DNA of 64,000 nucleotides, from NCBI GenBank assembly GCA_031416315.1, contig JANOTL010000192.1, positions 1 to 64,000 on the forward strand, written 5' to 3'. The notes under the pieces are model-generated. The model ran no database searches. It saw nothing but the letters and a program-made list of their open reading frames with translations, and was not told the DNA's origin. Positions within the stretch are counted from its first letter, which is position 1; the number at the start of each line of letters is the position of its first letter. Of the stretch, positions 1 to 64,000 are shown one piece after another. The stretch is from Pseudomonadota bacterium (GTDB lineage Bacteria; Bdellovibrionota_B; Oligoflexia; Oligoflexales; CAIYRB01). The translations under genes and the position numbers were made by a program.

Positions 1-1485
1 GACACCGCGCCCCTGAAATTCGGCGCGGCCGCCCTTCTGGCGGCCGCAGGCTTTTTCGCCATCGGCTGCGAGAAGAAGCCGGAGCCCGGCTTTCTCTTCG
101 TCGAGGCGCCCGGACCAGGCACGTACGAGATCTATCGCACGGCGAACGAGGCGCCTTTGCAGTTCGTCTCCGAGCAGTCGGGAACGTTCGGCGAGAACGT
201 CGCCCTGGTGCCGGGGAGCTATCTCGTCCTCGCCGATTGCTCCAGCGAGTCGGTGATCATTCGCCCGGGAGAGCGGGAGCGCCTCGTCGTCCACCGGCTG
301 GAATTCGTGCCGCCGCATCCGGCGACGGCGAACGACAGCTTCTCGATCCAATGCAGTCGGTCCGACAAGACGCGCTCGCGCCAGCATCTCTCCGGGCGAT
401 ATGCGCTCAACGTCTTCCACGGCAAACGCGATCTGCTCGTCGGCATGGTGCCGATGCACGTCGACTTCGAGGCACGGACCGACACGGAGACGCCGCTCGT
501 CGTGCAGCACAAGCTCGCGGCCGTGCAGGTCGCGGACTACGCAGACGGGCGCGACGACGTCTCGTATTTCGTGTCGCCGGTCGCGGAGCTGGTGTCCGTC
601 ACGAAGTATCAGCGCTTCGGCTCGTGGGAGTTCCTGCTTCCGGGGAAATATGCGCTCGAGGTCAACGGCACGCGCATGGAGGTCGAGCTTGAAGAAGGCA
701 TGCAGCGCGTCGTGAAACCTGCCCTTCTGCGCGTCACGACCTCGCCCTCTGTCGATCTCGAGCAGCCGGCGCGAATCATGGGGAGTCCTTGGCTCGTCGA
801 GATCAACGCGGGGCATTGGCTCAACTTCAACGAGACGTATCCTTTGCTTCCTGGTCCGGCGACGGTGGGAATCAGCGACAGCTCGCAGCTGATCTCGATC
901 GCGCCGGAGGAAGGGCAAATCGTTGAGCTGGTCGCGCGCAGCGTGACGGTGACGCTCGGCTGCGCGGCGGCGGATTTGAGCTGCCTCGGCGAAAAAGACG
1001 TGACCATCTCACGCGCCGGCGAGACCTTCCCGTTCGTCGAGAGCATCAGCGACATCCCGATCCTCTTCATCGACGAGGGGGCGCCGGTCTTCGTCGGCGT
1101 CGGCGGCTCGCGAGACGTCGCGTTCGAAGTTCCCGCGAGCGTGCGCGACAAGACGCTCAACGTCGGATACGCGCACATCGTGCCTCAGCCGCAGCACCGT
1201 CCAGGCCAGGTGACGGAGTTCATTCGAGTCGATGCCGCGGGAGCGCCGTTGATTGGGCACACGCTCGACGTGAATCTGGAGAAGGCGACGCTGATGCCTC
1301 TGATCGTCGGAAGCTACAACTTCACGCACTTCGTCAGTGGCGCTTCCGACAGCAGCGACCGCAGGAACCTCGGTCAGAGCTTCCGGATCGACGCGGGAAA
1401 GACGGTCGAGCTCGAATTTCCCGTGTATTTCACGGAAAAACGCTACGCGGCGTTCAAGAAGCGGCCGGACCAGAAGGGCGGCTGA
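1..1485 (+). CDS. Lipoprotein of unknown function, 5' end outside the window
   Basis: Frame 1 is open from base 1 (DTAPLKFGAAALLAAAGFFAIGC-EKK), giving a hydrophobic stretch and lipobox-like AIGC, and runs into the 442-aa track ORF. Confidence 0.7.
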   Translation, partial: DTAPLKFGAAALLAAAGFFAIGCEKKPEPGFLFVEAPGPGTYEIYRTANEAPLQFVSEQSGTFGENVALVPGSYLVLADCSSESVIIRPGERERLVVHRLEFVPPHPATANDSFSIQCSRSDKTRSRQHLSGRYALNVFHGKRDLLVGMVPMHVDFEARTDTETPLVVQHKLAAVQVADYADGRDDVSYFVSPVAELVSVTKYQRFGSWEFLLPGKYALEVNGTRMEVELEEGMQRVVKPALLRVTTSPSVDLEQPARIMGSPWLVEINAGHWLNFNETYPLLPGPATVGISDSSQLISIAPEEGQIVELVARSVTVTLGCAAADLSCLGEKDVTISRAGETFPFVESISDIPILFIDEGAPVFVGVGGSRDVAFEVPASVRDKTLNVGYAHIVPQPQHRPGQVTEFIRVDAAGAPLIGHTLDVNLEKATLMPLIVGSYNFTHFVSGASDSSDRRNLGQSFRIDAGKTVELEFPVYFTEKRYAAFKKRPDQKGG

Positions 1486-1504
1486 GCGGCGCGTCTCGAG
1501 GCGG

Positions 1505-1650
1505 TTATGCACATCCCTTTTTGGGGGATGTGGATAAGCCTTTGCGCGCGGGGTCGAGCAGACGGCAAAAAATTCACAAAGGCTAAATGTTTTCCTGTTG
1601 ATAGCTTCCACAGCGAAAAACCGACACACAACATGTAGCGTTGTGGATAA
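1505..1650. promoter_or_regulatory. Cluster of DnaA boxes
   Basis: TTATGCACA 1505-1513, TGTGGATAA 1529-1537 and TGTGGATAA 1642-1650 match TTWTNCACA. Weaker 2-mismatch boxes at 1570-1578, 1596-1604 and 1604-1612. Confidence 0.7.
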
Positions 1651-1673
1651 GTTGTGGACGCCATATTTTGTGT
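1626..1673. promoter_or_regulatory. Tandem NrdR boxes
   Basis: ACACAACATGTAGCGT (1626-1641) and ACGCCATATTTTGTGT (1658-1673) resemble acaCwAtATaTwGtgt, are 32 bp apart start to start and lie upstream of an RNR gene. Confidence 0.8.
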
Positions 1674-1681
1674 GCCGAGTG

Positions 1682-1711
1682 TTGACTTCGCTTTTCGACG
1701 CTGCGTACCAT
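1682..1711 (+). promoter_or_regulatory. Candidate sigma70 promoter of nrdJ
   Basis: TTGACT-18 nt-TACCAT just downstream of NrdR box 2. Confidence 0.45.
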
Positions 1712-1809
1712 CTTCTCTGGCAGGCAATCACACCACATCGCGATTCCCGGGCAATAACAGCGTCTTTGGCGCCGTGGTGGTCTTTTTTGTCAAAAATGGG
1801 AGGTCGGAG

Positions 1810-4800
1810 ATGAAGTTCGGTCGACGGTTCACCAAGACCAAGGGTCATCCCTACGAGGGCCTGAAGTTCGTGGAGAGGACGTCGGAGCTGAAGCACTCCG
1901 ACGGACGCGCGGCAAGCCAGTCCCTGGCGGTCACGGTGCCCGAGAGCTGGAGCCAGGTCGCGACCGACATCATGGCTCAGAAGTACCTGCGTCGCGCCGG
2001 CATCCCCGGCGTGGAGCGGGAGACCGACTCGCGTCAGGTCTTCCACCGACTCGCAGGCTGCTGGACCGACTGGGCGCGCCGCCACGGCTACTTCGACGGC
2101 GAAGAGGACGCGGCCGCGTTCTATGACGAGACCTGCTACATGCTTGCCCGCCAGATGTCGGCGCCCAACAGCCCGCAGTGGTTCAACACCGGCCTCTACT
2201 ACGCGTACGGGATCAAGGGAAAGGGGCAGGGGCACTTCTACGTCGATCCGGAGACGGGAGAGATGCGGCGGTCGACCAGTGCCTACGAGCGGCCACAGCC
2301 GTCGGCGTGCTTCATTCAATCCGTTCAAGATGATCTCGTCGGCGACGGCGGCATCATGGACCTCTGGGTCCGTGAAGCACGCTTGTTCAAATACGGGAGC
2401 GGCACGGGCACGAACTTCTCGTCGATCCGCGGATCCGGAGAAAAGCTCGAAGGCGGCGGGTACTCGTCGGGGCTGATGTCCTTCCTGAAGATCGGCGACC
2501 GCGCAGCGGGGGCGATCAAGAGCGGCGGGACGACGCGACGCGCGGCGAAGATGGTTTGCCTGGATCTAGATCATCCCGACATCTTCGAGTTCGTGAATTG
2601 GAAGTCGCAGGAAGAGCAGAAAGTCGTCGCGCTCGTCGCTGGGTCGAAGGCGATGGACGAGCACTGCAAGGCGATCGTCGCGGCGTGTGCGGCCGGCACC
2701 GACCCGCGGCAGAACGCGGTCTTGAAGGAAGCGATCCGGCTGGCGCGCAAGGCGCATCTGCCGCTCAATTTCGTCCAAAGGATCATCGATTTGGCCAAGC
2801 AGGGCCACACCGACATCAAGGTCGACGTCTTCGATACGGACTGGAACTCGGCTGCATACCTGACGGTCTCTGGACAGAACTCGAACAACTCGATCCGCGT
2901 CACGAACGAGTTCATGGACGCCGTCGCCGCGGACGGCCCATGGGAGCTGAAGAATCGCACGAACGGGGCGGTCGCGAGGACGGTCAAAGCGCGGGAGCTT
3001 TGGGACGACGTCGTCACCGCCGCGTGGCAATGTGCCGATCCGGGCGTGCAATTTGATTCGACCATCAATGAATGGCATACGTGTCCGGCGGATGGGCGGA
3101 TCAATGCGTCGAACCCTTGCGTCACGGGCGATACCTTGGTCGCGACATCACGGGGAGCCGTCAGGATCGACGCGCTTCTCGAGGAGCCGTTCGAGGTCCT
3201 GGGATCCGACGGAGCCTTGCATTCGGTCAAGCCGGCGTTTCAGACCGGGATCAAACCCGTATATCGGCTCACGACGAAAGCCGGCTACGAGTTGAAACTG
3301 ACCGCAGACCATCTCGTTTGGACGGCGAATCGGGGCGACGTTCCGGCGCATCAGCTGACGCAGGACGATCGAATCGTACTATCGAAGCCGCCGTTTGGAC
3401 CGACCGAGCTCGACGAAGGCATTGCCGAGTTCCTCGGCCTGATGCTCGGTGACGGCTGCTTGATGGGCGACCAGCAGAACGCGATGTTGACGCTGGCGCC
3501 CTCTGAGAGGGCCGTGGCCGACCGGGTCGCAGCAAGTCTGCAAGCTTTCAAGGCAGACCATGCCGCGGATGGGCGTGGGGCACGGCAATCGACCGTCAAC
3601 CAGCCCCAGCAGACTCTTCGGATCGGAACCTCTTCCCGCTGTGTCGTCGATCTGATTTCGCTGTACGCGGTTCTTGACTCCGGAAGCGAGAACAAAGCTT
3701 TCAACGAGGCCGCGTTCCGGCTGAATCGCGAAGCGACCACGGCGGTGCTTCGGGGTTTGTTCACAGCTGACGGTACGATCGCGAACTATGGGGAAAAGTC
3801 GCAGTACGTCGCGCTCGACAGCTGTTCGATCCGCCTTCTGCAGCAGACTCAGCTTCTCCTCCTCTCTTACGGAATCAAGAGCAAGATCTATCGGAATCGA
3901 CGGGCCGCGCACCAGACCGTGGCGATGCTCCCCGACGGCAAGGGCGGCGTCAAAGAATACCCAGTTCAGCAAATGCATTCGCTAAGAATCAGCCGGAGCT
4001 CACGTGTCATTTTCGAGCAGGAGATCGGCTTCATCGCTGGGAGCGACAAGAATCGCCAACTGCAAGAACTCAATCTAGCCGTCACCGCATACCTCGACCG
4101 CCTCGATGATTCCGTGCAATCGCTGGAATACATCGGCGACCGTCCCGTCTTCGACTTGACCGAGCCACAGACGCACCACTTCGTCGCCAACGGCATGGTC
4201 ATCCACAACTGCAGTGAATATCTCTTCCTCGACGACACCGCCTGCAACCTCGCATCGCTCAATTTGCTGCAATTCTTCGAAGACGGCGAGTTCAAGGTCG
4301 AGGCCTTCCGGCACGCATGCCGCATATGGACGGTGATCCTCGACATCTCGATCCAGATGGCCCAGTTTCCGAGCGCCGCGATCGCACAGGGAAGCTGGGA
4401 TTTTCGGACGATCGGGCTCGGCTACGCGAACGTCGGCGCCTTGTTGATGCGCATGGGGATGCCTTACGGCTCGCCGGAGGCATTGGCCTTCACCGGCGCC
4501 GTGACCTCGATCATGTGCGGCGAGGCCTACCGCACGAGCGCGGAGATGGCGCATGAGCTAGGCACCTTCCCGGGTTACGCGAAGAACCGGGAGTCGATGC
4601 TCCGGGTGCTGCGGAACCACCGCCGTGCAGCGTTTGCCGCACCGGATGCCGAATACGAAGGTCTGACGGTAAAGCCGATGCCTCTCGACCACAAGCGCTG
4701 CGAGCCCGGACTGGCGGCGGTGTCGGAGGCGGTGTGGGACGAGGCGCTCGCGCTCGGCCAGAAGTACGGCTACCGGAACGCGCAAGTGACCGTGATCGCG

Positions 4801-6411
4801 CCGACTGGGACGATCGGCCTCTTGATGGACTGCGATACGACGGGGATCGAGCCGGACTTCGCGCTCGTGAAGTTCAAGAAGCTCGCCGGCGGCGGCTACT
4901 TCAAGATCATAAACCAGTCGGTGCCTCCTGCACTGGAGAAGCTGGGCTACGCGCAAGATCAGATCGAGGCGATCGTTCGCTTCTGCACGGGCAATGGGAC
5001 ACTGAAGAATGCGCCGCACGTAAACCACGAGACTTTGCGCGCGAAAGGCTTCCCGGACCGCCTGCTGGAGACGATCGAAAAGGAGCTGAAGCAGGCCTTC
5101 GACATCTCGTTCGTGTTCACGAAGTGGGTCCTGGGCGAGGACTTCTGCGTCGAGACCCTTGGGATCGCGCGCGGTGAGCTCGACCAGGTGGAATGTAATA
5201 TTTTGAAATTACTTGGTTTTTCGGCGGATCAGATCGAAGCCGCGAACGAGTTCGTCTGCGGCACCATGACGGTCGAGGGGGCTCCCTTCCTCAAGGCCGA
5301 GCATCTGCCGGTCTTCGACTGCGCAAACAAGTGCGGACGCAAGGGCACGCGCTACATCGGCGTCGACAAGCACATTCGGATGATGGCAGCGGCGCAGCCG
5401 TTCATCTCGGGCGCGATCAGCAAGACGATCAACATGCCTTACGAAGCCTCGGTCGAAGACATCGCCGCGTGCTACCGCGATTCCTGGCGGGCGATGATCA
5501 AGGCGAACGCGCTTTACCGGGACGGGTCGAAGCTCAGCCAGCCCTTGAACGCCGTGGCGCACGAGTGGGAACAGATCCTCGAGCACGAGCCTGACCGCGT
5601 CGAGCAGGTGAAGAAGATCGCAGCGATCGCGGCGCGCGAGTACGTACGGGCACGCAAACCGCTTCCGAGCAGGCGCAGCGGCTACACGCAGAAGGCGAAG
5701 ATCAGCGGGCACACGATCTATGTACGTACCGGGAACTACGAAGATGGCTCGCTCGGCGAGATCTTCCTCGACATCAATAAAGAAGGGACCCTGCTCCGGA
5801 GCATGATGAACTGCTTCGCGATCTCGGTGAGCCTGGGACTGCAGTACGGCGTGCCGCTCGACGAATTCGTCGACGTGTTCACGTTCGCGCGCTTCGAGCC
5901 GAACGGCCTGGTGACCGGCCACGACAATATCAAGCGCGCGACCTCGATCATCGACCTCGTGTTCCGGGACCTGGCGCTGAACTACTTGGGGCGTCACGAT
6001 TTGGTGCACGTGGCGCCGGAAGAGGTGAACGAGGGCGGCGGCGGAAAGGGGCGGTCGGGAGCGATGGCCTCGACGCCGGTCTTCGAGGAGCCCGATCACG
6101 AGGAACGACTCTTGGCGCGCGACCGCGAGGAGAGCACCACCTTCATCACGCCGCGACCTTTGACGGGTGAAGCCTTTTTCTCGGCCGACGGGCTCGCGAG
6201 TCCTGGAAACGGACACGGGCAGGGGCCGAAACAGGCGCCGGCTTACGCGTTCACGGAGAAAGCTTTCGACCGGTTCGCCGTGAAGTATGCCGAGGCTAAA
6301 ATGAAGGGGTACGAGGGCGATCCGTGTCCCGACTGCGGGGCGATGACGCTCGTGCGCAACGGCTCATGCCTTAAATGCAATACCTGTGGGAACACCACCG
6401 GCTGTAGCTGA
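1810..6411 (+). CDS. nrdJ: Vitamin B12-dependent (class II) ribonucleotide reductase, intein-containing, with C-terminal TSCPD-like domain and Zn ribbon
   Basis: [73 protein letters not shown]. Start taken as ATG 1810 after GGAG. Confidence 0.96.
3118..4209 (+). mobile_element. Intein (364 aa) with LAGLIDADG homing endonuclease inside nrdJ
   Basis: Starts CVTGDTLV, has block B LTADH, motifs FLGLMLGDG and LRGLFTADG, and ends [10 protein letters not shown] before Cys. It splits the NPCSEY motif. Confidence 0.95.
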
Positions 6412-6536
6412 GTTCAGATCGGTTTCTGCGCCCATCTCGAGACGGTCCGGCCGGACATTCCCGCGCTGGCTGGGCCGCGCTCTGCCCATTTCCTACCACT
6501 TCCATTTCCGCGTGCGCACGGCCCTTCACCCCGCGT

Positions 6537-6577
6537 CCCGCCTCGGCAGCAATGCCGGGGCGGGCGCCCGCCTTTTT
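6537..6577 (+). terminator. Hairpin terminator between convergent nrdJ and recN
   Basis: CCCGCCTCGGCA-GCAA-TGCCGGGGCGGG stem, with TTTTT at 6573-6577. Confidence 0.55.
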
Positions 6578-6581
6578 GCGG

Positions 6582-8447
6582 TCAGATGCGGGCGGAGGTC
6601 GAGCGGCCGGGCGCTTTCTTCGGCGGGACGACCGCGGGTTTCACCGTCGGCTTCGCCGAGACCGTCGCCTCTTGCCGAGCGACGGAGGCTTTTTGGATGA
6701 GTTGTCTCGCGTTCGCCAGCCCGGAAGCCGTCACCTCGGAGCCGGACAGAAGGCGCGCGACCTCTTCCTCGCGCTCTTTCGGCGAGAGCTTGGTGATCGT
6801 CGACTCGGTGCGCTCGCCCTTGCCGTGCTTGGCGACGACGAAGTGCGTCTCGGCGAAAGCCGCGACCTGGGCCAGGTGCGAGATGCAGATCACCTGGAAA
6901 TCGGTCGAGAGCTCCTGCATCTTGCGGCCGACGACGTCGGCAACGCGACCGGATATGCCCGTGTCGATCTCGTCGAAAACGAGGATGCAGGTGTCCGCGC
7001 CGGCTGCGAGGCCCTTTTTCAGGGCGAGCATGATGCGCGAGACTTCGCCGCCGGAGGCAATCTTGTGCAAGGGGAGCATGGCTTCACCCGGGTTTGCCTG
7101 GAGCAGGAACTGTCCGCGCTCGGCGCCGGACTCGGTGAGGCCCGAGAGCTTATCCGCGAGCTCTCCCCACGAGGCGGCGATGGCGGGACCAAAGAGCGCA
7201 ACGTCGATCGCAGGAACGGCGCGCGAGGCCGGAATCAGCTCGAGGTCCATCGCAGCGCCCACCATGGCTAGCTCGTGCAGCTCGCCCTCGATGCGCTTTT
7301 TTACGATCTTCCAGGCGTCGCGGCGCGCGGTCGAAAGCGAGGTGCCCAGCGCTTCGAGCGTCTCGACTTTCGAGGAGATCGAGATGATGCGGTCTTGGAC
7401 CTCGACGGCGGCCGAGTGGACGAACTGGAGCTCGCGGCGAAGGCGCTCGTGCTCCGCGACGAGCTGGTCGATGTCGGAAGCGGCGAGCTTCCGGAAGAGC
7501 TCCTGATAACCGGCGAGGCGTTCCTGCGCACCTTCGAGGTCGCCTTCGTCGATCTCCATGCCGGACATCGCGCGGCCGACGCCGAAGCTGAGGTCGTCGA
7601 TGCGGCTGGCGAGCTCGTGAGCTTGATCGGCGAGGAGCTTGAAGTCAGGGGCGACGCTTTCGAGCTTCGACAAGATTTTGCCGGCCTCCCAAAGTGGAGT
7701 GCTGACTGGCTCGCCGCCCGCGCCCTGGTCGACGAGCTTCTGCGCGTTCTCGAGGGCGGAGACGACCGCCATCACGTTGCCGGCTTTGCGGCAGAGTGCC
7801 TGGATTTCTTCGTAGTTTTCGCGGGTGGGAGAGAATTTCTCCAACTCGTCGCAGCGGAAGGCGAGGTAGTCGGCGTCGCGGCGCTTGGTGCGGACGTCGT
7901 CAATCATCGCGGCGAGCTCGCTCGTCGAGGCGAGGACCTCGCGGTACTTCTCCGCATAAACGCGCGGGAGCGAGCGGTCGCGGAGGAACTGATCGAGGTA
8001 GTGCACGTGCATCGCGGGATCGAGGATCTTCAGGTTGTCGTGCTGGCCGAAGACGTCGATCAGGGTGGAGGCCAAGTCCTTCAAGGCTTGCACTGTGACC
8101 GGGATGTCGTTGATCCAGGCGAGGGAGCGGCCCTTGGCGTTGACGGTGCGACGGATGATCACGGGGAAGGAGTCACCGTCGACTTCCATCGGGACACCGA
8201 GCTCCGTCAGGACCGCGGTCGAGCGATGACTCGCCGGGACCTCGAAAAGGCCGCTGACGGTGGCTGCCTCGCGGCCGCGGCGCACGGTCTCGGCTGCGGC
8301 TTTGGCGCCGAGGAGCAGGCCTAGGGCCTTGATCAGGATCGACTTGCCGGCCCCCGTCTCGCCGGTGATGACGTTGAAGCCCTCGGAGAACGAGATCTCC
8401 AAAGAATCAATAATGGCCAGACCCTGGATGCCGATTTGCGTGAGCAT
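6582..8447 (-). CDS. recN: DNA repair protein RecN
   Basis: ITGETGAGKS Walker A, FGQHD, ASGGEVSR signature, FDEIDTGISG, ISHLAQVAA. Confidence 0.95.
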   Translation of the reverse strand: MLTQIGIQGLAIIDSLEISFSEGFNVITGETGAGKSILIKALGLLLGAKAAAETVRRGREAATVSGLFEVPASHRSTAVLTELGVPMEVDGDSFPVIIRRTVNAKGRSLAWINDIPVTVQALKDLASTLIDVFGQHDNLKILDPAMHVHYLDQFLRDRSLPRVYAEKYREVLASTSELAAMIDDVRTKRRDADYLAFRCDELEKFSPTRENYEEIQALCRKAGNVMAVVSALENAQKLVDQGAGGEPVSTPLWEAGKILSKLESVAPDFKLLADQAHELASRIDDLSFGVGRAMSGMEIDEGDLEGAQERLAGYQELFRKLAASDIDQLVAEHERLRRELQFVHSAAVEVQDRIISISSKVETLEALGTSLSTARRDAWKIVKKRIEGELHELAMVGAAMDLELIPASRAVPAIDVALFGPAIAASWGELADKLSGLTESGAERGQFLLQANPGEAMLPLHKIASGGEVSRIMLALKKGLAAGADTCILVFDEIDTGISGRVADVVGRKMQELSTDFQVICISHLAQVAAFAETHFVVAKHGKGERTESTITKLSPKEREEEVARLLSGSEVTASGLANARQLIQKASVARQEATVSAKPTVKPAVVPPKKAPGRSTSARI

Positions 8448-8514
8448 GTGGGGGTGTCTCCTGCCTCGAAAGTAACCTGGGCTTCGAGGCACGAGCCAGG
8501 GACATTTACGGGGC

Positions 8515-8865
8515 TCAGCCGCGGCGCGGAGTCGTAGGACGCGCTTTGGACTGCGAGCGCGCGGCGGCCCGGGATTGCGGCTTCTTCGCAGGGGCTCCCT
8601 CGGGCGCTTCGGCTTCGGTCGCGGCAGGACGAGGGGCCGGAGTGCGGCCTTCGCCCTTGAGATTCTTCTCGAGACGAAGGAGGCGGATGATCAGCTCGCT
8701 CTCACGGCGCTTGTCGTCGACGTCGGGCACGAGGCCTTCAGTCGCGATCACCTTCTTGTATTCTTTGATCTCCTGCAGACGCCGGCGCACCGACGCGATC
8801 TGCGAGGTCAGGGCATTGGTGACGGGATCGACGCGCGGGCCGGTTTTGCGTTTGAACGGTTTCAT
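8515..8865 (-). CDS. Hypothetical basic, coiled-coil-like protein
   Basis: MKPFKRK start overlaps the upstream stop (ATGA). Confidence 0.6.
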   Translation of the reverse strand: MKPFKRKTGPRVDPVTNALTSQIASVRRRLQEIKEYKKVIATEGLVPDVDDKRRESELIIRLLRLEKNLKGEGRTPAPRPAATEAEAPEGAPAKKPQSRAAARSQSKARPTTPRRG

Positions 8866-9134
8866 GGGTACATCGCCTCGTAGAGCTTCTTCGCTGCTTT
8901 CAAGAAGGCGGCGCGACCCATCTTCTTCGCCCCGAAAGGGACCTCGATCTTCTGCCAGCTCGTGCCCACTTTGCAATCTGCCCAGCGCTGGCCGTCTTTC
9001 TCATGGAAGTGCAGGAAAGGCTTCGACTTTACGTAGAAGACGCCCTGGCTCATCTCGACGATGTTCGGCCATGCGCGGATCCCGTCGAGCTCGAGCTCGA
9101 GGTCGGTCAGCTTGTCGTACGGGCAGTGCGCCAT
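8862..9134 (-). CDS. Small hypothetical protein (FYVKSKPFLHFH)
   Basis: Globular-looking composition; coupled to the next gene. Confidence 0.65.
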   Translation of the reverse strand: MAHCPYDKLTDLELELDGIRAWPNIVEMSQGVFYVKSKPFLHFHEKDGQRWADCKVGTSWQKIEVPFGAKKMGRAAFLKAAKKLYEAMYP

Positions 9135-9187
9135 GGTCCGCGGGTTGTCGCATACCCGCAGCCGCAAAAGCAAGCTGGGAGCGGGTT

Positions 9188-9841
9188 TCAAAGCCTCAGT
9201 CGGCGCACGGCCAGGGCCCGCAGCTCATGATCTGGCGCGGCAGCGAGGCTGGCGAGCGTCGGCAGATCGAAGAAGGCGGCGACATCGCCGATGATTTCGC
9301 CCTCTGCCCAGGCCCCGACGTAGGCCCGAAGCTTGGCTTCGACGGAGACGGCGCCTGCGGCGCGCTCGGTCTGGATCACGTCGAGAAGCGAGGTCGGATG
9401 GAACTTCGCGGCGATGGGGCCGAAGGAGAGCTCGATCTCGGGGTTGGCCGCTTTGGCCATGCCGGTCGTATCGAAGGCCATGAACTTCGCCATGTTCTCG
9501 GTGCCGACGGCAAACTCGGCGTGCTCGAGGCCGGCTGCGGTGGGTTTCGAGGGCTTCGGTGCGGGGAGCTCGACGAGGCGGATCTCGCGGTTCTCGTAGC
9601 GTAGAGGCTCGCGCAGATAGTAGGTCGCAATGGGGCGGCCGTTGACGTCGGCCTCCGTCAAAAGGCGCCCCAGGGTCTCGAGCTCGCGTTTCTTCGCGGC
9701 GTAGGTGTCCAGGGTATCGGCGCGATAGCAAACGTGGTCGAGCTCGTACGGGGCGACGTCGACCCGCGCCTCGGCGAGGAGGGCGAACAGCCGGGAGAGA
9801 AAGCCCCGCCAGTCGCCGAGAGCGAACGTTGCGTCACTCAC
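9188..9841 (-). CDS. VOC/YecM-like metalloprotein
   Basis: ELDHVCYR, VNGRPIA, LVELPAPK, GLEHAEF, AKFH. GTG start at 9841. Confidence 0.8.
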   Translation of the reverse strand: MSDATFALGDWRGFLSRLFALLAEARVDVAPYELDHVCYRADTLDTYAAKKRELETLGRLLTEADVNGRPIATYYLREPLRYENREIRLVELPAPKPSKPTAAGLEHAEFAVGTENMAKFMAFDTTGMAKAANPEIELSFGPIAAKFHPTSLLDVIQTERAAGAVSVEAKLRAYVGAWAEGEIIGDVAAFFDLPTLASLAAAPDHELRALAVRRLRL

Positions 9842-10172
9842 TCTCCAAGGCCTCGTGCGGCAGCCAGCCGGTTTCGCCGGTTCCCGTGCGGCACCAGGAC
9901 CAACCCGAGACGTCCTCGAGAACTTCGACCGCCTCGCCCTGGGCGACGGAGAGCTCGATTGCAGCATAGCTGCGCAGAAGGACGCCCTGGTCGCCCGAGA
10001 CGGCGAGAAAGGCCTCCGGAACCCAGCCGATGCGGCCATCGGGATGGGTGCACGAGATCCACCCCGGCCATTCGTCGTCCCGCGCTCCGAGCGCGACGCG
10101 ATCCCCCGCGACGGCGCGAATCGGATCGTCATAATAGCGTTTGTACGCTTTACTCGTGCGGCGTTTGGTCAT
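9834..10172 (-). CDS. Tandem SH3-domain protein
   Basis: WPGWISC..GRIGWVPE and GWSWCRT..GETGWLP repeats. Confidence 0.8.
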   Translation of the reverse strand: MTKRRTSKAYKRYYDDPIRAVAGDRVALGARDDEWPGWISCTHPDGRIGWVPEAFLAVSGDQGVLLRSYAAIELSVAQGEAVEVLEDVSGWSWCRTGTGETGWLPHEALESE

Positions 10173-10206
10173 GCGAAATTTATATCTCAACTCGCCGAGG
10201 TCCGGA

Positions 10207-10900
10207 ATGCCGGAGCTTCCGGATGTCACAGTTTACGTCGAGTGCCTCGAAAGAAGAGTCCTCCGGGCCACCCTGAGGACCGTGCGGCTTTCGAGCCCGT
10301 TTCTGTTGAGGACGGCGGAGCCGCCGCTGAGCTCAACATTCGGGCGGAAGGTGTGAAGCCGCGCTCGCCGCATTCGATCGCGGCGGCGTCGAACCGCTGG
10401 CATGCGACCTTGCGCAGTTCACGGCGACGATGCGCTGCGAGAGTCACACGCTGAAGCGTACGTTGACGGATCCAACTTTGTTCAGCGGCATCGGGAACGC
10501 GTACTCCGACGAGATCCTTCATCGCGCGAAGTTGTCTCCGGTCCTGCTCACCGGGAAACTCTCCGACGAAAGTCTGGCGCGGCTCTTCGCCGCGACGCAT
10601 AGCGTCCTTCTGGAGTGGACGAAGATCTTGCGCGACGAGACGGGCGACGGCTGGCCGACCAAGGTCACGGCCTTCCGCGAAGGCATGGCCGTCCACGGGA
10701 AGTTTGGCCAGCCTTGCCCCGATTGCGGCGCCCCGGTTCAGCGCATCGCCTACGCCGACAGCGAGACCAATTACTGCGCAACCTGCCAGACTGACGGGAA
10801 ATTGTTTTCCGACCGCTCCCTGTCGAAGTTGATGCGGGGCGACTGGCCGAAGACGCTCGCCGAGCTCGAGGACCGCAAGAAAAGATTGACGAATCTTTAG
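10207..10900 (+). pseudogene. Fpg/Nei-family DNA glycosylase with internal deletion and frameshift
   Basis: MPELPDV start ends at TGA 10354-10356. A different frame resumes with GGVEPL..SGIGNAYSDEILH (H2TH) and a CPDC..YCATCQ zinc finger. Confidence 0.85.
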
Positions 10901-10953
10901 AATCAATTAGAACTTTAAAATTAAATTGACGTTTTAATAGAAAAGTATATATT
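10900..10953 (+). promoter_or_regulatory. AT-rich sigma70-like promoter with UP-like tract
   Basis: TTGACG (10926-10931)-16 nt-TATATT (10948-10953) after an AT-rich run. Confidence 0.5.
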
Positions 10954-11036
10954 CCGCCCATTCCCCTAGCGGAAAACCCTCCCAGTGCTTCTCCCGTCGA
11001 TCAGATTCTTGCCTTCCCCCACCTTCTGGAGCCTTC

Positions 11037-11762
11037 ATGAAAAGAGCGATCCTCGCGTCTTCCCTCGTCCTCGCGCTCGGCGGCGTCGTCGCCTGCGGCA
11101 CGAAACAAGCCGACGAAAAAGACGCCGTTGCCAAGAAAGACGACAAGCAAGTCGTCGCCGTCGAGACCGACACGCACTCCGACGAGATGGCGCAAGAGTT
11201 CGAAGCGCTGCCGACGACCGTCGTCGTGCGCGTGCCGGTCGACGAGAACGGCAACGAAGATACGACCAAGTCCGAGACGCGGACCTACAAAGGCGACCTC
11301 AACGACACGACCGCCCTCGAAGGTCGCTTCGCGTCCGACGAAGCGAGCGAGTTCGAGATGACCATGGAAGCGTCGAAAGAGCTGAACGGCTCCGCTCTCC
11401 AAGGCTATGACAATAACGGTTACGGCGGCGGCTACTATCAGAGCTACCGTCCCCGCCTCGTCTCGCGCATCCTGCGCGGCGCCGCCTGGGTTCTCTCCCG
11501 CCCCGTCGTCTGGGGCGTCCGAGGCTTCCGCTACTACCGCTACGACCGTCCGGACTGCGGCTGCTATCAGTACAACTACGACAACGGCGGCTACCAGCAA
11601 AGCACCTACGTCGACGTCAAAAATGGCGACAAAGGCTACGAGACTCCCGCGCAACAGCCGTACGAGCCCTCGAAGCCGATCGAAGCGCCGAAGCCGATCG
11701 AGCAGCCGAAGTACGAGACGCCGGCGCAAGGTCCCTACCAGACTCCCTATCAGAAGAAGTAA
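11037..11762 (+). CDS. Lipoprotein with Tyr/Gly-rich segment and Pro-rich repeated tail
   Basis: Signal peptide ending VVAC; YETPAQ and PKPIE repeats. Confidence 0.8.
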   Translation: MKRAILASSLVLALGGVVACGTKQADEKDAVAKKDDKQVVAVETDTHSDEMAQEFEALPTTVVVRVPVDENGNEDTTKSETRTYKGDLNDTTALEGRFASDEASEFEMTMEASKELNGSALQGYDNNGYGGGYYQSYRPRLVSRILRGAAWVLSRPVVWGVRGFRYYRYDRPDCGCYQYNYDNGGYQQSTYVDVKNGDKGYETPAQQPYEPSKPIEAPKPIEQPKYETPAQGPYQTPYQKK

Positions 11763-11956
11763 GGCTCGGCCTTACTCAGACGGCGGCGCACTGAGCCCGG
11801 GCTTCGTGCGCCGCATCTCCTTTTCCCAAAATGCATCCTAAAGTGAATCGAATTGGAGACAGTTTTCCGCCCACGAACGTGTTTCCACGGAGAAAACCAT
11901 GGCACAAGGCTTGCTATGGTAAGGATAGACCTGATGAATTCGGAGGAGCTCGCGTC

Positions 11957-12259
11957 ATGATTTCTCACACTGCCCGCATCTTGCGTCGTCTGCGCCGCAC
12001 GCCTGCAGCCTCCGAATTGACCGCGAGCCTCGGCCGCCTCGAGGAATACGACGCGCGCCGCCAGCAGCTCATGTCTCTGTACGGCGATCTTCACGGCGCG
12101 AGCGACCGGTCCGAGAACGAGCTTCGCGGCGCCATCGATTACGGCTTGCGGATCATGGACATGGACATAAGGCGCCACCAAACGACGCTGGTCGAGGCCG
12201 AGCGCCTCTGCAAGATCGGGCGCGGTGACTCAGCAGCACGGCTCCTCGGCGCGCTCTGA
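11957..12259 (+). CDS. Hypothetical protein
   Basis: GGAGGAG before ATG 11957; ends 5 nt before the glucan synthase gene. Confidence 0.55.
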   Translation: MISHTARILRRLRRTPAASELTASLGRLEEYDARRQQLMSLYGDLHGASDRSENELRGAIDYGLRIMDMDIRRHQTTLVEAERLCKIGRGDSAARLLGAL

Positions 12260-12264
12260 GCCAC

Positions 12265-15200
12265 ATGTCCAACGCCTTCGACCGGAGCCTGATGACCCAC
12301 GATCAGCTCACGGCCTACGCGCGCGAAATTGCGATGACCGACGTCATCGAGCGCCGCGCCGGGCCGGAGGTGATGGTCGATCGGCTCGAGCGCAACGAAA
12401 AGATCCTGATCAGCTCGTTCCGTCTCGTCGAATCGGCGGCAAAAGCCCGAAAGCGGGTCGTGCCGGCGGCGATCTGGCTGCTCGACAACTTCTACCTCAT
12501 CGAAGAGAACATCCGGACCGCGCGGCGGCATCTTCCCAAGAGCTACAGCAGGGAGCTGCCGCGGCTCGAGAGCGGCCGTTGGGCCGGCTTTCCCCGGGTC
12601 TACGGGATGGCGCTCGAGCTGGTCTCGCACGTCGACGGCCGCGTCGACGAGCAAGCGCTCGCCGCCTTCATCGCCGGCTATCAGGAGAACGCCTCGCTCA
12701 AGATCGGGGAGCTGTGGGCCATCCCGATCATGCTGCGTTTCGCGCTGATCGAGAATTTGCGCAACATCGCGTCGCACGTCGCCGCGGCGTGCATCGACCG
12801 AAACACGGCGGCCTATTGGGCGGACCGGATCGCACAAGCCTCCGGCGAGGCCTCGCGCGAGCTCCTGCCGGTGATGGCGGAGCTGGCGCGCTCGAATCCT
12901 CGCATGTCGATCGTCTTCGTCACGGAGCTGGCGCGTTGTCTCCAGGCGCAATTTCCCGTGCAAACTCTGCCGATCACGTGGCTGGAGCAGCAGCTCTCGG
13001 AGCAAGGTCACACGCTCGAGCTGCAATTTCAGGCGGAAAGTCACCTCGAGGCCGCGGACCAGCTCAGCATCAGCAACCACATCGCGAGCCTCCGCTTCCT
13101 AGACGCCAACGACTGGCGGAACTTCGTCGAGGGTTCGAGCGTCGTCGAGGCGGTGCTCCGCGAGGATCCGGCGGGCGCTTACAGCTCGATGGATTTCGCG
13201 ACGCGCGACAGCTATCGGCACGTCGTCGAGCGGCTGGCGAAAAAGACGGAGAAGAGCGAGCTCAACGTCGCGAAAGCGGCCCTGGCGCGTGCCAGCTCGG
13301 TCGCGGCCGCCGCCGGCGATGGCGCCGGCGCGCACGTCGGCCAATACCTCGTCGCCAGCGGCGTCCAAGACCTCGAGGACGATCTGTTCGAGAAGAAGCC
13401 GCCGCTGAGCGTGCGGCTTTCACGGCGCGTGAAGGACAACCGGGTCGCGTTCTACGTCGGCTCGAGCCTCGTCCTCGCGGCGCTGATTACGGCCGTGATC
13501 ACCTGGAGCAGCTCCGCGGCCTTGGCCGTGCCGGCATTCCTGGTCGCGAGCCAGATCGGCGTCTCGATCGTCAACTGGATCGTGACGATGTTCGCGCGGC
13601 CGCAGCGCTTGCCGCGGCTCGAACTCAAGAATGGGCTGCCGGCGGAGTCGCGGACGATGGTCGTCGTGCCGACGATGATCGGCTCGGCCGCCGGGATCGA
13701 GCATCTGCTGAGCTCGCTCGAGGTGCGCTACGTCGCGAACCGGGATCCCCACCTTTACTTCGCTCTGCTCACGGATTTTCCCGACGCGGCCGAGGAGAGC
13801 CTGCCGCAGGACGCTGCGCTGATCGAGCAGGCCGCGACTGGCGTCCGCGCGCTGAACGAGCGCTACGGCAAGGACGGCAGCACGGTGTTCTTCCTCTTTC
13901 ACCGGCCGCGGCTCTGGAATGCCGAAGAGCGGCTGTGGATGGGCTGGGAGAGGAAGCGCGGGAAGCTGATCGAGCTGACACGGGCGCTGCGTAGCGGCGC
14001 GGCGCATCCATTCGCGCGCTTCCAACGGGTCGAGGGCGACACGAGCGCCTTGATCGACGTGCGCTACGTCATCACCCTGGACACGGATACCCAGCTGCCG
14101 CGCGATGCGGCGCGGATCCTGATCGGGACGATGGCGCATCCCTTGAACAAGCCGCGGCTCGACGCGCGGCAAAAACGCGTCACCGAAGGCTACGCGATCC
14201 TGCAGCCGAGGGTGGCGACGACGCTCGGGAGCCTCGGAAGCTCGATGTTCGCGAAGGTCTTCGCGGGCGACGCGGGCGTCGATCCGTATACGCGCGAAGT
14301 CTCCGACGTCTATCAGGATCTCTTTCAGGAAGGCTCGTTCATCGGCAAGGGCATTTACGAGGTCGACGCATTTCTTGCGACTCTCGACGGGCGTTTCCCC
14401 GAGAACTGGGTGCTCAGCCACGATTTGATCGAGAGCTGCTACGCGCGCTCGGGGCTCGTGAGCGACGTCATCCTGTACGAGGACTTCCCGGCGCGTTACC
14501 GCTCGGATGCCTCGCGGCGGCATCGTTGGATCCGCGGCGACTGGCAGATCGCGCCGTGGCTCCTGCCCTGGGTCAAGGGCGAGAACGGGAAAAAGCAGGC
14601 CAACGAGCTATCGGGCTTATCGCGGTGGAAGATCGCGGACAACCTTCGGCGCAGCCTCGTCGCGCCTGCCGCGATTATCTTCGCCTTGCTGGGTTGGCTC
14701 ATCGTGCCGGCTCCGGTCGTCGTCGCCTTGACGCTTTTGGCGTTGGTCGCTTTGCCAGCGCTGTTTTCGACGGTTCAGCAGGCGCTGCAGAAACCGGACG
14801 ACTGCGACTGGCCGCTGCACGCGCGGCTCGTCAGCGCCGCCGCCGTGAGGCAACTGACTCAGTCTTTTTTGTCTTTGGTTCTCTTGCCTTACGACGCAGC
14901 GATCGGCCTCGATGCCGTGTTGCGGGCGACGACCCGGATGGTCTTCACGCGGCGCAAGCTCTTGGAATGGAACACCGCGCACGACGTCGAGCGCCAAGTC
15001 AAAAGCGATCTAGCGACGCATATGCGGGCCATGGGCGGCGTCACGATCGCTGCCTTGATCGCAGCACCGTTCGTGGGGCCGGCGGCGGCGCCCTTCATCG
15101 CGCTCTGGGCGCTGTCGCCCTTGATCGCTTGGTGGGTGAGCCGGCCGATCGCGGCGCGCGAGCCGAACTTGACGGACCACGACCGGCGCTTCCTGATGAA

Positions 15201-18200
15201 GCTCGCGCGCAAGACGTGGCGTTACTTCGAGACTTTCGTCACGGACCACGATTCGCGTCTGGTTCCGGACAACTATCAGGAGTATCCGGCGGAGCAGATC
15301 GCGCATCGGACGTCACCGACCAACGTCGGCTTGGCGCTGCTGTCGGATCTCGGCGCGCACGATTTCGGCTTCCAGACGACGGAAGACATGATGGCGCGGA
15401 TCGAAGCGACGCTCGTCTCGATGGAGAAGCTCGAGCGCCATCGCGGCCACTTCTACAACTGGTACGACACGAAGACGTTGAAGCCTCTGTGGCCGCTTTA
15501 CGTCTCGACGGTGGACAGCGGCAACTTTTGCGGCTGCATGCTCGTCCTCGCGTTGGGCCTGGAAAAACTCGCCGAGGATCCGTTCCCGTCCGACGCCCAG
15601 GCGAAGCTCTCGCGCGGGATCCAGGCAACGGAAGACGTGCGCGAGGAGGTGTCCCAGGACGTGGAAGAGCACGCCTGGTGGACGAACGCGGTGGAGATGC
15701 TTCGGGAAGCAGCCAAACGAGAGCGCGAAAACGGGGAGAACGCCGACGACGTGGCACGGCGCGCGGAGCGGCTACGGGGCCTCGCGGCGCGCGCCCGATC
15801 CCTGGCTGCCTGCGATTTCGGCTTCCTCTACGACGAGGGACGCCGGCTCTTCGCGATCGGCTACAACGTCGAGAATCATCGGCGGGATCCGAGCTATTAC
15901 GATTTGCTCGCCTCGGAGGCGCGGCTCGCGAGTTTCCTTGCCGTGGCGCACGGGCAGGTTCCCGAGGAGCACTGGTTTGCGCTGGGCCGCTTGCTGACGC
16001 GGCTCGGCGGCGAGCCGCTCTTGCTCTCGTGGAGCGGCTCGATGTTCGAGTATTTGATGCCGATGCTCGTCCTGCCGGATCACGAGGACACTTTGCTCGG
16101 GCAAACGTGTAGGGCCGCGGTGCGCGAGCAGATCGCCTACGGACGCAAGCGTGGCGTGCCTTGGGGCATCTCGGAATCCGGTTATCACGTCACCGACGCG
16201 CATTTGACCTACCAGTATCGCGCGTTCGGCGTGCCGGGACTCGGCTTCAAGCGCGGCTTAGGCGACGACCTCGTCATCGCGCCTTACGCGTCGATGATGG
16301 CTTTGATGGTGGCGCCCGAGGAAGCGACGGCGAACTTGAAGCGCATGGCCAGCGACGACCTGACAGGCCGCTTCGGCTTCTTCGAGGCGATCGACTACAC
16401 GCCTTCGCGCCTGCCGCCGAACCAGGATCGCGTGGTGATCCGCTCGTTCATGGCGCACCACCAAGGCATGGGCTTCCTCTCGCTCGTGCATCTGTTGTTG
16501 GATCAGCCGATGCAGCGACGTCTGCAGCTCGATCCGACGTTTCAGGCGACGTCCTTGCTGCTCCAGGAGAACGTGCCGCGCACGGCGCCGTTCCCGTATC
16601 ACGGCACGGAGACGGGGGACGTCGGCGACTTGGCGACGGACGACTCGCCGCAGCTGCGTATCGTCAAGGAAGCAAGCCCGCCGCATCCGGAGACGCATTT
16701 GCTTTCAAACGGGCGTTATCACGTGGTCGTCACGAGCGACGGCTGCGGGTACAGCGCGCACGAAGGCATGATGCTCACAAGGTGGCGTGGCGACGCGACC
16801 ACGGCCTCCAACGGCCTCTTCTGCTACATTCGCGACGTCGACGGCGATGCGACCTGGTCGATGGGGCATCGGCCGACGTTCGCGAAGGCGGACCGGTACG
16901 AGGCGATCTTCTCCGAAGGGCGCGCCGAATTCAGGCGGCTTGAGCGGGGGCTTGAGACGCACACACAGATCGCCGTATCACCCGAAGAAGACTTCGAAAT
17001 TCGGCGCATCACCTTGCACAACCGCAGCTCGCAGGCGAAGACGCTTGAGCTGACGAGCTTCGCCGAGATCGCCTTGGCGCCGCAGGGCGCGGACGAGGCG
17101 CATCCGGCTTTCAGCAAGCTCTTCGTGCAAACGGAGATCCTGGCCGGAGACGACGCGATCCTCGCGGCGCGGCGGCCGCGGGTCGAGGGCGAGAAATTCC
17201 CGTGGCTCTGGCACGCCTTGCGGGTGCGCGAAGGCGCGACCGGGACCTCTTCCTTCGAGACCGATCGCGCGGCGTTCCTCGGACGAACGCGAGACGCGCG
17301 GCGACCGATCGCCGGCAAGGGCTTGCTGACGGGGAGCGCGGGCTCGGTCCTCGACCCGGCGCTCGCGATCCGTCGCGGCGTGCGGATCCCGCCCCAGGGG
17401 ACGGTGATCGTCGATTTGATGATGGGCGTCGGCAGCGACCGCAACAGCTGCACCGAGATCGTGCGGCGTTATGGCGACAAATCGCACGCGGATCGCGTCT
17501 TCGACCTGGCGTGGACGCAGGGCCAGATCGTGCTGCAGCAGCTCAACATTCGCGCGGCGGCGGCGCAAGGCTTCAACCGGCTGGCCGGATTCATGCTGTT
17601 TCCGCACCCGGCGATGCGACCTCCGGCGGCGACCCTAACGAAGAACCGGCGGCCGCAGTCGGCGCTCTGGGCTTACGGGATCTCCGGCGACCTGCCGATC
17701 CTGCTCGTGCGCGTGTCCGACGTCGCGAAGATCGATTTCCTACGCCAAGCGTTGACGGCGCACCTCTATTGGCGGCGGCGGGGATTCATCGCGGATCTCG
17801 TGATCTGGAACGAGGACGATTCTTCGTATCGCCAGCAGCTGCACGATCAGATTCTGAACGCGGTCGGCGTCCTCGGCGAGACGCCGCGGCTCGATCTTCC
17901 GGGTGGGATTTTCGTGCGGCGCACGCACCAGCTCACCGACGAGGACCGCACGCTCTTTCTTGCCGTGGCGCGCGTCGTCCTGAGCGATCGCGCCGGCAGC
18001 TTCGAGGATCAGATCGGTCGAGTGCTGCGCCTTGAGCAGAAGATGCCGAAGCTCGCGCCGTCGACGACGGAGACGGCGGAGCCGGCCGATCCGAAGGCGC
18101 TGAAGCCCGAGCCGGATCGCGTGTATTTCAACGGCCACGGCGGCTTTCGCTCGGACGGCAAAGAGTACGTGATCGACGTCAGCGGCGAGAATCCGACGCC

Positions 18201-20514
18201 GATGCCCTGGTCGAACGTCATCGCGAACGCGGTTTGCGGCACGGTCGTGACGGAGGCGGGCGGCGGCTACACTTGGTGCGAGAATGCGCACGAGCTCCGA
18301 CTGACGCCATGGTCGAACGACCCGATATCGGACCCGGTCGGCGAGGCGATCTATCTCCGCGACGAGAGCACCGGAAAGATCTGGAGTCCGACCCTGTTGC
18401 CCGCGGGCACCGGCAAGCCTTACACGGTTCGTCACGGCTTCGGTTACTCGAGCTTTCACCACGAGCGCTATGGGATCGCGACGGACCTCACGATCCTCGT
18501 CGCCGCCGAGGCGCCGGTGAAATACTCGCTCCTGCGGGTGAAGAACCGCTCCGCAAAGGCGCGGCGGATCACGGTGACCGCGGCGGTCGCCTGGGTGATG
18601 GGTGAGCACCGCGTGCGGACGGCGCCGAGCGTGGTGTCGGAGTTCGACGGCACGCTGGGCGCCCTCTTCGCGCAGAACTCCTTCTCGAACGATTTCCGTG
18701 ACCGCGTCGCCTTCTTCCACATGACGCCGACGGCGAAAAGCTGCACGGCGGATCGCGCTGAGTTCCTGGGGCGCGACGGCTCCTGGGCGCAGCCTGAAGC
18801 GCTGGAGCGCGAGCGGCTCTCGGGGCGCGTCGCCGCCGGGATCGACCCGTGCGCCGCGCTTCAGGTCGAGATCACACTGAAGCCGGGCGAGGAGCGCGAA
18901 GTCGTAGTGGCGCTCGGCTGCGGGAAGGATCGGGCCGAGGCTCGCGATCTGATCCGCATCTTCGGCGTACCGGGCGCAGCGCAGCGCGAGTTGAAGGCCG
19001 TACGCAAGAAGTGGGAGGAGCTCTGCGGCGCGGTCCAGGTGGAGACGTCGGATCCGTCATTCGACTTCCTGTGCAACGGATGGCTCGTCTACCAGACGAT
19101 CTCGAGTCGACTCTGGGCGCGCAGCGGGTTCTATCAGTCTGGCGGCGCGTTCGGGTTCCGAGATCAGCTCCAGGACTCGATGGCGCTCCTGCACGCGGCG
19201 CCGGATCTGACACGGGCGCAGATCCTCCGCAATGCCGCGCGCCAATTTCGCGAAGGCGACGTGCAGCACTGGTGGCATCCGCCGGGCGGCCGTGGCGTGC
19301 GGACGAAATTCTCTGATGATTACCTTTGGTTACCCTTGGTGACGGCGCTCTACGTGAAAACGACCGGTGATGCCGCGATCCTCGACGAGATGGTGCCGTT
19401 CCTGGAAGGGCGCGAGCTTCGCCACGACGAGGAGGCGTACTACGATCAGCCGGGGACCTCGGGCGACGTCGGGACGCTTTACGAGCACTGCGTGCGCTCG
19501 ATTCGCTACGGGTTGAAGTTCGGCACGCACGGTCTGCCGTTGATGGGCTGCGGCGACTGGAACGACGGGATGAACCTCGTCGGCATCGAAGGCAAAGGCG
19601 AAAGCGTCTGGCTCGCGTTCTTCCTGATCGACGTCTTGCGGAAGTTCGTGCCGCTCGCGGAGGCGCGGGGAGATGACGCCTTCGCACGGGTCTGCGAGTT
19701 CGAGGGCAAGCGGCTCGGCGAGAACGTCGAGGTGAACGCTTGGGACGGCGCTTGGTATTTGCGCGCGTTCTACGACAACGGCGCGCCGATGGGCTCGGCG
19801 CGAAGCGCGGAGTGTCAGATCGATATCCTGCCGCAGGCCTGGTCGGTGCTTTCCGGCACGAATAATCTCGGGCGTGCGACGCAGGCGATGAATGCGGCGT
19901 TCGACCGCCTGGTGCGGCCAAAAGAGGCGATCGTCCAGCTCTTCGACCCGCCCTTCGATCAAACGCCCGACAATCCCGGGTACATCAAAGGTTACGTCCC
20001 GGGTGTGCGGGAAAACGGCGGTCAGTACACTCACGCGGCCGTGTGGGCGACCTGGGCGTATGCAACGCTGGGCGACGCAAAGAAGGCATGGGGGCTGCTC
20101 GACATCGTGAATCCCCTTCATCACGGCACCACGGCGGAGCAATGCAAGGTCTACAAGGTCGAGCCGTACGTGGTCGCTGCGGACGTCTATGCGCGGCCAC
20201 CGCACGCGGGGCGGGGCGGATGGACCTGGTACACCGGCTCGTCGTCATGGATGTATCGACTGCTCGTCGAAGGTCTTCTCGGGATTCAGCGAGAGGCGGA
20301 GCAGATGCGCGTCGCGCCTTGCTTGAATCCGCGCTGGGAGAGCTGCAAGGTCAACTACAAGTACAAGACCAGTAACTATGCGCTCACACTGAAGCGCGGC
20401 GACAGCGGCGTCGGCGTGAAGCGCTTGATCGTCGACGGGGAAGATGTGGCGGGGGCCGTGTTTCCGCTGCTGGATGACGGACGGAGGCATGAGGTTACGG
20501 TCGAGACGCACTAG
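12265..20514 (+). CDS. ndvB: Cyclic beta-1,2-glucan synthase (GT84 plus C-terminal GH94-like phosphorylase)
   Basis: WLLDNFYLIE, GWERKRGKL, SHDLIE, RWIRGDWQ, YDLLASEARL, SWSGSMFEYLMP, QSGGAFGFRDQLQD, GDWNDG, ENGGQYTH, WTWYTGS. Confidence 0.95.
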   Translation: MSNAFDRSLMTHDQLTAYAREIAMTDVIERRAGPEVMVDRLERNEKILISSFRLVESAAKARKRVVPAAIWLLDNFYLIEENIRTARRHLPKSYSRELPRLESGRWAGFPRVYGMALELVSHVDGRVDEQALAAFIAGYQENASLKIGELWAIPIMLRFALIENLRNIASHVAAACIDRNTAAYWADRIAQASGEASRELLPVMAELARSNPRMSIVFVTELARCLQAQFPVQTLPITWLEQQLSEQGHTLELQFQAESHLEAADQLSISNHIASLRFLDANDWRNFVEGSSVVEAVLREDPAGAYSSMDFATRDSYRHVVERLAKKTEKSELNVAKAALARASSVAAAAGDGAGAHVGQYLVASGVQDLEDDLFEKKPPLSVRLSRRVKDNRVAFYVGSSLVLAALITAVITWSSSAALAVPAFLVASQIGVSIVNWIVTMFARPQRLPRLELKNGLPAESRTMVVVPTMIGSAAGIEHLLSSLEVRYVANRDPHLYFALLTDFPDAAEESLPQDAALIEQAATGVRALNERYGKDGSTVFFLFHRPRLWNAEERLWMGWERKRGKLIELTRALRSGAAHPFARFQRVEGDTSALIDVRYVITLDTDTQLPRDAARILIGTMAHPLNKPRLDARQKRVTEGYAILQPRVATTLGSLGSSMFAKVFAGDAGVDPYTREVSDVYQDLFQEGSFIGKGIYEVDAFLATLDGRFPENWVLSHDLIESCYARSGLVSDVILYEDFPARYRSDASRRHRWIRGDWQIAPWLLPWVKGENGKKQANELSGLSRWKIADNLRRSLVAPAAIIFALLGWLIVPAPVVVALTLLALVALPALFSTVQQALQKPDDCDWPLHARLVSAAAVRQLTQSFLSLVLLPYDAAIGLDAVLRATTRMVFTRRKLLEWNTAHDVERQVKSDLATHMRAMGGVTIAALIAAPFVGPAAAPFIALWALSPLIAWWVSRPIAAREPNLTDHDRRFLMKLARKTWRYFETFVTDHDSRLVPDNYQEYPAEQIAHRTSPTNVGLALLSDLGAHDFGFQTTEDMMARIEATLVSMEKLERHRGHFYNWYDTKTLKPLWPLYVSTVDSGNFCGCMLVLALGLEKLAEDPFPSDAQAKLSRGIQATEDVREEVSQDVEEHAWWTNAVEMLREAAKRERENGENADDVARRAERLRGLAARARSLAACDFGFLYDEGRRLFAIGYNVENHRRDPSYYDLLASEARLASFLAVAHGQVPEEHWFALGRLLTRLGGEPLLLSWSGSMFEYLMPMLVLPDHEDTLLGQTCRAAVREQIAYGRKRGVPWGISESGYHVTDAHLTYQYRAFGVPGLGFKRGLGDDLVIAPYASMMALMVAPEEATANLKRMASDDLTGRFGFFEAIDYTPSRLPPNQDRVVIRSFMAHHQGMGFLSLVHLLLDQPMQRRLQLDPTFQATSLLLQENVPRTAPFPYHGTETGDVGDLATDDSPQLRIVKEASPPHPETHLLSNGRYHVVVTSDGCGYSAHEGMMLTRWRGDATTASNGLFCYIRDVDGDATWSMGHRPTFAKADRYEAIFSEGRAEFRRLERGLETHTQIAVSPEEDFEIRRITLHNRSSQAKTLELTSFAEIALAPQGADEAHPAFSKLFVQTEILAGDDAILAARRPRVEGEKFPWLWHALRVREGATGTSSFETDRAAFLGRTRDARRPIAGKGLLTGSAGSVLDPALAIRRGVRIPPQGTVIVDLMMGVGSDRNSCTEIVRRYGDKSHADRVFDLAWTQGQIVLQQLNIRAAAAQGFNRLAGFMLFPHPAMRPPAATLTKNRRPQSALWAYGISGDLPILLVRVSDVAKIDFLRQALTAHLYWRRRGFIADLVIWNEDDSSYRQQLHDQILNAVGVLGETPRLDLPGGIFVRRTHQLTDEDRTLFLAVARVVLSDRAGSFEDQIGRVLRLEQKMPKLAPSTTETAEPADPKALKPEPDRVYFNGHGGFRSDGKEYVIDVSGENPTPMPWSNVIANAVCGTVVTEAGGGYTWCENAHELRLTPWSNDPISDPVGEAIYLRDESTGKIWSPTLLPAGTGKPYTVRHGFGYSSFHHERYGIATDLTILVAAEAPVKYSLLRVKNRSAKARRITVTAAVAWVMGEHRVRTAPSVVSEFDGTLGALFAQNSFSNDFRDRVAFFHMTPTAKSCTADRAEFLGRDGSWAQPEALERERLSGRVAAGIDPCAALQVEITLKPGEEREVVVALGCGKDRAEARDLIRIFGVPGAAQRELKAVRKKWEELCGAVQVETSDPSFDFLCNGWLVYQTISSRLWARSGFYQSGGAFGFRDQLQDSMALLHAAPDLTRAQILRNAARQFREGDVQHWWHPPGGRGVRTKFSDDYLWLPLVTALYVKTTGDAAILDEMVPFLEGRELRHDEEAYYDQPGTSGDVGTLYEHCVRSIRYGLKFGTHGLPLMGCGDWNDGMNLVGIEGKGESVWLAFFLIDVLRKFVPLAEARGDDAFARVCEFEGKRLGENVEVNAWDGAWYLRAFYDNGAPMGSARSAECQIDILPQAWSVLSGTNNLGRATQAMNAAFDRLVRPKEAIVQLFDPPFDQTPDNPGYIKGYVPGVRENGGQYTHAAVWATWAYATLGDAKKAWGLLDIVNPLHHGTTAEQCKVYKVEPYVVAADVYARPPHAGRGGWTWYTGSSSWMYRLLVEGLLGIQREAEQMRVAPCLNPRWESCKVNYKYKTSNYALTLKRGDSGVGVKRLIVDGEDVAGAVFPLLDDGRRHEVTVETH

Positions 20515-21299
20515 GGAGCGGCGTTTGGCAGCCGCCACCGAATGAAGAGCGGGTCCCGCTCCGCTTGCGGAACGGGATATGCGCCTTCATACCGCGTGTC
20601 CCGTATTGCCCGTTGCAAAGGCACGGCTTCGAGCTCCCAGAAGCGCTGGAGCGTCTCCAGGGACTCCTGGATCTCTCCCGCGCGCGCCCGAGCGCCTGCG
20701 CTCTCCAGGAGGCGTAGGCTCAGCGACTCGAGCGCCACGCGCGACTTGCCCGCGAAGAAGAGGATCCAATCCTCCCTCCACCCTTGAGGGATCTGACGGA
20801 AGCCGTGGGCCCCGGCGCGGCTCTTCTCTTTGTGGCCGACGAAGTTCAGAAGCTTGAGGAGCGCATAGAAGGCTTCGCCGGTAACCTCGCGCGAGCGGAA
20901 CGCCCCGAAGGCCTCGTAGCCCTCCAGCTTCTCTGGCCGCGCGCTCATGCGGAAGTAGAGGCGGCCTTGGATGAGACGCATCCCAATGTAGGGATAGTAG
21001 TCATTGAAGCGCCCGCTGACGTTCAGGCTCGGCTTCAAGCTCTGGATCAGGCGCATCTCGAGGACGCAGGCCTCCAGGTCCGAAAGCGTCGTCTCCCAGC
21101 TGACGGACCGGGCCAGGCGCATGATCTTCAGAATCTTGCGGTGCTTCTTGCGCCGAGATTTCTCCGGGACCCCCCGATAGACCGCCAGGCGGCGCTTGAG
21201 GCGCTTGGCCTTGCCGACGTACAAGAGGACCCCAGCCTCGTCGAAGAAGCGGTAAACGCCAGGTAAGTCCGGAGCTTCGGCTAGCCGAGTCTTCATCAT
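20511..21299 (-). CDS. GIY-YIG nuclease, UvrC N-terminal-like
   Basis: PGVYRF..LLYVGKAKRLKRRL..EACVLEMRLIQSLKPSLN. Too short for full UvrC. Confidence 0.85.
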   Translation of the reverse strand: MMKTRLAEAPDLPGVYRFFDEAGVLLYVGKAKRLKRRLAVYRGVPEKSRRKKHRKILKIMRLARSVSWETTLSDLEACVLEMRLIQSLKPSLNVSGRFNDYYPYIGMRLIQGRLYFRMSARPEKLEGYEAFGAFRSREVTGEAFYALLKLLNFVGHKEKSRAGAHGFRQIPQGWREDWILFFAGKSRVALESLSLRLLESAGARARAGEIQESLETLQRFWELEAVPLQRAIRDTRYEGAYPVPQAERDPLFIRWRLPNAAP

Positions 21300-21346
21300 A
21301 CAAAGCTAGCACGGCGGCGGCGCGTGGCGTAAGCTGTGTCCCTCCT

Positions 21347-22981
21347 ATGATCCATCTGACCAACGTCACAAAACGCAGCGGGCAGCGCGTTCTCTACGAG
21401 AATGCGAGCTTCCAAGTGCGTCCGGGCGACCGAATCGGCCTCGTCGGTCCCAACGGGGCCGGGAAGACGACGATCTTTCGGATCATCACGAACGAAGACA
21501 CGAGCGACGGCGGCCACGTCGCCATCGATTCGAACTGCGTCATCGGCTACTTCTCCCAGGACGTCGGCGACATGAGAGGCCGCAGCGCCCTCGAGGAAGT
21601 GAAGGCCGGCGCCGGCCGCACGTCCGAGCTCGCCGTCGTCATCCAAGAAGCGGAGGCGCGCCTCGAGCGCTGCGCCGAAGATCCGCTGACGGACAACGAG
21701 ATGGAAAAGCTGATGGAGCGCTACGGCGAAGCGCAGATGGAGTACCAGCAGCGCGGCGGCTACGACCTCGAGGCGCGCTCCCGCGAAGTGCTCACGGGCT
21801 TGGGCATCGAGCCGCGCGACCACGACTCGCCGGTCGAGCGCTTCAGCGGCGGCTGGAAGATGCGAATTGCACTGGCAAAAATTCTAGTGCTGAACCCCGA
21901 CGTGCTGCTCCTGGACGAGCCGACCAACCACTTGGACATCGAGTCGATCCTTTGGCTCGAGGCGTTCCTCGCTGGCTTCAAGGGCGCCTACGTGATGACC
22001 AGCCACGACCGCGAGTTCATGAACCGCCTCGTGACCCGGATCGTCGAGGTCGCCGATCGCAAGCTGACGACCTACTCGGGCAACTACGAATTCTATCTGC
22101 GCGAGCGGGACATCCGTCGCACGCAAGCGGTCGCCGCCTTCGAGCGTCAGCGCGAGATGCTCTCCAAAGAAGAAGACTTCATCGCCCGCTTCGCCGCACG
22201 TGCCTCGCATGCGGCGCAGGTGCAGTCGCGCGTCAAGAAGATCGACAAGATCGAGCGCCTCGAGATGCCGACCGAGACGAAGACGATCAACTTCGCCTTC
22301 GCCTCGCCGCCGCGCTCCGGCAACGACGTCATCCGCCTGGACAACGTCAGCAAGACCTACGAGCGCGACGACGGCAGCCTGAAAGAGGTGTTTCACGGCG
22401 TCTCCGGGGTCGTGAAGCGGCTCGACAAGATCGCGCTCACTGGCGTCAACGGCGCTGGCAAGAGCACGTTGCTAAAGGCGATCGTCGGCCTGACCGAGTC
22501 GACCACGGGCACGATCACGGTCGGCGCCTCGGTGAAGATCGGCTACTTCGGCCAGAACGCGCTCGATCAGCTCGACCTCAAGCGCACGGTCTTCGACGAA
22601 GTCTCGCTTCGGATTCCCGACGCCTCGGTCGGCTACGTGCGCAACTTGCTCGGCGCCTTCCTCTTCAGCGGCGAGGATGTGGAGAAGCAGATCCGCGTGC
22701 TCTCCGGCGGCGAGCGCGCGCGCGTCGTGCTGGCGATCATGCTCGCGAGCCCCTTGAACCTCCTGGTGCTCGACGAGCCGACGAACCACTTGGACATCGA
22801 ATCCAGGATGGTTCTGCTCAACGCCGTGAAGGACTACGACGGCACCGTGCTCGTCGTTAGCCACGACCGGCACTTTCTGAAGCAGATCGTCACGCGCGTC
22901 TTCGAGATTCGGGCTGGAGAGCTCAGGACTTACGAAGGCGACTACGAGTACTACGTCGAGAAGACGGCCCCCGCCCCTTGA
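21347..22981 (+). CDS. ABC-F family ATPase
   Basis: Two ABC cassettes ([24 protein letters not shown] and GVNGAGKS/LSGGE), linker QVQSRVKKIDK, no TM segments. Confidence 0.93.
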   Translation: MIHLTNVTKRSGQRVLYENASFQVRPGDRIGLVGPNGAGKTTIFRIITNEDTSDGGHVAIDSNCVIGYFSQDVGDMRGRSALEEVKAGAGRTSELAVVIQEAEARLERCAEDPLTDNEMEKLMERYGEAQMEYQQRGGYDLEARSREVLTGLGIEPRDHDSPVERFSGGWKMRIALAKILVLNPDVLLLDEPTNHLDIESILWLEAFLAGFKGAYVMTSHDREFMNRLVTRIVEVADRKLTTYSGNYEFYLRERDIRRTQAVAAFERQREMLSKEEDFIARFAARASHAAQVQSRVKKIDKIERLEMPTETKTINFAFASPPRSGNDVIRLDNVSKTYERDDGSLKEVFHGVSGVVKRLDKIALTGVNGAGKSTLLKAIVGLTESTTGTITVGASVKIGYFGQNALDQLDLKRTVFDEVSLRIPDASVGYVRNLLGAFLFSGEDVEKQIRVLSGGERARVVLAIMLASPLNLLVLDEPTNHLDIESRMVLLNAVKDYDGTVLVVSHDRHFLKQIVTRVFEIRAGELRTYEGDYEYYVEKTAPAP

Positions 22982-23025
22982 CACCCCGCAAGGGGAACAC
23001 AAGTTGTGGGTGGAGGCGCCCAAAC

Positions 23026-23379
23026 ATGGCGTGGATTCGTGCATTCCTTCTTCTTTACGTCGCGCTGAGCGTTCAGCGCGCGTTGGAGGAAGAGCACGGG
23101 TCCAGGACAGCGCGGACGCTTGCCGAGAGTTGCGCGGATTCCGTGTTGACCGCGAGCTCTAACGGCAGCCACCAGGCGCTCGTTCGCCCGGCGACTCCAG
23201 ATGTATTCCACGGCAAGGACACTTGCCAATCCCTCCAGATCTCCTCATTTGTGCCTACCATGCGCGCGCCCGGTCCCACGGACGACAGGGTGCGCGCCTT
23301 CCTTTTCTTTAAGCCCGGAAAGAAGACATACATCACGCAGCTCGGCTCCGGCCGCGGCCCGCCGAGGCTCTTGGTCTAG
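23026..23379 (+). CDS. Candidate secretion-monitoring arrest (leader) peptide with C-terminal RGPP
   Basis: GGAGG SD, N-terminal hydrophobic WIRAFLLLYVALSV, RGPP at 23353-23364 four codons before the stop. Confidence 0.6.
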   Translation: MAWIRAFLLLYVALSVQRALEEEHGSRTARTLAESCADSVLTASSNGSHQALVRPATPDVFHGKDTCQSLQISSFVPTMRAPGPTDDRVRAFLFFKPGKKTYITQLGSGRGPPRLLV

Positions 23380-23409
23380 GTTTCCAACCTAAGAAAAAAC
23401 CAAGGAGTC
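23366..23409 (+). promoter_or_regulatory. SD-sequestering mRNA hairpin
   Basis: TAGGTT 23377-82 pairs AACCTA 23386-91; CTTGGT 23370-75 pairs ACCAAG 23399-404; GGCT 23366-69 pairs AGTC 23406-09. This covers AAGGAG 23402-07. Confidence 0.65.
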
Positions 23410-23414
23410 CGAAG

Positions 23415-23723
23415 ATGATGTCCATGTTGATCGTGGCGGCGAGCCTGCTCGTCGCGTCCGGTGACGTTTTGACCTTGAACCAGTACGATCTGACCACGGA
23501 CGAGGAACGGCGCGAGATCGCGCTCACCCTCACGGAGAGCGACGCGGCGCAGCTCTCGAAACTGTCGATGCGAGCGCCGGATCATAAGCTCGCCATCATC
23601 GTGGATGGCGTGGTGGTGCAGATGCCGACCCTGAAGGGGGGCCCCTTGACGGGACGCGGCGTGTCGCTGACATTCTCAGACGTGACGGCGTTCCGCGCCG
23701 CGAAGGCGGCCTTCCAAAAATAG
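23415..23723 (+). CDS. Small exported protein resembling the SecD/SecDF P1 head subdomain
   Basis: Signal-like N-terminus. IALTLTESDAAQLSKLS..KLAIIVDGVVVQMPTL..LTGRGVSLT resembles SecD 'LAIvLDg.vi.aP.i...I.gG...It'. Confidence 0.6.
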   Translation: MMSMLIVAASLLVASGDVLTLNQYDLTTDEERREIALTLTESDAAQLSKLSMRAPDHKLAIIVDGVVVQMPTLKGGPLTGRGVSLTFSDVTAFRAAKAAFQK

Positions 23724-23748
23724 ACCGCACCATAGACTAGGATCCGGG

Positions 23749-24495
23749 ATGAAACGCGCGAAAGCCCTGAGCGCCATCGAGGACTCCGGCATCCTGCTCG
23801 TGTACCCGATCAAGAACGAGCGGGATCCGGCGTCCCTTTGGTACAAGCTCTACCCGAAGAGTGCGATGAAGTGGGACTGGTCCGCGGACGCCGATCCGCG
23901 GGTCGTCGACCTCTGGCACATGCGGACCGAGCTGTCGGCGAGTCGAGAGGTCGTCTACGCCAAGTGGTACCAGGGGCGCGCGACCTTCTTCTCGCGGCAG
24001 GTCTATACGGCCATGCTCAAAATGGCGCAAACGACCTCACGGGAGATGATCCTGGGGCCGGAGGCGCGGGAGCTCTATGAGCTGCTGCTGGAGGACTCGC
24101 CCCAGACGTCGAAACCGCTCCGGGCCGCTTTGAGCCTCGAGGGAAAGGCTTCTGAGGCCGACTTCAACCGGCGGCTGAAAGCATTGTGGAACGGGCTCTT
24201 CACGGTCGGCTTCGGCGAGATCGAGGACGGCGCCTTTCCGTCCCTGGCGATCGGCGCCACCAAGCTGATCTTCGAAGACCTGTGGCAGGACGCCATGTCG
24301 CTCGACGAAGCGGAGGCGCGCGAGGTATTCGAGACTGTCGCGCCCGCTGGATCGGCGTTCGCAAAGTTCTTTCACAGGACGTTGAAGAAGGCTGGGGTGA
24401 CGGGTGAAGGCTCCGGGCTCGAAAGTGAGACTTTGGTTGTGCCTAAGCGCGCTGCTCGCGGCGCGCGTCGAGGCAGCGTCGTTCCCAGCGGCTGA
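23749..24495 (+). CDS. Hypothetical protein, possibly winged-helix/AlkZ-related
   Basis: LWHMRTEL..VVYAKWYQGRATFFS followed by a helix-turn-helix-like segment. Family call is tentative. Confidence 0.6.
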   Translation: MKRAKALSAIEDSGILLVYPIKNERDPASLWYKLYPKSAMKWDWSADADPRVVDLWHMRTELSASREVVYAKWYQGRATFFSRQVYTAMLKMAQTTSREMILGPEARELYELLLEDSPQTSKPLRAALSLEGKASEADFNRRLKALWNGLFTVGFGEIEDGAFPSLAIGATKLIFEDLWQDAMSLDEAEAREVFETVAPAGSAFAKFFHRTLKKAGVTGEGSGLESETLVVPKRAARGARRGSVVPSG

Positions 24496-25483
24496 GTGGG
24501 AGGACGCACCGGAGGCCTACGCGGCGGCGGAGGCGTACGCCTTCGGCCCCGGCATGAAAACTGACGGTGTCGTGATCATCCGCGCCGGCAAGCTGGCCTA
24601 CGAAAAGTATCGCGCACCTTATACGGCCGATGGGCGGCACGTCGCTTGGTCGATCAGCAAGAGCTTCTTGAACGCGCTCGTCGGCGTCATGGTCGGCGAA
24701 GGCAAGATGGCGCTCACCGATCCGGTCGCGAAGCTCGTGCCGGCGCTCGGTCGCGACGAGGCGCACAAGGCGCTCACCATCGGTCACTTGATGCACATGA
24801 GCTCGGGGCTCGCGTGGCAGGAATCGTACGAGGAATCTCCGCTCAACTCCTCCGTGCTCCGCATGCTTTATGGGGAGGGACAGGCCGACATGGCGGCTTT
24901 CGTCGCCGCCTTCGCGCTGGGCTCGACGCCGGGGACGAAGTGGTCGTATTCGAGCGGCGACAGCAATCTCTTGATGGGCGCGGTGCGCCAGGCAGCGGGC
25001 GAGGCCCGCTACAGGACGCTGCCTTGGACGGCCCTCTTTGATCGGCTCGGGATGCGCAGCGCGGTTTGGGAACGCGACGGGCACGGCGGCTTCGTCGCCT
25101 CGTCGTATGTTCATGCGACGCCGCGGGACTTGGCGCGATTCGGCTACCTATTTCTGCGCGACGGCCTGTGGAACGGGGAGCGGATCCTGCCTGAGGGTTG
25201 GGTCGCCTATTCGCGGACCTTGGCACCCGCGATCAAGGCGACGCCGGCGGAAAAGCAGCGCTACGGCGCGCAGTGGTGGCTGAATTCGGGGGAAGGGGAC
25301 ACCGTGCTCTACTGGCCCGAGGCTCCGGCGGATACGTACGCCGCGATGGGCCACTGGGGGCAGGCGATCTACGTGATCCCATCACTCGACATCGTCGTCG
25401 TGCGCACGGCGGACGATCGCGACGAGTCGTTCTCGACCAGCACTTTCCTTAAACACGTCGCAGCCGCGGTGGTGGGCCGATGA
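24404..25483 (+). CDS. Serine hydrolase, beta-lactamase/AmpC family
   Basis: Signal peptide, WSISKS (SxxK), LMHMSSGL, YSSGD, DLARFG, AMGHWGQ. Confidence 0.9.
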   Translation: MKAPGSKVRLWLCLSALLAARVEAASFPAAEWEDAPEAYAAAEAYAFGPGMKTDGVVIIRAGKLAYEKYRAPYTADGRHVAWSISKSFLNALVGVMVGEGKMALTDPVAKLVPALGRDEAHKALTIGHLMHMSSGLAWQESYEESPLNSSVLRMLYGEGQADMAAFVAAFALGSTPGTKWSYSSGDSNLLMGAVRQAAGEARYRTLPWTALFDRLGMRSAVWERDGHGGFVASSYVHATPRDLARFGYLFLRDGLWNGERILPEGWVAYSRTLAPAIKATPAEKQRYGAQWWLNSGEGDTVLYWPEAPADTYAAMGHWGQAIYVIPSLDIVVVRTADDRDESFSTSTFLKHVAAAVVGR

Positions 25484-25779
25484 AGCGCTTTGCCCTCGGC
25501 ATCCTGATCATCCTTGGGCTCGTGACGCTCGGCATCGCGGCGAACGCGCGCATGCGGGCGATGGTCGCGATCTTTCCGACTTACTACGCCAAAGAGGTCT
25601 GCACTTGCCTCTTCGTGCTGAAGCAGGACGAGGCGTTTTGCAGGGCGTACCACGCGCAGTTCTTGCCGCTCATCGCGCTCGGCGTGGACCGGGAGGCGAT
25701 GCAGGTGCGAGCCTGGGCGCCGATCGCTACGGTTTCGGCGCGCTTGATAGACGAGCGGTTCGGATGCGCGGTCCAATGA
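25480..25779 (+). CDS. Small membrane-anchored Cys-containing protein coupled to the hydrolase
   Basis: ATGA overlap, N-terminal TM, YYAKEVCTCLFV, C-terminal FGC. Confidence 0.7.
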   Translation: MKRFALGILIILGLVTLGIAANARMRAMVAIFPTYYAKEVCTCLFVLKQDEAFCRAYHAQFLPLIALGVDREAMQVRAWAPIATVSARLIDERFGCAVQ

Positions 25780-25801
25780 CCGCGTCACCTCATGGCCGCA
25801 T

Positions 25802-26260
25802 TCACTTGGCGAGCGAGGCGAGGTCGGTCAGCAGCGCCTGCTCGTGACCGGTCGGATTCACTTTTTCGTAGACCTTGCGCACCGTGCCCTCGGGATCGAC
25901 GAGCACGGTCGTGCGATCCCAGTACTGCGTGCCCTTCCATTCGCTCTGGCCAATGCCGAGGGAGCCAAGAAGCACCTTGTCCGGATCCGCCAAAAGGTCG
26001 ATCGAAAACGAGAACTTATTGCAGAAGCTCTTGTGCGAGGCGACGTCGTCTTCACTCAGGCCTAGGACGACGGCGTTCTTTTTGACGAAGTCGGCCTTGG
26101 TCGCCGTGAAGGACTTGCCTTGGACCGTGCATCCTGGCGTGTCGTCTTTCGGATACACGTAAAGAACGACCCATTTCCCGCGCAGATCGTCGCGGGCAAT
26201 CCACTTGCCGTCTTGGTTTTGGAGGCGAAAATCAGGAAGCTTCGTGCCGCTGGCAATCAT
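25802..26260 (-). CDS. bcp: Peroxiredoxin, BCP/PrxQ family
   Basis: YPKDDTPGCT, SHKSFC, LLADPD. Confidence 0.9.
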   Translation of the reverse strand: MIASGTKLPDFRLQNQDGKWIARDDLRGKWVVLYVYPKDDTPGCTVQGKSFTATKADFVKKNAVVLGLSEDDVASHKSFCNKFSFSIDLLADPDKVLLGSLGIGQSEWKGTQYWDRTTVLVDPEGTVRKVYEKVNPTGHEQALLTDLASLAK

Positions 26261-26364
26261 GAGTCTGCTCCTCGTGCTCGAATCTGGGTCGGAACGCAGT
26301 CGTATCACGTTGGTCTGAAACTTGCTTCCTCGCCGTCGATCTACCCGCAGTCGAGGAGACGAGC

Positions 26365-27156
26365 ATGGAATGGCGCGGACGCAGACAGAGTGGCAACTTG
26401 GTCGACCGGCGCGGCGCGAAGACCGCCGGCGTCTTGGGCGGCGGCGGCATCATCATGGCGATCATTTACGCTCTTTTCACGGGCGATCCGTCGGCCATCC
26501 TGAACTCGGGTAGCCGGACGCAGTCCGGACCGGAGACGGCGGAGCAAGCTGCACAACGGGAATATATCGCGGTCGTGCTCGCTGACACTGAAGACGTCTG
26601 GAACGAGCTCTTCAACCGGATGGGCCGCACCTACCAGGAGCCGAAGCTCGTGCTCTTCTCGGGTCGCGTCGACTCCGCATGCGGCATGGCCTCCAGCGCC
26701 GTCGGCCCCTTCTATTGTCCCCGAGACAAGCAGGTCTACATCGACCTCGACTTCTTCGGCGAGCTGCAGGAACGGCTCGGGGCAGAGGGCGACTTCGCGA
26801 CCGCTTACGTCGTCGCGCACGAGATCGGACACCACGTACAAAATCAGTTGGGGCTCTTGCGTAGCGGTGAAGGTAACGCCGCCTCCGTGCGCACCGAGCT
26901 GATGGCGGACTGCTTCGCCGGCGTCTGGGCGCGCCATACGGATCGCACCAAGGGGGTCCTCGAGAAGGGTGACATCGAGGAAGCGCTCGGCGCAGCCTCG
27001 GCCGTCGGTGACGACCGTCTGCAGCGCGAGTCTCAAGGGCATGTTGTCCCGGACTCCTTCACGCACGGCAGCTCGGCCGATCGCATGGCATGGTTCAACA
27101 AGGGGTTCACCGAGGGTGTGCCTTCGGATTGCGATACCTCCGCCATCGCGCACTGA
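26365..27156 (+). CDS. Neutral zinc metallopeptidase, YpfJ-like
   Basis: GPFYCP, YVVAHEIGHHVQ, ELMADC, DSFTHGSS. Confidence 0.92.
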   Translation: MEWRGRRQSGNLVDRRGAKTAGVLGGGGIIMAIIYALFTGDPSAILNSGSRTQSGPETAEQAAQREYIAVVLADTEDVWNELFNRMGRTYQEPKLVLFSGRVDSACGMASSAVGPFYCPRDKQVYIDLDFFGELQERLGAEGDFATAYVVAHEIGHHVQNQLGLLRSGEGNAASVRTELMADCFAGVWARHTDRTKGVLEKGDIEEALGAASAVGDDRLQRESQGHVVPDSFTHGSSADRMAWFNKGFTEGVPSDCDTSAIAH

Positions 27157-27180
27157 GCCGATCGCCGTTACAATCGGCGC

Positions 27181-27936
27181 ATGCAGACCCGCTGGCGCCT
27201 CGATGGTCGGAATGCGCTCGTCACGGGCGCCAGTCGCGGCATTGGGCGCGCCGTCGCGCTCGAGCTGACGAGCCTCGGCGCTACGGTCCTCGCCGTCGCG
27301 CGCGGCGCCACTGAGCTCGAAGCTCTCCGCGAAGCCGGGGGCGCCGCGCACACCGTTGTCGCGGACGTCGCTCAGCCAGAGGGGCGCGCGGCCGTCGCCG
27401 CGTCAATCTCCAAGAATTTCAAATGTTTAGACATCTTAGTGAACAACGTCGGCACCAACGTCCGCCGCCGTGCCGTCGACTATTCGGATGCGGAGATCGC
27501 TTCGATCTTTGCGACCAATCTCGAGAGCTCGTTCGCACTTTGCCGCGCTCTTCACCCGCTGCTGCGAGCCAGAAAGAGTGCCGCGGTCGTCAACGTCTCG
27601 TCCGTTGCCGGCCTCACGGCGCTGCGCTCTGGCGTCCCCTACGCGATGACGAAGGCTGCGATGATCCAGATGACGAAGAATCTCGCCGTCGAATGGGCGG
27701 AGGACGGGATCCGCGTCAACGCGATCGCGCCCTGGTACATCGATACGCCGCTGGCGGCGCCGGTGCTGGGCGACCCCAAGGTCAAGGCCGAGATCCTCGC
27801 GCGCACGCCAATGCGTCGCGTCGGGACACCGGAAGAAGCGGCGGGAGCCGTCGCCTTTTTTTGTTTGGACGCCGCCTCCTACGTCACCGGGCAGTGCCTC
27901 GCCGTCGACGGCGGCTTCACCGTCTACGGCTTCTGA
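27181..27936 (+). CDS. SDR oxidoreductase, tropinone reductase-like
   Basis: [28 protein letters not shown]. Confidence 0.92.
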
Positions 27937-28616
27937 GCGCCCGTTGCGAGCTCGGCGTCGAGCCGGTCGATCGCCGCTTTCATGCGCGCATGCAGCTCGA
28001 CGGAGCTCTCCATCGTCACCGGGAAGATCGGCTCCAAGGCCTCGGCGACGACGCACCGCGGGCTCTTGTGAATACTCGAAATCGCAATCGGAAGAATCGG
28101 CAGGTTCGTGCCCATCGCGAGATGAAACGGTCCTTTCTTGAACGGCAGGAGCCCCCGCTTGCCTGAGCGCGTTCCTTCGGGCGAGACGATGACGGAAAGG
28201 CCCTCCTCCGTGATGCGCCGGTGCGCCTCGCGCATGGTGGCCACCGCCTTCTCAGGGTTGGCTCGGTCGATGTAGAGATTGCCGGCGCGGGGGAAGACCC
28301 AGCCGAAGATGGGGATCTTGCGCAGGCCCTTTTTGCCGATGACGATCGTCCGGTGCCGCATGACGCAGCCGAGCAAGAAGATGTCCCAGATGTGCTGGTG
28401 ATTGAAGGCATAAATGCACGGCTGGTGCGCGGACAGGCGCTCGACGTTGCGGATCTGGTAGTCGATCCCGAGGATCCGTAAGGCCGTGGGGCAAACGCGG
28501 CGCGCGTAAAACGGCATGAGCTCATAGCGATTGCGCGAAAAGAGCGCGAGGGCCGCCATGGCGAGCATACCGCCGGAAAACCAGAAGAATAGGACGAACA
28601 GTCTTAGGATGATCAC
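27924..28616 (-). CDS. plsC: 1-acyl-sn-glycerol-3-phosphate acyltransferase
   Basis: NHQHIWD, YIDR, PEGTRS, PFKKG. Confidence 0.88.
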
Positions 28617-28682
28617 GAAGTCGAGCTTACCAGACGCTCCACACCGGTCCTCCTAACTCGCCTTGCGCAAAGTACCCCCACC

Positions 28683-29117
28683 TCAGCAAGCCTCGGTGCA
28701 GCGGCTCGTCGGCTTGATGGCGAGCGCATGGCGGTGACCGTCGACCACGTCCGTGAAGATCTCAATCGCCTGGCCTTCCTGCAGCTTCAGGAAGCTCTCG
28801 CCCGTAATCGTGAACTTGTGCTGGCGGCTGTGGCCGTGCCAGAAGTCGTACGTCTTTTCGGCGCCTGCCAAGATGTCGCCTGCCGTGATGCACGGCATCG
28901 AGGAGTCGGTGCCGTCGGAGCGGCTAGGGCTTCGCGTCTCCGCCGGTCCGAGTCCTTGGTAGTACGCGAACGACTGAATGCTCTGCGGATCCTCCTTGCC
29001 GCGAATCTGCGAGCGCCCGCTCGCGTCGCGCTCGTCAGAGCATCCTGCCAAGCTCACGACCGCGAATCCGACGAACGGTGTCGCGCACAAACGCGCCACG
29101 AAGCGACGACGATGCAT
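28683..29117 (-). CDS. Putative Tat-exported lipoprotein with His clusters
   Basis: MHRRRFV, LAGC lipobox, HGHSRQH and GHRH. Confidence 0.7.
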   Translation of the reverse strand: MHRRRFVARLCATPFVGFAVVSLAGCSDERDASGRSQIRGKEDPQSIQSFAYYQGLGPAETRSPSRSDGTDSSMPCITAGDILAGAEKTYDFWHGHSRQHKFTITGESFLKLQEGQAIEIFTDVVDGHRHALAIKPTSRCTEAC

Positions 29118-29218
29118 GTTACCCCCCCAAGCCTGCTTTCCTGCTGTTATCCCGATTGTACCAAGCCCCAAGCCCCCGACACCACTCAAGTCCCACCGAG
29201 TGGCTCCGAAGAGGGGGC

Positions 29219-29716
29219 ATGCACTGGAAATCACAAAGCTCTGCTGACGGTACCGTGGTCCTGAGTGGCGCGCTCGACGAGCATGCCGAACCCGCCTTCT
29301 TCGACATGGAGCAAGCTCTGCCTGCGGGGAAAGCCTTGGTGCTCGACCTAGCGCGCATCTCGCAAGTGAACGCGAGCGGGCACGCGATCTGGGTGAAGGC
29401 CTTCCAGCGCCTTGCCGGAAAGCGGGAGGTCGAGCTGCATCGCTGCTCCACCGCTTTCATCCGCTTCGCCAACCTCCTCGGCGCCAGTAACGGATACCTC
29501 GACGTGATCACGTCGTTGAGCGTGGCATTTGAGTGCAAGGACTGTCACCACGAGTTCGAGCAGACGGAACGCCGTATGCACCTCGTACAGACGACAAAAG
29601 CCGTGGATGCGAGCTGTCCGCAGTGCGGCGCCGATGCGACGGCCGGCGACGCGATGCAAGACGTGCTGACCTTTTGCGAGACGATCCGCAAGCAGGGTGC
29701 GCGCAGGGGAGCTTGA
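29219..29716 (+). CDS. STAS-like domain protein with C-terminal Zn ribbon
   Basis: VLSGALDEHA, LVLDLARISQVNASG, CKDC..CPQC. Confidence 0.7.
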   Translation: MHWKSQSSADGTVVLSGALDEHAEPAFFDMEQALPAGKALVLDLARISQVNASGHAIWVKAFQRLAGKREVELHRCSTAFIRFANLLGASNGYLDVITSLSVAFECKDCHHEFEQTERRMHLVQTTKAVDASCPQCGADATAGDAMQDVLTFCETIRKQGARRGA

Positions 29717-29826
29717 ATGCCTTTCTTCGAGCACGGCGGGGCCGACGCGGCTCATGGCGTCACTTTACAGTTGCCCGAGCGCATAAATGACTTGATCGCC
29801 GGCCATGTTCGAGCGATTGAAGGGGC

Positions 29827-30198
29827 ATGAGCGAGATCAAGCTGGAAGAGAGTTGGAAGGCCGTCCTGGGCGGCGAGTTCACGAAGCCGCACATGCAGGA
29901 GCTGAAGCAGTTTCTGCGCCAGGAATATGGCGCGGGGCGCGTCATCTACCCAAAGGGCAACGAATACTTCGCCGCGATGGATCTGACGCCGTTCGACGAA
30001 GCGGCATGGGAGAAGGTCTTGGCCGAGGTGAACTTCTTCGGCGACGAGGGCGGGCTCTCGGGCGTCGACATGACGGGCTACGAAACGTACGCCTACGTCC
30101 ACAGCGTCGAGAGCTACTCGGGAGCCAAGGCGTACTACCTCGACGCCTCGAAACGCTACGTCCTGGTTGCGTCGTTCTCGATTTCCGCCGCGGAGTAA
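29827..30198 (+). pseudogene. ung: 5' fragment of family-1 uracil-DNA glycosylase fused to unrelated sequence
   Basis: LEESWKAVLGGEF..LKQFL..IYP..YFAAMDLTPFD is the Ung N-terminus. VKVVILGQDPYH and all catalytic motifs are absent. Confidence 0.8.
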
Positions 30199-30201
30199 GC
30201 C

Positions 30202-30957
30202 TCAGGCGCTCGTCGGCATCGTCATGATCAGCGGCTTTCCGCGCGTGATCACCATCGTGTGCTCGAACTGCGCGGAGACGTACTTGGGGCGGGTGTAGAG
30301 CGTCCAGCCGTCGTCGCCTTCGCTGACGCGCGTCGCGCCGGTCGACAGGAACGGCTCGATGGTGATGACCATCCCGGCCTTCAGAACGCGCTTGTCGCGC
30401 GGGTCGAAGTACGAGGCGATGAACTCCGGCTCTTCGTGCAGGGCCCGGCCGACGCCGTGACTGCCGATGTTCCGGATGATGCTCATCTTGTGCTTGGCGG
30501 CGACGAGCTCGATGGCCTTGCCGATGGCGTTGATCGGCCGGTCCGCGCGGGCTTCGGCCATGGCGGCCTTTAGCGCGGCGCGCGTCGCGTCGCAGACTCG
30601 CTTCTTATCGGCGCTCACGGGCGGCACGATGAAGGAGCCGCCGGTGTCGCCGAAGTAGCCCTTGAGCTCGGCGGAGACGTCGATGTTGACGATGTCGCCG
30701 GCCTTGATCTTCTTCTCGCTCGGAATGCCGTGTGCGACCTCGTGATTGACGCTGATGCAGGTCGTGCCGGGAAATCCGTAGGTAAGGATGGGCGCCGAAC
30801 GGGCGCCGCGTTCTTCCAGGAATTCGGCGGCGAGCTCGTCGAGGTCCAAGGTCGTCATGCCGACCTCGAGATTTTTTCCCATGAACTGCAGGCAATCGGC
30901 GACGATGCCGCCGATCTTGCGCAAGGCTACCAGGTCTTCTTCGGTCTCGACGGTCAT
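30202..30957 (-). CDS. map: Methionine aminopeptidase type I
   Basis: CISVNHEVAHGIP, GDIVNIDVS, GDTG, HGVGRALHEEP, TIEPF, AQFEHT. Confidence 0.95.
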   Translation of the reverse strand: MTVETEEDLVALRKIGGIVADCLQFMGKNLEVGMTTLDLDELAAEFLEERGARSAPILTYGFPGTTCISVNHEVAHGIPSEKKIKAGDIVNIDVSAELKGYFGDTGGSFIVPPVSADKKRVCDATRAALKAAMAEARADRPINAIGKAIELVAAKHKMSIIRNIGSHGVGRALHEEPEFIASYFDPRDKRVLKAGMVITIEPFLSTGATRVSEGDDGWTLYTRPKYVSAQFEHTMVITRGKPLIMTMPTSA

Positions 30958-31439
30958 GGGCGGCTCCAAATGGCCATGAGCTCGCACTTCGCGCGCGGGA
31001 GGTCCGGGTGTTTCGCCACGAGGTTGCGGCGGACGGAGGTCGCCAGGTCAAAGCTCGCCAAGAGTCCGGAGGCGTTCAGCTCCGACGCATTGACGACGTC
31101 TTCGAAGCCAGTGCCCTTGGAAAGCGCGCTGACGCCGGTCTTCCGCTCGATCAGGTCGTAGCCGGCGAAGGTGAAGCCGGGAACGATCGGAACGCGCAGG
31201 GCGACGTCCTCCTTCGGATTGCGCAGCACCGCGTGAACGCAAGCGCTGGAGGCCGATGGCCCGAGGCGACGCATCAGATAGTCATAGTTGACGAAGTAAA
31301 CGAGGGGAAAGTCCTCCTGGACCATGTAAGCCCAGTCGGCGCCGACGCGATCTTGGATCAGCGGCTTGCGCAGCCGGGAGTCCAGGGTCTGGGAAGGGCC
31401 GCTACGCTCGAGGGCGATGTACCAAAATTCTTCGATCAA
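30954..31439 (-). CDS. Hypothetical protein
   Basis: Stop overlaps the map start; operon-like spacing. Confidence 0.55.
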   Translation of the reverse strand: MIEEFWYIALERSGPSQTLDSRLRKPLIQDRVGADWAYMVQEDFPLVYFVNYDYLMRRLGPSASSACVHAVLRNPKEDVALRVPIVPGFTFAGYDLIERKTGVSALSKGTGFEDVVNASELNASGLLASFDLATSVRRNLVAKHPDLPRAKCELMAIWSRP

Positions 31440-31448
31440 TGCGTCAAC

Positions 31449-32246
31449 TCAAGGTGCAGAGCCGACGCCGTTGTCGAACCAGATGCGGTCTTCGCGCGCC
31501 GAGTAACCCAGTTTGGCGTAAAGCGCCTTCGCCGGCTCGTTGTTTTTCAGGACGGTCAAGCTTACAAGGACCGACTCTTCGAGTGCGACCTTCGTGAGTG
31601 TCGAGGTTACCTCAGTCGCGAAACCTTTGCCGCGATCCTGTGGTCGCGTCTCGACGCTCACAAGCTCGGCGACGGCCGGCACACGGACGAAGGTGGACGC
31701 GATCGCGACCAGCTCCGAACCTTCCCAGGTGCCGAACAGCCAAGCGCCGCGGATCCATTGGACGAAACCAGGCGCGGCACGCTCCGGCGCGCCCTTGAAC
31801 TTGGCCAACGCCAGGGCATCGCCTTCTACGAGGCGGCGCGTCGCCGAGCCCTTATGGGCCGGAATGAACGTCGCGCGCGTCACTTCCATGCGTTGCTCCA
31901 GGTACGCTTTCGCGTCCGGTGCCAGGGCCTGAAGGGTCGGAAGGAGGTCGGCTGGCGTCTCGCGCGCCAGCCAAGAGCCGGTAGGAACGTGTTGCAGCAA
32001 GGGCTTGACGCCTTCGGGCGATCCGTCGAGGACGATCGTCACTGCCGTCTGCGCGCCAGGATGTCCCGTCAGGAGCAGATAATCGAGGCGCGCGCCTTCG
32101 TGATCGGGCTGACGGAAGTAGAGCTTCGTCCGCTCGGGCCACTGTTGAAGATCTTGGATCGCCCAGGCGTTGCGGCCCGGCTCGCGCAGGAGACGCTCGA
32201 GGAGCCACGGGCGATTGATGGCGTCGGCGATTTTGGTCGAGCTCAT
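31449..32246 (-). CDS. GNAT acetyltransferase
   Basis: VETRPQDRGKGFAT and NEPAKALYAKLGY. Confidence 0.85.
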   Translation of the reverse strand: MSSTKIADAINRPWLLERLLREPGRNAWAIQDLQQWPERTKLYFRQPDHEGARLDYLLLTGHPGAQTAVTIVLDGSPEGVKPLLQHVPTGSWLARETPADLLPTLQALAPDAKAYLEQRMEVTRATFIPAHKGSATRRLVEGDALALAKFKGAPERAAPGFVQWIRGAWLFGTWEGSELVAIASTFVRVPAVAELVSVETRPQDRGKGFATEVTSTLTKVALEESVLVSLTVLKNNEPAKALYAKLGYSAREDRIWFDNGVGSAP

Positions 32247-32374
32247 GGTCCCAGGGTTCTAGCACAGACGAAGAAAGGGCTCGCCCGATCCCTAATTTTC
32301 TTATGAAATCAGGGAATTACAACGCAATTTCGGCGCGGGCTAAGGACGTCCGCACGGTCACCCGAAAGGCCGCT

Positions 32375-33070
32375 ATGGCTAGCCGCGTCTTGATCGCTGA
32401 AGACAACCTCGTGAACCAGATGGTCGCGCGCGGGCTCGTTCTGCGCCTAGGCTACGAGGTTGGCGTCGCCGGCAACGGGCGTGAGGTGCTCGCGGCGCTC
32501 GGCTCGGAAAGTTACGCCCTCGTGCTGATGGACTGTCAGATGCCGGAGATGGACGGCTATCAAGCGACCGCCGCAATCCGCGCGTCCGAAGCGGCGTGGC
32601 GCAAGATTCCCATCCTCGCGATGACGACGAGCACGGAGAGCGGCGACCGGGCCCGCTGCCTCGAGGCCGGAATGAACGGCTTCGTCGCCAAGCCACTGAA
32701 GGCGGAGAACCTGGCCGACGCGTTGCAGAAGTGGCTCTTGGTCGATCATCAGGCGCTCGACGAGATTCGCGAGCTCGGCCCGAGCTTGCTGGCGGAGCTC
32801 CTCGAGACGTTCGCGAAGTTGGTGCCAGCGCGCGTCCTCGTGATGCGGCAAGCCATAGCCGAGTTGCGAGTCGAGTCGGTTCGTTTCGAGGCGCACGCGT
32901 TGAAATCCGCGTCGGGAAACCTCGGCGCCACGGGGATGGCTGCGGTATGCGCCGCGCTCGAAGCGACGATCTCTCTCGGCGACGGCAGCGCCACCTCGGC
33001 GACGATCGATCAACTAGAGCGCGAGTTCACTGCGTACATGCGCGCGGTACGCAGCGTGGAGGCGGCATGA
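32375..33070 (+). CDS. Receiver + Hpt phosphorelay protein
   Basis: LIAEDNLVNQ, LMDCQMP, AKP, EAHALKSASGNLGA. Confidence 0.9.
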   Translation: MASRVLIAEDNLVNQMVARGLVLRLGYEVGVAGNGREVLAALGSESYALVLMDCQMPEMDGYQATAAIRASEAAWRKIPILAMTTSTESGDRARCLEAGMNGFVAKPLKAENLADALQKWLLVDHQALDEIRELGPSLLAELLETFAKLVPARVLVMRQAIAELRVESVRFEAHALKSASGNLGATGMAAVCAALEATISLGDGSATSATIDQLEREFTAYMRAVRSVEAA

Positions 33071-33747
33071 GCGACGCACGCAAAAAACTCGCTGTCATCG
33101 CGGAAGACGATCCGATCAATCAGCGTCTCGCGACGATGGTCCTCCAGAAGGCCGGCTTCCACACCGAAGTCTGCGATCACGGCGGCGAATGCATCGACCT
33201 CCTGGCCGGGGACGTCGACGCGGACTTGCTGGTCCTCGACCTACAGATGCCGCGGTACGACGGCTTTCACGTCCTGCAGCGGCTGAACGATCTGAAGCTC
33301 ATCGAGCAGTTTCCGATCTGCGTGCTCACGGGCGACAGCCGGCCGGAGACGGTAAAACGCGCGCTGCTGGCCGGAGCGCACGACTACGTCGTCAAACCTT
33401 ACAAGGCGCCGGAACTGGATCAGCGGGTGCGCGAGCTCGTGTTCGACGCGAGCGAGGCGGAGATCCGCAAGCTTATCGAAAATCTGCGGGTGCACGATCC
33501 GTCGATGTTTCACGCGCATGGATTGCAAGCGTGGGCGCAGCGCGGGTTCAACGCGTATCAGACGGCATACGAGAAAAACAGCATCTGCGTCCTGATTCCG
33601 CGAAGCACCACGCCGGCGGCCTATACCAAAATGCCGTACGCCGAGATCACGGCGAAGACGCACATCTTCCGGAAGCGCTCGTTCGGCTGGCGCAAGGTGT
33701 GGCCGACCTATGCCGTCTCCGGTAAAAAGGCCGACAAAGCTTCATGA
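33067..33747 (+). CDS. Response regulator with unrecognised C-terminal domain
   Basis: IAEDD, LDLQMP, VLTG, VKP; ATGA overlap. Confidence 0.85.
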   Translation: MSDARKKLAVIAEDDPINQRLATMVLQKAGFHTEVCDHGGECIDLLAGDVDADLLVLDLQMPRYDGFHVLQRLNDLKLIEQFPICVLTGDSRPETVKRALLAGAHDYVVKPYKAPELDQRVRELVFDASEAEIRKLIENLRVHDPSMFHAHGLQAWAQRGFNAYQTAYEKNSICVLIPRSTTPAAYTKMPYAEITAKTHIFRKRSFGWRKVWPTYAVSGKKADKAS

Positions 33748-33941
33748 GCGGTCGACGTCGCAGGCGATCTGGCCGCGGTCCACACGGAAGGCCATGAGGA
33801 TCGGGCGACAGCAAATCTGGCAATCCTCGACGTACGTTTGTCCGCCCGCGCTCGGGTCGAAGAACGTGGTGAAGGGCTCGCCGCACCAGGGACATTGAAT
33901 TTCGATCGGCTCTTCCATACCCTCAGATGTATAGTGCCAGG

Positions 33942-34565
33942 ATGGAAACGTACACCTTGCATTCGGTCAAAGCATGGGGCGGCGCGATCCCACAGATCGT
34001 GCTGGCGATGTCGGGTCTCGAGCACGAGACGCGGTTCCACGACCCGAAGGAGCTCCGCGAGAGCCCCGAATACGGGCGACTCAATCCGCTCCGGCAGGTG
34101 CCGACGCTCGAGCTGCCGAACGGTCAGATCATGACCGAAAGCCTCGCGATCTGCACTTATCTCTGCGAGAAGGCCGGCGTGGCTTTGGTGCCGGAGGCCG
34201 ACGCGCCCGAACGTGCTCACTATCTGCGGTGGTCGACGTTCCTCGTCGCCTCCATCTACCCGACGTTCACCGTGGCCGACGATCCGAAGCGCTGGGTGAC
34301 GACGACGGCGAGCCAGGAAGAGTTGCGCAAGTCGATCGCGGCCTTTCGCGAAGGCATGTGGCGCAACGTCGAGGGGGCCGCCGCGCCGAAGGGGGATTGG
34401 TTCCTCGGCGAGCGGCAGTCTTTGATCGACGTGTATCTGTCGGTGATGACGTTGTGGACGCCGCGCTGGGAATGGTTCGAAGCGCAAACGCCGCGCATCG
34501 CGCAGATCGCGCGCCGGTTTCGGGATACCGAGGTGTTCCGGAAGGTGTTTGCGGCGAACAGCTGA
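33942..34565 (+). CDS. Glutathione S-transferase family protein
   Basis: NPLRQVPTL, MTESLAI. Confidence 0.88.
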   Translation: METYTLHSVKAWGGAIPQIVLAMSGLEHETRFHDPKELRESPEYGRLNPLRQVPTLELPNGQIMTESLAICTYLCEKAGVALVPEADAPERAHYLRWSTFLVASIYPTFTVADDPKRWVTTTASQEELRKSIAAFREGMWRNVEGAAAPKGDWFLGERQSLIDVYLSVMTLWTPRWEWFEAQTPRIAQIARRFRDTEVFRKVFAANS

Positions 34566-34570
34566 TCGTC

Positions 34571-35068
34571 CTACAGCAAGTCGCCCAAACTCGCGAGGAA
34601 GAGACCGAGCGCCTTCCGGTCCGCAATCATCAAGGCCTTGGCTGGCTTACCTTTCGCCGTCAGCGCTTCGCCGAGCGCCTCGGCGTTCACGTCCAGCAGA
34701 CAGCCCTGAGCGCGATCGGCGTGATGCATGAGCATCGACTCCGCGTTGCGCACGAAGCGCTCGGCGCCGTCGTTTGCCAGAAACACCAGCCGAGACATAC
34801 GCTGCGACGGCGGCTTCCCGGTTTTCTCGAGCACGAGCTGAATGCCCTTCTTCTCACGGTCCAAGAGTTGTTCGATCGCCTCCAGACCCTGCACGAGATG
34901 GCCGGTGCCGAAAACCGCCCGGAGTGCTACGAGGAGCTTGGCCTCGAAGGCCAGGGTCGAGACCTTGATCTGGCCGCCCTCGCGCAGAGGCCGCTCGCTG
35001 CGGGAGAAGTAGGCTTCGAGCGCGGCGCGCTTCGGGTGCTTCTCGACGTCTTTCGGTAATCTCAGCAT
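34571..35068 (-). CDS. Hypothetical protein
   Basis: Fills the gap between GST and DUF72 genes; globular composition. Confidence 0.6.
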   Translation of the reverse strand: MLRLPKDVEKHPKRAALEAYFSRSERPLREGGQIKVSTLAFEAKLLVALRAVFGTGHLVQGLEAIEQLLDREKKGIQLVLEKTGKPPSQRMSRLVFLANDGAERFVRNAESMLMHHADRAQGCLLDVNAEALGEALTAKGKPAKALMIADRKALGLFLASLGDLL

Positions 35069-35079
35069 GGCTTCCTATC

Positions 35080-35925
35080 GTGCACTTTGGTCGGGTCAAA
35101 AACGTATCGGGAATCGACTTCGCGCTGCCGGCGGATGCGCCGCGCACGCGGGCCTTCCTGGCGCTCGACTGGGGCGGTGCCGGGAGAATGCACGTCGGCG
35201 GGGCGATTTGGAAGTTCAAGCCGAGCGACCGCCTCGCGGGGTACGCGAGCCGCTACGGCACGGTCGAGGTGAACAGCACCTTCTATCACTTGCTCGACGC
35301 GCCTCGGATCGACGCTTGGCGGCGGCAAGTGCCCGCGAGCTTTCGCTTCTGTCCGAAGCTTTATCGCGGGATCACGGAGCGGCCGGCGGCTCCGGAGCTG
35401 GCCGAGCTCGTGACGCAGTGCGCTACGGGGATGGCTGCTTTCGGCGAGACCTTCGGTCTGGCCTTCGCGCAGTTTCCCGAGACCTTGGGCCCGGCCCAGC
35501 TCCCGCTCGTCAAGCGGGTGCTCGACTTCTGGCCGCGGGAGCTGCCGCTCGCCGTCGAGCTCCGGCATCCGGGATGGTTTCGCAATCATGCTCTGATCGA
35601 TGAAGCGGTGAACCTCCTGTATCGCCATGGGACGGCGACGGTGATCACCGATACACCTGGACGCCGCGACGCTGTGCACACGTCCTTTGCGCAACCGCGA
35701 GTCATGATCCGCTACTTAGGGCTCGAGCTCGACCCGCTGGATGAAAGGCGGCTCACCGATTGGGCCGGTCGGATGCGAGAATGGGCGGCGCAGGGGATGG
35801 ACGATCTCTACTTCTTGGTACATCAGCCGGTCGAGGCCATGATCCCCGAGACCGCGAACCTCATGGCGAAGGTGCTGCATGGAAGCTTGCCAGCTGGTGA
35901 CGATTCCGTTCTCTCACTTCTGTGA
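35080..35925 (+). CDS. DUF72 family protein
   Basis: TVEVNSTFY, FRFCPKL, LAVELRHPGWF. Confidence 0.9.
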   Translation: MHFGRVKNVSGIDFALPADAPRTRAFLALDWGGAGRMHVGGAIWKFKPSDRLAGYASRYGTVEVNSTFYHLLDAPRIDAWRRQVPASFRFCPKLYRGITERPAAPELAELVTQCATGMAAFGETFGLAFAQFPETLGPAQLPLVKRVLDFWPRELPLAVELRHPGWFRNHALIDEAVNLLYRHGTATVITDTPGRRDAVHTSFAQPRVMIRYLGLELDPLDERRLTDWAGRMREWAAQGMDDLYFLVHQPVEAMIPETANLMAKVLHGSLPAGDDSVLSLL

Positions 35926-36661
35926 GAAGGCGCGTTGGGCGCTGGACCTTGCGCGGATTCCTTACCGTGAGAAGCCCTACGTGCCGGGGCTCCACATGCT
36001 GGGGACGAAGGTCCGCGGGAGAGGACGGAGCGTGCCCGTGCTGATCACGCCCGAGGGGTGCTTCACGGATTCGACGGACATCTTGCGGTTCGTGGACCGC
36101 GAAAGACGGTCGGGGCCGCAGCTCTACCCGACCGCGATGGCGGGAAGTCAGAGCGCGGCGGAGATCGAGGATTGGCTCGACGAGGAGCTGGGTCCTGCCG
36201 TGCGCCTCTTCGCCTATCGCCACCTCCTTCCCGAGCCGAAGGCGCTCTTCGCGCTGACAGGGCCGACGTTCTCGCAGCCCCAGCGCCTCCTCTTCCGCTC
36301 GCTCCTGCCGGTGGTCGGCAAGCTGATCGCGCGGTCCTATCGCATCAACGACGAGCGAGCCCTGAGAGCGCGGGCCCGCGTCGTCGGCACCTTCACGCGT
36401 GTCGACGCGCTTTTGGCCGACGGGCGGAAGTACCTGGCCGGCGCCGCGTTCTCCGCAGCGGACTTGACCTTCGCCGCGCTGGCCGGGCCGGTGCTCTGCT
36501 ATCCGGAGATGCAGTACCGGCGCGGCAAGCGCGCCACGAAGGCGGTCGAGGATGCGTTCGATCAGCTACCAGCGGAGTTTGTGAGCCTGGTGCGAGAACT
36601 GCGGGGAACGGCAGCGGCAGATCACGGATTAAGAATGTACCGAGAGTTCAGGCGCTTCTGA
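35879..36661 (+). CDS. GST-family protein
   Basis: SHFCEKARWALD, VPVL, DSTDIL, FSAADLTFAAL. Confidence 0.85.
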   Translation: MEACQLVTIPFSHFCEKARWALDLARIPYREKPYVPGLHMLGTKVRGRGRSVPVLITPEGCFTDSTDILRFVDRERRSGPQLYPTAMAGSQSAAEIEDWLDEELGPAVRLFAYRHLLPEPKALFALTGPTFSQPQRLLFRSLLPVVGKLIARSYRINDERALRARARVVGTFTRVDALLADGRKYLAGAAFSAADLTFAALAGPVLCYPEMQYRRGKRATKAVEDAFDQLPAEFVSLVRELRGTAAADHGLRMYREFRRF

Positions 36662-36851
36662 TCCGGGCGACCCAGGCATAAGGCAGAATGCGGGGCGCGC
36701 TCGCACCGTCGGTCATCAGATGGAAGTTCTCGGTGTCCAACGCCGTGATCTTGCCGATCAGAAGCTCCTGGTCCTGCTTCATGCGAACTTGGATCTTCAA
36801 CGCGTACGGTTGGACCGATTTACAGAAGTCTCGAATTTCGTTCGGGGACAT
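36648..36851 (-). CDS. Small hypothetical protein, beta-rich
   Basis: 67-aa ORF with natural composition. Confidence 0.5.
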   Translation of the reverse strand: MSPNEIRDFCKSVQPYALKIQVRMKQDQELLIGKITALDTENFHLMTDGASAPRILPYAWVARIRSA

Positions 36852-36969
36852 CGCGCGTCTCCATGCTTTATATTAGATCGCGCAGGTTATACCATTGAAT
36901 GGGGTCTTGTCCTTAGAATTTCTTACAAAATGCGAGAATGACCCGGCTTTCAGGAGACCGCGCAAGCAA

Positions 36970-37461
36970 CTACGTTTCGGCCAGTCTCTTGAGGCGCTCG
37001 CCGTCGACGCGGAACACGGTCCACTCGTTCATGGCGCGCGCGCCGAGCGCCTCGTAGAACCGGATGGCGTCCTCGTTCCAGTCGAGAACCCACCATTCCA
37101 AGCGGCCGCAGTCCCGCTCGACGGCGAGCTTTGCCAAGTGGGCGAGGAGAGCTTTGCCCACGCCGTGCCCGCGCGCCTCGGGTTCGACGAAGAGGTCCTC
37201 GAGGTAGAGCCCCGGCTTGGCGAGAAAGGTGGAGAAGTTGTGGAAGAAGAGGGCGAAGCCGACGGGAACGCCGCTCAACTCTGCCATGATCACTTCGGCA
37301 TAGGGTCGGGGGCCAAATAGGGACTCGTTCAATTTCGCTTCGGTGGCGAGCACCTCGTGGGACAGCTTCTCGTAGGCCGCGAGACTCCGAATGAAGGCCA
37401 GGATCCGAGGTCCGTCGGAGGGCACGGCGGAGCGCAAGTGAAGCGTCTTATTCATGGGCAT
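36970..37461 (-). CDS. GNAT acetyltransferase, SSAT-like
   Basis: LAAYEK, FSTF..GLYLEDLFV..RGHGVGK, LEWWVLDWN. Confidence 0.92.
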   Translation of the reverse strand: MPMNKTLHLRSAVPSDGPRILAFIRSLAAYEKLSHEVLATEAKLNESLFGPRPYAEVIMAELSGVPVGFALFFHNFSTFLAKPGLYLEDLFVEPEARGHGVGKALLAHLAKLAVERDCGRLEWWVLDWNEDAIRFYEALGARAMNEWTVFRVDGERLKRLAET

Positions 37462-37562
37462 TATTCCCAGGGATCTTCGAGGATTCGGGCGCAGACTCAG
37501 GGGATTCGCTGATCCGGGCGATGGGATACCTGTGGGCACGAGATGCCCCTAAGGAGGATCGC

Positions 37563-37715
37563 ATGGGCGACAGCTCGCCGAAGGATAAGCAGAAAAAGAA
37601 GAAGCAGCACGAAAAAGAGGTCGCGGACCTCAACCGCGCGCGCAACGAAAAAGCGCAGCGGGACAAGCAGCAAGCCGGCGGACAGCCAGCCGGCGGCGAC
37701 AAGAAAGCCAGCTGA
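37563..37715 (+). CDS. Small Lys/Gln-rich protein
   Basis: AAGGAGG SD; MGDSSPKDKQKKKKQ. Confidence 0.6.
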   Translation: MGDSSPKDKQKKKKQHEKEVADLNRARNEKAQRDKQQAGGQPAGGDKKAS

Positions 37716-37721
37716 CGGCCG

Positions 37722-39140
37722 TCAGGAAACGAGCTTCACCGAAAACTTGCGGCCTTTGATCCGGCCGCTCTGGAGTCTTTCGATCGCCGCCGACGCAATG
37801 TCGGCGGCGATTGCCACGTACGCGAAGCGGTCGTGGATCTCGATCTTGCCGATCTCCGCGCCTGCGAGACCGCCGGCCTCTCCCGTGAGGGCACCGAGGA
37901 TGTCGCCAGGGCGGAGCTTGTCTTTGCGGCCGCCGCCGATCATCAGGGTGACCATCGCGGCATCGCCCTTGGGGCGCGGGGCCGCCGGCGAAGCCATCGG
38001 CTCTGGACCACCGCGGTTTAGCGAATCAACCGACTTCCGCTGGATACTGTTGCCGGTCAAGGTCTCGATCGCCGCGACCTTGTTGACTTCGCGCGGGGTC
38101 GCGAAGGAGACGGCGACGCCCGATTTGCCCGCGCGGCCGGAGCGGCCGATGCGGTGGACGTAGATCTCGGGCTTACTGGGCAGGTCGAGGTTGACGACGA
38201 GGTCTAAGTCCTCGACATCGAGCCCGCGCGCGGCCACGTCGGTCGCGACGAGGATGCGGACGCTGCGATTGCGGAACTTCGCCATCATTTGATCGCGCTC
38301 GAACTGCTCGAGGTCGCCGTGAAGCGATCCGGTGCTGATGCCTCGGTTTTTAAGGGCCGCGGCGACGTCGGCAACCCCTGCTTTGAAGTTGCAGAAGACG
38401 ATCGCGGACTGCGGCTTTTGATCTTTCAGGAGGCGGAGCAGGACGTCGAGCTTGTCCGCTTGCGCCACCTCGTAGACGAGCTGACGGATCGACGGGGTGC
38501 TCTTCTCGGTGCTTTCGATGGAGATGCGGACCGGCTCGCGCTGGTGGCCCGTACTCATCGCCATGATCGACTGGGGAAACGTCGCCGAGAACAGGACGGT
38601 TTGGCGGTTCTCCGGGGTCGCCTTGAGGATCTTCTGCATGTCCTCTTCAAAACCCATGTCGAGCATGCGGTCGGCTTCGTCGAGGACGACGGTGGCGACC
38701 TTTTGCAGGTCGAGGCGATTGCGGCTGACGCAGTCGAGGACGCGACCCGGGGTACCGACGACGATGTGCACGCCCTTTTCGAGGGCGTCGAGCTGGGGGC
38801 CGATGGGAGAGCCCCCGGCGAGAATCAAGACTTGAAGTCCCGGGTGCTTGCGGCCGAGCTTCCGGACTTCCCTCGCGACCTGGGCGCAAAGCTCGCGGGT
38901 CGGGCTCAGGATCAACGCCTGGAGGCGACGGCCCGGGAGGCGGATCTTCGCCAGGATGGGCAGCGCGAACGCAGCGGTCTTGCCGCTGCCGGTATGCGAT
39001 TGGCCCACGACGTCCCGGCCCTTCAGGAGGGGGGGGATGCTCTGGGCTTGGATCGGGGTGGGTTGGTCGTAACCGAGCTCGCGGACGACTTCGAGGAGCA
39101 TCGGAGGGAGCCCGAGGGCTCCGAAGGCTTTGTCTGACAT
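37722..39140 (-). CDS. dbpA: DEAD-box RNA helicase DbpA
   Basis: TGSGKT, PTREL, DEAD, SAT, HRIGR, C-terminal GGRKDKLRPGDILGAL RNA-binding domain. Confidence 0.95.
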   Translation of the reverse strand: MSDKAFGALGLPPMLLEVVRELGYDQPTPIQAQSIPPLLKGRDVVGQSHTGSGKTAAFALPILAKIRLPGRRLQALILSPTRELCAQVAREVRKLGRKHPGLQVLILAGGSPIGPQLDALEKGVHIVVGTPGRVLDCVSRNRLDLQKVATVVLDEADRMLDMGFEEDMQKILKATPENRQTVLFSATFPQSIMAMSTGHQREPVRISIESTEKSTPSIRQLVYEVAQADKLDVLLRLLKDQKPQSAIVFCNFKAGVADVAAALKNRGISTGSLHGDLEQFERDQMMAKFRNRSVRILVATDVAARGLDVEDLDLVVNLDLPSKPEIYVHRIGRSGRAGKSGVAVSFATPREVNKVAAIETLTGNSIQRKSVDSLNRGGPEPMASPAAPRPKGDAAMVTLMIGGGRKDKLRPGDILGALTGEAGGLAGAEIGKIEIHDRFAYVAIAADIASAAIERLQSGRIKGRKFSVKLVS

Positions 39141-39262
39141 GCGGGGGCTTCTAGCAGACGGCGGGGCCCACGGCTACTCGATTGGGGATAAGAGGCGGGC
39201 GTCGCGTCGGAAACACGTGACAGCTTTACAGTTTCCGGCCGGAGTCGAGCGGTAGCCGGCGC

Positions 39263-40381
39263 TCAAGGCTTGCTCGGACCGAAGGGGCCGGAGCCCACGT
39301 CGGCGATGACGGAACGGACGTGCTCGGCTTCACCGTGCAACGCCTGCGCGATCGGTTCGCGGAAGCGCGCGTCGCGCAGCCAATGCGCGCTGTACACGAT
39401 AGACGGCAGAAATCCGCGCTGAATCTTGTGGGCGCCCTGGGCGCCGGCCTCGAAGCGGCGCATCTTGCGGGCGATCGCCCATTCGATCGTTTGGTAGTAG
39501 CAAAGCTCGAAGTGCAGGCCGGGGTAATCGTGCGTCGTACCCCAGTAGCGCCCGAAGAGCTGCGATCCCTTGAAGAAGTTCAGGGCAGCGGCGATCGGGG
39601 TTCCGGCGTCTTTCGCGACGACGAGGAGCGTTTCGTCGGGCATCGCGGCGAAGACGGCGGCGAAGAAGGCCGGCGGCAGATAAGCGTTCGACTCCTTCTT
39701 CTCGATCGTCGTCTCGTAGAAGCGAAACATCATGGCGCCGAGCTCTTCGGCGCGGGTCGCGAGCTCGGGGCCGGTGAGGCATTCGATGGCGAGCCCGTGC
39801 GCAGCGACTTGGCGGCGCTCGCGCTCGACGTCGCGGCGGCGCTTGCTGACGAAGTGGGAGAGATAGTCGGCGAAATCTCGATAGCCGCGGTTCTCCCAGT
39901 GGAACTGCAACGTGTTGCGGACCAAGAAGCCGTGCTCCGCAAAAGCGGCGGTCTCCGCTTTCGGCAGGAAAAGCGCGTGCGCCGAGCTACAGTCGTTGGC
40001 GACCGCGAGCTCGATCAAGGCGCGCGGCATCGCGGCAGCGGAAGCCGTGTCGGCCGCGAGGATCCGCGCGCCGGTGGCCGGCGTGAACGGCACCATGCTG
40101 ACGATCTTCGGGTAGTAAGCGACGCCGTTTCTCTTGTAGAACTGCGCCCATTCCCAGTCGAAGATGAACTCACCGTAGCTGTGCGTCTTGAGATACGCCG
40201 GCAAGAAGGCGTTTTCAGCGACGAGGTGGCAAGGCGCCCAGCCGGTGCTCGGCGAGGCGGCGCCGGAGCTCTCGAGCGCCCCGAGGAAGGCTCGCGTGGC
40301 GAAGGGGTCGTCCGGCGACTCTAGCCGGCGGAAGAGCTCCGACGGAACGCTTGCGATCCTGGTTTCGACTCGAACGTCCAT
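39263..40381 (-). CDS. FemAB-like/DUF482 GNAT-fold protein
   Basis: HSYGEFIFDWEWA, YYPK..PFTPATG, LHFELCYYQ, FEAGAQGAHKIQRGF. Confidence 0.92.
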   Translation of the reverse strand: MDVRVETRIASVPSELFRRLESPDDPFATRAFLGALESSGAASPSTGWAPCHLVAENAFLPAYLKTHSYGEFIFDWEWAQFYKRNGVAYYPKIVSMVPFTPATGARILAADTASAAAMPRALIELAVANDCSSAHALFLPKAETAAFAEHGFLVRNTLQFHWENRGYRDFADYLSHFVSKRRRDVERERRQVAAHGLAIECLTGPELATRAEELGAMMFRFYETTIEKKESNAYLPPAFFAAVFAAMPDETLLVVAKDAGTPIAAALNFFKGSQLFGRYWGTTHDYPGLHFELCYYQTIEWAIARKMRRFEAGAQGAHKIQRGFLPSIVYSAHWLRDARFREPIAQALHGEAEHVRSVIADVGSGPFGPSKP

Positions 40382-40480
40382 CCAACGGGGCTCCGGGCTG
40401 ACGTAGCGGCATGATGCCGGTGAAAGGGTACTCCAAGTTCACCCATCGGATTCACATGGAACTACGGGCATGATGATCCA

Positions 40481-41167
40481 ATGAGTGATTCCGTTAAGCA
40501 CGTCTTCACCGTCGGCGCCTTGGGCGACTCGATTACCACTGCGTTTAATGCGGATCGGCCGGGCGACAACGCGCTGCACAGTTGGGCCACCGGATCCGAC
40601 GAAGGGGCACCGGAGAAGAGCCATTTCAGGCGGCTGGCGCAGCTTTATCCGACCCTGAGCGTTCGCTCCGTGAACGTGGCGGTCGCGGGCTCGAGGGCCG
40701 CAGACTTACACGGGCAGGTGGATCGACTCGTGCGCGAGACGCCCGACTACGTCACGCTCTTGATCGGCGCGAACGATTTGCCGCAGTGGCTACTCGGAGA
40801 AGCGGGCACGCTGCTCGACTTATTCGTGCGAAACGTTCGGGAGGCGGCCAAGCGCCTGATCGCGGCGAACCCGCGGGTGATGATCTTGCTGGTGGCCGTT
40901 CCGGATCAGTCGCTCGTTCTGCAGCACGTGATTCCGAATATCGCGCAGCTGCAACGCACGTATCGTACGCATTGGCGCCGGTTGAACCAGGCGTTGGCAG
41001 AGATCGCGGCGGTAGCGGCAGCCAACGTTCGCTACTGCTCCTCGCCGGCGGCGACGCCGATTCCGATGACGCATCTGTCGGCTCTCGATCGCTATCACCC
41101 GAGCGTGGCCGGACAGCGCGCCTTAGCGGCAATGACCTGGAAGGACGGGTTTTTTCCGGCAGGCTAG
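40481..41167 (+). CDS. SGNH/GDSL hydrolase
   Basis: LGDSIT, IGAND, DRYHPS. Confidence 0.9.
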   Translation: MSDSVKHVFTVGALGDSITTAFNADRPGDNALHSWATGSDEGAPEKSHFRRLAQLYPTLSVRSVNVAVAGSRAADLHGQVDRLVRETPDYVTLLIGANDLPQWLLGEAGTLLDLFVRNVREAAKRLIAANPRVMILLVAVPDQSLVLQHVIPNIAQLQRTYRTHWRRLNQALAEIAAVAAANVRYCSSPAATPIPMTHLSALDRYHPSVAGQRALAAMTWKDGFFPAG

Positions 41168-41820
41168 GGGGCCTCGAGGGAGCGCTTGCGGGCCGCACGG
41201 CAACGGCGGGCGCTCGTGTCGACGCCGATCGTCTCGAAGCCTAAAGCGTTGGCGACGGCGAGGACGGAGCCTTGGCCGCAGAACGGGTCGACGACGAGAT
41301 CAGTCGCGGTCTCCTCTTGGAGGAAGCGGCAAGCGACACGGCAGGCGCCTTCGCCCATCGCCTTCGGCCACGGCATGAAGCCGGCATCTGCGAGCACGTC
41401 GGGCCCGGGGCGCGTGGGCGTTGGTCTCGGCAAGCGCGAGACACAGATCATGTGAGAGTAGCTGGAGCGTCCTTGCGCGATCGTTCCCGGCGGACGACGG
41501 CAGACGATCTTGTGCCAAACAACGGAGGCGTCGGCAGCCTCGGCGGCTCGCATGACGAGGTAGCCTTTGTCGACCCAAGCCCCAGCGTGGCGGATATCGC
41601 TCTGGTAAAAGATGGCGACGCCGCCATCCGGGACCCACAGGATGACGCGCCGCGCCGCTTCGAGGAACCATGTGCGCCACTGCGCGAAGCTCATCGTAAT
41701 GATCTCGGAGACGTCGGGGAGCGAGGTGATGACGCTCGTGCCGATGCGCGCGGGATGGGCCTCGAGCCAGGCAAGGGCCTCGGTGTGGTGGATCGTGCGG
41801 CGCGCCGGAAATACTAGCAT
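41164..41820 (-). CDS. SAM-dependent methyltransferase-like protein
   Basis: VITSLPD and VVDPFCGQGS. Confidence 0.75.
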   Translation of the reverse strand: MLVFPARRTIHHTEALAWLEAHPARIGTSVITSLPDVSEIITMSFAQWRTWFLEAARRVILWVPDGGVAIFYQSDIRHAGAWVDKGYLVMRAAEAADASVVWHKIVCRRPPGTIAQGRSSYSHMICVSRLPRPTPTRPGPDVLADAGFMPWPKAMGEGACRVACRFLQEETATDLVVDPFCGQGSVLAVANALGFETIGVDTSARRCRAARKRSLEAP

Positions 41821-42152
41821 TTATAGATATTTGCCAGACACGAGGCGCCGCGTCAGAATCACGTGGCCCGCGAGCGCGCCCCCGACGCAGACGGGCACGA
41901 ACGGTACGGGCGACGACATGATCGCGACGCGGCTGACGTTGAGCAAGAGGCAGATGCCGAGGAGGCTCATGGCCCAAGCCTAGGCGCGATCACCGCCGTA
42001 CGTGTCGAAGTTGCCACACGTACGCCTTGGAACGCCGCGAACAGGACGAGCGCCAGCAGCAGGACGAAAAGCACGAGGTTTGCGCTGTCGGATGGCTGGA
42101 ACGGCAAGTATTCCTCAGGGACAGCGTGGGACAGATTCGATACCCTGGAATC

Positions 42153-43472
42153 ATGACCTTGCAACGTACCATTTTCGTGGTCGACGACCACGAGTCCATT
42201 CTAACGTCCGTCAGCTCGGTGCTCGCCGACGAATCTTACCGCATCGCCATCTTCGGCAGCGCGGAGGCCCTGCAGGAAGGGCTCGAGGTCGAGCGCCCCG
42301 ACCTGATTCTGCTCGACATCTGGCTGCCCGGCATCGACGGCATCGAAGCGCTGAAAGGCTTGAAGCAGAATTATCCCGAGATCCCCGTGATCATCATGAG
42401 CGGGCATGCGGGCATCGACATCGCCGTCAGCGCGATGAAGACGGGCGCGGCGGATTTCCTCGAGAAGCCGCTGAACCTCGACATTTTGCTCGAGAAGATC
42501 GCGCGTCACTTGCCGGTGACGAGCGCGATCGGCGCATTGCCGGCCGGGGCGCATCCGGCGCAACCTCTGGTGAAGAGCTCGGGCGCGGCGTACCTGGCGC
42601 CTTCCAGCTTGATGCAGCGCACGGTGAAGAAGACGGCCGTCTTGAACGGCGTCGGTCTCCTGAGCGGGAAGCCGACGGGAATCATCGTCAGCCCGATGCC
42701 GGTCGACTCCGGCATCACCTTCCGCACCATGGACGGCGTCGACATCCCGGCGCGGATCACGGCGCTCGAGGGCTTCGGCGGCGCGACGTTGAAGGGCCGC
42801 GCATTCTCGGCGAATTCGACGGTGCTCGCGAAGGATCACCGGCGCATCCGCACAGTCGAGCACCTGCTCGCGGCCTTGAACATGATGGGCATCTCGAACG
42901 CCATGATCAAGGTGAACGAGGAGATCCCGAACGTCGACGGCTCGGCGGCGGATTTTTGCCGCATCATCCGCGAGGCGGGGATCGAGGAGCAGGAGAAGCC
43001 GCGGCTCGAGGTCGTGATCCACGAGCGGATCGGCTTGGGCTCCGAGGCGAACCTGCGCGAGAAATTCCTGTTCGCGGAGCCTTTCGACGGCTTCGAGGTG
43101 GAGATGCGCGTCGACTACCCGGCGCCGATCCACGAGCAGCGCTTCCGCTTCAACCCGAGCGACCGCTCCTTCGAGACGGAGATCGCCCCGGCGCGCTCCT
43201 TCAACACCTTCGAGAACATCGACCTGGCGCAGAAGCAGGGCATGGTCGGCTCCGGATACTTGAACTCGCACATCATCATTCACGACGGCAAGGTCATCAA
43301 CACGCAGCTCAATTTTCCGGACGAGTTCGTGCGCCACAAAATCCTCGATCTGCTCGGTGACCTCTGCCTCCTGGGCTACGGGATCCGCGGGCGCGTCGTC
43401 GGGAACATGACCTCGCACGGCTTGAATCAGGCGCTGGCGGCGAAGATCCACGAGGCGCTCGGCGACTCTTGA
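42153..43472 (+). CDS. lpxC: Receiver domain fused to UDP-3-O-acyl-GlcNAc deacetylase LpxC
   Basis: REC: VVDD, LLDIWLPG, MSGH, LEKP. LpxC: QRT, TVEHLLAAL, EIPNVDGSA, EIAPARSF, DEFVRHKILDLLGDL, TSH. Confidence 0.92.
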   Translation: MTLQRTIFVVDDHESILTSVSSVLADESYRIAIFGSAEALQEGLEVERPDLILLDIWLPGIDGIEALKGLKQNYPEIPVIIMSGHAGIDIAVSAMKTGAADFLEKPLNLDILLEKIARHLPVTSAIGALPAGAHPAQPLVKSSGAAYLAPSSLMQRTVKKTAVLNGVGLLSGKPTGIIVSPMPVDSGITFRTMDGVDIPARITALEGFGGATLKGRAFSANSTVLAKDHRRIRTVEHLLAALNMMGISNAMIKVNEEIPNVDGSAADFCRIIREAGIEEQEKPRLEVVIHERIGLGSEANLREKFLFAEPFDGFEVEMRVDYPAPIHEQRFRFNPSDRSFETEIAPARSFNTFENIDLAQKQGMVGSGYLNSHIIIHDGKVINTQLNFPDEFVRHKILDLLGDLCLLGYGIRGRVVGNMTSHGLNQALAAKIHEALGDS

Positions 43473-43563
43473 AGTGGCGCGGCTCATCTGACGAATTCGA
43501 ACCGATTGTGGCGCGCACGTTGCATGCCGCCTGCAGGTTCGGTTTCCGATTGGAGTTTGCCCC

Positions 43564-44007
43564 ATGTCCTGGCAGTTGGAGCAGGTTCTCCTCGCGCTCG
43601 CGTACTACTTCACCCTCGTCACGTTGATGCGCCTCGCCGGGAAGCGCTTGGCGGGGCAAACGACGACGTTCGACTTATTGATTCTGATCTCGCTCGGCGT
43701 CGTGCTGCAGAACGTGACTTTGAAGCAGGGGAGCGGCAACGCCCTGATTTTCATCGTGACCGTGTTCGCGACCCATCGGGGCCTCTCGGCGGCGTGCGCG
43801 CGGTCGGCGCTCTTGCGACGGATCGTTCGCGGCAAGCCGCGGGCGCTCGTCCGCGACGGCAAAATCCTGCCGCAGGCGCTGGCGGCAGAAGGGCTGACGG
43901 AAGAGGATCTGCTCGCCGGGCTACGGAAGCTCGGGTTCGACGCTCCGGAGAAGGTGAAGCTCGCTTCAATCGAGGAGACGGGTCACATCGCGGCGGTTGG
44001 ACCCTAG
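43564..44007 (+). CDS. DUF421/YetF membrane protein
   Basis: RLAGKR..TTFDL, GKPRALVRDG, IEETG. Confidence 0.88.
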   Translation: MSWQLEQVLLALAYYFTLVTLMRLAGKRLAGQTTTFDLLILISLGVVLQNVTLKQGSGNALIFIVTVFATHRGLSAACARSALLRRIVRGKPRALVRDGKILPQALAAEGLTEEDLLAGLRKLGFDAPEKVKLASIEETGHIAAVGP

Positions 44008-44044
44008 TACCGCAATCGCTCAAGCCCTGATACCATATATATGT

Positions 44045-45289
44045 ATGGAACTTCTCGACAAGCTCAAAATCCTAGCAGATGCGGCCAAGTACGACGCCTC
44101 GTGCGCAAGCTCCGGGTCGAAGCGCAAGGCGGACGCTCGCGGCGGTCTCGGCAACACCGAGGGCATGGGGATCTGTCACAGCTACACGCCCGACGGTCGC
44201 TGCGTCTCGCTGCTCAAGATCTTGATGACCAACGTGTGTCTCTTCGACTGCACGTATTGCATCAATCGCGTCTCGAGCGCGACCAAGCGCGCGCGCTTCA
44301 CCGTGAGCGAGGTCGTCTGGCTCACGATGGAGTTTTACCGGCGCAATTACATCGAAGGCTTGTTCCTCAGCTCCGGCGTTGCGCGAAGTCCCGACGCGAC
44401 GATGGAGGAGCTCGTCGAGGTCGCTCGGCGCCTGCGCGAGGACGAGCGCTTCTGCGGCTATATCCATCTGAAGGCCGTCGCGGGCGCGAGCCCGGCGCTT
44501 TTGGCGAAGGCGGGGAAGTACGCCGATCGCTTGAGCGCGAATATTGAGCTGCCGACTCAGGACGACCTCGACAAGCTGGCACCGGCGAAGACGCACGTCG
44601 AGATCGAGACATCGATGGCGAGCATCGGCGACGGCATCGCCGAGGCGATCGAGGAGCGCAAAAAGAGCAAAGCCGCGCCGCAGTTCGCGCCGGCGGGCCA
44701 AAGCACGCAGATGATCGTCGGCGCCACGCCGGCAGCCGATCGGGCGATCTTGGGCACGGCCTCGCACCTTTATCAGAGCTTCGGCCTGCGCCGCGTCTAT
44801 TACTCGGCATTCAGCCCGATTCCCGACGGCGACGCGCGCTTGCCGCTTAAGGCGCCGCCCCTGGTCCGCGAGCATCGGCTCTATCAAGCTGATTGGCTGA
44901 TGCGCTTTTACGGATTCAGCGCCGACGAGATTCTACCAGCGGAGGCTCCCGATCTCGATCTTTCGCGGGATCCGAAGACCGCGTGGGCGCTGCGGAATCG
45001 AGAGGTCTTTCCCGTCGACGTGAACCGCGCGAGCCGGGAGCAGCTCTTGCGCGTGCCCGGTCTCGGCGTGAAGAACGTTGAGCGCATCTTGAGACTGCGC
45101 CGGCACCGCGGCGTCACGCTCGCTGATCTAGCGAAGCTGCGAGTCCCGCTCGATCGCACGCGTTACTTCATCGTCACAGCGGACCGCAACGTCGGCGTGA
45201 AGTTGCTCGACTCGGTCGCCCTAGCGGCGCTCACGGCGCCGAAAGCGCGGCAGCTGAGCATTTTCGACGCCGGCGCGACGGCCTCATGA
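44045..45289 (+). CDS. Putative DNA modification/repair radical SAM protein (TIGR03916-like)
   Basis: ADAAKYDASC, GICHS..DGRC, CLFDCTYC, REHRLYQADWL, C-terminal HhH LLRVPGLG. Confidence 0.93.
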   Translation: MELLDKLKILADAAKYDASCASSGSKRKADARGGLGNTEGMGICHSYTPDGRCVSLLKILMTNVCLFDCTYCINRVSSATKRARFTVSEVVWLTMEFYRRNYIEGLFLSSGVARSPDATMEELVEVARRLREDERFCGYIHLKAVAGASPALLAKAGKYADRLSANIELPTQDDLDKLAPAKTHVEIETSMASIGDGIAEAIEERKKSKAAPQFAPAGQSTQMIVGATPAADRAILGTASHLYQSFGLRRVYYSAFSPIPDGDARLPLKAPPLVREHRLYQADWLMRFYGFSADEILPAEAPDLDLSRDPKTAWALRNREVFPVDVNRASREQLLRVPGLGVKNVERILRLRRHRGVTLADLAKLRVPLDRTRYFIVTADRNVGVKLLDSVALAALTAPKARQLSIFDAGATAS

Positions 45290-46731
45290 TGGATTTCGAG
45301 GCGTGGCGGGCGCAGGCGCGGGAATTCTTGCGGCAAGGACGCTCGCCGGAGGATGCGACTTGGGAGGAGGCGGGACTCTTCGGCAGCGTCGCGCCGCCGC
45401 CCGAGCCCGCGATGGATTCGACGCTTCGCGACACAGGGTCCCGCCCCCGACCGGCAAGAGTTTCGCCCGAATTCATAGCGCTCGCGCGCGCCGTCTCCGT
45501 CCATCGGGACGGGGGCCGTTGGCGCCTGCTGTACCGGCTTCTTTGGCGCCTGACGCACGAGAATCGCGAGCTGCTCTCGATCGACGTCGACGACGACGTG
45601 CACCGCGCGAGAGCAATGGCGAAGCAGGTCAGCCGCGACATCCACAAAATGCACGCGTTCGTGCGTTTTCGCAAAATCGACGGCGACGAGTACGTCGCAT
45701 GGCATGCGCCGGATCACCTGATCGTGCGGCAGGCGACGCCCTTCTTCGCGCGGCGCTTCGCGTCGATGCGTTGGACGATCTTGACGCCGGACGAGTCGGC
45801 GTCCTGGGACGGCGTCGAGCTCTGCTTCGGGCCGGGCTGTCCCGAGCGGCCCGTTGGCTCGGACGACCTCGAGACGCTCTGGCGCGGCTACTACGGCGCC
45901 ATTTTCAATCCGGCGCGCATCAAGCTGAAGACGATGAAGCGCGAGATGCCGGTGCGGCATTGGCGGACTTTGCCGGAGACGGAGATCATCGCCGACCTGC
46001 TCGCGGAAGCGCCGCAGCGCGTCGAAGCGATGCTGGCGCTGCAGCCGACGTCGGCGACGCCGTTCGTGCCGCCCGAAGCTACCCTCGCAGGCTTGCGCGA
46101 AGCCGCTCGCGGCTGCCGCGGATGCGGGCTGTGCGGCCCGGCGACCCAAACAGTGTTCGGCACGGGACCGACAGGGGCGCGAATCGTGCTCGTCGGCGAG
46201 CAGCCGGGGGACGAGGAGGATCGCGTCGGGCTGCCGTTCGTCGGGCCCGCCGGGCAAGTGCTCGATCGCGCGCTCGCGGAAGTCGGCATGGATCGCGGCG
46301 AGCTCTACCTGACAAATGCCGTCAAGCACTTCAAGTTCGAGCCGCAGGGCGAGCATCGCCTGCACAAAAAGCCTGGATCCCGCGAGGTCGCGGCCTGTCG
46401 TCCTTGGCTCGAAGCCGAGCTCGCGCAGCTCTGCCCGGACATCATCGTTTGCCTCGGCGTCACCGCGGGACAGGCGATCCTCGGTCGCGCGATTCGCCTG
46501 GGGGAGGAGCGCGGCCGGTTTCAGCGCAACGGCTACGCGCCGCACATCCTGGTGACGGTGCACCCCTCCGCGATCCTACGAACGCCGGAAGGCCCGGAGC
46601 GCGAGGCCCTCTTCGCCTCGCTCTGCGCCGACCTGGCGCTCGTTCAGTCCAAGAGGCTCGCCAAGGAAGCCTCGGTCAACTTCACCGCATCGTCGAAGAG
46701 CGCCAGCGGGTCGCCCGTCTCGGGGCCTTGA
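45286..46731 (+). CDS. udgX: DUF4130 (TIGR03915-like) fused to UdgX-family uracil-DNA binding protein
   Basis: HKMHAFVRF, FNPARIK..EMPVRHWRTLPE, then CRGCGLC, GEQPGDEED, KHFKF..HRLHKKP, HPS. Confidence 0.9.
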   Translation: MMDFEAWRAQAREFLRQGRSPEDATWEEAGLFGSVAPPPEPAMDSTLRDTGSRPRPARVSPEFIALARAVSVHRDGGRWRLLYRLLWRLTHENRELLSIDVDDDVHRARAMAKQVSRDIHKMHAFVRFRKIDGDEYVAWHAPDHLIVRQATPFFARRFASMRWTILTPDESASWDGVELCFGPGCPERPVGSDDLETLWRGYYGAIFNPARIKLKTMKREMPVRHWRTLPETEIIADLLAEAPQRVEAMLALQPTSATPFVPPEATLAGLREAARGCRGCGLCGPATQTVFGTGPTGARIVLVGEQPGDEEDRVGLPFVGPAGQVLDRALAEVGMDRGELYLTNAVKHFKFEPQGEHRLHKKPGSREVAACRPWLEAELAQLCPDIIVCLGVTAGQAILGRAIRLGEERGRFQRNGYAPHILVTVHPSAILRTPEGPEREALFASLCADLALVQSKRLAKEASVNFTASSKSASGSPVSGP

Positions 46732-46838
46732 TCGACGAGGCGCGCCCAGATCTGCTCGAGGCCGAGCGCGTATTTGCGCGTCAGGTCCTTCTTTCGCTCG
46801 ATTTCGGCGCGCCCAGGGGCGTCCGGGGAGTCAGGCAT
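46644..46838 (-). CDS. Small hypothetical protein
   Basis: Overlaps the upstream 86-aa ORF and the udgX 3' end convergently. Confidence 0.35.
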   Translation of the reverse strand: MPDSPDAPGRAEIERKKDLTRKYALGLEQIWARLVDQGPETGDPLALFDDAVKLTEASLASLLD

Positions 46839-47091
46839 CGAAGGTGCCCCCCGAGGTGCCATCGCCTTCGGGACCGAAGTTCTTGATCTCGCGGATGACG
46901 GCGCGCGCGACCGCGTGGATCGTCTGGCCGGGGCCGCCCTTGTCCTTGCCGCGCTCGACGAGGTCCAAGGCCACCGTCAGGACCTGGTCCATGAAGTTCT
47001 CGATGAAGATCTTCTGTTGTGCGCGCGGGATCTCGATCGCCATGAGCGCCATATTAACGCTTTGAAAGCGTGGAGCCAAGTGTATCGTCAC
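46831..47091 (-). CDS. Small hypothetical protein
   Basis: Fills an intergenic gap; amphipathic-helix composition. Confidence 0.45.
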
Positions 47092-47141
47092 GGCTCACTC
47101 ATTGGGGGGACGCAGGCGATGGCGAAGAAGACGAAGAAGAA

Positions 47142-48068
47142 ATGAGCGACTCGATCATCTCGGTCGCGAAGCTGAGCAAGGTCTATGCTTCAGGGCACCA
47201 AGCGCTGAAAAGCGTCGACCTCGAGATCCGACGCGGCGAGATCTTCGCGCTCCTCGGGCCGAACGGCGCCGGCAAGACGACCTTGATCAACATCATTTGC
47301 GGCATCGTCAATCCCAGCTCCGGCGTGCTGAAAGCCGACGGGCACGACGTGGTGCGGGACTACCGCGCCGCGCGCTCGAAGATCGGCCTGGTGCCGCAGG
47401 AGCTCACGAACGACATGTTCGAGAGCGTCTGGAACACCGTCAAATTCAGCCGCGGCCTCTTCGGCAAGCCGCCGAACGCCATCTACCTCGAGAAGGTGCT
47501 CCGGGACCTCTCGCTTTGGGACAAGAAGGACAGCCGGATCATGGCGCTGTCCGGCGGCATGAAGCGGCGGGTGATGATCGCCAAGGCGCTTTCGCACGAG
47601 CCGCGCATCCTCTTCCTCGACGAGCCGACCGCCGGCGTCGACGTCGAGCTCAGGCGCGACATGTGGCAAATGGTGCGGAAGCTGCGCGCGAGCGGGGTCA
47701 CCATCATCTTGACCACACATTACATCGAGGAGGCCGAGGAGATGGCGGATCGCGTCGGCGTCATCAACAAGGGTGAGCTCATCCTCGTGGAGGAGAAAGC
47801 CGCGCTGATGCAGAAGCTCGGGAAGAAACGGTTGACGCTTACGCTGCAGAGTCCGATGCAGGTTTTGCCGCCCGGATTGCCGCAGGAATTGTCGCTCGCG
47901 GCCGACGGCGCGCAGCTCGTGTACGCCTTCGACTCGCGCGGCGAGCAGACCGGAATCTCGCAGCTCTTGCGACGACTGGCCGAGCTCGGGATCGAATTCA
48001 AGGACCTGCAAACGCAGGAAAGCTCGTTGGAGGAGATCTTCGTCGGACTCGTCGGGGGCAAGGCATGA
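47142..48068 (+). CDS. ABC-2 transporter ATP-binding protein, YadG-like
   Basis: [29 protein letters not shown]. Confidence 0.93.
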
Positions 48069-48826
48069 ATCTCTATTCGGTGAAGGCGATCTACGCCCAC
48101 GAGATGGCTCGCTTCCTGCGCACCATCTTCCAGAGCATCGCGACACCGGTGATCTCCACCTCGCTTTACTTCATCGTTTTCGGCTCGGCGATCGGCTCGC
48201 GGATGACGGCGATCGACGGCATCAGCTATGGCGCGTTCATCGTTCCCGGCTTGATCATGTTGTCGATCCTCACGGAGAGCATCTCGAACGCCTCGTTCGG
48301 CATCTACATGCCGAAGTTCACGGGGACGATCTACGAGGTGCTGTCGGCGCCGATCTCGCCGTTCGAGATCGTCGTCGGCTACGTCGGCGCGGCTGCGACG
48401 AAATCCATGATTTTGGGGACGATCATCCTGGCGACGGCGCGGCTCTTCGTGCCGTTTTCGATCCTACATCCGTTGTGGATGGCGGCATTCCTGGCGCTGA
48501 CGGCGGTGACTTTCTGCCTCTTCGGCTTCATCATCGGCGTCTGGGCGGACGGCTTCGAAAAGCTGCAGGTGGTCCCGACCTTGATCATCACGCCTTTGAC
48601 GTTCCTCGGCGGCAGCTTCTACTCGATCAACATGCTGCCGGAGGTCTGGCAAAAGATCACTTTGTTCAACCCGGTCGTTTATCTCGTCAGCGGCTTCCGC
48701 TGGAGCTTTTACGGGGTCTCCGACGTGCGGGTCGACGTGAGCCTCGCTGCGACCGCAGCCTTCATGGCGCTCTGTTTGGTCGCAATCTACTTCATCTTCC
48801 GGACCGGCTACCGGATCAAGACCTAA
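48065..48826 (+). CDS. ABC-2 transporter permease, YadH-like
   Basis: [22 protein letters not shown]; multi-TM. Confidence 0.92.
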
Positions 48827-48838
48827 GGAGCCGAAGTC

Positions 48839-49990
48839 GTGACGACCCGCTCGAAGCGCTCGCTCATTATCATTTACGTCGTGCTGGCGCTGTGCTTGAT
48901 CGGCGGCCTCATCCGCGGTGTGCCGCGCTCGAGCGACTACGAGATCTTCCTCCTGTCGGGCGTGCGCCTACGCGCGGGCGAGGCTCTCTACCAGGCAGCC
49001 GACGGCATCTTTCCGTTCAAATACCACCCGGTCATCGCGCTGTTCTGGGGGGTCTGGTCCTGGATTCCCAAAGTGGCCGGCAAAATCCTCTTCGACCTGG
49101 CGCAGCTTGCGATGATCGCCTGGACCCTCCGGTACTGGATCGCGCGCATCCTCGGGCGCGAGAACTTGGCCTGGCTTCTCGCCGTGACGATGCTGGTCTC
49201 GATCAAGATGATCTGGCGCGAGCTCGAGTTCAGCCAGACGAACGGCCTCCTCTATTACGGCGCGACGATGGCGATCATTTTGCGCGAGCGAACGTCGGCG
49301 CGGGATCATCTCTTCGCGGGCATGATCGTCGCGGCGCTGACTCTTGTGAAGCTCAACTACGCGCTGCTCTTCGTGCTTGGAATCATCGGGGGGCTCTCCG
49401 GTCTCTTGCCGTTCTGTGCCGGCGCGGCGCTGACGGCGGTGATCGCGACGGCGATGACGTTCGGTTGGTTCGGGGTCACCGACGGACTCGCCGTGCATCG
49501 CTCTTGGCTAGACCTTCTATTTGGCGTGTCCAAGACGCAGTACACAGACCAGGAGAATCAGGGCGTCTTGCACTTTTTCAGCAAGTACTTCCCGCTGCAC
49601 GCGCAGCACATCTGGCTCGCAGTCACGGGCGCTTTTTCCGCCGTCGGCATCTTCGCGCTCCGGCGGCGGCCGATCGAGTACGTCTACGCGTTCTGGTTGT
49701 TCGGTGTGAATTTCCTCTCGCCCCTGGCGTGGTGGAATCAGTACGTCTTGGCGTTGCCGATGCTCTTGCTCGTGTGGCGCGATCGAAAAAGCCGAGTCCA
49801 TCTGGCGCTTCTCGCTGCGCCGGTCGCGACTTGGACGATCTTTCAGTATGAGACGTTTGGCCGTGAGCTCTACACCGCCGCCGTGAAAGGACTCGTGCCG
49901 TTTTACGGGATGGTGCTGCTCCTCATTGCTTTCGCAGACCTCGCGCGATACACGAAAGGCGAGTCGAAGGTTTCCGAAGAGGCGGGTTGA
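48839..49990 (+). CDS. GT87/DUF2029-like membrane glycosyltransferase
   Basis: DYEIF..LY..FKYHP, QTN, NQG, SPLAW; polytopic. Confidence 0.75.
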   Translation: MTTRSKRSLIIIYVVLALCLIGGLIRGVPRSSDYEIFLLSGVRLRAGEALYQAADGIFPFKYHPVIALFWGVWSWIPKVAGKILFDLAQLAMIAWTLRYWIARILGRENLAWLLAVTMLVSIKMIWRELEFSQTNGLLYYGATMAIILRERTSARDHLFAGMIVAALTLVKLNYALLFVLGIIGGLSGLLPFCAGAALTAVIATAMTFGWFGVTDGLAVHRSWLDLLFGVSKTQYTDQENQGVLHFFSKYFPLHAQHIWLAVTGAFSAVGIFALRRRPIEYVYAFWLFGVNFLSPLAWWNQYVLALPMLLLVWRDRKSRVHLALLAAPVATWTIFQYETFGRELYTAAVKGLVPFYGMVLLLIAFADLARYTKGESKVSEEAG

Positions 49991-50889
49991 TGAGCATCAC
50001 GATTGCAGTAGCAGGGGCGACGGGGAGTCTCGGTGGGCGCATCGTGAGCGAGCTCCGCGCGCGGGGCGCGGCCGTCACGGCGCTAGTTCGCAGCGGCACG
50101 CCTCCCGACAAGTTGGCGGGGCTCGAGGGCGCCGGCGCCAAAGTCGCCCAGGTCGACATGGGGAGCGTCGCTGAGATCGCGAAAGCTTGCAGCGGAGCTG
50201 CTTGCCTCGTTTCCGCCGTCCAAGGGCTGCGCGACGTGATCGTCGACCTGCAGACGAAGTTGCTCGAAGGGGCGGTGGCGGCGCGCGTCGGTCGTTTCAT
50301 TCCGTCTGATTTTTCCATAGATTTCAATAAATTACAGCCTGGCTCGAATCGTAATCTCGACCTGCGCCGGGAGTTTCACCAAAAGCTCGACCGTGCCCCC
50401 GTCGCGGCGACCTCGATCTTCAACGGCGCGTTCGGCGAGCTCCTGACCTCTCGCATGCCTTTGCTCGACCTCGCCGGGCGCCGCGTCACCTACTGGGGGA
50501 GCGCGGATCAAAAGCTCGACTTCACCACGATGGACGACACGGCCGCGTTCACTGCAGCGGTGGCAACCGACGAGACCGCGCCACGAATCCTGCGCATCGC
50601 CGGCGACCAGATAAGCGCACGTGAGCTCGCGGCGCTCGCGGGAGAGCTCCGCAAGGAAACGTTCGCCCTTGTCCGCCTCGGTAACGTCGAAAATCTCGCG
50701 GAGATCATCAAACGCGAGCGCGCGGCGGATCCGACGAGCGAGGCGAAGCCGTTTCCGCGATGGCAAGCGAACCAATACATGCACAACATGTTCAGCGGGC
50801 TCGCGAAGCTCGATCCCGTCGACAATGCGCGCTACGGGAAGTCGAGTTGGACGACCGCACGGGATTTGATCTTGAAAGCCAGCTCGTAA
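49990..50889 (+). CDS. NmrA-family NAD(P)-binding protein
   Basis: VAGATGSLG, RFIPSDF. Confidence 0.88.
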   Translation: MSITIAVAGATGSLGGRIVSELRARGAAVTALVRSGTPPDKLAGLEGAGAKVAQVDMGSVAEIAKACSGAACLVSAVQGLRDVIVDLQTKLLEGAVAARVGRFIPSDFSIDFNKLQPGSNRNLDLRREFHQKLDRAPVAATSIFNGAFGELLTSRMPLLDLAGRRVTYWGSADQKLDFTTMDDTAAFTAAVATDETAPRILRIAGDQISARELAALAGELRKETFALVRLGNVENLAEIIKRERAADPTSEAKPFPRWQANQYMHNMFSGLAKLDPVDNARYGKSSWTTARDLILKASS

Positions 50890-50901
50890 GGAGAATGATC
50901 C

Positions 50902-51330
50902 GTGGCGAGCTATCTTCTCAACGTGGCGAGCAACGGCTCCTTGACGAGCGTCGCCGAGGTCTCTGTGCCGCAAGGCGCCGTCGTCGAATGGCTGGAGACC
51001 GAAGACGAGGTCGACGGCCTCGAGCGGTGGACGATCGAGGTCGTCGTCGCGGGGTCGATCTTCGACTTCGCCAGGGGCGAAGCTTGGCAGGGTCTCTGGG
51101 ACTTCTTGGAGCGCGCTGCGAAGCCTCTCGAGGCGCGGCCGCAGGCGCGTCTTGCGCTAAAGAGCCGCACCGATGCACATCGGGTGTTCGCGACGTTCAA
51201 CTACTTTGGCACACGCGAAATCAAGAGCACCGGCGCGACGCTGAAGACGCAGATCGCGGCGCATGCGGATCCCAAATCGCGCCGTCTGTTGCGCGACCTC
51301 GAGCTCGACGCCCACCAATCGCCGTCGTAG
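50902..51330 (+). CDS. Hypothetical protein
   Basis: AAGGAG SD upstream; fills the gap. Confidence 0.55.
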   Translation: MASYLLNVASNGSLTSVAEVSVPQGAVVEWLETEDEVDGLERWTIEVVVAGSIFDFARGEAWQGLWDFLERAAKPLEARPQARLALKSRTDAHRVFATFNYFGTREIKSTGATLKTQIAAHADPKSRRLLRDLELDAHQSPS

Positions 51331-51389
51331 ATCTTAAATTGTTGTTTTTGCTGGTAATTTGAGGTAGTCTAAGCGGTAGGAGGTGCATC

Positions 51390-51596
51390 ATGGCTTACGG
51401 TGACTTTGTGGAACGCATCACCGAGCGCGGCGCCACCGCAATCACGCGCGATCGCGAAGCCAAGACGACCTCGTTCGTTTACAAGGATCGCACCTGGGTG
51501 TGCACCGACAAGGCGCGGGCCGCGATGACGGCCGGCCTCGCGGAAGGCTTCGAGATGGAATACTGTCTCGCCGAAAACTGCACTCCCAAGGAGTGA
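51390..51596 (+). CDS. Small hypothetical protein
   Basis: AGGAGG SD and AT-rich upstream region. Confidence 0.6.
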   Translation: MAYGDFVERITERGATAITRDREAKTTSFVYKDRTWVCTDKARAAMTAGLAEGFEMEYCLAENCTPKE

Positions 51597-51689
51597 CTCA
51601 GGTCGGGTCGTGGCTGACGGCTTCGACGTTGTGGCCGTCGGGATCCAGCGATTCGCGGGAAGCACTCACGAAGCCGTCAAGGAAATCCC

Positions 51690-53006
51690 ATGCGTCCGAT
51701 CCTTCTCGCCGCCGCCTTCATTGCAAGTTTCACCGCCACGTCGCGATCCCAGGCGAACGTCGTGGGCGGAGACCTGCAAAACTTCAACGCCGTGCCGGGC
51801 GGTGTCGATTTCGTCACCGTGCATTCGTCCGAGACCCTCGAGCCGGGCTACTTGAACCTGGGCTTGATGATCAACTACGCCGTCAACAGCTTGCCCTATT
51901 TCGAGGCCGACACGCAGTCGCGCCTCGAGTCCAAAGACTCTTTGACGATGGCCGACGTCGGCGTCGGCGTCGGCATTTATCCGAACGTCGAGATTGGCTT
52001 TGCCGCCCAGGACTTGTTGAACCAGTCGAACGAGAACGCGAACGGCGGCTACGGGGAATTCACGTCGCGCGGCATCATTAATTACCGCGCCTACGGCAAA
52101 GTCCACGTCTTCGGCGACGACCGCGGCGGCGTTGCGCTCGTCGGTAGCGGCGTGTTCAACCGCGTGCGCAACAATCCCTACACTGGCGTCGACGGCTCGC
52201 CCGTCGGCATTTTCGAGATCGCCGCGGACACGAGCCTCGACGAGATCGCGCTCGCCTTGAACCTCGGCTACCGCTTCCGGGAAAAGGGGGGACCGATCCC
52301 CGGGATGAACTTGAAGCCGATCGGCAATCAAATCATCGCCTCCGCGGCCCTGAGCTATCTCCTTCCCGCCGTCGACACCAAGCTCATCGTCGAGATGTTC
52401 GGCTCGCGCCCGGCGAATCGCGAGAATACAGGGCTGGAGAAGCGACAAGCGTCCTCGGCAGAGGTCTTAGTCGGCGTTAAGTACGACGTCACGAGCAACG
52501 CGGCGCTCCACGCCGGCGCGGGCACGGAGCTCATCAACGGCGCCTCGTCGCCCGACTGGCGCGTCTACGCCGGGGTCAATTGGGCGATCGGCCCAGCCTT
52601 CGATCCCTCACCCGCGCCGCCAGCCCCGAAGACGGACTCGCCGGCCGCGCCGATGCAAAAGGCGGAGGAGCGCTCCGTCTTTAACGTGAATTTCGACACC
52701 GGCTCGGATCGGGTGCCGCCCGACGCGGTGGCTGAGCTGGAGAAGATTGCCCGCGAGGTCAAGTCGGGCGCCTACACGAAGATTGTGATCGAGGGGCATA
52801 CCGACTCGGTCGGCAGCGAGGAATCGAACCAGAAGCTCAGTCAACGCCGGGCCGAGACCGTCCGGAAATGGCTCATCGACAACGCCGGGATCGACTCCGG
52901 CAAGATCGAGGCCGTCGGATACGGCGAAGCGCAGCCCGTAGCCGACAACGGCAATTTCCAGGGTCGGGCGCGCAACCGCCGTGTCGAGGTCGTGGTGACC
53001 CGCTGA
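51690..53006 (+). CDS. OmpA-family outer membrane protein
   Basis: Signal peptide, barrel-like region, Pro linker, IEGHTDSVG..NQKLSQRRA..NRRVE. Confidence 0.92.
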   Translation: MRPILLAAAFIASFTATSRSQANVVGGDLQNFNAVPGGVDFVTVHSSETLEPGYLNLGLMINYAVNSLPYFEADTQSRLESKDSLTMADVGVGVGIYPNVEIGFAAQDLLNQSNENANGGYGEFTSRGIINYRAYGKVHVFGDDRGGVALVGSGVFNRVRNNPYTGVDGSPVGIFEIAADTSLDEIALALNLGYRFREKGGPIPGMNLKPIGNQIIASAALSYLLPAVDTKLIVEMFGSRPANRENTGLEKRQASSAEVLVGVKYDVTSNAALHAGAGTELINGASSPDWRVYAGVNWAIGPAFDPSPAPPAPKTDSPAAPMQKAEERSVFNVNFDTGSDRVPPDAVAELEKIAREVKSGAYTKIVIEGHTDSVGSEESNQKLSQRRAETVRKWLIDNAGIDSGKIEAVGYGEAQPVADNGNFQGRARNRRVEVVVTR

Positions 53007-53259
53007 TCGGCGCGACGGGCATGAGATTTCGACTTTTTCCATGCGCTTGGTGCCCGCGTCTTCGCGGGGCGAGAGGCGAAAAATGTGAGTCGAATTGCGG
53101 CAAACCGCCGCTAAGCGCCCGCTTCTACGTCTTAAAATGCCAGGCTCGGTACAGAAAAGCTGGCGTCCTGGGCGCTGATGGCGTAGAACCCTCTCCACGT
53201 ATCGGTTTGCGGGAGCCGGAATAGTGGCCGGCCCCAGTTTTTTTCTGGAGATTCTGTAC

Positions 53260-53589
53260 ATGGGTAAGAAGATTTTCGTCGGCGGCTTGAGCTGGGGAAC
53301 CAATGACGACACGCTGCGTCATGCTTTCGAGTCGTTCGGCAACGTCGACGAGGCCAAAGTCATCCAAGATCGTGAAACCGGCCGCTCGCGCGGATTCGGC
53401 TTCGTGACCTTCAGCGATGGCGAAGGCGCGATGAAGGCCATCTCGGCGATGGACGGCAAAGAGCTCGACGGCCGCACCATCAAGGTCAACGAAGCAGAAG
53501 ACAAACCCCGCGGCGGTGGCGGCGGCGGTGGTGGCGGTGGTGGTTACGGCGGCGGCGGTGGTGGCGGCGGCGGCGGCGGTCGCTGGTAA
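53260..53589 (+). CDS. RRM RNA-binding protein with Gly-rich tail
   Basis: RNP2 IFVGGL, RNP1 RGFGFVTF. Confidence 0.95.
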   Translation: MGKKIFVGGLSWGTNDDTLRHAFESFGNVDEAKVIQDRETGRSRGFGFVTFSDGEGAMKAISAMDGKELDGRTIKVNEAEDKPRGGGGGGGGGGGYGGGGGGGGGGGRW

Positions 53590-53605
53590 GCTAGCTCCTG
53601 ATGAC

Positions 53606-53664
53606 GGGGGAGCCAGCGAGACGATCCGAAAGGATTCGGCCTCGCAGGCTCCCCCGCTCAGTTT
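53606..53664 (+). terminator. Long hairpin after the RRM gene
   Basis: GGGGAGCC..GCGAG..ATCC-GAAA-GGAT..CTCGC..GGCTCCCC; weak U tract. Confidence 0.5.
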
Positions 53665-53671
53665 GGGGCGC

Positions 53672-53941
53672 ATGAAGCCTTTCCACATCTTCCTCGTTCT
53701 CGCGGGCCTAAGCGCCGCCGTTTTCGGCAAGATCTGGCTGGGCATTTACGTCGAGCGTGAGTTCGGCACGCACCATCTCTTTCTCAAGCATCGATCGACG
53801 TCGTCATTCTTCTTCCGCGCGCCGAGCGGCGAATCCGATCGCGTGGACCTCTCGATGGAAGAAGAGCTTGAGGAGAGTCTCTACGCGGAGTTCGTCGAGA
53901 GCGGCGGCGGCTTTCGCCGGAGCGTCTACCTCTTTTTCTGA
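53672..53941 (+). CDS. Small membrane protein
   Basis: MKPFHIFLVLAGLSAAVFG hydrophobic N-terminus. Confidence 0.5.
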   Translation: MKPFHIFLVLAGLSAAVFGKIWLGIYVEREFGTHHLFLKHRSTSSFFFRAPSGESDRVDLSMEEELEESLYAEFVESGGGFRRSVYLFF

Positions 53942-53950
53942 CGTGCGCGA

Positions 53951-54145
53951 CTAGCCGGCTCGAAGCCGACGGTATCTGGCCTGTACCATGCAGTGGACAC
54001 CGTATGCGACAAGACCGGTCGACACGACGCCGAGGAGCGCGGTCCCGTACGAGTGTCGCGCGAGCTCGAGAAGGATATCGCGCAGCCCATGCGCCACGCT
54101 TGGATCAAAATCGAGACCTGCCTGGATCAAGAACCAGGGCTGCAA
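53951..54145 (-). pseudogene. 3' remnant of a DUF1206-like membrane protein
   Basis: FDPSVAHGL..LARHSYGTALLGVV..GLVAYG..ARYRRL matches the family's C-terminus; the rest is missing. Confidence 0.6.
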
Positions 54146-54163
54146 TCTAAACGGAGCCTCGAT

Positions 54164-54979
54164 ATGAATCCGAACAAGGCACTCTGGGAAAAGGGCGACT
54201 TCACCCGCATTGCGCAGTGCATGCGCAAGAGCGGCGAAGAGCTAGCGCGGAGTCTCGACGTTTCGAAGGGCATGCTCGTCTTGGATTTGGGCTGCGGCGA
54301 CGGCACGACGGCGCTGCCCCAAGCCCGACTCGGCGCCGACGTCCTCGGCGTCGACATTGCCCCCAACCTCGTCCATGCAGGGAACGAGCGTGCGGAGAAA
54401 GAGGGCCTGACGAACTGCAAGTTCCAGGAGGGCGACGCTACCGACCTGCATCAGCTCGCGAATGATTCCTTCGATCTGGTCGTCAGCATTTTCGGCGCGA
54501 TGTTCGCCCCGAAGCCGCTCGACGTCGCCAAAGAAATGGTCCGCGTCACGAAACCCGGTGGCCGCATCGTCATGGGCAACTGGATCCCGAACGACCCGAC
54601 CCTGGTTGCGCAGATCCTGAGAATCAGCGCCGGCTTTTCGCCGCCGCCGCCCGAAGGCTTCGTGAGCCCGATGCTCTGGGGCGTCGAAAGCACCGTGATC
54701 GAGCGCTTCAACGCGGCGGGAATCCCGAAAGACGCCATTTCTTTCGCGAAAGAAACCTTCACCTTCGAGTTTCCCGACACGCCGACCAAGCTCGCGAACG
54801 TCTTCCGGCAGTTTTACGGGCCGACGATGAACGCCTTCGAGGCGGCGGAGAAGAGCGGCCGAGGCGGCGAGCTCCAGGGCGCCCTCGAGGACCTCTTCGA
54901 GAGCCAGAACCAGAGCCCGAGCCAGAATGCGACGTCGATTCCGGCGACTTTCTTGCGCGTGTCCGTGGTGGTCGGGTAA
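54164..54979 (+). CDS. Class I SAM-dependent methyltransferase
   Basis: VLDLGCGDG, FDLVVSIFGAMFAP, RVTKPGG. Confidence 0.92.
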   Translation: MNPNKALWEKGDFTRIAQCMRKSGEELARSLDVSKGMLVLDLGCGDGTTALPQARLGADVLGVDIAPNLVHAGNERAEKEGLTNCKFQEGDATDLHQLANDSFDLVVSIFGAMFAPKPLDVAKEMVRVTKPGGRIVMGNWIPNDPTLVAQILRISAGFSPPPPEGFVSPMLWGVESTVIERFNAAGIPKDAISFAKETFTFEFPDTPTKLANVFRQFYGPTMNAFEAAEKSGRGGELQGALEDLFESQNQSPSQNATSIPATFLRVSVVVG

Positions 54980-54984
54980 CGCTC

Positions 54985-55848
54985 ATGCCCCAAAGCTTTT
55001 CGAGCGCAGACGCTGCTCGCGGACCGGCGCTCCACGAATCCTTACAGGAATACGGCCGCGGCATTGCCGGAGGGATGCTTTTTAGTCTGCCGATGCTCTA
55101 CACGATGGAAGTCTGGTGGACGGGCTTTCTCGCAAGGCCATTGCAGCTCTTGGCCTATGTCGGCGTCAGCTTCCTCCTGTTGCTCGGCTACAATCGGTAC
55201 GCCGGGATGCGGGCTGACTCCTCGTTCCTCGAGGTCGCGATCGACTCCATAGAGGAAATGGGCCTCGGATTTCTCATCGCTGCGTTGGTCTTGTGGCTCC
55301 TGGGCCGGATCGAAGCCGCGATGCCGGCCGCCGAAATCATGGGCAAGATCGTGGTCGAGGCCATGCCGGTCGCGATCGGCGTGTCGGTCGGGACGGCGCA
55401 GCTTGGAGGCGGCGGCGACGATGCCGAGAGAGGCAAGGTCGGGGACGACGGGTCGCCAAGCACGCAAGGTCAGCTCGTCTTGGCATTCTGCGGCGCGGTC
55501 TTGTTCGCGGCGAACGTCGCACCCACCGAGGAGATCTTGGTCCTCGGTGTCGAGGCCTCGAGCGCGAAGCTCCTCGGGCTCATCGCTCTTTCGCTCGCGG
55601 TCGGAGCGTTGATCCTCTACCACTCGGATTTCGTCGGCACGAAACGGCACGTCCGACGCGACGGCGCCTTTTGGATGCTGTTCGGGCTCATCACGAGTTA
55701 CGCCGCTGCTTTGGCCGCGTCGGCGATGATGCTTTGGTTCTTTCGCCGCCTCGAAGAGGGCTCGATGTGGACCAACGTCGCGCAAATCGTCGTCCTAGCA
55801 TTTCCCGCTATGATGGGCGCGTCGGCAGGAAGGCTCCTGATCCAATGA
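54985..55848 (+). CDS. TIGR02587/DUF2391 membrane protein
   Basis: RGIAGG..LPMLYTMEVWW, NVAPTEE, GASAGRL. Confidence 0.85.
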   Translation: MPQSFSSADAARGPALHESLQEYGRGIAGGMLFSLPMLYTMEVWWTGFLARPLQLLAYVGVSFLLLLGYNRYAGMRADSSFLEVAIDSIEEMGLGFLIAALVLWLLGRIEAAMPAAEIMGKIVVEAMPVAIGVSVGTAQLGGGGDDAERGKVGDDGSPSTQGQLVLAFCGAVLFAANVAPTEEILVLGVEASSAKLLGLIALSLAVGALILYHSDFVGTKRHVRRDGAFWMLFGLITSYAAALAASAMMLWFFRRLEEGSMWTNVAQIVVLAFPAMMGASAGRLLIQ

Positions 55849-56234
55849 CGAAGAGACCACAAAAAAACCGGCTCGAATGGCTGGTGTTCGCCGTCGGCAG
55901 CGTCCTCGTGCTCGGCACGATCGCGTTCCTGGCTCAGAGCGCGATCACGGCCGACCCGTCCCCGGCTCAGCTAGAGATTACCTTGGGCCAGAGCGAGCCT
56001 CGGCGCGGCCATTTCGCGGTGCCCGTGACGGTGTACAACCGCGGCAACGACGCGGCGGAGCAGGTCTCGATCGAGGTCCTCCTCAAGAGCAAGGAGCACG
56101 GGGATGAGCGGGCGCAGCTGCAGATCGCGTTTTTGCCGCGCCAAGCATCACGATTGGGGTGGGTGGCTTTCATCAACGATCCGTCGTCAGCTGACGAGCT
56201 GAAATCGCGGCCGCTCGGCTATGAGCGTCCTTGA
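55845..56234 (+). CDS. TIGR02588-like partner protein
   Basis: KNRLEW, TM segment, VPVTVYNRG..AEQV; ATGA overlap. Confidence 0.8.
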   Translation: MTKRPQKNRLEWLVFAVGSVLVLGTIAFLAQSAITADPSPAQLEITLGQSEPRRGHFAVPVTVYNRGNDAAEQVSIEVLLKSKEHGDERAQLQIAFLPRQASRLGWVAFINDPSSADELKSRPLGYERP

Positions 56235-56570
56235 GCCGACAACGGCTAGATCGCTCGTCAGGGCGCCTCGAAGCCAAGAAAAAGGCCCCATCCCGATTGG
56301 GACGGAGCCTACCAAAACTAGAGAGTATCTTAGTTGACTTCGGTCGTCGCCGTCGCCATCGCGGTCGCCGTCGTCTTGGCCTCTGGTTTCACGCAATCAA
56401 GCCCAGCGCTGTTGCCGCCGATACTCGCCGTCGGACACGTGAACTCGCCGGCGCCGCTGATCTTGAGGCTGCATCTTATAACATATTATAATATTAAGGC
56501 TTTATCGGCATGATTTCTGAAAAGTGGCGCGCGATTTTGTGTACCGAAGAGTGACCGGGAGGAAAGGGGC

Positions 56571-57161
56571 GTGAGAAGGGCTCGTTCCAAGATTTTGATC
56601 ATCGACGGCCACCCCGATTCGGAAAGCTTCGGCTCGGCTCTTCGCGCGGCCTACGAACGCGGCGCCGCCGCCTCTGGCGCAGACGTCCGCTCGCTTGTGA
56701 TCCGCGACCTCACCTTCAACCCCAACCTCGCGTTCGGCTACCGCCAGAGAACCGAGCTGGAGCCTGATCTCCTGAACGCTCAGGAGCTGATCCGCTGGGC
56801 GGACCATCTGGTCGTCATTCATCCGGTTTGGTGGGGGTCGTTACCCGCGCTGATGAAGGGCTTCTTTGACCGCGTCTTTCTTCCCGGCTTCTTCTTCGAG
56901 AAGCTGCCGAATTCGCGGTTCCGGTGGCGGAAGCTTCTCAGCGGTCGCTCGGGCAGGATCATCTATACGCTCAACACGCCGCGACTATTCTGGTGGCTAG
57001 CAGGAAGACCGTCGTACAACGCCCTAAAGTGGACCACGCTTGGGTACTGCGGCATTCGTCCCATTCGTGGCACGACGATCGGCATGATGCGGATGTCGAC
57101 TCCCGAGTGGCGCGCTCGGTGGCTAGCGAAGATCGAATCGATGGGACGAGTGCGGGGATAA
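56571..57161 (+). CDS. NAD(P)H-dependent oxidoreductase, flavodoxin-like fold
   Basis: GHPDSESF, WADHLV..PVWWGSLPALMKGFFDR. Confidence 0.9.
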   Translation: MRRARSKILIIDGHPDSESFGSALRAAYERGAAASGADVRSLVIRDLTFNPNLAFGYRQRTELEPDLLNAQELIRWADHLVVIHPVWWGSLPALMKGFFDRVFLPGFFFEKLPNSRFRWRKLLSGRSGRIIYTLNTPRLFWWLAGRPSYNALKWTTLGYCGIRPIRGTTIGMMRMSTPEWRARWLAKIESMGRVRG

Positions 57162-57337
57162 GCGGCGATCACCAAGGGTGCGCTCGCGCAAGAAGCGGGC
57201 TTCGTCGAACGGCTGAAGGACCGGGCGCCCGCACGCCCGGTCAGGGTGGCGCGAAGCGGCGTCCTTCGACAGTCGCCGTCCCGACCACTTGTTGGCATTC
57301 ATGCCGTCCGGTATTCTCGACACCTAAGAGGTGATGC

Positions 57338-57721
57338 ATGCAAAGGTGGATTCAGATCGTTGTCCGCGTTCTGTTAGGCGCGCTCTTTTTGTTTGGAGGA
57401 ATCGCGTTCTTCTTCACGACGCCGCCTCCCCTCGAAGGCGACATGGCCACCTTTTTCGCGGGACTCAAAGCCTCTAAGTATTTTTTCTACCTGTTAAAGG
57501 CCACGGAGATCGCCTGTGGACTGTGCTTGGTATCGGGGCTTTTCGTGCCTGCAGCGCTCGTCGTTCTAGCGCCAATCGCGCTCAACATCTTCTTCGTGCA
57601 TACCTTTCTCGACCCGAGCGGACTACCGGTCGCCCTAGCAATCAGTGGGGCGATGATTTACCTCTCATTCTTCTCGCCAAGATATAGTCCTCCGATCAAA
57701 AAATTGTTCGTGATGCGGTGA
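57338..57721 (+). CDS. DoxX-family membrane protein
   Basis: RVLLG, EIACG, LAPI..NIFFVH. Confidence 0.85.
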   Translation: MQRWIQIVVRVLLGALFLFGGIAFFFTTPPPLEGDMATFFAGLKASKYFFYLLKATEIACGLCLVSGLFVPAALVVLAPIALNIFFVHTFLDPSGLPVALAISGAMIYLSFFSPRYSPPIKKLFVMR

Positions 57722-58107
57722 AGGCGAAGAAGGCCGTTTCGGGAGCCGAGGCCGTGGACGCATTCATCGCGGACCACCCCCTCGAAAAGGAGATGCTGCT
57801 CGTCCGGGTGATTCTTCTCGCCGCCGCGAAAGGCGTTAGCGAGCATATTAAGTGGAAGGCGCCGAGCTTCTGTCTCGATGGCGAAGACCGCATCACGTTC
57901 GATCTCCGCAAAGGGACCGTGAACCTTATTTTCCACCGCGGCGTGAAGGTCAAAGACACGAAGTCGTTCTCGTTCAAAGACAAGAGCGGCCTCGTGAAGT
58001 GGCTCGCGCCGGACCGCGGCGTGGTCGTCCTCGGCGACGCAAAGGACATCAAGGTCAAGAAGGCCGCGCTTGCGCTGCTCGCCAAGGACTGGTTGAAGGT
58101 TATCTAG
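57718..58107 (+). CDS. DUF1801 (YdhG-like) protein
   Basis: EHIKWKAPSF, LIFHRG. Confidence 0.82.
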   Translation: MKAKKAVSGAEAVDAFIADHPLEKEMLLVRVILLAAAKGVSEHIKWKAPSFCLDGEDRITFDLRKGTVNLIFHRGVKVKDTKSFSFKDKSGLVKWLAPDRGVVVLGDAKDIKVKKAALALLAKDWLKVI

Positions 58108-58180
58108 TTGACAAACTTGGCATGCAATCAGATCTCCGATCTCAGCCCTCTCAGTGAGGATCGATGGGACCGCGGGGTGA

Positions 58181-58552
58181 TCACGGATTAGGCCGAGGAT
58201 AGTCCGCAGGGATCGGTGGCGCCGTGATCTCCCCGAATTCGCCGACGCGCAGACGGCACGTATAGACCCACTCTTCGATCGTAGCGGTCGGAGGCCCATA
58301 GGCATAGCAAGTGACATCGCGCCCACGAGCGCGGCGAACGTCGACCGCTAGGTCTTCGAGACGCATCCGATATGCGGTCACCCAGAAGATGGCGTAGGCA
58401 GCCTTGCCGGTGATGACGACATCGGCTTGTTCCTGGTCGATCTGGGCGTCGACCGTGGTCGACCCGTCGAAGCTGTCAGCCGACGCGGCTTGGGCCGCAG
58501 CAAAAAGACCTAGGGGCAGAGTCCACAGAAAAATGGCGCGAAGCGTGATCAT
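58181..58552 (-). CDS. Secreted hypothetical protein
   Basis: AAGAGGAG SD, signal peptide ending ASA, ITGKAA..two Cys. Confidence 0.65.
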   Translation of the reverse strand: MITLRAIFLWTLPLGLFAAAQAASADSFDGSTTVDAQIDQEQADVVITGKAAYAIFWVTAYRMRLEDLAVDVRRARGRDVTCYAYGPPTATIEEWVYTCRLRVGEFGEITAPPIPADYPRPNP

Positions 58553-58685
58553 GGGCGTCCTCCTCTTTGAAGGAACGCGTTGTCACGATGAATGCTGCTT
58601 ACACAATGAAGATGAGCTCCAGCGCTACCTGCGGTGCAAAAAAGCAAAGACTTTAGATAGATAGCGGCGCGACCTTGATCCTTAT

Positions 58686-58717
58686 TTAACCTTTGGGTTA
58701 ATTAACCGATAGGTGAA
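58686..58717. promoter_or_regulatory. Tandem palindromic operator, probably bound by the ArsR regulator
   Basis: TTAACC-TTTG-GGTTAA (58686-58701) directly followed by TTAACC-GATA-GGTGAA (58702-58717). Confidence 0.7.
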
Positions 58718-58719
58718 TT

Positions 58720-59097
58720 ATGGCGCAAGACACGCTCTCCCAAATTTTCGGGGCCCTAGCAGACCCAACAAGACGGGCGATTCTCGCGCGCCTGACGCGC
58801 GGCGAAGCGAGCGTGTCCGACCTTGCAGAGCCGTTCCTGGGCGACATGAGCCCGCCCGCGATCACTAAGCACCTCAAGGTTCTTGAAAAGGCCGGCCTGA
58901 TCACCAAGGGCCGCGACGCGCAGTGGCGACCGTGCAAGCTCAACGGCGAGCCCTTCAAAGACGTCGTCGGCTGGCTCGAGCAGTACCGCTCGTTCTGGGA
59001 AGAAAGCTTCGACCGCCTCGAAGAGTACCTGAAAACCGTCGCGCCGAAACCCACCAGGAAAGGCAAGAAACATGGTCGCAAGAAACAAACCGAATGA
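58720..59097 (+). CDS. ArsR/SmtB-family regulator
   Basis: FGALADPTRRAIL, KHLKVLEKAGLI. Confidence 0.92.
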   Translation: MAQDTLSQIFGALADPTRRAILARLTRGEASVSDLAEPFLGDMSPPAITKHLKVLEKAGLITKGRDAQWRPCKLNGEPFKDVVGWLEQYRSFWEESFDRLEEYLKTVAPKPTRKGKKHGRKKQTE

Positions 59098-60034
59098 GAT
59101 TTACATCACCCGCGTCTACGATGCGCCGGTCAAAGCGGTTTGGGACGCGTGGACCGATCCGAAGCAAGCCGCGAAGTGGTGGGGACCGCGGGGCTTCACC
59201 ATCACAACGCATTCGAAGGATCTACGAACAGGCGGAAGCTGGGCCTATACGATGCACGGGCCGGACGGCACCGACTACCCGAATAAGACGGTCTACCTCG
59301 AGGTCGACGAATACAAGCGTCTCGTCTACGACCACGGCGCAAATGACGACAAGCCGCCTTTGTTTCGCGTCACCGTGGTGTTCTCCGAGGTCAAGGGCAA
59401 CAAGACCAAAATGGAGATGAGCATGGCGCTGGCGACCGCGGAAGCCGCGGCAGAGACGAAGAAGTTCATCAAGAGTGCCGGCGGCAACGCGACCTGGGAC
59501 CGCCTCGCCGAGTTTCTCGCTCATGCGGCGAGCGGTAAAGAGCAGTTCGTCATCAACCGAAGTTTCGACGCGCCGATCGACGTCATGTTCGCCATGTGGA
59601 CGCAGCCTGAGCACTTCGCGAAATGGCTGCCGCCGACGGGCGCAACGATGGAGTTCTCGAAGGTGGACATCCGCCAGGGCGGGTCTTCGACTTACAGCAT
59701 GCTGGCACCCGGTGGCGTTCAGATGTACGGAAGAATCGAGTACCTCGAAATCACAAAACCCGACCGCCTCGTCTACACGCAGCAATTCACCGACGCCCAG
59801 GGCAACATATCGCGCCACCCGCTTGCACCCACTTGGCCCGAGACAATGCTCACGACCGTGATCCTTTCCGACGAAGGCGACAATCAAACCCGCGTGACCG
59901 TGACCTGGGAAGTGCACGGCGAGGTTACTCCGGAGGAGCTCTCAACGTTTGTCGCGGCCAAGACGGGCATGGCAGGGGGTTGGACGGGATCGTTTGACAA
60001 GCTCGATGAGTACTTGCTTAATCATCGCCCCTGA
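59072..60034 (+). CDS. Tandem SRPBCC (AHSA1-like) protein
   Basis: Two repeats beginning ITRVYDAP..VWDAWTDP and INRSFDAP..MFAMWTQP. Confidence 0.9.
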   Translation: MVARNKPNEIYITRVYDAPVKAVWDAWTDPKQAAKWWGPRGFTITTHSKDLRTGGSWAYTMHGPDGTDYPNKTVYLEVDEYKRLVYDHGANDDKPPLFRVTVVFSEVKGNKTKMEMSMALATAEAAAETKKFIKSAGGNATWDRLAEFLAHAASGKEQFVINRSFDAPIDVMFAMWTQPEHFAKWLPPTGATMEFSKVDIRQGGSSTYSMLAPGGVQMYGRIEYLEITKPDRLVYTQQFTDAQGNISRHPLAPTWPETMLTTVILSDEGDNQTRVTVTWEVHGEVTPEELSTFVAAKTGMAGGWTGSFDKLDEYLLNHRP

Positions 60035-60115
60035 ATCACGGCTGAGGGGTCGATTCCCCTTGGACGAAACGGCGCGTGATCGGTGCAAGCGATTAAGCTC
60101 TCGAGCTCGTCCGCT

Positions 60116-60604
60116 TCATGCGTCGGAGAGAGCGTCGTAGACGGTGCTCAGGTATTCAACGCCGTAGTAGCCGTAGTAGCACTTGCCGTTCTGCACCGGA
60201 CCGATCAGCTTGCCGCCGATGAAGTCGTTGCCGCGACGCACGCGGCAGATCTGCGTCAGGACACCGTTCTCGTAGCCGCCGTCGATGACGTACTCGTCGC
60301 TCAGCGCCGAGCCGCCGAAGAAGCGGTAGCGGCCGCTAGGGTCCTGGAGAACTTCATAGCTCGTATACGCATACTCTTTGCCGTAGTAGCCGATGTAGCA
60401 CTTGCCGTCAGACGCGATGAGTTTGCCCGGCGTGCCGCCAATGCGGCAGACGTAGACGGTCTTGCCGCCTTCCGTCCCGACCCAGACTGGACTGGTGCCG
60501 ACCCCGCCGTTTGCGGTGACGAACCAGCTCTCGGCGAAGGCGTTGGACGAGAATCCGACGACGAGCGCGACGGCAACGATGAGACGATTGAGCCAGCTGA
60601 ACAT
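60116..60604 (-). CDS. Secreted DM9/DUF3421-repeat protein
   Basis: Signal peptide ending AFA; two repeats G.E.G...[YI]CR..GKL..GKCY..YYG.E..Y[ED].L. Confidence 0.8.
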   Translation of the reverse strand: MFSWLNRLIVAVALVVGFSSNAFAESWFVTANGGVGTSPVWVGTEGGKTVYVCRIGGTPGKLIASDGKCYIGYYGKEYAYTSYEVLQDPSGRYRFFGGSALSDEYVIDGGYENGVLTQICRVRRGNDFIGGKLIGPVQNGKCYYGYYGVEYLSTVYDALSDA

Positions 60605-60756
60605 GAGTACCTCCTGACGTTGGAGAAGAATGTCTTCACCCAATAACGCGGAGACGGCCGCTGAAACGGCTCATGCCACTTCGCAAAAAAAGTGGCGGCC
60701 GCGACGCTGAACACTTTGGCAGATTAACCTCGCATTGGCGCCCACAGCTCTACGAC

Positions 60757-61314
60757 TCAGCGCGCACGCCGGTAGTGCATGGCGACCGCGCCGCTTCGGA
60801 GCGGCTTCGCCGAGACTAGCTCGAGCCTTCGCGTACTGGGCAGCCCGCTCTGGTGCAGGGTCGGGCCGTGGCCGGCAATCCTGGGGTGGATGAGGAACTT
60901 GTACTCGTCGATCAGATCCATCCGGTCCAGCTCGGTCGCGAGCTTGCCGCTGCCGAGGAGCACGCCGGCCGGGGTCGCGTCCTTGAGCTTCTGCACGCCC
61001 GTGCGCAGGTCGCCGGCGATGTGGTAGCTGTTGGCCCACGTGAAGTCCTTGCGCGTCGATGACACCACGTACTTCGGCTTGGCCTCCAGCTTGACCGCCC
61101 ACTCGCGCATCGCCGCCGGCGCCTCCTCGTCGCCACGGGCGACCGCCGGCCAGTAGTTCTCCATCATCTCGTAGGTGACGCGGCCCCACAGCATCGCCCC
61201 GCCCTCGTCCATCAAGCGGGTGAAGAAGGCGTGGGTCTCGTCGTCGGCGATTCCCTCCTGGTGGTCGACGCAGCCGTCCAGGGTGACATTGATGCTGAAG
61301 GTCAAGAGTCCCAT
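60757..61314 (-). CDS. Dihydrofolate reductase/RibD C-terminal family protein
   Basis: VTLDG, GRVTYE, KYVVSST, GSGKL..LIDE. Confidence 0.9.
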   Translation of the reverse strand: MGLLTFSINVTLDGCVDHQEGIADDETHAFFTRLMDEGGAMLWGRVTYEMMENYWPAVARGDEEAPAAMREWAVKLEAKPKYVVSSTRKDFTWANSYHIAGDLRTGVQKLKDATPAGVLLGSGKLATELDRMDLIDEYKFLIHPRIAGHGPTLHQSGLPSTRRLELVSAKPLRSGAVAMHYRRAR

Positions 61315-61473
61315 GCGGCGAGTCTAAGCCATACAATCCAGAGGAACAACAAGGTCGGTTTTTCCACCCTCCAGTGAGTGTGCTTGCAAGCGCGACGAGG
61401 CTCGAATGGCAGCATTTGACAGATGCACACCAAAGCGTAAAAGCAATACAACAATTACCTAAAGGAGAACGTC

Positions 61474-61839
61474 ATGGCTAAGTACGTCGACGGCTTCGTC
61501 ATTCCGATTAAGAAGGTCAACCTCAAAACGTACAAAAAGTTCGCCACGCTCGGCCGGAAGGTCTGGCTCGAGTACGGCGCACTGGACTACTACGAGTGCG
61601 TCGGCGACGACTTGCAGGAGAAGTGGGGCCTGCCCTTCAAGAAACTCTGCAAGCTCAAGGCCGGCGAGACCGTGGTCTTTGCCTTCATCGTCTACAAGTC
61701 AAAGGTCGACCGTAACCGCATCAACAAGCTCGTGATGGCCGATCCACGCATGCATCCGGCGGATCCCAAGAAGGTGAAGATGCCGTTCGACATGAAGCGG
61801 TTCTCGATGGGCGGGTTCAAAGTCTTGATCTCGACCTGA
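61474..61839 (+). CDS. DUF1428 protein
   Basis: YVDGFV, GALDYYECVGDD, MPFDMKR..GGF. Confidence 0.9.
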   Translation: MAKYVDGFVIPIKKVNLKTYKKFATLGRKVWLEYGALDYYECVGDDLQEKWGLPFKKLCKLKAGETVVFAFIVYKSKVDRNRINKLVMADPRMHPADPKKVKMPFDMKRFSMGGFKVLIST

Positions 61840-61954
61840 CTGCGAGGGGGCTTAGTGTTAGTCACTGCGTTGAGCTTCCGTTGCGTTGGAGGACGGGCTC
61901 CCTCCTTGAGCACCCAAAAGCATCGGTCGACGAATGGGAAGCAAAGGGCTGAGA

Positions 61955-62881
61955 ATGCGGAAGGTACGCGGCACCGTTCAAACTCGGTCCGACCTCGTGG
62001 AGATCCCAGGGATCGGACGAACCTTCGCTCGCGATTTCGCACGCATCGGCATTCGCGAGACGCGCCAGCTGATGGGCAAGAATCCGACAAAGCTTTTCAC
62101 GAAGCTCGTGAAAGTGAATGAGGCCGTTGGCCACGCGACGAGCAAGAACTACCTCTACGTCCTGCGGATGGCCGTTTATTATGCGGACGGCGGACGCGAG
62201 CCATCTAAGCTCAAATGGGCGGCGTGGAAAGACGGGCCCGCTAACCTGCAGCGCTTCGAGCCGAAGACGCGCTCATCGCTGCGTTCCTGGCTCCAGAAGA
62301 ATCACACGAATGTCCCTGGAGTCTGGTTGGTCCTCCGCAAAAAGGGCGTAATCCCGCCCCCGATCCCGCTCGAGGACGTGTTGGAGGAGATGGTTGCGCA
62401 CGGCTGGGTCGACAGCCGACCGGCGAAGCTTGATGCGACGCGCTCCCTGCTGCTCTGCACGCCGCGGAAGCCGACGAGCGCATGGTCGGCGCTGAACAAG
62501 CGCCGCGCAGGACGCATGACGAATGCTGGACTCATGTCCGAAGCCGGGCGTCGCGCTATATCGGTCGCCAAGAAGAACGGGCGTTGGAATGCTCTCGATG
62601 CGGTACAGCGCCTCGAGGTTCCGGATGATCTCGCGCGTGCCCTTCACGCTCAGAATGGGGCTACCGCCGAGTTCGAGGCGTTTCCGCCCTCCGTGAAACG
62701 CGGGATCCTGGAGTGGATAAGCCAGGCAAGGACGGCCTCAACTCGGGCGAAGCGCATTGCCGAGACCGCCACAAAGGCCGCGCGCGGCGAACGCGCGAAC
62801 CAGTGGCCTCGGCAAAAGTTGAGAAGCGAAGTTTTCGATTGTGACGTTCACGACAAGGCGATTGTCGTCACCTTGTTCTAG
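61955..62881 (+). CDS. Cdd1-like HhH domain fused to YdeI/OmpD-associated domain
   Basis: DLVEIPGIG..LYVLRMAVYYA..KWAAWKD, then LRSWLQKNH..GWVDS..PRKPTSAWS..NK..VPDDL..TRAKRI. Confidence 0.8.
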   Translation: MRKVRGTVQTRSDLVEIPGIGRTFARDFARIGIRETRQLMGKNPTKLFTKLVKVNEAVGHATSKNYLYVLRMAVYYADGGREPSKLKWAAWKDGPANLQRFEPKTRSSLRSWLQKNHTNVPGVWLVLRKKGVIPPPIPLEDVLEEMVAHGWVDSRPAKLDATRSLLLCTPRKPTSAWSALNKRRAGRMTNAGLMSEAGRRAISVAKKNGRWNALDAVQRLEVPDDLARALHAQNGATAEFEAFPPSVKRGILEWISQARTASTRAKRIAETATKAARGERANQWPRQKLRSEVFDCDVHDKAIVVTLF

Positions 62882-62917
62882 CTCTCGCCTCTTCACGAGA
62901 AAAACGAGACTTCAAGC

Positions 62918-63532
62918 ATGATCCACAAAATGGCATTTCTCCTCCTTCTCGCAACCTCGTCGGCGCTGGCGACGGCTGATGGCCCCGACTGTTGGCGCGT
63001 TCGGGACGTTCCCTCCAATGACACGTTGCGCCTGCGCGCTGAGCCGTCCGCAAAAGCGACGGAGATGGCCAAGATCCCTCACGACAGCCGCTGCTTGAAA
63101 TCGACCGCGGAGCATCGCGACGCGAAAGGAGTCGTCACGTGGCGCAAGATCAACTTTGAAGGCCAGGTCGGCTGGGTAGCCCAACGCTACCTATCCGAAG
63201 ACGCTACGCCCTCCGCTCTTGCGCGTCATCCCAACGCAAAGGACATTCTCGCCGGCTTCGCGAAAGGACGACTGAACGTCTTCGACAAGAAGATCGACGC
63301 AAAGCCGTGGTGCAACGACGATACGATCGCGAATCCAGACATGGCGGAAGTCTATATTCTCGGCGACGCCGTGATCTTGCTCTGCCCCGGCGCCCTCGAC
63401 GGCGAGGTGAACATCGTCACGAAATTCGCGAAAGGCGCCCAGCCCAAGACGAAGAGGGTGACCCCGCTTCCCAGCTCGCACAGGATTACCGACGAGGCCT
63501 TGAGCCGTGTCGCCGCCTCGCTGGGCTCGTAA
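62918..63532 (+). CDS. Secreted protein with N-terminal bacterial SH3-like domain
   Basis: Signal peptide, VRDVPSNDTLRLRAEPS, WRKINFEGQVGWVAQRYL. Confidence 0.8.
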   Translation: MIHKMAFLLLLATSSALATADGPDCWRVRDVPSNDTLRLRAEPSAKATEMAKIPHDSRCLKSTAEHRDAKGVVTWRKINFEGQVGWVAQRYLSEDATPSALARHPNAKDILAGFAKGRLNVFDKKIDAKPWCNDDTIANPDMAEVYILGDAVILLCPGALDGEVNIVTKFAKGAQPKTKRVTPLPSSHRITDEALSRVAASLGS

Positions 63533-64000
63533 GGTCGAGGCATGGCCCCAGCTGATCCGCAAATGTTTACTTTGAGCTGGTGGCACAGGATTCGACCCCG
63601 AAGAGACTGTCGCTGAAAGTTTTGACTGCTGCGTAATGAGGGCAGGATACTGGCGTTCGCCGGCGAGGCTCCAAGAATGACGAGAGGCGAGGATGATGTT
63701 CGACACGTCTTCAGATAGAACCCTGCTCGGCCTCAAAGCCACCTTGGACCGATGCTCGTCTTTTTCGGACGACACCGCCCCGTTCCACACCGCGGCGATG
63801 GAGATTGCCCGCGTCGACCATGCTCTCGAGTATGAGCCGCAGAAACTCATCGAGCTCTACCTCCGATCCCTCGGCGATCCATATGCGTCTTGCTTGAATG
63901 CGAATGCTCTCGACCACCATTGGCCTTCAAGCGGCGAGCCGGTCTTCGTATCCCTAGAAAGACGCCTTTCGACAGGACTTGCCCGCGAACCTCCCATTTT

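Follow-up and report, generated by a model that had tools for sequence, protein, structure and literature searches.

In a genome assigned to the Oligoflexia (Pseudomonadota bacterium, GenBank assembly GCA_031416315.1), a 117-residue candidate leader ending in RGPP precedes a gene for an apparent stand-alone homologue of the SecD P1 head, and a hairpin predicted between them buries the second gene's Shine-Dalgarno (SD) sequence. Our view is that the arrangement is probably genuine: an arrest switch whose kind is known, whose target is undescribed and whose occurrence is limited to one lineage. A working coupling of some kind between arrest and stem seems to us quite likely. For the fuller proposal, in which the locus is a RAPP/RGPP-class switch working by translation arrest, its leader senses export and its stall turns on the free head, the chances look even. 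The boldest reading, that a motor-less SecD P1 head is induced by an arrest peptide that monitors export, is offered tentatively, as a possibility. Three things are computed here: the coding signal of the leader, the homology of its target and a register-dependent opening of the start site in a folding model. The layout is less unusual than first thought, because leaders of this class are already in the literature and P1 heads commonly occur as stand-alone proteins; the target, a stand-alone P1 head, looks new, and the type of switch is known. The locus lies in a window of 64,000 nucleotides (the whole stretch analysed; contig JANOTL010000192.1, positions 1 to 64,000, forward strand), to which all coordinates below refer.

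The leader and its target gene

All the elements that a first-pass annotation of this DNA had described, namely the leader, its SD, the hydrophobic segment, RAPG, RGPP, the hairpin and the downstream open reading frame, were found at the positions given for them (Table 1).

Table 1. Features of the leader-head locus, in window coordinates.
Feature	Coordinates	Strand	Basis
Possible sigma-70 promoter for leader; TTGACA (22978-22983) overlaps ABC-F stop, poor -10 hexamer 16 nt on	22978-23005	+	Read from sequence, weak
Leader SD, GGAGG	23012-23016	+	Sequence; ATG 23026 lies 9 nt further on
Leader ORF, 117 aa, candidate arrest peptide of RGPP type	23026-23379	+	ORF call and motif
Leader hydrophobic segment, residues 6-16, may serve as signal peptide or anchor	23041-23073	+	Hydropathy
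Internal RAPG, leader residues 80-83	23263-23274	+	Sequence
RGPP codons, leader residues 110-113; predicted P-site 23359-23361, A-site 23362-23364	23353-23364	+	Sequence; register by analogy to ApdA/ApdP/CruR
Two-tier hairpin	23366-23409	+	MFE and centroid structures
Lower stem, contains head-gene SD	23366-23375 with 23399-23409	+	Folding
Upper stem, contains leader stop	23376-23393	+	Folding
A-rich bulge	23394-23398	+	Folding
Head-gene SD, AAGGAG, paired with 23366-23375 in lower stem	23402-23407	+	Sequence and folding
Stand-alone SecD P1-head-like protein, 102 aa	23415-23723	+	Pfam, NCBIfam, Atlas, profile alignments
AlkZ-related gene, 25 nt past head gene, possibly co-transcribed	23749-24495	+	Pfam PF24741, E 4e-13

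The leader looks protein-coding. Its frame is the only one of the six that is free of stops, and its GC content at third codon positions is 0.76, against 0.60 and 0.52 at the other two, a bias that 3 of 10,000 shuffles equal. NCBI and Logan both carry the identical protein as a gene call. A crude codon model scores the leader at -3.6 and the head gene at +20.7. By hydropathy alone, residues 6-16 reach a Kyte-Doolittle value of 2.54 over the 11-mer, and the RGPP motif lies at the C-terminal end, about 90 residues past this segment, where a screen for monitoring substrates asks for a distance of over 30 from the signal. The motif is followed by RLLV and then the stop, which places it four residues ahead of the end of the leader. 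Profile searches of Pfam and NCBIfam returned no family match for the leader, and a promoter scan returned no sites, its possible sigma-70 promoter falling below threshold. The internal RAPG is present as described but is probably no part of the switch: it precedes the stem by about 100 nt, too great a distance for opening it, and may be incidental. A strong GC-rich hairpin is also predicted within the leader, at 23256-23299, spanning the RAPG codons.

The proposed likeness of the downstream protein to the SecD P1 head was upheld by sequence comparisons. The Pfam profile SecDF_P1_head (PF22599) matches residues 12-75 at E 7.9e-5 and 23 bits, short of the curated cut-off of 27 and with its first ~18 positions unmatched, and the NCBIfam secD profile TIGR01129 gives E 7e-4 and 18.8 bits, not reaching its cut-off of 244. 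The top Atlas neighbours are stand-alone clusters of 103-126 aa with PF22599 on 10-79% of their members. When the protein is aligned with nine relatives that also stand alone (A2; some rows are just 13-27% identical to the query), the alignment matches the head of the SecDF encoded by this genome in hhalign (P 96.6, E 7e-10) and the T. thermophilus SecDF structures 3AQP and 3AQO (E 7e-17 and 2e-16, respectively); as a single sequence, the protein reaches E 0.52 with 3AQO. We consider homology to the SecD P1 head supported by these comparisons despite the sub-cut-off Pfam score.

The protein has a hydrophobic N-terminus without a lipobox Cys, and the public gene call takes its second Met as the start, giving 101 aa. 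Its open reading frame ends at a stop with neither the P1 base nor the transmembrane motor that belong to a SecD or SecDF subunit. It shares homology over the head core with the P1 heads of SecD and SecDF (PF22599; PDB 3AQO, 3AQP, 5YHF, 5XAN), but it is free-standing and carries an N-terminal hydrophobic segment of its own. A full fused SecDF is encoded elsewhere in the genome (contig C35), without such a leader. Recent break-off of the head gene from this secDF was considered and rejected, there being no tblastn match at E 10; it is also opposed by the separate long branch of the head (1.78, in a quick tree with long branches).

Start-site occlusion and ribosome register

The burial of the next gene's SD in a hairpin directly after RGPP, as the first-pass annotation had it, is seen in both the MFE and the centroid fold. 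The bases of AAGGAG have unpaired probabilities of 0.01-0.29 in the absence of a ribosome, and the spacer between the two genes measures 35 nt. The stability of the hairpin varies with the window folded, from z -2.4 for 23362-23413 (16 of 1000 shuffles) and z -2.0 for 23366-23409 (48 of 1000) to z -0.84 for 23340-23440 (39 of 200 shuffles equal or better) and z -0.6 for 23355-23420 (240 of 1000). Hairpin stability is thus modest and, on its own, weak evidence. An Rfam search of the locus returned a chance miRNA match only.

The dependence on ribosome position is more telling in the folding model. Bases covered by the ribosome were forced to be unpaired, the P-site was stepped along the leader and the cost of opening the start site was modelled. 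For a 15-nt footprint, this cost is 7.8-9.4 kcal/mol with the P-site upstream of the Arg codon and falls to 6.6 at Arg, 2.9 at Gly and 1.8 kcal/mol at the first Pro. The choice of footprint moves the opening by one codon, with 12 nt centring it on the first Pro and 18 nt on Arg. The drop amounts to 8.0 kcal/mol, compared with a control median of 0.2, and a single one of 146 control gene pairs shows a drop as large; the rank is the same when the best of three positions is taken and, if the window is shortened, becomes 2 of 146. The stall geometry proposed earlier, with the stalled ribosome over the masking stem's 5' arm, is reproduced by this model, in which a footprint that has the first Pro at the P-site melts the SD stem with a drop of 7-8 kcal/mol. 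A ribosome at the last codons of the leader also keeps the start site open in the model. Some basal coupling is therefore expected, and arrest would prolong it; prolonged coupling by arrest has been reported for an Alteromonas leader (PMC10987492).

The proposed switch and competing explanations

In the mechanism that we propose, the leader would enter Sec and the ribosome would stall at RGP/P, covering 23366-23373 on the 5' side of the lower stem and leaving AAGGAG free for translation of the head gene. Export pull on the nascent leader would release the arrest, the ribosome would terminate four codons on, and the stem would then refold, with head output falling to a coupling-level base. The head product would be exported and motor-less, most likely helping passively, by binding polypeptides at the translocon's outer face. 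Stalling at RGPP is suggested by analogy. In RAPP-type stalls, it is the first Pro that occupies the P-site (PMC10951233), and the CruR toeprint agrees with this register (PMC12992588). Among arrest cores, RGPP has been described as both the strongest and the most tolerant of context, and all seven of the S. lividans proteins with C-terminal RAPP or RGPP that were tested arrested, although RAPP-like motifs alone are insufficient for arrest (PMC12992588). Impaired export as the input to the switch would fit the homology of the target to a SecD subdomain that bears a substrate pocket (PMC11470409). Counting against the switch, a free head without a motor offers no obvious route to export repair.

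The input could be of another kind. With two cysteines (Cys36 and Cys67) and three histidines in its linker (His24, His49 and His62), the leader might sense a ligand, either a metal or a redox signal, and the head might have a role outside export. The Atlas feature neighbours of the leader are unnamed clusters of 117-122 aa (likeness 0.96), and the nearest named ones are DUF6769 and CzcI (0.94, flagged 'often chance'). RAPP/RGPP leaders have been found enriched before metal and disulfide genes, some of them with Cys/His pairs (PMC12992588). We nevertheless judge a ligand input unlikely: the leader contains no CXXC and so lacks the spacing of DUF2946/CruR, in which CXXC stands 45 residues ahead of RAPP (PMC9426467), it matches no Pfam family, there is no match to DUF2946 or CzcI at E up to 1, and no metal gene lies downstream.

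The proposed switch would gain from conservation, and the conserved upstream open reading frame with a signal and R[AG]PP that the first-pass annotation led us to look for was not found. No homologue of the leader was detected among 5.8 billion proteins or in 130 genomes of the class (best E 0.006). For the head, a word-index search returned only the protein itself, and phmmer against 1.84 billion representatives gave five matches, one of them a real relative (P0005; 144 aa, 37%); the three other non-self matches, all long repeat-rich proteins, were dropped. Scans for head homologues with P0002 (metagenome and genome contigs) or P0005 (metagenome contigs and plasmids) returned nothing, so that no DNA encoding P0005 was located, and the alignment from the head homologue search (A3) contains no conserved stretch.

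Stand-alone P1 heads in short frames occur in the class at 16 loci in 13 of 130 genomes, and the phylum-level search covered the same 131 genomes as the class search. Fourteen of these loci were tested for a leader (the other two have 11 and 20 nt of upstream DNA; among the 14, one is split by a stop and one is maybe a secD fragment), and none has an R[AG]PP-like open reading frame end within 350 nt upstream. In a survey of 301 Myxococcota genomes (150 of its 350 matches listed), 12 short-frame loci were taken, two of which are cut SecD genes; none of the remaining ten among the matches listed has a leader upstream, a loose comparison as these P1 proteins are longer. Together, an R[AG]PP-like leader end is absent upstream of all 24 other stand-alone P1 or P1-head loci from the class and the Myxococcota matches listed. 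The full secDF loci of the class have no leader, four of them showing motifs in very short or overlapping frames only. A DNA pattern scan of 185,579 genomes, narrow in that it used one Arg codon, a fixed spacing and one head motif, gave 101 matches; among the 80 of these loci that were covered, none has a leader with a free head, and a head domain occurs in 5, always within a long open reading frame.

This distribution would also be expected if a mobile RGPP leader and stem had recently been assembled before a fast-evolving head, in which case the leader might stall and couple with no general regulatory meaning. No synteny was found around the ABC-F orthologue in 10 family genomes or around the four AlkZ-like homologues in the 130 class genomes, which have different upstream genes or a contig edge, and the head sits on its long branch apart from the genome's own SecDF in the quick tree. 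Against recent local assembly, the leader codons pair with the head's own SD in exact register, which would need joint tuning, and the arrangement is present in a relative from another study. A contig from a sludge metagenome (X2), about 95% identical, spans 22772-23614. It differs by 44 substitutions and by two insertions, of which one lies next to the top loop and the other within the A-rich bulge. Both insertions thus fall in the 35-nt spacer and spare the leader, the head gene and the lower stem, and both frames are therefore kept in this relative. The chance that both would miss an unconstrained leader is (79/433)^2 = 0.03 by hand calculation. The next X2 contig aligns without gaps over 23591-24594 and differs there by 77 substitutions. 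On balance, we consider local assembly improbable. An RNA run (X5) yielded contigs over the leader and head and none over 23742-24600, and two further RNA runs of the same study share about a tenth of words; all three were picked by this stretch and are not counted as expression.

A more prosaic reading takes the leader for a small exported protein of an ordinary sort, whose terminal RGPP is accidental, and has the hairpin serve only plain coupling or mRNA stability. In this genome (65% GC, 93% complete), R[AG]PP occurs 598 times within 12 residues of a stop across all six frames, RGPP is found nine times inside called genes, and its depletion from the proteome is mild (observed/expected 0.36, and 0.41 for AGPP, with crude gene calls). 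Occlusion of the start site is ordinary as well, with 64 of 146 control gene pairs equally closed, and a terminating ribosome would open the stem too. We hold chance to be decidedly improbable, since just two of the ten open reading frames in the genome that begin with a hydrophobic segment and end in R[AG]PP are credible as leaders, and since the opening begins exactly at the motif, to an extent seen in one of the 146 controls. What goes beyond chance is the combination of the GC3 bias in the RGPP frame with a start site that, in the model, opens as the ribosome comes into register with RGPP.

Rho-dependent attenuation of transcription, by which CruR acts (PMC9426467), would suit the close, co-oriented run of head, AlkZ-like and serine hydrolase genes, but arrest acting in that way here is very improbable, as the spacer of 35 nt compares with 162 nt at the CruR locus (PMC9426467), the SD-occluding stem already accounts for the layout and no terminator-like site was found in the spacer.

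Known arrest peptides and free P1 heads

The arrest switch that we favour fits into a published class of RAPP/RGPP leaders (Fujiwara 2024, 2025). The locus shows the features used in a published screen for monitoring substrates (PMC10987492), with the exception of conservation, which makes its leader a candidate member of that group. It is a small open reading frame without a family; where the screen looks for a sec or yidC gene directly downstream, the gene here is a SecD-head homologue and not a complete secD. Its closest published counterparts are the RQH-family uORFs before secDF, such as uDF_RQH_Enterobacterales (R125GPP) of Alteromonas naphthalenivorans, with which it shares a small exported leader (PMC10987492). 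The Alteromonas case also has RGPP near the C-terminus, an SD-masking stem-loop and a SecD-related target, but its induction by arrest has been demonstrated, whereas induction is modelled here, and its target is a full secDF2, whereas the target here is a 102-aa head without P1 base or motor (PMC10987492). We found no sequence homology to the RQH-family leaders, and the pair described here is not conserved in the order. SecM/secA, VemP/secDF2, MifM/yidC2 and ApdA/ApdP have the same layout and the same predicted logic, in which arrest opens an SD-occluding stem, but they show no homology to this leader and their targets are complete, active translocation factors. The CruR (DUF2946) and CutF/CzcI-type leaders share with it a signal, Cys and His residues in the linker and a terminal RAPP-like motif, CzcI being a protein that we take to be a leader of this type. 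Our candidate differs from this group in having no CXXC, the wrong spacing, a short spacer and no metal-handling gene downstream.

It also resembles the small secretory uORFs with C-terminal RAPP or RGPP in size, signal, motif position and a co-oriented downstream gene (PMC12992588). Leaders of this kind also precede metal, redox and other genes, and a supplementary table lists 1074 RAPP uORFs before SecD-annotated genes (PMC12992588); orphan RAPP/RGPP uORFs have been reported too (PMC10987492). In the accessible part of that survey, the downstream classes name no stand-alone P1 head, and its supplement, covered here in part, may list one (PMC12992588). A literature search found no publication on free-standing P1 heads and none joining RAPP/RGPP leaders with the Oligoflexia.

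Uncultured bacteria commonly encode free SecD P1 heads, and a leader that reports on export would link one of them to export stress. If the proposed switch is real, it would be the first regulatory clue that these widespread proteins act in export stress, perhaps as soluble or anchored catchers of chains leaving SecY that form a ratchet without proton-driven movement. The head could even bind the nascent leader itself and in this way complete a feedback loop. A long-open point, whether a P1 head can aid translocation or folding without its motor, would thereby become testable, and the reach of RAPP/RGPP leaders would extend to the Oligoflexia. The weight of these suggestions is limited by the leader-head pair being confined so far to a single lineage.

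Several further observations concern related proteins and neighbouring genes. The second credible leader in this genome (G000:C90:7352-7741, minus strand; locus L081/L233) encodes 129 aa with a hydrophobic N-terminus, a His-rich linker and RAPP three residues ahead of the stop, and lies 42 nt before a putative lipoprotein gene (213 aa). It has no SD-occluding stem (opening drop 0.3 kcal/mol), and no homologue of it was found in 11 family genomes. Three family genomes encode exported proteins of about 364 aa in which a C-terminal P1-head-like domain stands behind an unrelated helical region (L040 in G007, L041 in G008 and L037 in G011), and ten Myxococcota loci (L221-L230) encode stand-alone proteins of 245-394 aa, many of them lipoprotein-like, with a C-terminal P1-head domain. 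Directly upstream of the leader lies a gene for an ABC-F family ATPase (21347-22981), and ABC-F proteins are listed among stalling-relief factors (PMC12992588). In two family genomes (L102 in G009 and L105 in G011), the ABC-F orthologue is one gene from a full secDF, in divergent orientation, and in the other family genomes it has different neighbours. Elsewhere in the window, a 2749-aa open reading frame spans 12265-20514; its product presumably resembles a cyclic beta-1,2-glucan synthase/phosphorylase.
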